Shown: piece after piece, positions 1-39,310 of the stretch | Layout: the number at the start of each line of letters is the position of its first letter | How positions within the stretch are numbered: position 1 is the stretch's first letter | DNA from: a bacterium | GTDB lineage: Bacteria; UBP14; UBA6098; B30-G16 | Assembly (NCBI GenBank): GCA_021161555.1 | Contig: JAGHAI010000108.1 | Coordinates: 1-39,310, forward strand | DNA length: 39,310 nucleotides | Direction: 5' to 3' | The notes under the pieces: generated by a model | What the model was told of the DNA's origin: nothing | What the model saw: the letters and a program-made list of their open reading frames with translations, nothing else | Database searches by the model: none | Made by a program: the position numbers and the translations under genes

Positions 1-5
1 ATAGC

Positions 6-722
6 GTGCTTATATCGATTACAATCAGCACCTGTCCAATGATGTTTACGATAGACAGTTTGCCAACACATCCGTCGCTGCCCGGGCTGCCGCAGCAGGA
101 TACATTTTTCCTCAAAGATATATATGCTCCATTTCTTGGGGGTGATTCGCTCAGCTGGGAGGCGACATATCTTGTCGGTCAGTTGAGAAGTGCTGGTGGT
201 ATAGTTGAGCAGGCGATAATGATATTGGATACCGGTTGTGTTCCGCTCGATTTTGAACTTTCAACCTATTCCGTCTGGGTTGATACTTCTGCAGACACAG
301 TTGGTTCGCCCTGGTGGACGCCAAATGACAGCACGGTTTCAAATCCAAATGAATACATCCTTCGGGCAATCGCCACGGGATTTAACACCCCAAGACTGCC
401 TCTGGCGGACACCGTGCAGTTCAAACGGGAAGAATCCTATTACTATGTCGTCACGGAAACGCCGAGGGAGATAAAGGACAGCGTGGTATATATGGGTTCG
501 GATACGGTTAGATGCTGTTTCTATTCGGCAGACCTGTATGGATATGACCTCATTCCGACCATCGACGAGACGGGAGTAAATCTTCAGGGGTGGAGTTCTC
601 CTTATCCACAGAAATCGTTCTACTTGCATCTGGCGCTGACGACGCCGACTTCTATTGGAACAGACCTGACGCATCTCGAGGGAATGATAATTTTGCATAT
701 TCGGGGAATGGCGCACGAATGA
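6..722 (+). CDS. 5'-partial hypothetical beta-rich protein, probably secreted; apparent paralog of 18132..18797
   Basis: Frame is open to the window edge (..SVLISITIS). Motifs ILDTGCVPLDF and LHLALTTPTS align by eye with IENTGGITLDI and FHLLYRMPSS of 18132..18797. Confidence 0.75.
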   Translation: MLISITISTCPMMFTIDSLPTHPSLPGLPQQDTFFLKDIYAPFLGGDSLSWEATYLVGQLRSAGGIVEQAIMILDTGCVPLDFELSTYSVWVDTSADTVGSPWWTPNDSTVSNPNEYILRAIATGFNTPRLPLADTVQFKREESYYYVVTETPREIKDSVVYMGSDTVRCCFYSADLYGYDLIPTIDETGVNLQGWSSPYPQKSFYLHLALTTPTSIGTDLTHLEGMIILHIRGMAHE

Positions 723-828
723 TTTTTGATTTTTCGCACTGCGTAAAATTGAATACAAATTTGCCGAAAAAATCCGTATTGCTGAGAAACGACGATGTAG
801 TATTAAACTTTATCTGGGGTTTTTTAGA

Positions 829-2265
829 ATGAAGGTGTTTTTGGGGACAATGGCTTTTGTCGTTCTGGTGTCATCTGTTTTGGGATGCACCATCGGTGTA
901 TTTTCGCCGCTTGCCACAGCGGATGATAGACCTATGCTGTGGAAAAACCGTGATGTGCCAAATGTCGCTCAACAATATATATATGTCGAAGCGGAACACA
1001 ATTTCGTGGCAATAACCTATCAGGGCATATATGACAAAGTTTACGGCGGCACGAACGATGCTGGCTTCGGAATTGTGAACACGGATACATACAATCAGGG
1101 GAACTGGCGCAGTTATGGAATATCCGATGGGGAAGTTATGTTCATCGCACTTTCTCAATGCGAATCTGTGTGGGATTTTCTCGGTATTCTGGATTCTCTT
1201 TTCGCGGATACATCAGTGGTATTGCGCAGCACGCATTGTTATGGAGTTATCGATAAGTTCGGGAACGCCATCGTCGTGGAGGCGACCTGCACGAACTATG
1301 TATATTTCAACGCAGCCAGTGCTCCTTATGGATTTTTAGTCCGCACGAACTTTGCAATAAGCGGAGACGATACTCTGAGGAGAGGATGGGATAGATACAT
1401 CAGGGCTCGTTCAGTATTGGAACCTCTCGTTCCCCTCGATGTCAGGGATGTTCTTGAAACAGCTCGAGACCTCGTGACAGCGGAACTCGACCCAAATCCA
1501 CTGCCATTTGAAGGAACAATCGATAGCTTTCCTTATGGATACATTTCCACGGAAAACACGATAAACCGCTATTACACCGCTTCCTATCAGATAATAGTGG
1601 GGTCAGCGGAAATAGACAATCCTCAATATCCTGTTCTCTGGAGTGGATTTGGCATTCCGTATGCGACCATACCTGTTCCCCTGTGGGTGAATTCCAGAGA
1701 AGTGCCTCCACAGATGACCGGTTCAGGTGCAACTATGTGCAGCGACGCTCAATTTATCAAGGGGCAGATACACGACCAGCCCGATATAAGATTGTTCAAC
1801 ACGCAAACGGCATATAGAATTCACGAATTCTTATCCCCCGTCGAAGAAAATGTATTCGGTCAATATTATGGATATATGAGCCTGTGGGCGAAGTTCGGCG
1901 TTTCCGAAGACACACTGGCTTATATTCAACAAGACCTGTGCAATCAGGTGGCGGGAAGATATGAAGAAGTGCGCGGACTTTTCGTAGAAGAACATAACTA
2001 TTTAAAAATACAGAACATATCGATAAAATCCTATCCAAATCCGTTCAATTCTGCGGTTAAGATTGAAATTTCCAGTCCGAAAAACAATTTTAAGCACATA
2101 GAAATACTGGACATCAAGGGAGGGAAAGTTTTTGAAACGACACTTTCCCCATATACATCCACCTTTATGTGGGAACCATCTTCAAAGCTATCTTCTGGCT
2201 TATATATAGTTTCAGTAAAATCTGGCGAATATCGGGCAACAAGCCGACTGATATTATCCAGATGA
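829..2265 (+). CDS. Secreted Ntn-hydrolase (peptidase C45/C69-like) with T9SS-type C-terminal sorting domain
   Basis: Signal peptide then CTIGV...LWKNRD and RTNF motifs; C-terminal YPNPFN...SSGLYIV...LIL domain. Confidence 0.8.
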   Translation: MKVFLGTMAFVVLVSSVLGCTIGVFSPLATADDRPMLWKNRDVPNVAQQYIYVEAEHNFVAITYQGIYDKVYGGTNDAGFGIVNTDTYNQGNWRSYGISDGEVMFIALSQCESVWDFLGILDSLFADTSVVLRSTHCYGVIDKFGNAIVVEATCTNYVYFNAASAPYGFLVRTNFAISGDDTLRRGWDRYIRARSVLEPLVPLDVRDVLETARDLVTAELDPNPLPFEGTIDSFPYGYISTENTINRYYTASYQIIVGSAEIDNPQYPVLWSGFGIPYATIPVPLWVNSREVPPQMTGSGATMCSDAQFIKGQIHDQPDIRLFNTQTAYRIHEFLSPVEENVFGQYYGYMSLWAKFGVSEDTLAYIQQDLCNQVAGRYEEVRGLFVEEHNYLKIQNISIKSYPNPFNSAVKIEISSPKNNFKHIEILDIKGGKVFETTLSPYTSTFMWEPSSKLSSGLYIVSVKSGEYRATSRLILSR

Positions 2266-2321
2266 AATTCTGCTTGCAAATTTTTTTAATTTTTATTTGT
2301 TCTTAATCTCTAAAAAAGTGC

Positions 2322-2348
2322 TTGACAATAAGGGTTTTGATGTATATT
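2322..2348 (+). promoter_or_regulatory. Probable sigma70-type promoter of the tRNA-tuf operon
   Basis: TTGACA (2322-2327), 15 nt, TATATT (2343-2348), about 20 nt upstream of the first tRNA. Confidence 0.5.
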
Positions 2349-2366
2349 TACAAAAATATTGTTTTT

Positions 2367-2439
2367 GCTGGCGTAGCTCAGGCGGTAGAGCAGCTGATTT
2401 GTAATCAGCCGGTCGGGGGTTCAAATCCCTCCGCCAGCT
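2367..2439 (+). tRNA. thrU: tRNA-Thr(TGT)
   Basis: Acceptor GCTGGCG/CGCCAGC; anticodon arm GCTGA-TTTGTAA-TCAGC; T-loop TTCAAAT; CCA not encoded. Confidence 0.97.
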
Positions 2440-2483
2440 GATTGGCAATACAGACACAATTCATTGAAATTTTAAGATTAGAT

Positions 2484-2566
2484 GGTGGGGTACCCAAGTG
2501 GACAACGGGGGCAGACTGTAAATCTGTTGGCGCACGCCTTCGGTGGTTCGAATCCACCCCCCACCA
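2484..2566 (+). tRNA. tyrU: tRNA-Tyr(GTA)
   Basis: Acceptor GGTGGGG/CCCCACC; anticodon arm GCAGA-CTGTAAA-TCTGT; long variable arm; T-loop TTCGAAT. Confidence 0.97.
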
Positions 2567-2574
2567 TATATAAA

Positions 2575-2648
2575 GCGGGAGTAGCTCAATTGGCTAGAGC
2601 ATCAGCCTTCCAAGCTGAGGGTTGCGGGTTCAATCCCCGTCTCCCGCT
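2575..2648 (+). tRNA. glyT: tRNA-Gly(TCC)
   Basis: Acceptor GCGGGAG/CTCCCGC; anticodon arm TCAGC-CTTCCAA-GCTGA. Confidence 0.97.
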
Positions 2649-2669
2649 TTAATTAAATAAGGAAAGCTT

Positions 2670-2897
2670 ATGTTTAATCAGGTGAAAAAAGAAGATGGAA
2701 AGTGGTATATCATTTCTTCCAAGGGAGAATATGGTGGATTTGAGGAAATAGTGAGGGATAATGGCGAAATTGTCGCCGCAGAAAGTCCGCAAAGAGAATT
2801 TGTTGTGAAAAGGGATGGCAGGTTCTGGATAGTGAGATTTGAAATTCCCTCCGGGGAAAAAGTTGTGGAACTTGGACCTTATTTGGAAGTTCAATAG
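2670..2897 (+). CDS. 75-aa hypothetical protein with two internal beta-repeat units, inserted between tRNA-Gly and tRNA-Thr
   Basis: AAGGA SD upstream; ORF fills the inter-tRNA gap; repeats VKKEDGKWYII..GGFEEI and VKRDGRFWIV..GPYLEV. Confidence 0.7.
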   Translation: MFNQVKKEDGKWYIISSKGEYGGFEEIVRDNGEIVAAESPQREFVVKRDGRFWIVRFEIPSGEKVVELGPYLEVQ

Positions 2898-2911
2898 ATG
2901 ATTGACATACT

Positions 2912-2984
2912 GCCCACTTAGCTCAGACGGTAGAGCACTTCCTTGGTAAGGAAGTGGTCCCCGGTTCAAGTCCGGGAGTGGGCT
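2912..2984 (+). tRNA. thrT: tRNA-Thr(GGT)
   Basis: Acceptor GCCCACT/AGTGGGC; anticodon arm CTTCC-TTGGTAA-GGAAG. Confidence 0.97.
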
Positions 2985-3000
2985 ATTGACGGAGTTAGCT

Positions 3001-3075
3001 ATGAAATTGTTGTGTCCAAAATGTTCCGCTGCCAATATGGTGCCTCCAGCGGACCTGAGGAGATGGAACCTATGA
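3001..3075 (+). other. 24-aa small ORF or gene relic with half a zinc ribbon (MKLLCPKCSAANMVPPADLRRWNL)
   Basis: GGAG SD at 2991; one CPKC knuckle; stop overlaps the ATG of a following 25-aa ORF (3072..3149). Confidence 0.4.
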
Positions 3076-3176
3076 AGGAAAAACACAATAAAAGGCAGGA
3101 TATATTTGGACTTTTAGAATCACTTTATAGTGGATTTTTGGACAATTAAGAACACAAATCATAAGGAGGATTTGAA

Positions 3177-4385
3177 ATGGCGAAGGAGAAGTTCGAAAGG
3201 ACGAAGCCCCATGTCAACATCGGGACGATTGGACACATTGACCATGGGAAGACGACGCTTACTGCGGCAATTACGATGGTTCTTGCGCGCAAGAATCTTG
3301 CACAGGTAGCAACATTCGATTCCATCGACAGCGCACCTGAGGAAAAGGCACGAGGCGTCACCATCAATACTGCCCATGTGGAATATGAGACTGAGAAAAG
3401 GCACTATGCCCACATCGATTGTCCTGGGCATGCTGACTACATCAAGAATATGATTACCGGCGCGGCGCAGATGGACGGTGCTATTCTCGTCGTTTCCGCC
3501 GCAGATGGTCCTATGCCGCAGACGAGAGAACACATCCTTCTCGCCCGTCAGGTTAATGTGCCGGCAATTGTGGTGTTTATGAACAAAACCGATATGGTAG
3601 ATGACCCCGAACTGCTGGACCTGGTGGAGCTTGAAGTTCGTGAACTGCTATCAAACTATGGTTTCCCTGGAGATGAAATCCCAATTATCAAAGGCAGCGC
3701 ACTTGAAGCGATGAACAAAGGATTGAACGAAAGCACACCAATAGACGACCCCGCGTTCAAGCCGATACTCGACCTTATAGATGCAGTTGACGATTATATT
3801 CCCACACCAGTTCGCGATACGGACAAGCCCTTCCTTATGCCTGTCGAAGATGTATTTTCCATCACGGGTCGCGGGACAGTTGCCACAGGCAGAGTGGAGC
3901 GCGGAAGAATCAATCCGGGCGACGAAGTCGAAATCGTTGGCATAAAACCCACGAGAAAAACCGTTGCCACGAGCCTCGAGATGTTCCGAAAAATCCTCGA
4001 TTACGCAGAAGCAGGCGATAATGTGGGTATTCTGCTTCGCGGAATTGAGAAGAACGAAGTTGAGCGCGGAATGGTGCTTGCAAAACCAGGCACAATTACT
4101 CCGCACACAAAATTCAAGGGACAGGTCTATGTATTGAAAAAGGACGAAGGCGGTCGCCACAAGCCATTCTTCTCGGGCTATCGGCCACAGTTCTACTTCC
4201 GAACGACAGATGTAACAGGCACAATCAAATTGCCCGAAGGCGTCGAAATGGTTATGCCCGGCGATAATGTTGAAATGGAAGTCGAACTGATTTCGCCAAT
4301 CGCTATGGAACAGGGTCTTCGCTTCGCAATTCGTGAAGGCGGAAGAACAATTGGCGCTGGCGTCGTGGGCGAAATTATAGAATAA
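3177..4385 (+). CDS. tuf: Elongation factor Tu
   Basis: [48 protein letters not shown]; AGGAGG SD. Confidence 0.99.
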
Positions 4386-4438
4386 TTTTATCAACGGGGC
4401 AGACGCCAAAAACTGCCCGATGTAAACAGGAGTTGGTT

Positions 4439-4609
4439 ATGGCTAAAAAAGGAAAATCTAAAAGGGAGCACATAATCCTTGCCTGCACCGTCTGCAAGTC
4501 AAGGAATTACATTACGCAGAAAAATAAGCAAAATACTCCCGACCGCCTCGAACTGAAAAAATACTGCCCCAGGTGTAGAAAACATACAATACACAAGGAA
4601 ACAAGGTAG
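4439..4609 (+). CDS. rpmG: 50S ribosomal protein L33, zinc-binding form (absent from the ORF track)
   Basis: Translated by hand: [56 protein letters not shown]; AGGAG SD; usual position after tuf. Confidence 0.97.
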
Positions 4610-4615
4610 AATTTC

Positions 4616-4644
4616 AATGGGGGACATTGTCCCCCATTTTTTTT
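4616..4644 (+). terminator. Intrinsic terminator after rpmG
   Basis: AATGGGGGAC-ATT-GTCCCCCATT hairpin followed by a T run. Confidence 0.85.
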
Positions 4645-4688
4645 GAAAAAATTGTGAAAAAATATTAACAATTTTATCTTTGAAAATA

Positions 4689-4705
4689 ATATGTGCATCA
4701 CATAT
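4689..4705. promoter_or_regulatory. Inverted repeat, candidate operator of the decayed PadR-FmdE-TauE unit
   Basis: ATATGTG-CAT-CACATAT directly upstream of the PadR-like relic. Confidence 0.45.
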
Positions 4706-4713
4706 ATAGGTGA

Positions 4714-4830
4714 ATTAAACATAAGAGGATACATCGCATCACAATCGAAGGTGAAGATAGACTTCGCGCCTGGATGCTCGTAATAGAGGAGCGAAGGAAC
4801 TCGCTTACAAGACTAATCGAAGACTATAAA
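4714..4830 (+). pseudogene. C-terminal relic of a PadR-family regulator
   Basis: Frame reads KRIHRITIEGEDRLRAWMLVIEERRNSLTRLIEEL*, like the PadR wing strand R-x-Y-x-I-T-x-x-G plus C-terminal helix; no N-terminal start or HTH, in-frame TGA at 4711. Confidence 0.6.
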
Positions 4831-4876
4831 ACATTTATAGAGAAGAAAAAATGACAGAAATAGAGGGATGTAAACT

Positions 4877-5142
4877 ATGGATGCGGAAAAGCTTCTTTCT
4901 CTCGCCATAGAATTTCACGGGCATAAGTGTCCTGCGATGCCACTTGGTCTTCGTGCGGGGCTTGCTGCGATGAAAACGCTCGGTGTGCAAAGAGCGATGT
5001 ATTCGATATCGAATTTGAAAAATCGCGCAGCACCTTTTACTGGGATGAATGCGAAAACTGCGGCGAAATTGTATTCGCTCATGGGTTGCGATTGAAAAAC
5101 GGGAAAAAACTTTGTCTGCCCTGTTTTGAAGGGAATATATAG
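4877..5142 (+). pseudogene. FmdE/FwdE-family gene with C4 zinc finger, internally deleted and frameshifted
   Basis: One frame gives the FmdE N-terminus ([23 protein letters not shown]); from about 4993 another frame gives the C-terminal finger (CENCGE..KKLCLPC); the central domain is missing. Confidence 0.8.
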
Positions 5143-5907
5143 ATGCACACGATGAACTCATTATACTTTGCTCCGCCTATATTTTTTATCATCGCATTTG
5201 TCTTCTCGATGCTCGGAATGGGCGGCTCGCAGCTATATATTCCGATACTGTTCTGGCTCGGAATGGATTTTAAAACGCAAGCTATTCCCCTGGGGATGCT
5301 TTTGAACATCGTCAATTCATTATCCGCGGCATTTGTATATGGCAGAAAGAAATTGACAAACTGGCGCGTTGCCGTTCCGTTCGGGATATCTATGATACTT
5401 TTTGCGCCAATCGGAACGATGGCAAACATCCATCTTCCAACGCGTCCGATAATTCTTGTCTTCGCCGTTTTCACTGCAACTGCTGCCCTGTTAATGTTAA
5501 GTGGATGGAAACCCAAAAGAGGCTCGCTATCCAATCACGAGCGTATTTTTCTTGGACTTGTTTCGGGCGCATTTCTCGGTTTCTTCGCAGGACTCATCGG
5601 CAGAGGCGGGGGAAGTTTTGTCGTGCCTCTACTGTATATTGCAGGATTAGAACCGAAACTTGCGGCGGCAACATCCTCTGCGATTGTATCATTTTCGGGG
5701 CTTTCCAGTTTTGTGTCGCATATCGCCACAGCCGCACGACCACAATGGACAGTATGGATATTATGCGCCATAGCAGTCCTCCTCGGCAGCCAGACAGGGT
5801 CAAGAATAATGGCGGGAAAGATGAAATCGAAATCAATTAAAATCGTCTTTGGCGTGGTTCTTCTTGGCGTGGCAGCGATTCTTATAATAAAAGATGTGCT
5901 TCGATAA
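5143..5907 (+). CDS. Sulfite exporter TauE/SafE family membrane protein
   Basis: Two repeats with LGMGG and GLIGRGGGSFVVP motifs; about 8 TM helices. Confidence 0.9.
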   Translation: MHTMNSLYFAPPIFFIIAFVFSMLGMGGSQLYIPILFWLGMDFKTQAIPLGMLLNIVNSLSAAFVYGRKKLTNWRVAVPFGISMILFAPIGTMANIHLPTRPIILVFAVFTATAALLMLSGWKPKRGSLSNHERIFLGLVSGAFLGFFAGLIGRGGGSFVVPLLYIAGLEPKLAAATSSAIVSFSGLSSFVSHIATAARPQWTVWILCAIAVLLGSQTGSRIMAGKMKSKSIKIVFGVVLLGVAAILIIKDVLR

Positions 5908-5998
5908 CAGCAATTTCACGATTTCTCAATGTTTCATCGATATTCGATTCAATGATAGATGTGATTTAATCTCGGGCATAAATTTGCTTTAGAAAAAG

Positions 5999-7027
5999 CT
6001 ATTTTTTCACAATAATCGGCGCTCCATCGAAAAGTCCGAGCGTGCCTTCTATTATAACAGGCTCGCCGACTTTTATCCCCGCAATCACCTGCGCCAGACT
6101 GTCGTTTTCTATGCCGAGCTTCACCTTTCGGGCGCGAGCTTTTTCCCCATCTGAGACGAATACCAATGTGTCGTTCACAATAGCACTCTGACGAATCACA
6201 ATTGCAGAATCAGCTTCCGCAGTTATTATGTGAACGGTGGCGAACATTCCGCTGCGGAGTTTTCCGCTGCCATTTTCAAACACAACCGTCGCCTTGTATG
6301 TTCCCGACATTGGGTCGGCGAGGTGTTCGACGCTTTCAACTTTGCCCCAGAATGTGGTATCGGGAAACGCATCGACTTCCATAAAGGCATCCTGCCCCGT
6401 CTTCACCTCTACGATGTCCCTCTCGGAAATTTCGCATTCGACCTTCACCTTTCTCAAATCAACCACGGTAAGGACGGCGGGAGCGCCAGCCATAGGCATC
6501 ATAGCGTTGAAGAATTCGCCCTCTTCGGAATTTATGGAGGCAACGATACCAGAAAAAGGCGCCCGGAGTTCAGTGTTTTTGATTGCAAGTTCATACATCG
6601 CCTTTGCGGCTTTATATCCTGCTTCAATCTGGTCGAACTGCTGCTGAGATATCGACCCCTTTTCAAGCAAATTTTTCATCCTGTTGTAATTTTCCTCTGC
6701 CGCACGAAACTGAGCTTCTGCCTGATTGAGCTGTTCAGGTGAAAGCCTGGCAAGAAGCTGACCCTTGCGGACCTTATCGCCCTCTTTGACGAGAATTTTC
6801 GTCACCCAGGAACTCATCCCTGGTGCGACTGGAACTTCACGATATCCCTTAATCGTCCCGCTGTAATCCACCGTTCGGAAAATTTTTCCGATGCGAGCAG
6901 GCACCACACGGGTTCTCAATGCACCGACGATGACTTTGTTCCCCGTGTTCTTCTGATTTTCGCTGGATTTGTTGCACCCTGCGATAAAAATCGCCAATGC
7001 AAGCACTGAAAGTATTGCTCTTCTCAT
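5999..7027 (-). CDS. RND efflux periplasmic adaptor (membrane fusion lipoprotein)
   Basis: Lipobox IAGC after MRRAIL; VKEGDKVRKGQLL, LRAPFSG, LRSGMFA. Start moved from 7057 to 7027, just past the TolC stop. Confidence 0.92.
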   Translation of the reverse strand: MRRAILSVLALAIFIAGCNKSSENQKNTGNKVIVGALRTRVVPARIGKIFRTVDYSGTIKGYREVPVAPGMSSWVTKILVKEGDKVRKGQLLARLSPEQLNQAEAQFRAAEENYNRMKNLLEKGSISQQQFDQIEAGYKAAKAMYELAIKNTELRAPFSGIVASINSEEGEFFNAMMPMAGAPAVLTVVDLRKVKVECEISERDIVEVKTGQDAFMEVDAFPDTTFWGKVESVEHLADPMSGTYKATVVFENGSGKLRSGMFATVHIITAEADSAIVIRQSAIVNDTLVFVSDGEKARARKVKLGIENDSLAQVIAGIKVGEPVIIEGTLGLFDGAPIIVKK

Positions 7028-7028
7028 C

Positions 7029-8384
7029 TTATTCTTCCTTTTTTGAGATTTTTTCAATTTTCGCTTCCAATTGTCCTGTAAAATATTCGAGTTCTGCTTT
7101 TTTTATGTTATATTCTGCAAGATATTGATTTCTGTTCAGTTTTGCCCTCGTAAGGTCGGTGTGTGCATCGAGCAGTTCTGAATTGGTTGCGGCGCCTGCG
7201 TGGAACAAATCGCTCGTAACCCTGTAATTTTCCTCCGCCACCTCAAGTTCTTTTTTGGCTACATCGAGTTTCCTGCGCTTCTCGTCCATCGAAAGATATG
7301 CTGCACGTGCTTGCAGCGCTATACCATCCATAGCGGACTTACGCATAAATTCCATCTGCTTCTTCTGTTCCTTTGCCTTACTCACAGCGGCGATGTTCCC
7401 GCCCCAGTTGAATATATCCCACTTAATAGCCCCGACCGCCGTCCAGTGGTCATACCAATCGTTTTTCAGTTCCCTGTTCGGCTTTTCGTAATCGTAGTAG
7501 AACATTCCCACAAGGGACGGCAAAAGTCCTTCCCAGGCGAGGGTAACCTGTTTTTTCGACGCAGCAAGTCCAACATCCAGCAACCTCACATCCACGGCAT
7601 TTCTAATAGCCCACGCCACTGCACTATCCAGCGGAAAGACATAATCTTCAAAGGAAAGACTTTCTGCGACTTCGATGTTTTTGTCCTGAGGATATCCAAT
7701 CGCAAGACACAGCGCACTTCGGGATAATTGCACAGCGTTCTGCGCCTGAAGAATCAAAAGTTCGACCTCTGAACTCTTCACCTGCGCGCTCAAAAGGTCT
7801 TTTTTGTGAATCATCCCCTGTTCATACATATTCTGCAAATCCTTTATGTGCGCATCTATCTGTGCTTTGGACGCATTTGCTATTTTTAAAAAAGTCTTCG
7901 CCTGAAGGAACTGGAAATATGCCTTTTCTGTGTTGAGGACGGTCTGCAGTTCGCTTTTTCTGAGAGATAGATACTTCTGGTCGACGCCCAGATTTGCCAG
8001 CGACAGCGCAGTGAACAACTGCAGACTCAACGGTTGAGTTATGCCGATTTCTGCTTTTTCCATTTCCGCCTTTCCCATTTCTATACGCATAGGTTCCATA
8101 TCGGGAAGCGGAAACGGAAATGACGACGGGTCCATAACGGTGTATGGTGCTTCGTCAAGTCTCGTATATGTGGCAGTTATGCTTGCGGAAGGGAACAGCG
8201 CCGTGAGAGATTGGTATCTCTGCGCCTTTGCGGAATTTAACTCGTGTCTGCTGCCGAGAACCTGCGGATTTTGAGTAATTGCAAGTTCGATACATTCGTC
8301 CAGTGTTAGAACCTGAGAAAATGCCGACGACAATGAAAGCAGTAAAAATAAAAATACGACCATTTCTATGATAAAAGATTTCAT
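7029..8384 (-). CDS. TolC-family outer membrane efflux protein
   Basis: Signal peptide, LTLDECIELAITQNP, duplicated OEP helical repeats. Confidence 0.92.
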   Translation of the reverse strand: MKSFIIEMVVFLFLLLSLSSAFSQVLTLDECIELAITQNPQVLGSRHELNSAKAQRYQSLTALFPSASITATYTRLDEAPYTVMDPSSFPFPLPDMEPMRIEMGKAEMEKAEIGITQPLSLQLFTALSLANLGVDQKYLSLRKSELQTVLNTEKAYFQFLQAKTFLKIANASKAQIDAHIKDLQNMYEQGMIHKKDLLSAQVKSSEVELLILQAQNAVQLSRSALCLAIGYPQDKNIEVAESLSFEDYVFPLDSAVAWAIRNAVDVRLLDVGLAASKKQVTLAWEGLLPSLVGMFYYDYEKPNRELKNDWYDHWTAVGAIKWDIFNWGGNIAAVSKAKEQKKQMEFMRKSAMDGIALQARAAYLSMDEKRRKLDVAKKELEVAEENYRVTSDLFHAGAATNSELLDAHTDLTRAKLNRNQYLAEYNIKKAELEYFTGQLEAKIEKISKKEE

Positions 8385-9016
8385 TTGAGCACTCCTCTTG
8401 AAAATATGCGGTAAATCAAATCGGAGTCGAGTTCAATTTCGGACTGACCGAAAAACTTTTCCGTTAAAAATCCCCAAATAAGTCCACGCAAAACTGTCTG
8501 CAAATATTCCGTTTTTATGTAAAATTGCCCTTCATCGAAACGCCTGTAAAACTTGTTTGACATCTCCTGAATCCTGATCTTAAAATCTTCCACCGTCTGA
8601 TGAATCTGCTTCATAAAATCGTATGCACTGCTCGGCAACGAGTGATAAATAAACCTGAAAATATCCACATTCTCCGTGAAGTAGTCCATAACAGTTTGAA
8701 TTACTTGCTTGACCAGTTCATCGAACTCTCCTTCGCTCTCCATAATCGTCTGCAACTTATCGATTAAAATGTTCAATCTCATCCAGAAAATTTCCGAGAG
8801 AAGTTGCTCCTTATTTTTAAAATAAAGATACAGCGTTCCCTTTGAAAGCTCAGCTTTTTCGGCAATCTTGTCCATAGAAACACCGGCAATTCCTTCCTGT
8901 TTCAAAAGTTCCACCGTCGCGGATATAATTATCTCCCGACGCTGCCGTTTCTCCCTCTCTCTCCTCTCCTTCGTGGACAATTTATTCCCCCTTTTTATTG
9001 TTGTCTCTCCACTCAA
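8381..9016 (-). CDS. TetR/AcrR family transcriptional regulator
   Basis: SMDKIAEKAELSKGTLYLYFKNKEQL HTH; 4-nt overlap with tolC; TTG start uncertain. Confidence 0.93.
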   Translation of the reverse strand: MSGETTIKRGNKLSTKERREREKRQRREIIISATVELLKQEGIAGVSMDKIAEKAELSKGTLYLYFKNKEQLLSEIFWMRLNILIDKLQTIMESEGEFDELVKQVIQTVMDYFTENVDIFRFIYHSLPSSAYDFMKQIHQTVEDFKIRIQEMSNKFYRRFDEGQFYIKTEYLQTVLRGLIWGFLTEKFFGQSEIELDSDLIYRIFSRGVLK

Positions 9017-9035
9017 ATGACCCGCTATTAAGAAA

Positions 9036-9079
9036 ATGACTATGCAGTCATAATATGAAGATATATTTTTCTATGTCAA
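9036..9079 (-). promoter_or_regulatory. tetR promoter with overlapping palindromic operator
   Basis: Minus-strand TTGACA (9079-9074) with CATATT/TATTAT 16-18 nt downstream; palindrome ATGACT-ATGC-AGTCAT at 9036-9051. Confidence 0.7.
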
Positions 9080-9205
9080 GAGAAATTTTAAGCAATTTTT
9101 TAAATTTTTACTGAAAAAATCTATCGGTTGAAATTGACTGAAAATTTTGGGGATTATTTTTATCATTTGATTTTTTTACTTCATAAATTTATAATGTTTG
9201 AAATT

Positions 9206-10423
9206 ATGTCATCGCGATTAAAAATATCATTGTTTTTACTTTCACTGTTCGCCATTCAGGCGGTCTGGGGACAGGCTATATTTATCCTTCCATCAGAAAG
9301 GGGTTCGCCCCTTTCGGGAAATTTTAACTACCGCCTTTCAAGATGCGATTCTATGGTTATGATGAAGATATCCGTTCAGCTTTCCAACAATTCCCTGCAA
9401 TTTTTGAATAATAACGGGAATTTCAAAGCCCGATACCGCATCGACGGCGCTATATACAAGGGCGATGAACTCCTCGAAAATAAATCCATCGAAGATAGCG
9501 TGCTGGTAAACCATTTTTCCGAAACAAATCTCTCAGAGCCGTGGCAAGCTGGAACACTATCGTTCAAACTTCCAGCTGGAAAATACAGACTATTCATCAT
9601 TCTAAAAGACCGCAACGCAAAAACCGACGCGAAGGCAGAAGCGAGTATAAAAATCCCTGATTACAAAAAACTGCGCCTTTCCACACCGTGGTTTTTCGTT
9701 CCGCATAACGATTCTATAATAATTTCATCAAAAATTCCTGCAATATTCGACACACTGGGAATAGCAGCAAATGCTTACGACATCCCCGACGGCGCAAAAT
9801 GCGAACTGACAATCTCGGGAGTGCGATATCGAGCCAAAAAATATCCTGCAAAACTTGGATTTGAAGGGAAAGATGCGATAATTACTGCACTATTCGTAAT
9901 CTCGGAAATGCCAGGGGGAGAATACGAAGCAAAACTGACGCTGAAAAACAGAAAAGGCAAAAAAATTGCATCGGCAAAGACGGAATTCACCATCGTTCAA
10001 ACGCCTCTATCGATGTATCGCTTTCACTTCGACGAGCTCTTAAGGCAGCTGGAACTCATCGCAAATCCCTCCGAGGTGAACGCCCTCGAAGATGCAGATT
10101 CAACAACACGAGACTCACTCTGGGAAGATTTCTGGAAAAAGCGAGACCCTACACCATCCACAGAGCTGAACGAAGTTAAAGAGGAATTTTTCAAAAGAGT
10201 GCAGTATGCAAACGAAAATTTTGGAACCCCGACAAAACGCGGCTGGGAAACGGACAGAGGCAGAGTTTACATAACTTATGGGCAACCAAATGAAATCGAA
10301 CGACACCCATTTGAAATCAACACATATCCATACGAAGTGTGGTATTATTATTCTCTCGGGCTTACATTTGTGTTCGTCGATACCTTTGGAGACGGCGATT
10401 ATCAATTGCGAGAGACGAGATAA
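9206..10423 (+). CDS. GWxTD domain-containing exported protein
   Basis: FWKKRDPTP..NE..EEFFKRVQYAN..GWETDRGRVYITYGQP; signal peptide if started at ATG 9206. Confidence 0.9.
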   Translation: MSSRLKISLFLLSLFAIQAVWGQAIFILPSERGSPLSGNFNYRLSRCDSMVMMKISVQLSNNSLQFLNNNGNFKARYRIDGAIYKGDELLENKSIEDSVLVNHFSETNLSEPWQAGTLSFKLPAGKYRLFIILKDRNAKTDAKAEASIKIPDYKKLRLSTPWFFVPHNDSIIISSKIPAIFDTLGIAANAYDIPDGAKCELTISGVRYRAKKYPAKLGFEGKDAIITALFVISEMPGGEYEAKLTLKNRKGKKIASAKTEFTIVQTPLSMYRFHFDELLRQLELIANPSEVNALEDADSTTRDSLWEDFWKKRDPTPSTELNEVKEEFFKRVQYANENFGTPTKRGWETDRGRVYITYGQPNEIERHPFEINTYPYEVWYYYSLGLTFVFVDTFGDGDYQLRETR

Positions 10424-10480
10424 CCAATTATAATTATAACCAGCTATGACCAATTATAACCAATCAATAACGACCAGATG
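10421..10480. repeat. Degenerate 10-bp tandem repeat (TAACCAATTA-like, about 5 copies)
   Basis: TAACCAATTA 10421, TAACCAGCTA 10437, TGACCAATTA 10447, TAACCAATCA 10457, CGACCAGATG 10471. Confidence 0.6.
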
Positions 10481-10508
10481 ATTGAAAAAATTATCGGAGG
10501 ACGAAAAG

Positions 10509-10814
10509 ATGTTTGGAAAGGATTTTATGAAAAAACTTCAGCAGGCACAGTCGGCAATTTCAGAAATGCAGGCAAAACTTGACGAAATAAAGGTGGAATT
10601 TTCCACCGGCGGCGGTATGGTCACCGTCGTTATGAACGGGAAAAAGGAACTTCTCGATTTGCGCATAGATGCACAGGTCGTTGACCCGAACGATGTGGAA
10701 ATGCTCCAGGACTTGATTATAGCTGCCATAAATGGCGCTTCTATGCAGGTTGAAGACGAAATTCAAAAACAGATGGGAGATTTGCAAAATCTGCTGGGAA
10801 CTAACATCATATAA
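10509..10814 (+). CDS. ybaB: YbaB/EbfC nucleoid-associated protein
   Basis: GGGMVTVVMNG..D..MLQDLIIAAIN; GGAGG SD supports ATG 10509. Confidence 0.93.
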   Translation: MFGKDFMKKLQQAQSAISEMQAKLDEIKVEFSTGGGMVTVVMNGKKELLDLRIDAQVVDPNDVEMLQDLIIAAINGASMQVEDEIQKQMGDLQNLLGTNII

Positions 10815-10834
10815 TATAAAAAAGGAGCGAAAAA

Positions 10835-11980
10835 TTGAAGACGAATTATGATGTAGCAATAATTGGCGGCGGTATTATCGGCTGCGCCATTGCATACGAA
10901 TTGTGCAAACTCGGAATAAACGATATCGTCGTCTTTGAAAAAAGTTATATATCTTCTGGTTCAACGGGGCGCTGTGGAGCAGGAGTCCGTCAGCAGTGGG
11001 GACTAAAACTCAATGCACTTCTCGCAAAAAAGAGCGTGGAAATTTTCGAAAACCTATCCGATGAACTCGGAATGGACATCGAATTCAGGCAGGGGGGATA
11101 TCTGGTTCTGGCACACAATGAGAAACAGGTGGAACAGTTTGAAAAAAATATTGCACTTCAAAATTCGCTTGGCATTCCGTCCCGATTTGTTGACCACAGG
11201 GAAGCAAAGGAAATCTGCCCGCCTATAAACACAGAATCTTTCATCGCTGCCACATATTGCCCCACAGACGGACACGCAAATCCATTTTTGACCAATTTTG
11301 CATACGCAAATGCGGCAGAACGGCTCGGCGCAGAAATCAGAAAATACACCGAAGTAATTGACATCATCGTGGAAAATGGAGCGGTAAAGGGCGTTATGTT
11401 GAAAAATGGCGAAAAAATTTATGCTCCTGTGGTGGTAAATGCCGCAGGTCCCTGGTCTAAAGAAGTGGCTAAAATGGCTGGCGTTGACATTCCCACATAT
11501 CCCGAAAGACACCAGATACTCGTCACTGAACCGCTTGAAAGAATGTTCGATACAATGGTCATTTCGTTTCAAATCGGGATTTATTTGCAACAGGTTCCCC
11601 ACGGCAGTTTTGTTATGGGCATAGGCGAGAAGGAAGAGCCATCGCACAATTATAGAAGTTCCTGGCAGTTTTTAGAATTCATAACCGGTGAACTACTGAA
11701 CATTTTACCTGTGATGTCGCAGGTTAGAATAGTTCGGCAGTGGGCAGGTTCCTATAATCGCACGCCAGACGCCGCCCCAATCCTTGGAGAACACCCGAAA
11801 GTAAAGGGATTTTTCCAAGCTGTGGGATTTTCCGGACACGGATTTATGATTGGACCGATGACCGCAAGAACTATCGCACAACTCATCGCCGGGGAGGAGC
11901 CGGAAATTGACATATCACCGCTTTCAGTTGAAAGGTTCGAGCGAGGCGAGCTCGTCGTTGAGCCAAGTGTGGTGGGATAG
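10835..11980 (+). CDS. FAD-dependent oxidoreductase, DAO family (sarcosine oxidase beta / proline dehydrogenase beta-like)
   Basis: IIGGGIIG, GSTGRCGAGVRQQW, TPDAAPILG, GFSGHGFM; AAGGAG SD with TTG start. Confidence 0.9.
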   Translation: MKTNYDVAIIGGGIIGCAIAYELCKLGINDIVVFEKSYISSGSTGRCGAGVRQQWGLKLNALLAKKSVEIFENLSDELGMDIEFRQGGYLVLAHNEKQVEQFEKNIALQNSLGIPSRFVDHREAKEICPPINTESFIAATYCPTDGHANPFLTNFAYANAAERLGAEIRKYTEVIDIIVENGAVKGVMLKNGEKIYAPVVVNAAGPWSKEVAKMAGVDIPTYPERHQILVTEPLERMFDTMVISFQIGIYLQQVPHGSFVMGIGEKEEPSHNYRSSWQFLEFITGELLNILPVMSQVRIVRQWAGSYNRTPDAAPILGEHPKVKGFFQAVGFSGHGFMIGPMTARTIAQLIAGEEPEIDISPLSVERFERGELVVEPSVVG

Positions 11981-12108
11981 AAATCCTTTGGAATTAACTC
12001 ATACTTGCTATATTATTTAGCAAGAGTGTTATAAAATATTAAATTACACGGCATCTCGTTGATTTAAGATGAATAGAAACCGACAACAAATTAAATACTG
12101 GAGGAAAT

Positions 12109-12840
12109 ATGCCGAGGCTTTCTGTAAATGTTGACCACATCGCAACTCTTCGTCAATTGAGGGGAACGAAATATCCTGACCCGGTGCTGGCTGCGTATCT
12201 TGCGGAACTTGGCGGAGCCGACGGAATCACAATTCATCTGAGACAGGACAGAAGACACATTCAGGACAGAGACCTGTTTTTGTTGAGGCAAACAGTTTCA
12301 ACACATCTCACCCTTGAAATGGCGCCCACAGAAGGTATGGCTCAAATTGCGCTCAAAGCTCTGCCCGATATGGTCACGCTCGTCCCCGAAAGGAGCGGAG
12401 AAAACACAACGGAGCGCGGGTTCAATCTCGAACAGGAAGGCGGAGAAATCGAACCCATCGTGAGAAAATTACAGGAAGGCGGAATGGAAGTTTCCCTATT
12501 CATCGACCCCACAGAAACAAATGTCCGCATCGCTGGTGAAATTTCTGCCGATTTCGTCGAACTCAACACGACCTTTTATGCCGAATCGGAAGATTTTGAA
12601 AAGGAGCTCGAAGAACTTGATAAAATCGAACGGGCTGCAAATCTTGCAGTTAAGCAAAAATTAGGCGTTGCCGTTGGACACGCTCTCGACTATCAAAATG
12701 TCCTGAACATCGCAGAAATTTCCGCCGTCGAAGAATTTTCAATCGGACACAGCATAATATGCCGGGCAGCTCTGGTCGGTATGGAAAGAGCAACTCGGGA
12801 AATGAAGGAACTTATTACGCGAACGGGCACTGACAGATAA
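12109..12840 (+). CDS. pdxJ: Pyridoxine 5'-phosphate synthase
   Basis: LSVNVDHIATLR, GITIHLRQDRRHI, VTLVPE, IGHSII. Confidence 0.97.
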   Translation: MPRLSVNVDHIATLRQLRGTKYPDPVLAAYLAELGGADGITIHLRQDRRHIQDRDLFLLRQTVSTHLTLEMAPTEGMAQIALKALPDMVTLVPERSGENTTERGFNLEQEGGEIEPIVRKLQEGGMEVSLFIDPTETNVRIAGEISADFVELNTTFYAESEDFEKELEELDKIERAANLAVKQKLGVAVGHALDYQNVLNIAEISAVEEFSIGHSIICRAALVGMERATREMKELITRTGTDR

Positions 12841-12928
12841 ACTGTTATAAAACTTCAATTATTACGAAATACAATTCACATTGATTTTTACCAAAATCCT
12901 TTATTCAGATGAAACAGTTTAAAAACTC

Positions 12929-12956
12929 TTGAAATCGCGAATTATTTTGCTATATT
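12929..12956 (+). promoter_or_regulatory. Promoter for the 180-nt ncRNA
   Basis: TTGAAA, 16 nt, extended -10 TGc-TATATT; predicted +1 near G12963. Confidence 0.6.
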
Positions 12957-12962
12957 TTATTT

Positions 12963-13142
12963 GCGGGAAGGGAATATAAACCCCAACACTAGTCCAATGG
13001 AGGGTGCTCCCGGATGTTGAGCTAACGCGATGACCTTCGTTTGAGGCTTCGGCTTTGAACGAAGCGAGCGGATGCAAAAGACTGATGGCGGCTATAAAAT
13101 CCTCTAATGTGCCCTTAGGTAGGGTTTGGACAACCTTCCCGC
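12963..13142 (+). ncRNA. 180-nt rod-shaped structured RNA, 6S-like candidate or novel ncRNA
   Basis: End pairing GCGGGAAGG/CCTTCCCGC, nested helices, 13-bp apical stem with cUUCGg loop, upstream promoter and downstream T run. Confidence 0.7.
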
Positions 13143-13444
13143 ATATTTTTTCCCTGAAAACACATTTCAAATTCCTCCAAAAAACCGCTAATTCCACAAG
13201 TAGCCCATTTAAGCTACCCTGAAATTCTGCTGCAAATAATTGGATATATGAAAAACTGAACAAAATTTTGTATTTGACTTTTTTAAATAATTTTACTATT
13301 AAGAAAAATTTGAATAATAAAAAATCATTAACTTCGGGCAAAATCAACAACTTCGCATAGAGGACAGTTTCGTCGGTATGTTCCTTGCAATGATATTTTA
13401 TGCTCATTTCGTAAAAACAAAGATTTTATAAATAGGAGGGAAAA

Positions 13445-14059
13445 ATGTATCTTGTCGGCATCACGGGGATGATAGCTTCGGGCAAGAGCACAGTTGCTAA
13501 ATTATATAAAGAAATGGGCGCATATCTTCTCGATGCGGATAAAATAGGGCATCAACTTTTGAACAACAATACCATCAAAAGGCGAATAATTGAGACCTTC
13601 GGGCGTGAAGTATTGGACGAAAAGGGCGCAATAGACAGAAAGAAACTGGCGGACATCGTATTCTCAAATGGAGAAAAACTGGAGCAACTGAATGAAATAA
13701 CGGAAAAACCGATAACATCCATTCTCCGAGAAAAGATAATGGAACTTCAGGATGCAGGATTTCCAGGCATAATAGTCATAGATGCCGCACTTCTTCCCAA
13801 GTGGGAACTGCGAAAAGTTATGGATGTCATTGTTCTTGTGGAATCGCCAAAATGGCAGTTGAAGAACAGGCTCGTTCGTCAGCGAGGCTATGCATCCGAC
13901 GATGCAGAGCGCAGAATAAAAGCTCAGGAAAAAATCTTCGTGGATTTTCATCCGCAGAAATCGATTGTCGTAAAAAACAACGGCGACTTTTTGGAACTCC
14001 GCTCAAACGCTATGGCAGTGTGGATGCAGATTAAGGAACTCGCAAAAAAGAAAAAATGA
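13445..14059 (+). CDS. coaE: Dephospho-CoA kinase
   Basis: VGITGMIASGKSTV P-loop, DADKIGH, IDRKKLADIVF; AGGAGG SD. Confidence 0.95.
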   Translation: MYLVGITGMIASGKSTVAKLYKEMGAYLLDADKIGHQLLNNNTIKRRIIETFGREVLDEKGAIDRKKLADIVFSNGEKLEQLNEITEKPITSILREKIMELQDAGFPGIIVIDAALLPKWELRKVMDVIVLVESPKWQLKNRLVRQRGYASDDAERRIKAQEKIFVDFHPQKSIVVKNNGDFLELRSNAMAVWMQIKELAKKKK

Positions 14060-14068
14060 AAAACCAGG

Positions 14069-14839
14069 TCATTTCCCCTTCGCCTCGTTCCAGAATTTGT
14101 CCATTATTTCCAGTGTCGGTTCTTCTATCTTTTCCTCGCGCAACTTCTTCTCTATGTATCGAAATCGTTTTGAAAACTTTTCGTTCGTTCTGCGCAGTGC
14201 CATCTCGGAATTTATTTTTAAAAATCTCGCAAGATTTGTAATTACGAACAGCACATCGCCGATTTCATCCTCGATTTTATCCGCGTCGTTCGATTTGAGC
14301 GCTTCATCCAGTTCTGATATTTCCTCGCGCAGTTTTTCCCTTACATCTTCGATTTCAGTCCAATCGAACCCGATGCGCGCCGCCTTTTCCTGCATCCTTT
14401 GAGCAACAAGAAGCGCCGGCATCGAACGCGGAATGCCATCGAGCAGTGAGGCATTTTCGTCATTTTCCTTGCGCTCAGAAAGTTTTATATTCTCCCAGTT
14501 GTGCAGGACTTCGTCCGCGCCGGATACTTCCACATCGCCGAAGACATGGGGATGTCGCCTGATAAGTTTTGCGCACACATATTCAATCACATCGTCTATG
14601 TCGAAATCGCCCGCTTCTGCGCGAATGTCCGTATGAAAAATTATGTGGAGAAGCACATCCCCGAGTTCCTCCTTCATATCATCATAATTTTCGCTGTCTA
14701 TCGCATCGACAAGTTCATACACTTCCTCGATGAGATAGGGCCGCAGAGATTTATGCGTCTGTTCTCTATCCCAGGGACATCCGTCAGGGGCACGGAGACG
14801 GCGAACTATTTTGACCAATCTGTCAAATGATTTGCTCAT
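14069..14839 (-). CDS. mazG: Nucleoside triphosphate pyrophosphohydrolase MazG
   Basis: GCPWDREQTH, EELGDVLL, KLIRRHPHVFG, second domain EIGDVLF; start at MSKSF. Confidence 0.97.
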   Translation of the reverse strand: MSKSFDRLVKIVRRLRAPDGCPWDREQTHKSLRPYLIEEVYELVDAIDSENYDDMKEELGDVLLHIIFHTDIRAEAGDFDIDDVIEYVCAKLIRRHPHVFGDVEVSGADEVLHNWENIKLSERKENDENASLLDGIPRSMPALLVAQRMQEKAARIGFDWTEIEDVREKLREEISELDEALKSNDADKIEDEIGDVLFVITNLARFLKINSEMALRRTNEKFSKRFRYIEKKLREEKIEEPTLEIMDKFWNEAKGK

Positions 14840-14951
14840 TTCAACCGCTTTCTTGATAAGATTCCGTTTATTTATTTGTGATTTCGTCGCTAAATTATAT
14901 ATTAAAAAAAGTTTTTTGAAACCAAAATTTCTTCCCATAATTTAATTTGCG

Positions 14952-15563
14952 ATGAGCGAACTAAAAGCAATCATAGGTCTTGGCAATCCAGGAGACAGAT
15001 ATTCAAATACACGGCACAACATAGGTTATCTCGTCGTCGATGCCCTTCTGCAAAAATTTCGCGGGAACTGGAAACCAGGTCGGGGAAACTTTTTCTACGC
15101 ACAGGTGAAAATTGGAGGGAAATCTATTTATCTTCTGCGCTCATCGACATATATGAACGACAGCGGCATCGGAGTGACAGGCGCTGTGCAAAAGTTAAAT
15201 TTTTTTCCGGATGAACTACTTGTGATTCTCGACGATTTTGCACTTCCGTTCGGGCAAATTCGCATAAGAAAAAGCGGCTCAGACGGCGGGCACAACGGTC
15301 TCGCATCGATAATATATCATCTGAATACACAGGATTTTCCACGAATGCGCATCGGCATCGGACCGCTGCCCGATGGAATGAGCAGCGCCAATTTTGTTCT
15401 CGGTGAATTTCTCGAAGACGAACGGAAAGCACTTCCTCAAATAATCGATAGATGTTCCGATGCTGTGGTCGTCGCAGTTCGGCAGGGAATTGACAGGGCA
15501 ATGGAAAAATTCAATAGACGCATAAACGAGAAAGATAGAGAACTGCAGAACAACAAAATATAA
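14952..15563 (+). CDS. pth: Peptidyl-tRNA hydrolase
   Basis: GLGNPG..TRHNIG, TYMNDSG, GGHNGL. Confidence 0.97.
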   Translation: MSELKAIIGLGNPGDRYSNTRHNIGYLVVDALLQKFRGNWKPGRGNFFYAQVKIGGKSIYLLRSSTYMNDSGIGVTGAVQKLNFFPDELLVILDDFALPFGQIRIRKSGSDGGHNGLASIIYHLNTQDFPRMRIGIGPLPDGMSSANFVLGEFLEDERKALPQIIDRCSDAVVVAVRQGIDRAMEKFNRRINEKDRELQNNKI

Positions 15564-15580
15564 ATTGGAGGGAGAAAAAA

Positions 15581-17374
15581 GTGAGGGAAAAATTATTATT
15601 GTCGGGCAATGAGGCAGTTGCCCGTGGCGCTTATGAAGCAGGCGTGCATTTCGCCGCTGCCTATCCGGGAACGCCATCGACGGAGATTCTCGAGGCGATA
15701 GCGAAAAACTACGCCGATAAAATCAAGTGCCAGTGGGCAACGAATGAAAAAGTCGCTGTGGAAGTCGGCATCGGAGCATGCTATGGCGGGGCAAGAACGC
15801 TGACAGCGATGAAACATGTCGGCGTGAATGTCGCGGCAGACCCACTTTTCACGCTATCGGAAACGGGAGTGAACGGCGGATTTATCCTCGTCTCCGCAGA
15901 CGACCCGGGGCTCCACTCATCTCAAAATGAGCAGGACAACAGAAGATATGCAAAATTTGCCAAAATGATTCTGCTCGAACCTTCCAATTCGCAGGAAGCA
16001 AAGGACTTCGTGAAAATAGGGATAAATCTTTCCGAAAAGTTCGACCTGCCTGTGATGTTGCGAATAACGACACGGATTTCCCATTCAAAAAGTGTGGTCG
16101 AAATCAGTGAACGCGAAGAAGTGCCGGTGAAGGAATACATCCCCGACATTAAGAAGCGAGTTGTGATACCATCGCACGCGAGAGTGCTGCACAGAAAACT
16201 CGAAGAGCGATTGCTCGAAGTGAAAAAATATGCGAACGAAATCGAAATTAACAAAATCATAGATGGAAATTACACAAAGGACGGCAAAAAAATCGGCATC
16301 ATTTCGAGCGGTATTTCTTTTAATTATGCTCGTGAAGTTTTTCCCGACGCAAGAATGTTGAAACTCGGTATGCCATATCCTTTCCCTGTGGAGCTTGCCA
16401 GAGAATTTGTGGATTCGGTGGATGAGATATGGATAATTGAGGAAAATGAGCCGTTCATAGAAGAGGAACTTCGCATAGCGGAACTGGGCGACAAAATCAC
16501 AGTCGGCAAGGACAAAATTCCTCTCTGCGGGGAACTCAATCAGGCAATCATTCGCGAAGCCATTCTTGGAGAAACTCCTCGCACACCTGAAGTCGATGTA
16601 TCGCAACTGCCCGCAAGACCTCCCGTTCTCTGCCCTGGATGTCCACATAGAGGAATATTTTATGTCGCGAAAAAGTTAAAACTGCACGGGACAACGGACA
16701 TAGGATGCTACACTCTTGGCGTAATTCCGCCGCTTGAACAGGGTGAAACCTGCAACTGTATGGGCGCATCCATCGGCGTCGCATACGGAATTGGCATCGC
16801 TCAGGGAAAGGAGGTCGGCAAAAAATTTCTGGCATACATCGGCGATTCGACATTTTTGCACAGCGGAATGACAGGATTGGTCAACATCGCATATAACAAA
16901 GGAAATACCGTGGTCTGCATACTCGATAATTCCACCACAGCGATGACAGGACACCAGCCACATCCAGGGACGGGCATTACGATAACGGGCGAAAAAACCT
17001 TCAAGGCGGACTATGCGGAAATAGCGAAGGCGCTCGGCATAAAAAAGGTTTTCAAGACCGACGCATACAATCTGCAGGAAATTGAAAAGGCCCTGAAGGA
17101 AGCAACGGAAACCGACGAACCCGCAGTAATCATCAATCAGGGGCGATGTATTCTGCTCGACTGGAAAAAACTGGACATCGTTCCGTTCCGCGTTGACCCG
17201 GAAAAATGCACCGCCTGTGGAATATGTCTGCGCGTCGGCTGCCCCGCAATATCAAAGGACCCGAAAACAGGAAAAGCAGTGATAGACGAACTGCTCTGCG
17301 CCGGTAACTACTGCACCGTATGCGCACAGGTTTGCCCATTTGATGCAATTTCTCAGGCGGACGATGATAATTAA
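15581..17374 (+). CDS. iorA: Indolepyruvate:ferredoxin oxidoreductase alpha subunit
   Basis: GNEAVARGA, YPGTPSTE, SSQNEQD, LCPGCPHR, GDSTFLHSG, C-terminal 4Fe-4S motifs. Confidence 0.96.
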   Translation: MREKLLLSGNEAVARGAYEAGVHFAAAYPGTPSTEILEAIAKNYADKIKCQWATNEKVAVEVGIGACYGGARTLTAMKHVGVNVAADPLFTLSETGVNGGFILVSADDPGLHSSQNEQDNRRYAKFAKMILLEPSNSQEAKDFVKIGINLSEKFDLPVMLRITTRISHSKSVVEISEREEVPVKEYIPDIKKRVVIPSHARVLHRKLEERLLEVKKYANEIEINKIIDGNYTKDGKKIGIISSGISFNYAREVFPDARMLKLGMPYPFPVELAREFVDSVDEIWIIEENEPFIEEELRIAELGDKITVGKDKIPLCGELNQAIIREAILGETPRTPEVDVSQLPARPPVLCPGCPHRGIFYVAKKLKLHGTTDIGCYTLGVIPPLEQGETCNCMGASIGVAYGIGIAQGKEVGKKFLAYIGDSTFLHSGMTGLVNIAYNKGNTVVCILDNSTTAMTGHQPHPGTGITITGEKTFKADYAEIAKALGIKKVFKTDAYNLQEIEKALKEATETDEPAVIINQGRCILLDWKKLDIVPFRVDPEKCTACGICLRVGCPAISKDPKTGKAVIDELLCAGNYCTVCAQVCPFDAISQADDDN

Positions 17375-17390
17375 AAAAATCCTGCTGGCG
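17364..17390 (+). pseudogene. Possible 9-codon stub of iorB (MIIKKILLA)
   Basis: ATG overlaps the iorA 3' end and reads like the IorB start (..ILLA-GVGGQG), breaking off just before the glycine motif. Confidence 0.4.
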
Positions 17391-17407
17391 AAAAATTTTT
17401 TTAGAAA

Positions 17408-17442
17408 CAGCGGGCGGTAAAAAATCGCCCGCTGAATTTTTT
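17408..17442 (+). terminator. Intrinsic terminator between convergent iorA and hicA
   Basis: CAGCGGGCGGT-loop-ATCGCCCGCTG followed by AATTTTTT. Confidence 0.8.
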
Positions 17443-17472
17443 AAAAAATACTTCGTTCGCCTTTTTCGGTGT

Positions 17473-17697
17473 CTATAAAAGTTTTTCCAATTCTTCCCAG
17501 TGCATTCCTATATCTTTCAAAATTTTCTTCAATATTCCCTTTGAGACATCCCTCCCCTTATGAACGGGAATAGTCAACCACCTACCATCTTTATTTTTCA
17601 TCACAATATGACTGCCGCTGGAACGAATTTTCTTAAACCCAAGTTTCTCAAGTGCGCGCAGAAGTTTCGTGGGACTAACTGGATGCAGTCGGCTCAT
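17473..17697 (-). CDS. hicA: HicA-family mRNA interferase toxin
   Basis: ALEKLGF..RSSGSH..TIPVHKGRDVSKGILKKIL; GGAGG SD supports ATG 17697. Confidence 0.92.
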   Translation of the reverse strand: MSRLHPVSPTKLLRALEKLGFKKIRSSGSHIVMKNKDGRWLTIPVHKGRDVSKGILKKILKDIGMHWEELEKLL

Positions 17698-17908
17698 ATA
17701 TTTCAACCTCCTCCACTGCTCGCTCTATTGGAACATCCTCGCCGAGCTGTTTTCGAGCCTCGATGTGAAGACGAATAGCGTCCTGAATATTCATAAGCGC
17801 TTCCTCATAACTTTTGCCCTGACTATAACATCCTTGCAAGGCGGGAACTTCGGCGATATAATCGCCATCCTCATCCTGCTCGATTATCACGGTATATCTA
17901 TAACGCAT
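17675..17908 (-). CDS. hicB: Short HicB-family antitoxin without a DNA-binding domain
   Basis: YTVIIEQDEDGDYIAEVPALQGCYSQGKSYEEALMNIQDAI; lies upstream of and overlaps hicA. Confidence 0.92.
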   Translation of the reverse strand: MRYRYTVIIEQDEDGDYIAEVPALQGCYSQGKSYEEALMNIQDAIRLHIEARKQLGEDVPIERAVEEVEIYEPTASS

Positions 17909-17957
17909 TATGGGAACTCCTTGTTTTTCCCGATTAAAATATATACAGTAAAAAATT

Positions 17958-18056
17958 TTATGTAAATATCAACTTTTCCCTATGTTTTGGAATCGGGCGC
18001 TCGGGTTTTCTTGCCGTTTCAAGCCGTTCCTCAAAAATTATTTCATATTTGTTTAC
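17958..18056 (-). pseudogene. Internally deleted HicB-family relic
   Basis: After a GGAGG SD, reads (V)NKYEII-FEERLETARKPERPIPKHREKLIFT*, the N- and C-termini of short HicB proteins with the core missing; start codon position is GTA. Confidence 0.65.
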
Positions 18057-18131
18057 TTTATCCTCCCGAGTTTATATTTCAAAATCGCATTGCGAATCTG
18101 CTTTACCCGATAAGGAATTTTAAAAAGTTTT

Positions 18132-18797
18132 TCAGTCGCTGATTTTGGCGGAAATTACAGAATAGAAATGCTGCATCCTAACCGTTGAAGAGCTTGACGG
18201 CATTCTATACAGCAGATGAAAATCGATGATGTCGGTTTCGCCAGCGTCCCAGGTGCTATCGCCGAGGGCAGATGGGTCTTCCGCATAAAGATTTTCAAAT
18301 TCGTCTGTCGTGCCGATGTCTTCCGGGAGAACAGTCCAATCGGCAGCGGGGTCCGTGGAAAGTGTTGGGTCTGCGGATTCAAAGGCATAAGAACCAACAA
18401 GTGTGTCAACGCCCCGACAGAGAGTATCGGAAAAGTCAGAATGCACCCAATCGGGTCCGCTCAAACTCTCGTTGAAAAAGGCATTTATGTCGAGAGTAAT
18501 TCCGCCGGTGTTTTCAATCCAGAATATATGGTGAATTTTGTCGCAGGGCATAACTGGTGCAGTGGCGGAATCGAGCGATGCGGAAAAAGTGTCTGCGTCG
18601 AGGGAAAACGAGAGCGGCGGAGTTGTATTTTCCACGCCCGTGCCGCCTTCGTTGCATATCCACGAAGCACCAATCATACGAACAGAAAGAATTATATATA
18701 CAGTATCTGGCGAAGAAGAACTCGTCCAATCCTGCCCAAAAGAAAGCATAACAATGCCGAGAATAACAATAAATGTAATGTATGTTTCTTTCTTCAT
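18132..18797 (-). CDS. Secreted acidic beta-rich hypothetical protein; apparent paralog of 6..722
   Basis: Signal peptide MKKETY..LSFG; IENTGGITLD motif; upstream TTGCAG-16-TATACT promoter-like site. Confidence 0.8.
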   Translation of the reverse strand: MKKETYITFIVILGIVMLSFGQDWTSSSSPDTVYIILSVRMIGASWICNEGGTGVENTTPPLSFSLDADTFSASLDSATAPVMPCDKIHHIFWIENTGGITLDINAFFNESLSGPDWVHSDFSDTLCRGVDTLVGSYAFESADPTLSTDPAADWTVLPEDIGTTDEFENLYAEDPSALGDSTWDAGETDIIDFHLLYRMPSSSSTVRMQHFYSVISAKISD

Positions 18798-18961
18798 CGC
18801 TTAATAAATATTTTTTTTAGTATATATAAAAATAAAATTTCTGCAAGAAATCTTTTTAATTAAAAAGTGAATTTGAAATTATCTTATAAATTCCCCAGAA
18901 AAGAGGGGCAAAGGATTAGGGGATTCATTTTGTATTGTTTAATTTGCATTTTGCATTCTGC

Positions 18962-20389
18962 CTATTCTTCCTCATAGTGCACGACGAATGCTTTTAGATA
19001 AGTCATATGTTCTACGGCGAATTTTGGACCTTCGCGTCCCATACCGCTGTCCTTAATTCCGCCATAGGGCATAACATCGGCGCGGAATGTTGGCACATCG
19101 TTTACGATGACGCCGCCCACATTGATTTCCTGAAATGCCTTTCTGGCAGCCCTGATGTCGGCGGTGAAAATGCCTGCCTGCAATCCATATCTGCTGTCGT
19201 TGACCATCGCAATAGCCTCGTTGATGTCAACCACAGGGTTTACAACCACAAGCGGAGCAAAGGCTTCCTTCTGAATCACATCGGCGTTCTGCGGAACATT
19301 TGTAAGCACGGTTGGTTCGAACAGCGTTCCGTTTCTCTTTCCGCCACACAGCACATTTCCGCCCTTTGAAACTGCATCGGCTATCAGTCCTTCGATGCGA
19401 ACGGCATCCTTTTCCGAAATCACAGGACCGACATCGGTATTTTCCTGCAGCGGGTCTCCCAGTCTCAGCTTTGTTGACGCACTGACGATGTGTTCAACCA
19501 GTGTGTCGAAAATTGTCTCCTCAACATAAACTCTCTGAACGGATATGCAGACCTGCCCAGCCAGAGCCATTGCTCCGAGAACAATTCTATCTGCTGCTCG
19601 CAGCAGGTCGGCGTCCGCGAGGACGATTGCTGCGGAGTTTGAGCCGAGTTCCATAGCGATGTGCTTCATCCCGACCTTCGCGGCGAGTTTCTTGCCCACT
19701 TCTGCGCTTCCTGTGAATGTCACCACCTTTATTCTGTCGTCAGCCGCAATCGGCTCGGCAATTTTTGCACCACTTCCAGGAAGGACTGATACGGCATCGG
19801 CGGGATACCCGGCATCGAGGATGAGTTTGCCGAGCATAAGTCCTGTTATTGGCGTTGCGGAAGCGGGTTTCAGTATAAATGGATTACCTACGGATATGGC
19901 GGGCGCTATTTTGTGCATAGCAAGATTGAGCGGGAAATTAAAAGGCGTAATTGCAAGCACCGGTCCTGCGGGAAATCTCTGATAGAACCCCCATTTTTTT
20001 GCGCCGTTTGGTGCTATATCGTAGGGCAACACCTCTCCGATGGGTTCTCGTGTTAGAGCGGCGGCGAGTGCAAGGGTTTCCTGCGCCCTGCTGACCTCTC
20101 CTCGCGCTTCCCTTATCGTCTTGCCCATTTCAAGGGAAATTGTCCGCGCAAAGTCTTCCGCTCGCTGCGTGAGAAGATTTTTTGCGCGAAGCAAAATATC
20201 CTCGCGATGTCTCGCACAGAGATGGGATGTTTCGTCGAAAGAAAATTCTGCTCTGGATATAGCTTCTTCCACTATTTCCTCAGTCGCAGCACTGACGCGA
20301 CCAACAATCGAACCATCATAAGGCGAATGAATTTCAAATTTCTCATCGCTGTATATCTCCTTACCGCCCGCAATTAAAGGATAATCCAT
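18962..20389 (-). CDS. Non-acylating NAD(P)-dependent aldehyde dehydrogenase (lactaldehyde dehydrogenase/GapN-like)
   Basis: ITPFNFP, FTGS, MELGSN, GQVCIS, EAFAP, PYGGIKDSG. Confidence 0.93.
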   Translation of the reverse strand: MDYPLIAGGKEIYSDEKFEIHSPYDGSIVGRVSAATEEIVEEAISRAEFSFDETSHLCARHREDILLRAKNLLTQRAEDFARTISLEMGKTIREARGEVSRAQETLALAAALTREPIGEVLPYDIAPNGAKKWGFYQRFPAGPVLAITPFNFPLNLAMHKIAPAISVGNPFILKPASATPITGLMLGKLILDAGYPADAVSVLPGSGAKIAEPIAADDRIKVVTFTGSAEVGKKLAAKVGMKHIAMELGSNSAAIVLADADLLRAADRIVLGAMALAGQVCISVQRVYVEETIFDTLVEHIVSASTKLRLGDPLQENTDVGPVISEKDAVRIEGLIADAVSKGGNVLCGGKRNGTLFEPTVLTNVPQNADVIQKEAFAPLVVVNPVVDINEAIAMVNDSRYGLQAGIFTADIRAARKAFQEINVGGVIVNDVPTFRADVMPYGGIKDSGMGREGPKFAVEHMTYLKAFVVHYEEE

Positions 20390-20497
20390 AGCAAAACCCC
20401 CTTGTTAAGAAATTATTTTTAGACAACCAATAAAATAAAGATTATACCTTGACAACGAAAATATTTTTATAAATTTTTAAAAAATAAGGAGGGAAGT

Positions 20498-20884
20498 ATG
20501 AATATTGGGGTTGTTTTAATTGCTCTTTCTGTTCTCATTATGGCGTGGGCGCTGGAACGCATCTTCACGAAGATACAGACTGTTGAAAGGCACATTATTG
20601 GTCTGCGGAAACGAATAAAGACTATCGAAAAGCGCGTTATGAGAGGAAACATATCGACGGCAAAATCTTCAACGGCGACCAGAACTATCGGGTTTGCTCC
20701 GCAGAACACAAATCCGAAGCCCAAACAAAAATCTATGCCCACCGAAACTGTCTGCTCGTTCTGCGGAACAAAATACAGTATGGAACTGGATAAATGCCCA
20801 AAATGCAATCATATTAACATAGAAAAATACAGGGTGAGAAGAAATACATCTTCAAAAGATGCTGACGAAGACCTCGATATTTAA
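20498..20884 (+). CDS. Membrane-anchored protein with coiled coil and C-terminal zinc ribbon
   Basis: N-terminal TM helix, CSFC..CPKC; AGGAGG SD; TTGACA at 20449. Confidence 0.75.
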   Translation: MNIGVVLIALSVLIMAWALERIFTKIQTVERHIIGLRKRIKTIEKRVMRGNISTAKSSTATRTIGFAPQNTNPKPKQKSMPTETVCSFCGTKYSMELDKCPKCNHINIEKYRVRRNTSSKDADEDLDI

Positions 20885-21174
20885 TTTTTGCGGTAGATTG
20901 TCTTATCTCCCATAATAATCTCGTCGATTATCGCCACAATTGATGTGTCAACAGGTCGATTTTTCAATCCGCTCGCCGTTCTGGCGGAACTTCCACGAAC
21001 TATTAAGACGATATCTCCAATGCCAGCGTCAACGATATCGACGCCGACCAATTTCAATCCTTTTGGCGTTAAGTCCTCTGGATTCAGTGCTTCAAGAGTT
21101 AGAAGTTTAAAACCCTTTATCAGTTCGTCCTTTCTTGTGGAAACGACAGTGCCGACCACCCTTGCTATTTCCAT
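20881..21174 (-). CDS. EutN/CcmL family microcompartment vertex (BMC-P) protein
   Basis: MEIARVVGTVVSTRK, VDAGIGDIVLIVRGSSAR, PVDTSIVAIID. Confidence 0.95.
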   Translation of the reverse strand: MEIARVVGTVVSTRKDELIKGFKLLTLEALNPEDLTPKGLKLVGVDIVDAGIGDIVLIVRGSSARTASGLKNRPVDTSIVAIIDEIIMGDKTIYRKN

Positions 21175-21211
21175 CTTTATCCCCTAATAATGTGTCGTGT
21201 CAACATAATTT

Positions 21212-22432
21212 TTACTTCTTATTTGGATATAACCCTCTGTCTTCTGCAAGAGGCTTTTCTTTCTTTTCATCGGAGAAATCTTCCGTGATTTCGTCTTTCT
21301 TCTTTTTCTTATCGTCTTCGCTTTCGATTTCAAATTCCTTCCATCCCTTATCGGAGCTTCCAACTATTCCAGCGACGCGAAGTTTGAAGTCGTCGGGATT
21401 GGAAGCGTGTGTTAGAGCAGTTTCGAGCGAAATCATCCCCCTTCTGTAGAAGTAGAACAGCGATTGGTCAATCGTCTGCATACCATACTGCACAGTTCCC
21501 TGCGAAATCAAATCCTTTACCGATGCAGTTTTTTCGGGGGTTACGATGCACTCGCGCACAGCTCCTGTGCCGACGAGGACTTCCACAGCGGGAACACGAC
21601 CTGGCTTGTCCGAACGATGGACGAGCCTCTGCGAAATCACAGCCTGAAGCGTGGATGCAAGAACCAATCTGATTTCCTGATGCTGATGAGGCGGGAAAAA
21701 CGAAAGAATTCGATATATCGTCTGCAGTGCGTCAAGCGTGTGCAGAGTGGAAAGGACAAGGTGTCCTGTGTCCGCTGCCTGAAGTGCGATTTGCATAGTG
21801 TCCATATCTCGTATCTCGCCCACCAGTATCACATCGGGGTCCTGTCTCATAGCACGGCGGAGAGATTCCGAGAAGGAAAATGTATCTATTCCGATTTCCC
21901 GTTGAGCAATTATGCTCTTCTTGTTCGTGTGAAGATACTCGATTGGGTCTTCGATGGTTATGATGTTCTCCGCGCGGGTTCTGTTTATGTAATCTATCAT
22001 AGAAGCCAGCGTCGTCGATTTTCCGGAGCCAGTTACACCAGTGACCAAAACTAATCCGCGTCGTTTTTCGGATATTCTGCGGACAATTGCGGGAAGATTC
22101 AGTTCCTCAAATCCGGGAATTTTTGTGTTAATCAGCCTGAATGCGGCGGCAAAAGTTTCCCGCTGGTGAAAGAGATTGACGCGAAATCTCTCCCCCGACT
22201 GCAACTGCAGCGCAAAGTCCAGCTCGAGTTCCCTGTCGAAGCGCTCGCGCTGTGATACTGTTAAAGTATGGTGCAGGATGTCCTCCATATCCTGCTGTTC
22301 TATGGGTGGGATTCCCTTCGCCCGTTTGAGCTCGCCGTGTATTCTGAAGACCGGTGGAACGCCGACACGAAGGTGCATATCCGATGCGGGAAGCTGCGGC
22401 ATTTGTTTTAACAAAGCAGTTATATCAATCAT
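21212..22432 (-). CDS. pilT: PilT/PilU family type IV pilus retraction ATPase
   Basis: SDMHLRVGVPP, GVTGSGKST, TIEDPIE, RQDPDVILVGEIRD, TGHLVLSTLHT; charged C-terminal tail. Confidence 0.92.
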   Translation of the reverse strand: MIDITALLKQMPQLPASDMHLRVGVPPVFRIHGELKRAKGIPPIEQQDMEDILHHTLTVSQRERFDRELELDFALQLQSGERFRVNLFHQRETFAAAFRLINTKIPGFEELNLPAIVRRISEKRRGLVLVTGVTGSGKSTTLASMIDYINRTRAENIITIEDPIEYLHTNKKSIIAQREIGIDTFSFSESLRRAMRQDPDVILVGEIRDMDTMQIALQAADTGHLVLSTLHTLDALQTIYRILSFFPPHQHQEIRLVLASTLQAVISQRLVHRSDKPGRVPAVEVLVGTGAVRECIVTPEKTASVKDLISQGTVQYGMQTIDQSLFYFYRRGMISLETALTHASNPDDFKLRVAGIVGSSDKGWKEFEIESEDDKKKKKDEITEDFSDEKKEKPLAEDRGLYPNKK

Positions 22433-22512
22433 ATTTTACTCCTTGAAATCTCCTGCTGACTTTTAAACATCACAAAGTTAAAAAGCAGCATATTATTTCA
22501 GATTTACATATT

Positions 22513-23028
22513 TCATTCGGGTTCAAGAAGGAACAACACCTGCCCGAACTCCACAGGTGACGCATCTTCAACTGATATTTTAACAATTTTGCCCGAAACT
22601 TCCGATTTCACTTCGTTGAAGAGTTTCATTGCTTCTATAAGGCACACCACCTGTCCCTTTGATATGTGGTCGCCAACTTCCACATAAGGCGGAGAATCTG
22701 GCGACGGCTTGCGATAGAATGTTCCAACCATCGGTGCTTTTATGGAAATGTATCTGTCTTCATCTTCAACTTTCTTCTCAGCGGGAATTTCTTCCTTTGG
22801 TGGTTCTTTTTCCTGCGGAACAGGAGTGCTTTGCTGTGCAGCTGGTTGAATTGGCGGCGAAGGCGGCGCAACTGTGGAAGTCACAACACCATTACTCTGA
22901 ACAGGAACTACACCAGAACTGCTCTTCCTGATAATGACCTTTCGACCGCCGAAATAATGGACTTCAAGCTCCGCTATATCGCTCGTTTCCACAAGCTCTA
23001 TCAGCTCTTTTATCTTGCTTCGATTCAT
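22513..23028 (-). CDS. accB: Biotin carboxyl carrier protein
   Basis: APMVGTFY, IEAMKLFNE, Pro/Ala linker; GAGGAG SD supports ATG 23028. Confidence 0.96.
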   Translation of the reverse strand: MNRSKIKELIELVETSDIAELEVHYFGGRKVIIRKSSSGVVPVQSNGVVTSTVAPPSPPIQPAAQQSTPVPQEKEPPKEEIPAEKKVEDEDRYISIKAPMVGTFYRKPSPDSPPYVEVGDHISKGQVVCLIEAMKLFNEVKSEVSGKIVKISVEDASPVEFGQVLFLLEPE

Positions 23029-23065
23029 AATTTTCTCCTCATTTGAAGAATTATATATCTTAGAA

Positions 23066-23092
23066 ATTATAATCATATAACATTGGTGTCAA
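23066..23092 (-). promoter_or_regulatory. accB promoter
   Basis: Minus strand TTGACA-15 nt-TATAAT. Confidence 0.6.
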
Positions 23093-23325
23093 GAAATAAT
23101 GTCCACAGGGAGTCTGAAACTAATTCCTCATAGTTTTGAAATAATAATCTTAAGAACCTGGCTTTTCGATTTCCCGATGAGGCAAAGCAGATTTTTTCTT
23201 ATATGAAAAACAAATAATTTTGATTATGCTAAAAAAATTGTTGCACAAAAAAGCAAATTTCTATATAAATTATAAAAATCCTTCAGAGGTTTTACATAAA
23301 TCTGAAATTTGAAAGGAGGCGTGTC

Positions 23326-23583
23326 GTGGAAGACGCTTTGAATGTGCTTGTTGAGCGAATAGGTAAGCTTCTTGAACGCTACGAAAAAGTTAATGCCGAA
23401 AAAAAGCAGTTGCTTGAAGCAAATTCGGCTCTTGAAGAAAGAGTTAAGGAACTTCAGGAACGAATTGATGTTCTGGAGCGAGAAGCCGAAGAATTGAGAA
23501 ATAAAACAAAGGGGAGTGAAGTAGCGCAGGAAAAACTCGATTCTCTGCTATCTCGAATAAACGAAGCAATAGGTTCGGAATAA
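23326..23583 (+). CDS. zapB: ZapB-like coiled-coil cell division protein
   Basis: All coiled coil, 85 aa, AGGAGG SD, directly upstream of zapA. Confidence 0.7.
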   Translation: MEDALNVLVERIGKLLERYEKVNAEKKQLLEANSALEERVKELQERIDVLEREAEELRNKTKGSEVAQEKLDSLLSRINEAIGSE

Positions 23584-23611
23584 ATTTTTTAACGGGGGAA
23601 ATCAGGGACTT

Positions 23612-23905
23612 ATGGCAGAATCTGAAAAAATCGCAATTCCCGTAAAAATATTCAATCAAGAACTGCGAATACGCACTGACGAGCCACCTGAATATGTCAG
23701 AGAAGTGGCGAGGTATCTCGATTCCAAGATATTCGAAGTGGTCAATAGTGCAAGTGCAACATCGCCTACGAAAGCTGTGATTCTCGCAGCATTGAATATC
23801 ACTGATGAACTGTTTCGTGAACGGGAAAAATATAGGGAACTCTTTGAAAAAGTGAAAAGCCAGACCGAAATTATCGGCCAGAAGCTTGCTGAAATTGAGG
23901 CTTAA
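23612..23905 (+). CDS. zapA: Cell division protein ZapA
   Basis: VKIFNQEL..EVARYLD..AVILAALNITDELF. Confidence 0.93.
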   Translation: MAESEKIAIPVKIFNQELRIRTDEPPEYVREVARYLDSKIFEVVNSASATSPTKAVILAALNITDELFREREKYRELFEKVKSQTEIIGQKLAEIEA

Positions 23906-23999
23906 CATTCGCTAAATTAGACTTTTTCAGGAGTTCCGCTCGCAAAATTCTTCTCCAATATGTCCCTTGCTCCTCCAATATATACGGAGGTGGTGAGAT

Positions 24000-25568
24000 A
24001 TGTATTTGTCCACAGTCACTCTAATACTTGTTTTCGTGGCGCTTGGGGTTGTTGGCTTTGTCGTGGGGTTTTTCGTCAGCAAAATTCTTCTCAAAAGAAC
24101 CATAAAGGAAGCCCGAACGCACGCCGAAAAAATCATTGCCGAAGCTGAAAAGGAAATCGAAATCAGGCGCAGCAAAATGGAACTCGAGCTCGAGAAGGAG
24201 CGAAATCGACAGAGAAGCGACTTCGATAGGATGACGCGGTCAAAGCGAAACGAGCTTAACAAGCTTGAAAAACGACTTGAAGAACAGCGCGAATCGATAG
24301 AAAGTCGGGCGGATTTCATAAGGCGTCGCGAGAGAGAGCTGTCCAATTTTGAAAAGCAACTTACTTCAAAGCAAAAGTCATTATCCCTGAAGGAAAAAGA
24401 GCTTCAGGAAGTGCTTCATCGTGAGAATGAGAAGCTTGAACGCATTGCGGGAATGACGCAGGAAGAAGCGAAGCGTGTTTTGATGGAAAATCTTGAGGCG
24501 GAAGCGCGGGCAGAAGCGGCGCAGAGAATCAAGCAGATTAAAGAAGAGGCGGAGATGAAGGCGGAGCGCGAGGCGAGGGAAGTGATAGTTTCCGCAATTC
24601 AAAGATGTGCCGCAGAGACAACAGTGGAATCGACGGTATCCGTTGTATCGCTGCCGTCGGATGAGATTAAGGGAAGGATAATCGGACGGGAAGGAAGAAA
24701 CATCCGCGCTTTTGAAACCGTCACAGGTGTCGATGTCATCGTCGATGATACGCCAGAAGCGATAATTCTTTCGGGATATGACCCTATCAGGCGGGAAGTG
24801 GCTCGCATCGCTATGGAAAAACTGATTATGGACGGCAGAATTCACCCCGCGCGAATCGAAGAAGTCGTGGCGAAAGCCGAAAAGGAAATCGAAAACATTT
24901 TTAAGGAAACAGGTGAGCAAATCTGCTTCGAACTCGGGATACACGACCTGCATCCCGAACTCGTCAAACTCATCGGACGGTTGAAATACAGAACCAGCTA
25001 CGGGCAAAATGTCCTCCAGCACTCGAAGGAAGTGGCATACCTCGCCGGATATATGGCATCTGAACTCGACCTCGACCCCAAAATTGCAAAAAGATGCGGC
25101 TTGCTCCACGACATCGGCAAGGCAATAGACAAGGGACAGGAAGGAACTCACACGGAACTTGGCTATCAAATAGCGAAGAAATACGGCGAGAAAGAAATCG
25201 TTCTCAATGCGATACAGGCGCATCACGAGGATGTGGAAATCACATCGCCATACACGGTTCTGGTGCAGGCGGCAGATGCCGTATCCGGAGCAAGACCAGG
25301 AGCGAGAAGGGAGACTCTTGAAAATTATATCAAGAGGCTGCAGCGCCTTGAAGAACTTGCAGATTCCTTTCCAGGCGTCGGAAAGACATACGCAATTCAA
25401 GCTGGAAGGGAAATCCGCGTCATTGTCGAACCCACCAAGGTCGATGACAGACAATCAGAAATTCTTGCCGCCGAAATTTCTCAGAAAATCCAGAGCGAAA
25501 TGGAATACCCGGGGCAGATAAAAGTCGTCGTAATAAGGGAAACTCGAGCGGTGGACTATGCTAAATAA
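24000..25568 (+). CDS. rny: Ribonuclease Y
   Basis: N-terminal TM, coiled coil, KH (KGRIIGREGRNIR), HD (GLLHDIGK), SGARPGAR. Confidence 0.98.
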   Translation: MYLSTVTLILVFVALGVVGFVVGFFVSKILLKRTIKEARTHAEKIIAEAEKEIEIRRSKMELELEKERNRQRSDFDRMTRSKRNELNKLEKRLEEQRESIESRADFIRRRERELSNFEKQLTSKQKSLSLKEKELQEVLHRENEKLERIAGMTQEEAKRVLMENLEAEARAEAAQRIKQIKEEAEMKAEREAREVIVSAIQRCAAETTVESTVSVVSLPSDEIKGRIIGREGRNIRAFETVTGVDVIVDDTPEAIILSGYDPIRREVARIAMEKLIMDGRIHPARIEEVVAKAEKEIENIFKETGEQICFELGIHDLHPELVKLIGRLKYRTSYGQNVLQHSKEVAYLAGYMASELDLDPKIAKRCGLLHDIGKAIDKGQEGTHTELGYQIAKKYGEKEIVLNAIQAHHEDVEITSPYTVLVQAADAVSGARPGARRETLENYIKRLQRLEELADSFPGVGKTYAIQAGREIRVIVEPTKVDDRQSEILAAEISQKIQSEMEYPGQIKVVVIRETRAVDYAK

Positions 25569-25599
25569 TGCTCGTCGAAAATCTTAATTCAGTTTGTGT

Positions 25600-25631
25600 T
25601 GCTCCCGAATTTTTTCGGGAGCATTTTTTTT
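25600..25631 (+). terminator. Intrinsic terminator after rny
   Basis: TGCTCCCGAA-TTTT-TTCGGGAGCA then T8. Confidence 0.85.
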
Positions 25632-25710
25632 GCGACAGCAGAAATATTGTTGTTAAGATAGTTTTTTGGACTAAATTATTAAATTGAAGGCAAAATTTGA
25701 GAGGTGCATA

Positions 25711-28700
25711 ATGATTTTACTGGCAATTTTAATATTGTTCGCATCATCATTTGGCGGAGAAATTTTCGTCGATGTCGAATATAATCGTTCTGACTTTTCA
25801 ATTATTTCCGATGGCAATTATTACCACATAGTTTCGCAGAATTGTGCCGTTTTCGGAGATGCCGGTGGCCCGGAATATCTTGCAGAACCGGTGCATATTC
25901 TCCTTCCGCCGCACACAAAGGCAAAATCTATGAGGATTGTTTCCGCAGAGTACGATTTTTTTGCGGAAGATATTTTCATCGCACCTTTTCAACCGCCGAC
26001 TATACGACCTATGCCAGGATTGGATATTTCGCCGGGTTTTCTGCCGCATAATCCACAGAAATATTCGCAGGATAGTTTTACGCCATCACAGCCGGCAAAA
26101 TTTACAGGCGGCGGAAATTTATCCGGATACTCGATGGCGGACATCATTGTTTTTCCATTGAGGTATAACCCGTTCAGAAGAAAAGTTGAATACTTAAAAT
26201 CATTGAAAATTTGTGTGGAATATGAGAACGGTATATCCACATCTGCGCCTGCTGTGCGTTCTCCGAAAAGTGAGCAAATTTTTTCGCGAATAGTCCGCAA
26301 AATTGCAAAAAATCCCGATGCCATTTCCCTTTATTCTGCGCTGTGGGCAATTGATGTGGGAACGAAGGATTATGCAGTCGTGTGTGCGGAAAGTTATTCT
26401 TCCACCGATGCTATGGAAAAATTTCGCCTCGCACTGCGCAGGCAGGGCTGGAACGATACGCTTATAACGGTGGAATCCACATCTTCTTTTCCCGGCAGTG
26501 ATGAGGGCGAAAAGTTGAGAAATGCTTTGAAAAATTTATATGAAAGTTCGGGCATTGCCGCTGTCGTTCTCGTGGGAGATATAAATGCGGTGCCTTTCAG
26601 ATATGGGTATGCTATGGATTGCGGCGCAGGAATTATGCCGGATGAAAATTATATCCCCTGCGACCTGTATTTCGCCGATTACGATGGGGACTGGAACGCG
26701 AACGATACTTTTCCCTACGGCGAAGTTTCGGACAGCGTGGATTTATATCCCGATGTTTTAATCGGCAGGATTTCGGCGGATTCTCCGACCGAATTCAGCA
26801 ACTGGGTTGACAAATACACCACCTATGTTGAAGATACCCCTGCCGATTTCGGAGCGGAAGCGCTGTTTCTCGCAGAAATCCTGTGGGATGACCCGTTCAC
26901 AGATTCGGGCGTCGGCAAGGATATGGTCAGGGATGATGCTCTGCCGTCCTGGTTTGAGTTGACGAGATTGTATGAAACTCTTGGGAATGAGACGATGTTA
27001 TCTGTCACATCCGCGTTCAACGACGGCTATGGCATTACAAATCACGATGGACACGCATTCTGCTCCATAATCGGCGTCGGCGATGATTACTTTGATTTGA
27101 GCGATGCGGACGCGCTGCACAATTATCCTCGATGTGGGGTTATGTATTCCATCGGCTGCTGGCCTGCAGCGTTCGACTACGACTGCATCGCTGAACACTT
27201 CATCACAAATCCCGACGGCGGATTTGTGGCATTTGTCGGAAATTCAAGATACGGCTGGGGCTCGCCAGGAAATCCCGGATACGGATACTCGGACTACTTC
27301 GACCACGATTTCTGGAAAAATATCTTCGGCGGTTCTCCCGCCATAGGCGAGGCTCTTGCCGTTATAAAGTCTTTTTATACACCCTTTGCGAGGTGGGAAA
27401 ATGTCTGGCGGTGGAAAATTTACGAAATCAATGTGCTCGGCGAACCCGGAATGGTCGTATGGCAGGATGAACCAGTTGCCAGGGAATATGAACTGCCATC
27501 TCTTATAGAATCCGGCGGCGCTCCACTTTCGATAACATCTGAAACGCAGATTTCTATGACGGCGATTCAGGACGGTGAGATAATCGACAGAAATGAAGGT
27601 GCTGGAAGCGTCGAACTGTGGGTTGAACCTATCACATCTTCTCCAATCGAAATATCAGCCTTCTCGCCCGATGGATTCTTAAAAATATTCACCGATTCCA
27701 TTTATGTCGATGCTGGTGTGCCTTACATTGCCCTCGATTACCTTTCACAGAACACAATTTCGCCTGCTGAAACTGCCTCTGTCATCTTTTATATGCGCAA
27801 CTACACTTCCACTGGCGGGGCTTTTTCGTGGAGTCCCGAATTAACCAGCGGAGGAGAAATCCTGTCGTATGAAGCGGGTCCTTCTGCAATTTTTGGCGAA
27901 GATACATTTTCGCTGTCCGCCGCCATCGTTGCAGATGAGGAACTGGCGAACGGCGAGCAAGTGTTATTGCAATTGAACTGCGTCTGCGACGATGATACTT
28001 TTCCCGTTCCAGTGGCTATCGAAGGAATTGCGCCGGTTCTTTCCGTCTGTTCGGTGAAACTTTTCGGTTCGCATTTCGGAGAAGCGGCGCTGCCAGGGGA
28101 AGATTATTCGCTGTTCGCTGAAATAGTAAATTCTGGTTCAGATTCATACATCGGAGATGTGTCGGCGAGCAGTCCTTCGTCTTATCTCACTATTTATGGC
28201 ACCTCACCGGTGGAAGCACACAGCGGAACGACCTTTACAGCATCGCCAATCGCTCTGTCCGTGTCTCCCGTGTGTCCATCGCCGTCAGTTCAGCCGATTA
28301 TTTTCTCCTTCGATGATGGCGAAGCTGATACCTTTTATCTGTCCGTCGGTGAGGGAAAATTTTTGGACGATGCGGAAGGCACGCCGCATTTCAGTATGGG
28401 TAGTTCCTGGCATCAAACGACGGATGATTTTCACGACGGCGCTCATTCATATCGCTGCGCGGACGAGATTTCGGGATTATACCCCGACAACACAGACGCA
28501 TATCTTACGAGCGACACAATTGTGATTGGTGAAAGGGCGGTGCTTTCCTTCTGGATGAGATATGAAGTCACCACCCTTGAGGATGACTATGGAACGGATG
28601 GGCTCTATCTTTATATCTACGATATAGACGATGATTCGCTTGTGGAAATTGCCTTCATCGGCGGCGGCGGTGCTTTGCCCTTCACCAATTTTGAAATGGG

Positions 28701-29130
28701 CTGGACGCACTGGCAGTTCAAAATTCCGTTTGCCGCGCAGAAGAAAATTTTGGTTGAGTTCCGATTTCTTTCCGATTACGGAGATAATGCACAGGGCTTT
28801 TTCATCGACGATGTTTATGTGAAGTGGCAGCGGACAATTGTGGAAACGACCACAGATATACAATCCTCTCTGCAAAAGCCGAAGATACCTATTTTGTCAA
28901 TTGCGCCAAACCCGTTCAATTCATCCTGCAAAATCGCCATCGACAATCTGGATGAGAATGCGGATATCGACATATTTGACTTATCGGGAAAGAATCTATA
29001 CCATCGCTCAATTCGTGCGCCGAAGAAGACCATCGTCTGGCATCCGAAGGACATCGCAAGCGGAATATATCTCTTCAGGGCAAAGGGAAAGAATTTTTCC
29101 ACGCAGAGGAAAATTTTCTTCATCAGATGA
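25711..29130 (+). CDS. C25 (gingipain-like) cysteine peptidase with propeptide, accessory beta domains and T9SS-type CTD
   Basis: VVLVGD, CDLYFAD, IGRI, NHDGH and SIGC catalytic motifs, VLGEP, C-terminal APNPFN..SGIYLF; GAGGTG SD supports ATG 25711. Confidence 0.9.
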   Translation: MILLAILILFASSFGGEIFVDVEYNRSDFSIISDGNYYHIVSQNCAVFGDAGGPEYLAEPVHILLPPHTKAKSMRIVSAEYDFFAEDIFIAPFQPPTIRPMPGLDISPGFLPHNPQKYSQDSFTPSQPAKFTGGGNLSGYSMADIIVFPLRYNPFRRKVEYLKSLKICVEYENGISTSAPAVRSPKSEQIFSRIVRKIAKNPDAISLYSALWAIDVGTKDYAVVCAESYSSTDAMEKFRLALRRQGWNDTLITVESTSSFPGSDEGEKLRNALKNLYESSGIAAVVLVGDINAVPFRYGYAMDCGAGIMPDENYIPCDLYFADYDGDWNANDTFPYGEVSDSVDLYPDVLIGRISADSPTEFSNWVDKYTTYVEDTPADFGAEALFLAEILWDDPFTDSGVGKDMVRDDALPSWFELTRLYETLGNETMLSVTSAFNDGYGITNHDGHAFCSIIGVGDDYFDLSDADALHNYPRCGVMYSIGCWPAAFDYDCIAEHFITNPDGGFVAFVGNSRYGWGSPGNPGYGYSDYFDHDFWKNIFGGSPAIGEALAVIKSFYTPFARWENVWRWKIYEINVLGEPGMVVWQDEPVAREYELPSLIESGGAPLSITSETQISMTAIQDGEIIDRNEGAGSVELWVEPITSSPIEISAFSPDGFLKIFTDSIYVDAGVPYIALDYLSQNTISPAETASVIFYMRNYTSTGGAFSWSPELTSGGEILSYEAGPSAIFGEDTFSLSAAIVADEELANGEQVLLQLNCVCDDDTFPVPVAIEGIAPVLSVCSVKLFGSHFGEAALPGEDYSLFAEIVNSGSDSYIGDVSASSPSSYLTIYGTSPVEAHSGTTFTASPIALSVSPVCPSPSVQPIIFSFDDGEADTFYLSVGEGKFLDDAEGTPHFSMGSSWHQTTDDFHDGAHSYRCADEISGLYPDNTDAYLTSDTIVIGERAVLSFWMRYEVTTLEDDYGTDGLYLYIYDIDDDSLVEIAFIGGGGALPFTNFEMGWTHWQFKIPFAAQKKILVEFRFLSDYGDNAQGFFIDDVYVKWQRTIVETTTDIQSSLQKPKIPILSIAPNPFNSSCKIAIDNLDENADIDIFDLSGKNLYHRSIRAPKKTIVWHPKDIASGIYLFRAKGKNFSTQRKIFFIR

Positions 29131-29181
29131 ACTTATGCACATTAAACATTCTTTTGAAATTATAGAGGGGGACTCTGGTTT

Positions 29182-30078
29182 ATGAACATACTTAAAACGA
29201 TAGGAAACACGCCATTGATTGAACTCGTTAACTTTTCACCTGAAGGGAGGCATATTTTTGCCAAACTTGAAGGGGAAAATCCTGGCGGCAGTATAAAGGA
29301 CAGGATAGCGGTTTCGATGGTTGAATCTGGGGAGCGAAATGGTAGTTTGCGCTCTGGTGGAACGATAATTGAACCCACAAGCGGAAACACCGGTATCGGT
29401 CTTGCGATGGTCGCTGCGGCGAAGGGATACCGCTGTATTATTGTTATGCCGGAAAATATGTCGGAAGAACGGAGAAAAATTTTAAGATATTTTGGTGCGG
29501 AAGTAATTCTGACGCCTGCCGAAAAGGGTATGCTGGGCGCCATCGAAAAGGCGGGAGAAATTGCCGAAAACACCGAAAATAGTTTTATGCCCGACCAGTT
29601 TTCCAATCCTGCCAATCCATCTGCGCATCGGGAAAACACAGGACCTGAAATATACGATGCTCTTGGTTTCGTTCCCGATGCTTTTGTAGCGGGAGTTGGC
29701 ACCGGAGGAACAATTATAGGCGTTGCGCAGTATTTTAAGCTGGATATTTCCGCAGATATAGAAATTGTCGCTGTGGAGCCGTCCGAATCTGCCGTTTTGT
29801 CCGGAGGAGAAAAGGGAGCACACAATATTCAGGGCATTGGTGCGGGTTTTGTTCCGCCGATGTTCGATGCTGAACTCATCGATAGGATTGTTCAGATTTC
29901 GAGCGATGAAGCCACAGATATGACAAAGGAACTTGCCCGAAAGTGCGGAATTGCGGCGGGAATTTCATCGGGTGCGAACCTTGCCGCTGCAATAAAAATA
30001 GCCCAAAAAATGCCGGCCGATTCGTCCGTTGTGACCGTTTTCCCCGATAAAATTGACAGATACCTTTCAATTTTATGA
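29182..30078 (+). CDS. cysK: Cysteine synthase (O-acetylserine sulfhydrylase)
   Basis: NPGGSIKDR, EPTSGNTG, GVGTGGT, HNIQGIGAGF. Confidence 0.95.
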   Translation: MNILKTIGNTPLIELVNFSPEGRHIFAKLEGENPGGSIKDRIAVSMVESGERNGSLRSGGTIIEPTSGNTGIGLAMVAAAKGYRCIIVMPENMSEERRKILRYFGAEVILTPAEKGMLGAIEKAGEIAENTENSFMPDQFSNPANPSAHRENTGPEIYDALGFVPDAFVAGVGTGGTIIGVAQYFKLDISADIEIVAVEPSESAVLSGGEKGAHNIQGIGAGFVPPMFDAELIDRIVQISSDEATDMTKELARKCGIAAGISSGANLAAAIKIAQKMPADSSVVTVFPDKIDRYLSIL

Positions 30079-30081
30079 CCG

Positions 30082-30942
30082 ATGATTACTATGCCGCATA
30101 GAAAATACATATCGCTTATATTATCCCCCGAAGGAGGGCAAAAGAGCCTTTCATTCCGATTGCAGAAATGGCAGCTCTGGACGGTTACATTGACCATTGT
30201 GCTGGGCTGGTTGTTTCTATTTCTGGGTATTCTGGGCGCAGTATTCTTCGCTCGTTTTGCGGCGAATGAACGCGCACTCATAGCGGAAAACAACCGCCTT
30301 CGTATGGCGCTTGTAAAGGCTGATTCTCTCCGACAGGAACTGGACAAAATGAGAGCGATGCGCAAACTGATGGAAAAAGCCCTTCTCGTTGCAAAGAGAA
30401 AGGAAGAAGGGTTAAAACTCGATTCCGATGAAAATTTTCCTGATTGGTTGTCAAGAGGTTCGGTTTTCAACGGGGCTTCATCGCTGCCGGAACTTACGAA
30501 ATATCTTGAGGACATAAAACGAGCCGAAGCCTACATACCTTCGGGATTGCCTGCGCAGGGTGTGATTACTGCGAAATTCGGGGAAACCGGCGGGATTTTC
30601 AGGTCCCCTCATTCGGGAGTTGATATTCTTGCTCAAATAGGAACCCCCGTTCGGGCTACTGCTGACGGCATCGTCTCAAAAGTGGACGAAGATAGCGAAC
30701 TCGGGCGTTTCGTCGAAATCGACCATTTGAACGGATACCGAACGATATATGCCCATTTATCGGATTTTAGCGTGGAGAGAGGCTCGCCAATCAGGCGGGG
30801 AAGTATCATCGGGCATAGCGGAAAGACTGGAAAGGCCAGGAATCCGCACATACACTATGAGGTGCTATATGCGGGAAAACCCATCGACCCCCTGAAGAAG
30901 ATAACCAGCCCGAAATACACGACTGCGGATTCAGGTAAATGA
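30082..30942 (+). CDS. M23 family metallopeptidase with TM anchor and coiled coil
   Basis: HSGVD (HxxxD), YAHL, PHIHYEV (HxH). Confidence 0.93.
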   Translation: MITMPHRKYISLILSPEGGQKSLSFRLQKWQLWTVTLTIVLGWLFLFLGILGAVFFARFAANERALIAENNRLRMALVKADSLRQELDKMRAMRKLMEKALLVAKRKEEGLKLDSDENFPDWLSRGSVFNGASSLPELTKYLEDIKRAEAYIPSGLPAQGVITAKFGETGGIFRSPHSGVDILAQIGTPVRATADGIVSKVDEDSELGRFVEIDHLNGYRTIYAHLSDFSVERGSPIRRGSIIGHSGKTGKARNPHIHYEVLYAGKPIDPLKKITSPKYTTADSGK

Positions 30943-31032
30943 TGGACAATTACGATGTAAAAATTTGCGCAAATTTTTTTTGCTTTTCGTCATAGAACTT
31001 ATATCTTTGCTTTTTTGAGAAAAGGTGAGGAA

Positions 31033-31431
31033 ATGGCGTTTTTAAAAAACATAGGTCAGAGGAATTCTTCGGAACATCTTAATACATTTCTCGGGGATGG
31101 CACGACGCTTTCTGGCGAATTTTCAGTTTCTGGAAGCGTCCGCATAGATGGATATTTTACGGGCAAGTTATCAGCCACAGGGCATTTGACAATTGGTCAG
31201 AATGGCTATGTGAAGGCGCAGAATACGATTCACTGCCAGAGCGCGCACATTGCGGGGACTGTGGAAGGCAATATCATTGCGCCACAGAAAGTTTTCCTGA
31301 CAAAGACGGCGCGGATTTTCGGCGACATTACCACACAGGTTCTCGTGATTGAAGAAGGTGCAATTTTCAACGGGCGAAGCGAAATGGAAAGCACATTTGA
31401 CGAGCAACTTATAGCATCCGATGGCGGATGA
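31033..31431 (+). CDS. Bactofilin (polymer-forming cytoskeletal protein)
   Basis: TFLGDGT..VRIDG..G.VEGNI..IEEGAIFNG; follows the M23 gene. Confidence 0.92.
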   Translation: MAFLKNIGQRNSSEHLNTFLGDGTTLSGEFSVSGSVRIDGYFTGKLSATGHLTIGQNGYVKAQNTIHCQSAHIAGTVEGNIIAPQKVFLTKTARIFGDITTQVLVIEEGAIFNGRSEMESTFDEQLIASDGG

Positions 31432-31510
31432 TTGTTGACAACTATGTTGATAAGTCGGTTTATTATGTTGATAAACTACGGTATTTGCTTTCAATATAAG
31501 GAGTTATGCT

Positions 31511-31816
31511 ATGGAAAAAATTGTTGAAAAGATACGGGAATCGGAGGAGAAGGCATCGAAATTGATTGCATCTGCCGAAGCGGAAGGAAGAAGACAACTT
31601 GCGGAAAAGAAAGCGGAAATTGAAGAATTGCGCGCAAAACTCGATGACGAAATAGCGGAGATAATCGAAAAGGCGAAAAAAGACGGCGAAGATGATGCGA
31701 AACCTGAAATCGAAGCGCTTGAGGAGGAAACCACAAAGAAAATCGAAGCGCTTGAGGAAAGATATGCGAAAATAAAGGATGAACTTATACAAAAGGTGAT
31801 TTCGCAGTTCAAGTGA
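31511..31816 (+). CDS. V/A-type ATPase peripheral stalk subunit G/H
   Basis: Charged coiled coil (IRESEEKASKLIASAE) directly before subunit I; AGGAG SD. Confidence 0.75.
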   Translation: MEKIVEKIRESEEKASKLIASAEAEGRRQLAEKKAEIEELRAKLDDEIAEIIEKAKKDGEDDAKPEIEALEEETTKKIEALEERYAKIKDELIQKVISQFK

Positions 31817-31834
31817 TATTTTCAGGAGTTTTAT

Positions 31835-33778
31835 ATGGCAACAGTTCCTATGACAAAAATCGGTATTATTGGCTACGGCAGCGATGGAAAGAAGATTGTC
31901 GAATTTTTGCAGAAGGAAAGCGTGGTTGAACTCGTTCCGCTGGAAGAACCAGAGGGAAGCAGTATCGAATTGGAGCAGACAATCCGCAGGCTTGATAATT
32001 GTGCGAGTTTTCTAATCTCATTTTGCAAAAATCCGCCGAAGAAACCGATATTGTCACCAGAGAAAGCCCGCGCTCTCATTGCGGAGCAGAATGTAGATGA
32101 AATGCTGTCCACGATTGAAAATTTGCGCAGTGAATACGAAAAATTAAAGTCCAAGATTGCGAAAAATCGGGGCTACATACAAATTCTCGAACCGTGGCGA
32201 AATTTGGATTCACCGCTGTCGTCGATAAAGGATACAGCGAATGTAAGGATTCGTATGGGGACGATTCCACCGCAGTTCGTTGAAATTTTTGAACACGAAG
32301 TAATCGAACAAAAATTGCTTTTCTGGCGCGAGATATCCCGCGGACACGATGGGATGCACATCGTCATTGCATATCACAACACGATTTCCCAATGGCTCGA
32401 TGAACTCCTCGCAAAGGTGGAATTTACCCACTGGGAGCCAAAACTATTTTCGGACACTCCCCAGCGGGAAATCGCAGCGCTGAAGGACAAAATATCTTCC
32501 GCAAAGGCAGAACTGCAGAAGATAACAGCGCAGGCAGAAGATTTGGCAGACAAAATTCCCGTTCTCTGGGCTACGGCAGACCACTATGAGCAGTTGCTCG
32601 AACAATACACTGCCCGTGCATCATCAATGAAGACCGAAAGAACCTTTGCAATGCAGGGCTGGATTCCCCAAAAACTATTTCCGCGCCTGAAAAAGCGGCT
32701 CGAAACTACATTCGATGCAATCGAAGTTATGAAACTGCCCGTTCTTCCCGAAGATGAACCGCCTGTGGCACTGAAAAATCCATTTTTCATCGAAGCATTC
32801 GAAATCATAACCGACCTTTATGGGAGACCTAAAAAGGGAATGGTTGACCCAACGCCTTATGTCGCTCCTTTCTTCGCCATCTATTTTGCCCTGTGCCTGA
32901 CTGATGCAGGATACGGACTGCTCATAACTATAATCGGCGCATTGGGTTTGTTCCTGATGAAACAGCCTTCCGCGCAGAAATTTTTCAGAATGATTCTGTA
33001 TGTCGGAATACTCACAATCGGAGCGGGCATTATTACGGGTGGATATTTTGGCATTGCTATGCCTGAACCGTCGCAGGCGACGGGGCTGGCAAAATTTGCG
33101 CTATCTCTAAAATTGTTCGACCCACTGCGCGACATTATGACATTCTTTGCAATCTCAATCGCTCTGGGCATTATTCAGTTGAGTGTCGGTTTTCTCCTAT
33201 CGGGATATGTGCAGTTGCAGGCATCGAAGAGTTTTTTGCAAAAACTTCACGCGGTTTTCATCTCGCTTTCCTGGACGGCAACCACTGTCGGCGTTGGATT
33301 TTTCGTTATGTATTATGTTATACCCGAGAAGCTTGCTTCGCTTGGTCCGCTGGGCGTGACGATTTTGAAATTCGGAGCGGCTGGCATAGTGATAGGACAT
33401 CTCATCATCGGCAAACTTGCAGGGAAATCGCTTGGGGAATCCATCGGGAACGCATTCGGCTTCGACGGACTTTACGGTATTATCAGTGTCTTTTCCGACC
33501 TGTTGTCCTTCGTCAGAATCACGGCGCTCGGGCTTTCCACAGGAATTGTAGCAGGTGTCATCACCAATATGACAATTCAGATGAAGGGCGCACTGTTCGC
33601 CGCGGGAATAATTATCTTAATTGGCGGACATATCTTCTATTGCCTGTTTTCGGCTCTCGGCGCATTTGTCCATCCAACTCGATTGCAGTTTGTCGAATTT
33701 TTCAGCAAATTCTACGAATCCGGCGGAAAGGCATTTGAACCCTTCAGGCGGAAATATCGAAGAATAGAAGTCATTTGA
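31835..33778 (+). CDS. atpI: V/A-type ATP synthase subunit I
   Basis: PPVALKNP, DPTP, DAGYG, DLLSFVRITALGL, RLQFVEFFSKFY. Confidence 0.95.
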   Translation: MATVPMTKIGIIGYGSDGKKIVEFLQKESVVELVPLEEPEGSSIELEQTIRRLDNCASFLISFCKNPPKKPILSPEKARALIAEQNVDEMLSTIENLRSEYEKLKSKIAKNRGYIQILEPWRNLDSPLSSIKDTANVRIRMGTIPPQFVEIFEHEVIEQKLLFWREISRGHDGMHIVIAYHNTISQWLDELLAKVEFTHWEPKLFSDTPQREIAALKDKISSAKAELQKITAQAEDLADKIPVLWATADHYEQLLEQYTARASSMKTERTFAMQGWIPQKLFPRLKKRLETTFDAIEVMKLPVLPEDEPPVALKNPFFIEAFEIITDLYGRPKKGMVDPTPYVAPFFAIYFALCLTDAGYGLLITIIGALGLFLMKQPSAQKFFRMILYVGILTIGAGIITGGYFGIAMPEPSQATGLAKFALSLKLFDPLRDIMTFFAISIALGIIQLSVGFLLSGYVQLQASKSFLQKLHAVFISLSWTATTVGVGFFVMYYVIPEKLASLGPLGVTILKFGAAGIVIGHLIIGKLAGKSLGESIGNAFGFDGLYGIISVFSDLLSFVRITALGLSTGIVAGVITNMTIQMKGALFAAGIIILIGGHIFYCLFSALGAFVHPTRLQFVEFFSKFYESGGKAFEPFRRKYRRIEVI

Positions 33779-33797
33779 CTCATTCAATTTTCTCGTT

Positions 33798-34532
33798 ATG
33801 GCATTTCACATAGCCGAATATAAATATCTCGATGTGCTTTCGGGAAAGGTCATTCTTGAACTTGGCTGTGGCAGAGGGCATACCGTTGCGGAGTTGTCTG
33901 AAAGGTTTGAAAAGATATTTGGCGTTGACCCCGATATTTTTCTTCTCTTCGACGAACTGGCTAAGAGGCAATTTTCCTGTGCGCAGAACTTTTTTGTCGC
34001 AGGCGGAAGCGGAGAGAGTCTTCCGTTTGCAGACGAAACATTCGACGGCGTGATTTCTCACTGGTCTCTTCACCACTATCGGTATCCCCTTACGGTTCTG
34101 CGCGAAGTGTGGCGCGTTCTGCGGAATGATGGCTGGTTGTATCTTGCCGATGGCGTGGATTATCCCGATGAAAAGATGACACTGCAGCAGAGAAATCATC
34201 AGAACTTTCACAGGTTTGCCGTTGCCGCGGATAGATATCGAAAGCGCGACCATTATCCGCTGCGGACAGCCGACAGCATCGAAAAGATTCTTGAAAGAGC
34301 GGGGTTTTCCGTATCCGAAAGCGTGATAGTTTCGGAGGAAGACCCAAACGACTCGAGAAGAGAAGAAGACTATGTTCGCGGATATATCGAAAATTTGTCC
34401 GCCCTTATGGAGAGAATGCTGGAACTTGAAGCACCGATGAAACTGGTGGAAGACCTGAAAGACCTGATAAAATCGATAAGGGATAACGGAATCAGGACGG
34501 CGCCGTTCGCCATAATCACCGCTAAAAAATAG
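33798..34532 (+). CDS. Class I SAM-dependent methyltransferase
   Basis: ILELGCGRG, LPFADETFD, LHHY, EVWRVLR..G. Confidence 0.9.
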   Translation: MAFHIAEYKYLDVLSGKVILELGCGRGHTVAELSERFEKIFGVDPDIFLLFDELAKRQFSCAQNFFVAGGSGESLPFADETFDGVISHWSLHHYRYPLTVLREVWRVLRNDGWLYLADGVDYPDEKMTLQQRNHQNFHRFAVAADRYRKRDHYPLRTADSIEKILERAGFSVSESVIVSEEDPNDSRREEDYVRGYIENLSALMERMLELEAPMKLVEDLKDLIKSIRDNGIRTAPFAIITAKK

Positions 34533-36128
34533 ATGATGAAGGATAACTTTCCACTGAAAATATCGATAATTGTTTTTCTTGCAGCGATATTCATCCTTTT
34601 GATGTATTCCCTCAACAGAACGAACTGGCACCTTGTCTATGCGCTCGATGACCCCTATATACATCTTGCGATGGCAAAAAATTTCTCGAAGCATCTTGTG
34701 TGGGGCATCACAAAATATGGGTTCACATCGTCGTCGTCGTCGCCGCTGTGGACATTGATACTGTCCGCAGCGTTTCTTATCGTGGGAATGAACGAAATTG
34801 TTCCGTTTATAATAAATTTGATACTCGCAATAGTTTTATTATATGCCATCGACAAAATACTGAAAAGATACATATCAAGCAGGCTAATATTGTTGATAAT
34901 TCTCGTTGGGACGGTATTTCTAACTCCTCTTCCTGCTCTGGTGTTCTGCGGACAGGAACATATTTTGCACATAATTTTGCTATTGTCTTTAATATATTAT
35001 TTTACACAATTTGCCTCTGTCAGCGTAGAAAAGAGAAAAAAAATTATTTCAAAAGATTTTCTTGTGATTCTGTCGCTTGCGTTTCTGTCCACAGCGGCGA
35101 GATATGAATCTTTATTCGTAATCGCGTCGGCTTCGTCGTATTTGCTTTTGCGCAGAAAATTTATACAGAGCGTCGCTCTTGCCGTTGCGGGTTCAGCGCC
35201 AGTTGTGATATACGGAATAATTTCCGTCGCAAAAGGATGGTGGTTCTTTCCAAATTCCATCGTATCGAAGGCAAATGTGCCGCTTCTGTCAACAATTGGA
35301 ATGGAAAAATTTTTGTTCGATATATACAAAAATTTTTCCGAATTTCACATCACATTTATGCTTCTTATTGCGTTGATATTGCTGAATATACTGAAGAAGG
35401 ACGGCGACAGAATGAGCAGAATTCTTCTTTTCATATTCATAGCATCAACATCTATGCACATACTGTTTGCAAAGATGGGATGGTTTTACAGATATGAAGC
35501 ATATCTCGTTGTCGTCGGCATTTTTTCGATTTCCATTGCCGCGGCAAAAAACCCCAGCCGATTTGCAATTCTTAAGGGCGGAACGCACAGGAAATATAAA
35601 ATATTATCTATCGCTGTTTTAATTTCGCTTGTGGCATACTTTCTCGTTCATCGCGGCACAGAAGCATTGATATACATACCGACTGCGACGAAAAATATTT
35701 TTGAGCAGCAGTATCAGATGGGGCTTTTCCTTCACAAATACTACGATGGACAGTGTGTGGTTGCAAACGATGTCGGCGCGATAAATTTTCTCGCCGACAT
35801 CAAATGCCTCGACCTTTTGGGACTTGCATCTATGGAAGTGGCTGAGATGTATCGTGATAAAAAATTTTCTCCCGAAAATATTAAAAAACTTGCGCGGGAA
35901 AAGGACGCGAAGATAGCAATTGTGTATGCCGAATGGTTCGATAAATATGGCGGACTCCCGAAAAACTGGCAGTTTGCAGGACAGTGGAAGATATTCGATA
36001 ACATAGTCTGCGGCGAGGATGTGGTTTCGTTTTTCGCCGTTGGAGAGGACAGGAAAAAATTGCGCAAAAATTTGAACGATTATATAAAAGACCTGCCCGA
36101 AGATGTAAATGTGCTGATTATGTTATGA
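34533..36128 (+). CDS. Polytopic membrane protein, GT-C glycosyltransferase-like
   Basis: DDPYIH in the first external loop, SSSPLW, RYE motifs, many TM helices, soluble C-terminal domain with DVGAI..DLLGL. Confidence 0.7.
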   Translation: MMKDNFPLKISIIVFLAAIFILLMYSLNRTNWHLVYALDDPYIHLAMAKNFSKHLVWGITKYGFTSSSSSPLWTLILSAAFLIVGMNEIVPFIINLILAIVLLYAIDKILKRYISSRLILLIILVGTVFLTPLPALVFCGQEHILHIILLLSLIYYFTQFASVSVEKRKKIISKDFLVILSLAFLSTAARYESLFVIASASSYLLLRRKFIQSVALAVAGSAPVVIYGIISVAKGWWFFPNSIVSKANVPLLSTIGMEKFLFDIYKNFSEFHITFMLLIALILLNILKKDGDRMSRILLFIFIASTSMHILFAKMGWFYRYEAYLVVVGIFSISIAAAKNPSRFAILKGGTHRKYKILSIAVLISLVAYFLVHRGTEALIYIPTATKNIFEQQYQMGLFLHKYYDGQCVVANDVGAINFLADIKCLDLLGLASMEVAEMYRDKKFSPENIKKLAREKDAKIAIVYAEWFDKYGGLPKNWQFAGQWKIFDNIVCGEDVVSFFAVGEDRKKLRKNLNDYIKDLPEDVNVLIML

Positions 36129-36259
36129 AATTGTCATCATTATTTTGATAAAATCGCTCTTTAAAAAAATTTCCTGTGGACGACTGCATTATTGAACCTG
36201 CGATTGAAAGTGTAAGTTCGTTATGTCTATTCTGAAAATGTTTTTTTATCGTGTAGTTT

Positions 36260-39085
36260 TCATTTCAGCAATTTTTTTAAAAATTTTCCGGTGATGGAAT
36301 TTTTTGATTTTGCAATATCTTCTGGTGTTCCCTCCGCCACGATTTTGCCGCCCATTTCTCCACCTTCGGGACCGAGGTCGATGACCCAATCTGCGTGTGC
36401 AATCACATCGAGATTATGCTCAATCACCACGATTGTGTTTCCCTTCTCCACGAGTTTATCGAGAACTGAAAGCAGGACTTTTACATCGTAGGCGTGCAGT
36501 CCAACAGTGGGCTCGTCGAGTATGTATAGTGTATTTCCAGTTGCTATGTGAGTTAGTTCCTTTGCGAGTTTTACGCGCTGTGCTTCTCCGCCTGAAAGTG
36601 TTGGAGCGGGCTGTCCAAGACGAATGTAGCCAAGTCCAACATCGTGAAGTATCTGAAGTTTGCGAACGATAGGTGGAATGTTTTCAAACAGCGTCAGCGC
36701 CTCGTCAACGGTCATATCCAGAACATCCGCAATGGAATGCCCCTTAAATTTTATTTCGAGAGTTTCCCGATTGTATCTTTTCCCCTTACACACATCGCAG
36801 TGTATGTAAACATCGGGAAGGAAGTGCATTTCAAGTCTTATCATCCCGTCGCCAGAACACGCTTCGCATCTGCCTCCCTTCACATTGAAAGAAAATCTTC
36901 CTGGTTTATATCCTCTCGCCCTCGATTCTGGCAGAGATGCAAAAAGTTCTCTAATGGGTGTGAAAACTCCCGTATATGTTGATGGATTTGAGCGTGGTGT
37001 TCGTCCGATTGGCGACTGGTCTATGTCAATTACTTTGTCGAGATACTGCAAGCCGATTATTTCTCTGTATTCGAGCGGTTTTATGTGAGCGCGATGGTAA
37101 TATCTCGCAAGTATTGGATACAGTGTTTCGTTTATCAGCGTCGATTTCCCGGAACCAGAAACCCCTGTGATGCAGATGAATTTCCCCAGCGGAAATTTTA
37201 CATCGATGTTTTTTAAATTGTGCCCCGATGCGCCGCGGAGAACGAGAAATTTCCCATTTCCAGCCCGTCTCCGTTCGGGAATTTTTATCCTCAATTTGCC
37301 CGTCAAATACTGCCCTGTGTAACTTTCAGGTGTTTCTTCTATATCTTTTACCGTTCCCTGCGCGACGACATTTCCCCCAAAAGTTCCCGCGCCAGGTCCC
37401 AGATCGACGATATAATCTGCTCTGCGGATAATATATCTGTCGTGTTCCACGATGATTATTGTATTTCCCAGGTCGCGCAGCCGTTCGAGTGTGTTCATCA
37501 ATCTTTCGGTATCTTTGGCGTGAAGCCCTATCGTTGGTTCGTCGAGAACATAGAGGACGCCGACCAAGCCTGAACCAATTTGAGTTGCAAGATGAATTCT
37601 CTGCGCTTCACCGCCAGAAAGCGAATGAGTTATCCTGTCCAGCGTCAGATATCCAACGCCGACATCGCATAGAAACTGCAATCTCTGTCGGATTTCTTTA
37701 ACAATTTGTTCAGCAATTATCCTGTGAGTGGGTGTCAGTTTTTCCATTAAATTGCTGAAAAAATTGTGAGCGTTCTTCACGGACATTTCCACTATTTCGT
37801 GAATGTGTTTTCCTGCAATCGTCACCGCTCTTGATTCGGGTCTCAATCTTGAACCTCCACAACTGCTGCAGGGAACGGATATCATAAACCTCTCAATCCA
37901 GGCGCGCATATTTGCTGAATCGGTCTGACGGTATCGCCGCTCCAGATTCGGGATAACTCCTTCGTAAACGCCGCGCCATACGCCCTGGTGATGTCCATCA
38001 CTGCTCGTATATTCCATCTCCAATTCCTCCGGCGAGCCATAGAGGACAATGTTTTTCTGTTCGTCGGTGAGCGATTTCCACGGCTTGTGCAGTGGAATGT
38101 CATATTTTTTGGAAAGCGCCTTCAACTTGGCGAAATACCATCCTCCAATCGGGTCCCGCCAGGGAACTATTGCGCCTTCTATGAGTGAAAGATTTTCATC
38201 GGGAACAATCAATTCGGGGTCGATGCGCATCTGAACGCCGAGACCAGAACATTCCTTACAGGCACCATAGGGGGAATTGAAGGAGAACATCCTCGGCGAA
38301 AGTTCCTGAATGCTCGTTCCACAATCGGGACACGCCATCTTTTCGGAAAAAAATCTTTCCTCGCCCGTATCATAGTCGAGGACGACGAGAAGACCATCTC
38401 CATATTGTAGCGCTGTTTCAATGGATTCCGCAAGACGACCGCGATATTTTTCATCCACGACGAGCCTGTCAACCACGAGTTCGATGTCGTGCTTTTTATT
38501 CTTGTCGAGGCGGATTTGCTCGTCCATCGTCTTAATTACTCCATCAACTCTTACGCGCAAAAATCCTTCCCTCTGCAGTTTTTCAAACAGGGATTTATGT
38601 TCGCCCTTTCTGCTGCGGACGATAGGGGACAGAATGATAATCCTGTGTCCTTCTGGCATAGATAGAATTTCGTCGGTGATGCCCTGAACCGTCCACCTGA
38701 CAATCGGTTTTCCGCAAATCCAGCAATGCGGCGTTCCTATGCGAGCGAATAAAAGACGCAGATAGTCGTAAATTTCCGTCGCGGTTGCCACTGTGGAACG
38801 AGGATTGTGCGAAAGTTTTCTCTGCTGAATTGCAACTGCAGGGGAAAGTCCCTCGATGCGTTCTACATCGGGCTTTTCCATCAGCGATAGAAACTGCCTC
38901 GCATAGGCGGATAATGACTCGACATAGCGCCTTTGACCTTCTGCGTATATCGTGTCGAAGGCGAGCGAACTTTTTCCCGAACCGGAAAGTCCCGTGATGA
39001 CGACAAGTTTATCGCGGGGAATTTTTACGCTGATGTTTTTGAGATTATGTTCCCGCGCTCCTTCAACTGTTATATATTTTTCCAT
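36260..39085 (-). CDS. uvrA: Excinuclease ABC subunit A
   Basis: GAREHNLKN, two ABC domains ([24 protein letters not shown]), zinc fingers. Confidence 0.99.
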
Positions 39086-39139
39086 CTGTTTCCCGATGTA
39101 TTTTTCTATAAAGATGAATTTTTAACGATATAATTTAAC

Positions 39140-39168
39140 AATATAAAAAATTTTCCGGAAAATTGCAA
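39140..39168 (-). promoter_or_regulatory. uvrA promoter with embedded 16-bp palindrome
   Basis: Minus strand TTGCAA-17-TATATT; AATTTTCCGGAAAATT at 39149-39164. Confidence 0.55.
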
Positions 39169-39184
39169 TGTAATAAAGCCTACG

Positions 39185-39310
39185 GGGAGTATAACTTATT
39201 TTGTGTAATTTTGGAGGTTATATAAATTAACCTCCCTGGCATTGAAAACCAAAAAGCAGGGAGGTTTCAAATGAAACGACACTTCTATGGTGGTCGCAAG
39301 GTAAGTTGTG
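39185..39310 (+). mobile_element. Probable left end of an IS256-family element with the start of its transposase (ATG 39271, runs off the window)
   Basis: GGGAGTATAACTTATTTTGTGTAA resembles IS256-family terminal IRs as I recall them; SD-sequestering hairpin AACCTCCCTG/CAGGGAGGTT; only 13 codons are visible. Confidence 0.5.

Follow-up and report, generated by a model that had tools for sequence, protein, structure and literature searches.

A stand-alone structured RNA gene shared by uncultured bacterial phyla: a candidate lineage-specific 6S-type RNA

6S RNA is regarded as nearly universal, and its gene often lies downstream of zapA and upstream of ygfA, an arrangement that is frequent and not defining. 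Divergent members of the group reportedly include 6S RNAs of Bacteroidetes predicted by Wehner et al. in 2014, and Ms1, an RNA of about 300 nt, is another lineage-specific case. The 6S RNA and pRNAs of Bacteroides thetaiotaomicron are described as experimentally validated (PMC7366714), and Ms1 of Actinobacteria is described as resembling 6S RNA and binding core RNA polymerase (PMC9130861). A literature search on 6S RNA in Zixibacteria and on noncoding RNA in UBP14 found nothing on the RNA family described here.

We analysed a contig of 39,310 nt from a UBP14 genome (hereafter the window, meaning this whole stretch of DNA). A first-pass annotation made from the letters alone had placed a rod-shaped RNA between pdxJ and coaE and called it either a relocated, strongly diverged 6S RNA or an undescribed noncoding RNA. 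The part of this claim that stood is a stand-alone structured noncoding RNA without an Rfam match; the part that did not is the relocation, taken up below with the genomic neighbours. Judged from its own sequence and that of its relatives, the locus is a genuine stand-alone gene for a structured noncoding RNA, encoded on the + strand and furnished with a promoter and a 3' end of its own (Table 1). Covariance-model matches on the window copy span 12959-13150 with model R1 and 12973-13134 with models R2 and R3.

Table 1. Coordinates of the predicted RNA, its parts and its neighbours in the window.
Feature	Position	Strand	Basis and remarks
pdxJ, upstream neighbour, outside the element	12109-12840	+	PF03740, 294 bits
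-35 hexamer TTGAAA	12929-12934	+	Promoter scan; homologue comparison
Extended -10: TG (12948-12949), one base, TATATT (12951-12956)	12948-12956	+	Promoter scan
RNA gene, ~188 nt	12962-13151	+	Fold and covariance-model matches; both ends predicted
P1 closing stem, 5' strand	12962-12971	+	Pairs with 13134-13143; fold, covariation
P2, 5' strand	12977-12983	+	Pairs with 13122-13128; fold, covariation
Central internal loop, 5' strand, 14 nt, YAACA motif (CAACA in window)	12984-12997	+	Alignment
P3, 5' strand, UGGAGGGU in window, AUGRAGG in family	12998-13005	+	Pairs with 13099-13106
P4 and P5, 5' strands (GCU.CCG ... GUU)	13006-13018	+	Pair with 13080-13092
Conserved core, 5' strand GUUGAGCUAACGCGAUGAC; P5, P6, P7 and K-turn-like bulged strand	13016-13034	+	Alignments
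P8, variable apical stem-loop, 13 bp and UUCG in window	13035-13064	+	Fold, covariation
Conserved core, 3' strand CGAGCGGAUGCAAAAGAC	13065-13082	+	G13066 and A13067 opposite A13033 and G13032
P5 and P4, 3' strands	13080-13092	+	Fold, covariation
A-rich bulge UAUAAA, conserved, nothing opposite	13093-13098	+	Fold, alignment
P3, 3' strand, AUCCUCUA	13099-13106	+	Fold, alignment
Central internal loop, 3' strand, 15 nt	13107-13121	+	Can form GCCCU/AGGGU hairpin competing with P2
P2, 3' strand	13122-13128	+	Fold, covariation
P1 closing stem, 3' strand	13134-13143	+	Fold, covariation
U run after closing stem, likely 3' end	13146-13151	+	Sequence reading; closing stem is the likely terminator
coaE, downstream neighbour, outside the element, ~295 nt past the RNA	13445-14059	+	PF01121, 112.9 bits

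The promoter proposed in the first pass (TTGAAA-16-TGcTATATT, with +1 at the first paired base) is present in the sequence as described, as is the T run after the last pair. The spacer between TTGAAA and TATATT measures 16 nt, the two hexamers match the consensus at 10 of 12 positions with the TG in place, and the position of the promoter predicts a +1 near 12962-12964. Taken alone the window promoter is weak evidence, the region holding 3 promoter-like sites against 2.1 +/- 1.2 in shuffled sequences. A TTGnnn/TAnnnT layout recurs 5' of all 23 homologues that were inspected by eye, and the TATAnT columns are invariant in an alignment of six homologous sequences. At the other end, a terminator scan was null because the stem that precedes the T run is itself the helix that closes the entire RNA. 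Inspection of the homologues by eye showed the same layout of closing stem and U run in copies from the same family, and a separate GC-rich hairpin followed by a U run in other families.

ViennaRNA predicted for the + strand the same end-to-end rod that had been drawn from the letters, at -73 kcal/mol against -53.4 +/- 4.7 for 200 shuffles (z -4.17, none of the 200 as good), while the - strand reached -56 kcal/mol (z -2.17, 6 of 200 shuffles as good). The pairings listed in the first-pass annotation were all located, namely GCGGGAAGG at 12963-12971 with CCTTCCCGC at 13134-13142, AAACCC at 12978-12983 with GGGTTT at 13122-13127, and TGGAGGGT at 12998-13005 with ATCCTCTA at 13099-13106, together with the apical stem 13035-13047/13052-13064, which has 13 pairs (three of them G-U) and a TTCG loop (13048-13051) closed by a C-G pair. 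The preference for the + strand was borne out by the deeper fold z of that strand and by the G-U pair 28/165, kept in 53 of 58 distinct homologues. The modelled rod runs from P1 and P2 through a central internal loop of about 14 x 15 nt into a long irregular P3-P8 stem, and ends in a variable hairpin.

Covariation among the homologues, which the earlier reading had named as a check, is strong. The family model was built without P1, whose covariation was tested separately on alignment A4; a full-length MAFFT alignment (A5), in which P1 was misaligned, was left out of the analysis. Changes on both sides were observed in all 10 pairs of P1, with 95.6% of the cells paired compared with 52-57% for slid partners. 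Within the inner rod 28 of the 37 pairs are doubly changed and 85.1% are paired, compared with 42-52% for slid partners, a level reached by none of 500 shuffles. Broken down by helix, double changes affect 8 of 9 pairs in helices 1-2, 5 of 6 in helix 4, 3 of 4 in helix 5 and 6 of 6 in helix 8, the last of which varies among homologues from 0 to about 13 bp. An example is P2, where the window has ACCC/GGGU and a different family of its phylum has AUCUC/GAGAU. Helix 3 (P3) is 86% paired, and its sequence is near-invariant across the phyla (columns 26-33 and 160-166).

The best-conserved parts of the RNA across phyla are the core of the internal stem and P3, and not the central loop. On the 5' strand of the core, U49 and G50 do not vary, and G67 is kept by 55 of 58 sequences and A68 by as many; on the 3' strand, every sequence that has a base at column 123 (54 in number) carries A there, and A135 and A137 occur in all 58. 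The adenines of the A-rich bulge at columns 155, 156 and 158 are kept in 57, 58 and 57 of 58 sequences, respectively. At 55/131 in P6, five different base pairs occur (CG 42, UA 8, GC 4, AU 2, UG 2). A K-turn is built from a canonical stem, a 3-nt bulge, tandem sheared G.A and A.G pairs and a non-canonical stem, so that its bulged strand reads C-stem, L1-L3, G, A. By sequence, positions 13026-13034/13065-13070 fit this order with a CGC/GCG stem, the bulge GAU (13029-13031), G13032.A13067, A13033.G13066, a C.C and then P8. At the corresponding positions of the family members, 55 of 58 have G at 1b and 55 of 58 have A at 2b, all 54 with a base at 1n have A, and the 54 at 2n divide into 25 G, 18 U and 11 C. 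From this we infer a K-turn-like motif in the conserved core.

Two segments of the RNA were considered as promoter mimics and rejected. UAUAAA was set aside as a -10 mimic in that the positions carrying most weight in a -10 element are not the conserved ones, and GUUGAG as a -35 mimic in that it sits on the strand equivalent to the template.

Conservation of the core has exceptions. Genus g10 of family f3 (genomes G013 and G018) has lost P6-P8 and the K-turn-like motif entirely, and genus g11 (G014, G020 and G023) has a degenerate core. Both genera retain the gene, the promoter and the part comprising P2, the loop, P3 and P5, and therefore the core would seem to be dispensable and the loop-proximal part not.

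The central loop has its own pattern of conservation. The YAACA columns 12-16 read U, A, A, C and A in 53, 48, 51, 55 and 56 of the 57 distinct sequences that are not gapped there. In the alignment this motif is not kept in the third phylum. Between P2 and P3 the consensus loop measures 14 x 15-19 columns. The 3' hairpin that would compete with P2 is predicted at -6.4 kcal/mol in the window (p 0.043 against shuffles); such a hairpin was found at p <= 0.05 in 11 of 24 sequences from the window's phylum and 2 of 33 elsewhere, and complementarity between the 5' and 3' loop strands in 2 of 24 sequences of that phylum and 7 of 33 outside it, both counts drawn from related and not independent sequences. 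Closure of the loop by 6-8 extra pairs is possible in both sequences of family f3 (L030 and L101) and in 7 of 33 outside the window's phylum. By rough figures based on minimum free energy folds, the loop begins after about 23-28 nt, compared with about 42 nt in the canonical 6S RNAs that were folded.

Covariance-model searches matched 24 of 26 genomes in the window's phylum (18 of the 18 high-quality ones), 147 of 151 genomes sampled in a second phylum and 30 of 40 in a third. On the strength of these matches the RNA family spans at least three or four phyla, all known only from metagenomes. Homologues range from 154 to 184 nt. The RNA is single-copy in the window's genome and we observed at most one match per genome in all genomes searched. 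The relatives sample of 151 genomes contained the RNA in 29, with no convincing family-model match in 120 of its 125 other-family genomes; a weak match in one other-family genome (G026) scored 26.8 bits (E 0.014). One R1 match, in G013 (27.9 bits), was discarded as a false positive inside an 841-codon oxidoreductase frame, and the true copy in that genome, found with R2, adjoins recA.

The genes beside the RNA differ among these genomes. The pdxJ/coaE pair of the window gives way to, usually, a convergent recA in the rest of its phylum and to acpS or phosphoribosyltransferase genes in the second phylum, and no conserved protein gene was found to accompany the RNA among the neighbours examined. 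The first-pass annotation had noted that the zapA-rny gap of the window, a place where a 6S gene might lie, is only 94 nt, and this is accurate (zapA at 23612-23905, Pfam ZapA; rny starting at 24000). Its suggestion that a 6S gene had been relocated from there was not upheld, as the RNA does not lie beside zapA in the relatives either.

No family of Rfam 15 matched the RNA when the window was searched at the gathering threshold, and at E <= 10 the interval 12840-13445 gave no 6S (RF00013), 6S-Flavo (RF01685), SRP or other plausible family; the earlier remark that the SRP loop motif is absent holds. The sole match at E <= 10 was to DLEU2_6, a human lncRNA model, on the - strand (13.2 bits, E 8.7) and was attributed to chance. 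Two other family members searched at E <= 10 and ten loci at E <= 5 likewise gave no RF00013 or other convincing match; hits to SNORD60 and mir-255 on homologues were taken as chance, and the other weak matches at these loci as unrelated. The family is thus absent from Rfam 15. In the reverse direction, family model R3 run without filters on 20 canonical 6S RNAs from other phyla reached 7.8 bits at best (E 4.9), with matches lying outside the 6S RNA or not colinear with it.

We also asked whether the genomes hold a recognisable 6S RNA elsewhere, using the gathering thresholds of 46.4 bits for RF00013 and 85 bits for RF01685 (6S-Flavo). No RF00013 match was found anywhere in the window's genome, nor in any of the 26 genomes of its phylum, the 151 of the second phylum or a further set of 3. 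The same search did detect RF00013 in 65 genomes when run on the 125 other-family members of the relatives sample; none of the 65 is among the 29 that carry the RNA, and across 221 RNA-carrying genomes searched RF00013 never co-occurred with it. A portion of the relatives sample (57 of 151 genomes) had neither RNA, and therefore the absence of RF00013 alone does not define a vacant 6S slot. The B. thetaiotaomicron control genome also gave no RF00013 match, and since the 6S RNA of that species is validated, the model evidently misses 6S RNAs in the FCB superphylum. RF01685 was negative in the window's genome and in all 151 relatives, a result of unproven sensitivity as the control genomes went without a match too. 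The other housekeeping RNAs of the window's genome were located outside this locus, with SRP RNA at C30:10186-10286 (67.7 bits, RF00169) and RNase P RNA and tmRNA each elsewhere.

Our preferred reading, to which we give a probability of about 0.58, is that the RNA is a lineage-specific 6S-type RNA that would mimic an open promoter. The case is good, if circumstantial, and combines occurrence once per genome, the lack of co-occurrence with RF00013, a rod of 6S-like size with a central loop, the competing hairpin in part of the window's phylum, the failure of RF00013 to detect 6S RNA in this superphylum, and the fact that the other housekeeping RNAs are accounted for. We count against it that no homology to canonical 6S RNA is detectable, that the zapA/ygfA synteny is absent, that the loop lies nearer the termini and can be closed in some lineages, that the competing hairpin is not family-wide, and that conservation across phyla is best in the internal-stem core and P3.

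By analogy with 6S RNA, such an RNA would occupy the RNA polymerase holoenzyme containing the primary sigma factor. In this mimicry the closing stem would correspond to downstream DNA, the internal stem to upstream DNA and the central loop between them to the transcription bubble. Release may occur when the polymerase copies the 5' loop strand, at the YAACA segment, into the A/U-rich P2. Copying of the 5' strand would free the 3' strand, which in the window's phylum could refold into the competing hairpin. The conserved core (a 3x5 loop, a 3x3 loop and the K-turn-like motif) and the A-rich bulge might then provide lineage-specific contacts to polymerase or an accessory protein.

A second reading, which we hold to be possible and the more doubtful of the two, is that the RNA belongs to an undescribed housekeeping class shared by several uncultured FCB-group phyla and is not a polymerase mimic. 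Its functional centre would be P3, the A-rich bulge, the UGM/ARAAN loop, the 3x3 loop and the K-turn-like motif. This centre would be the binding site of a dedicated conserved protein (for example a K-turn binder, L7Ae-like or of another kind) or would adopt a tertiary fold, and the ends of the rod would serve stability and termination only. Conservation across the three phyla, concentrated in the internal stem and its non-Watson-Crick loops, speaks for such a class, with G67, A68 and A123 (the G.A positions of the K-turn-like motif), A135, A137, A155, A156 and A158 near-invariant. So do the loss of YAACA in the third phylum and the closable loop of several lineages, the lack of similarity to RF00013 in either direction, and the 57 of 151 relatives with neither RNA. 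Against it stand genera g10 and g11, in which the proposed centre is lost or degenerate while the loop-proximal part is kept, and the absence of an accompanying protein gene. To our knowledge, earlier single-copy, phylum-wide rods of about 180 nt from bacteria without an annotated 6S RNA have all proved to be 6S or polymerase-binding relatives, and this precedent also counts against a new class.

That the element is a cis-acting leader, riboswitch or terminator of coaE or pdxJ appears very unlikely. It is intergenic and shares the strand of pdxJ and coaE, and transcription would be terminated at its closing stem and U run; however, the neighbouring genes are unrelated between genomes and in most relatives on the opposite strand (a convergent recA, a divergent upstream gene), the RNA comes with a conserved promoter of its own, the distance to coaE is about 295 nt of AT-rich DNA, and no Rfam cis-regulatory family matches. 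A MITE or a protein-coding region, which a long inverted repeat in AT-rich DNA and a 162-codon - strand frame (12919-13407) spanning the RNA might suggest, is the least credible explanation, since a single copy per genome argues against a MITE, compensatory changes keep the RNA pairs including G-U (which would be C-A on the other strand), and the - strand frame has no Pfam match and no comparable frames kept in the relatives.

The standard RF00013 model finds no 6S RNA in whole phyla known only from metagenomes, and this family would fill that gap; its covariance model, with matches in 24/26, 147/151 and 30/40 genomes, is one that annotation pipelines could use. If the RNA is of the 6S type, the conserved modules of its internal stem (the K-turn-like motif and the A-rich bulge) would represent a new mode of contact with RNA polymerase, and the genera that lost the core and kept the loop-proximal part would form a natural experiment. 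Were it not a 6S RNA, it would be a new phylum-spanning housekeeping RNA, which is a rarity and would call for a search for its partner, and these phyla would either lack 6S RNA or hide another, unrecognised one.

Among known systems, the bacterial small SRP RNA (4.5S, RF00169) resembles the window RNA as a single-copy housekeeping hairpin with conserved internal loops; it differs in that the genome has its own SRP RNA on contig C30 and the window RNA gives no SRP match. The comparison with 6S RNA (RF00013) is closer. Shared features are a size of about 150-200 nt, a single gene in each genome with a strong promoter of the sigma-70 type, a predicted rod in which a large central internal loop separates two irregular helical arms, and near-universal presence within the lineages; in part of the family only, a predicted 3' hairpin could compete with the closing stem, as pRNA-driven release requires. 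The window RNA differs from 6S RNA in lacking model similarity in either direction (RF00013 on the RNA, R3 on canonical 6S), in its shorter closing stem and longer internal stem (by rough measure), in the strong conservation of that internal stem with its K-turn-like motif and A-rich bulge, and in lying, like its relatives, beside neither zapA nor ygfA. We know of neither the K-turn-like motif nor the A-rich bulge as a feature of 6S RNA. The 6S RNAs of Bacteroidetes (RF01685) differ in that their model is without a match in the window's genome and the 151 relatives, as it is in the controls; like the B. thetaiotaomicron 6S RNA validated with its pRNAs (PMC7366714), they are FCB-group 6S RNAs that RF00013 does not detect, and a precedent for divergent lineage-specific families. 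Ms1 is described as binding core polymerase and not the holoenzyme (PMC9130861), and it is like the window RNA in being rod-like and lineage-specific; it is abundant and, as the window RNA may, substitutes for 6S in a group that has shown no canonical 6S RNA.

The element between pdxJ and coaE (about 188 nt, predicted ends 12962 and 13151, + strand) is a genuine and uncatalogued small RNA gene with copies in several phyla. A rod-shaped RNA had been proposed here in the first-pass annotation, and the pairings, apical loop, promoter and T run on which that proposal was based were all located in the sequence, as was the 94-nt gap between zapA and rny. The same end-to-end rod was obtained with ViennaRNA, with a minimum free energy (MFE) for the + strand of -73 kcal/mol compared to -53.4 +/- 4.7 kcal/mol for 200 dinucleotide shuffles (z = -4.17), none of which was as stable. 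The earlier preference for the + strand was borne out, with the reverse strand reaching -56 kcal/mol (z = -2.17). Our promoter scan gave the site a score of 10/12 with the TG extension present, but this score alone means little since 3 promoter-like sites were observed in the region compared to 2.1 in shuffles.

Features of the RNA element, other genes of the window, and loci in relatives (in their own coordinates)
Feature	Coordinates	Strand	Details
Promoter	12929-12934, 12948-12956	+	TTGAAA, 16 nt, TG-c-TATATT; sequence read
P1, closing stem	12963-12971 with 13134-13142	+	GCGGGAAGG with CCTTCCCGC; sequence read
P2	12978-12983 with 13122-13127	+	AAACCC with GGGTTT; sequence read
P3	12998-13005 with 13099-13106	+	TGGAGGGT with ATCCTCTA; sequence read
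K-turn-like site	13026-13034 with 13065-13070		CGC/GCG stem, GAU bulge, G.A, A.G, C.C, helix
Apical stem	13035-13047 with 13052-13064	+	13 bp; UUCG loop, C-G closing pair
T run	13146-13151	+	sequence read
AT-rich DNA	13152-13444		about 295 nt, very AT-rich, between RNA and coaE; no called feature
Promoter-like site	13341-13314	-	inside the AT-rich DNA; promoter scan
Type IX sorting-domain protein	829-2262		secretion sorting domain
Four tRNA genes	2367-2984		directly upstream of tuf
tuf (EF-Tu)	3177-4382
HicA-toxin-like frame	17476-17706	-	77 codons; Pfam HicA_toxin, 69 bits
Aldehyde dehydrogenase gene	18965-20389		near the EutN gene
EutN gene	20884-21174		about 8 kb from the RNA
zapA; rny	23612-23905; from 24000
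C25 (gingipain-family) peptidase	25684-29127		1148 codons
EutN/CcmL gene, L009; L012	1157-1459; 1158-1454		microcompartment vertex gene just upstream of RNA; window's family
Core-deleted RNA copy, L030 (G018); L101 (G013)	1501-1647; 1501-1614		natural deletion
Weak R3 match, G026:C154	138-249	-	26.8 bits, E 0.014

BLASTN returned copies in five relatives (70-78% identity). In the resulting six-sequence alignment, stretches of the core were invariant, and 22 of the 43 predicted stem pairs had undergone compensatory change. The window's phylum and its class comprise the same 26 genomes, and a covariance model built from these six sequences (R1) matched 24 of them, once each. All 18 high-quality genomes had a match, while the two genomes lacking one were 74% and 83% complete. 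The R1 match in one genome (G013) was false, lying inside an 841-codon frame, and was replaced by a true copy found with a better model (R2), leaving the count unchanged. A degenerate motif from the alignment was observed at 23 places in a public species collection, every one confirmed by R1, and 11 of these had scores equal to no match in the window's phylum. The labels of all 23 were 'Candidatus Zixiibacteriota' (6), 'uncultured Ignavibacteriales' (4), 'FCB group' (1), 'bacterium UBP14_UBA6098' (1) and plain 'bacterium' (11).

R2, built without P1 from 33 sequences, was run on 151 sampled genomes of a second phylum, chosen as that of one newly matched genome, and 147 of them each contained a single copy. 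Among the 125 genomes of other families in a separate sample of relatives, R2 gave two strong and two weak matches, and the weak ones (G270 and G039) contained the core motifs and compensatory changes. Only 7 of 41 genomes in the phylum of G270, the third phylum, were matched by R2; after third-phylum sequences were added, the resulting model (R3) found one copy each in 30 of 40 genomes, representing 11 of 12 genera. Based on these matches across the sampled phyla, the RNA family occurs in no fewer than three phyla as well as in the G039 lineage, and within the sampled genomes it seems confined to them. R3 gave a single extra weak match on the 125 other-family genomes; this match, in a genome (G026) belonging to a further bacterial family, may be a very distant member of the RNA family or chance.

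Covariation among homologues, proposed earlier as a check, was observed along the rod. For the inner rod, 62 sequences (58 distinct) aligned to R2 had standard pairs in 85.1% of cells, compared to 42-52% with partners slid by 1-3 columns, and double-sided changes in 28 of 37 pairs; 0 of 500 column shuffles reached any of five measures. Pairs 33/160, 49/138, 45/141 and 8/194 of this alignment were poorly supported. P1, from the R1 alignment of 23 sequences, was 95.6% paired with double changes in 10 of 10 pairs. Each of the two alignments had been fitted to a model and so favors the structure, but MFE folds computed independently on single sequences gave the same rod.

The consensus begins with P1 (10 bp), a small loop and an A/U-rich P2 (7-9 bp), leading to an internal loop whose 5' strand has about 14 nt and opens with YAACA, and whose 3' strand takes up 15-19 columns. 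The almost invariant P3 (AUGRAGG with CCUYUAY) is followed by an A-rich bulge in the 3' strand (NNUAAA), P4, P5, a 3x5 loop (UGM versus ARAAN), P6 (2 bp, with five pair types at one position), a 3x3 loop, P7 (CGC with GCG), a 3-nt bulge followed by G.A and A.G, and the variable apical hairpin P8. In the window, the sequence where P7 meets the apical stem resembles a K-turn; the G.A pair there hardly varies across the family, and the partner in the second pair is G in only 25 of 54 sequences. P6-P8 are wholly missing in genus g10 (G013, G018) of the window's phylum, whose copies, still located next to recA, retain the promoter, P1-P5 and the A-rich bulge, making this deletion a useful natural mutant for finding which part of the RNA matters. 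Genus g11 has a degenerate core, and the third phylum retained P3-P8 but not YAACA.

All 23 copies of the window's phylum inspected by eye carried TTGnnn, 16-19 nt and TAnnnT, with the closing stem only a few bases further on, and the same layout was seen, also by eye, in copies from other phyla. Two forms of 3' end were observed: in the window's family a U run directly follows the closing stem, and copies of other families end in an additional GC-rich hairpin followed by a U run. Within the window's phylum the RNA adjoined the 3' end of a convergent recA in 7 of 7 scanned loci with a roughly 350-codon ORF at that place, plus G013, and elsewhere eutN, gcvH, folD, dapA-like or thiC; second-phylum neighbors were acpS, a phosphoribosyltransferase gene and a 205-250-codon frame lacking annotation. 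Because these neighbors are not conserved, a leader or riboswitch was excluded. The RNA's surroundings have been rearranged even within the family, as EutN adjoins it in two loci (L009, L012) and is distant in the window. Among the remaining genes of the window, tRNA-tufB is a common arrangement, and the type IX sorting domain and C25 peptidase fit an FCB-group organism.

Rfam 15 at gathering thresholds identified four tRNAs and nothing else in the whole window; with the limit relaxed to E 10, the 606 nt between pdxJ and coaE produced a single match, to a human lncRNA model and attributable to chance, and the element matched no 6S or SRP family. The dispersed copies expected of a mobile repeat (MITE), an origin considered in the first-pass annotation, were not found, and this origin is ruled out by a single copy in the 2.3-Mb assembly (92.8% complete). 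A protein-coding origin was rejected, the 162-codon frame on the - strand having no Pfam match. We found no paper on this family in literature on Zixibacteria 6S and UBP14 noncoding RNA, although the Wehner et al. 2014 survey of 6S distribution may have predicted 6S candidates in some of these lineages.

The Rfam 6S model RF00013 gave no score to any family member searched, and a search of the window's genome with this model found no other 6S gene. In the same sample and search, RF00013 matched 65 of 125 other-family genomes and 0 of 29 genomes with the new RNA; it also matched 0 of 26 in the window's phylum and 0 of 151 in the second phylum. The two RNAs thus have a complementary distribution across genomes, with neither found in 57 of the 151 relatives. 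RF00013 seems unable to detect 6S RNA in at least some of the FCB group, since none of its searches matched the control genome of Bacteroides thetaiotaomicron, for which PMC7366714 describes 6S RNA and pRNAs. With a probability of roughly 0.58, we consider the element a putative lineage-specific, polymerase-sequestering RNA of the 6S type. Its 6S-like traits, the complementary distribution and the fact that the other universal small RNAs of the genome (SRP RNA, RNase P RNA, tmRNA) are accounted for on other contigs are indications of this rather than proof. Tentatively, and with less probability, sequence conservation could instead reflect a new housekeeping RNA with its function seated in the conserved core. 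Against 6S membership, 20 bona fide RF00013 RNAs of other phyla scored no more than 7.8 bits with R3. All remaining readings together have very little weight.

Compared to known 6S RNAs, the putative 6S-type RNA differs in synteny, and its central loop lies closer to the termini than in the same 20 canonical 6S RNAs by rough MFE measures. A competing hairpin is the release device of 6S, and in the window's phylum a similar 3' hairpin is predicted to compete with P2: base pairing between the 3' strands of the loop and of P2 is possible in 11 of 24 sequences at p<=0.05, the window included. In the second phylum the hairpin was observed in only 2 of 33 sequences (p<=0.05), and 7 of 33 instead had complementarity between the two loop strands, all of these counts coming from related sequences that are not independent. 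The RNA further resembles 6S in size, copy number, promoter strength and a rod with a central loop.
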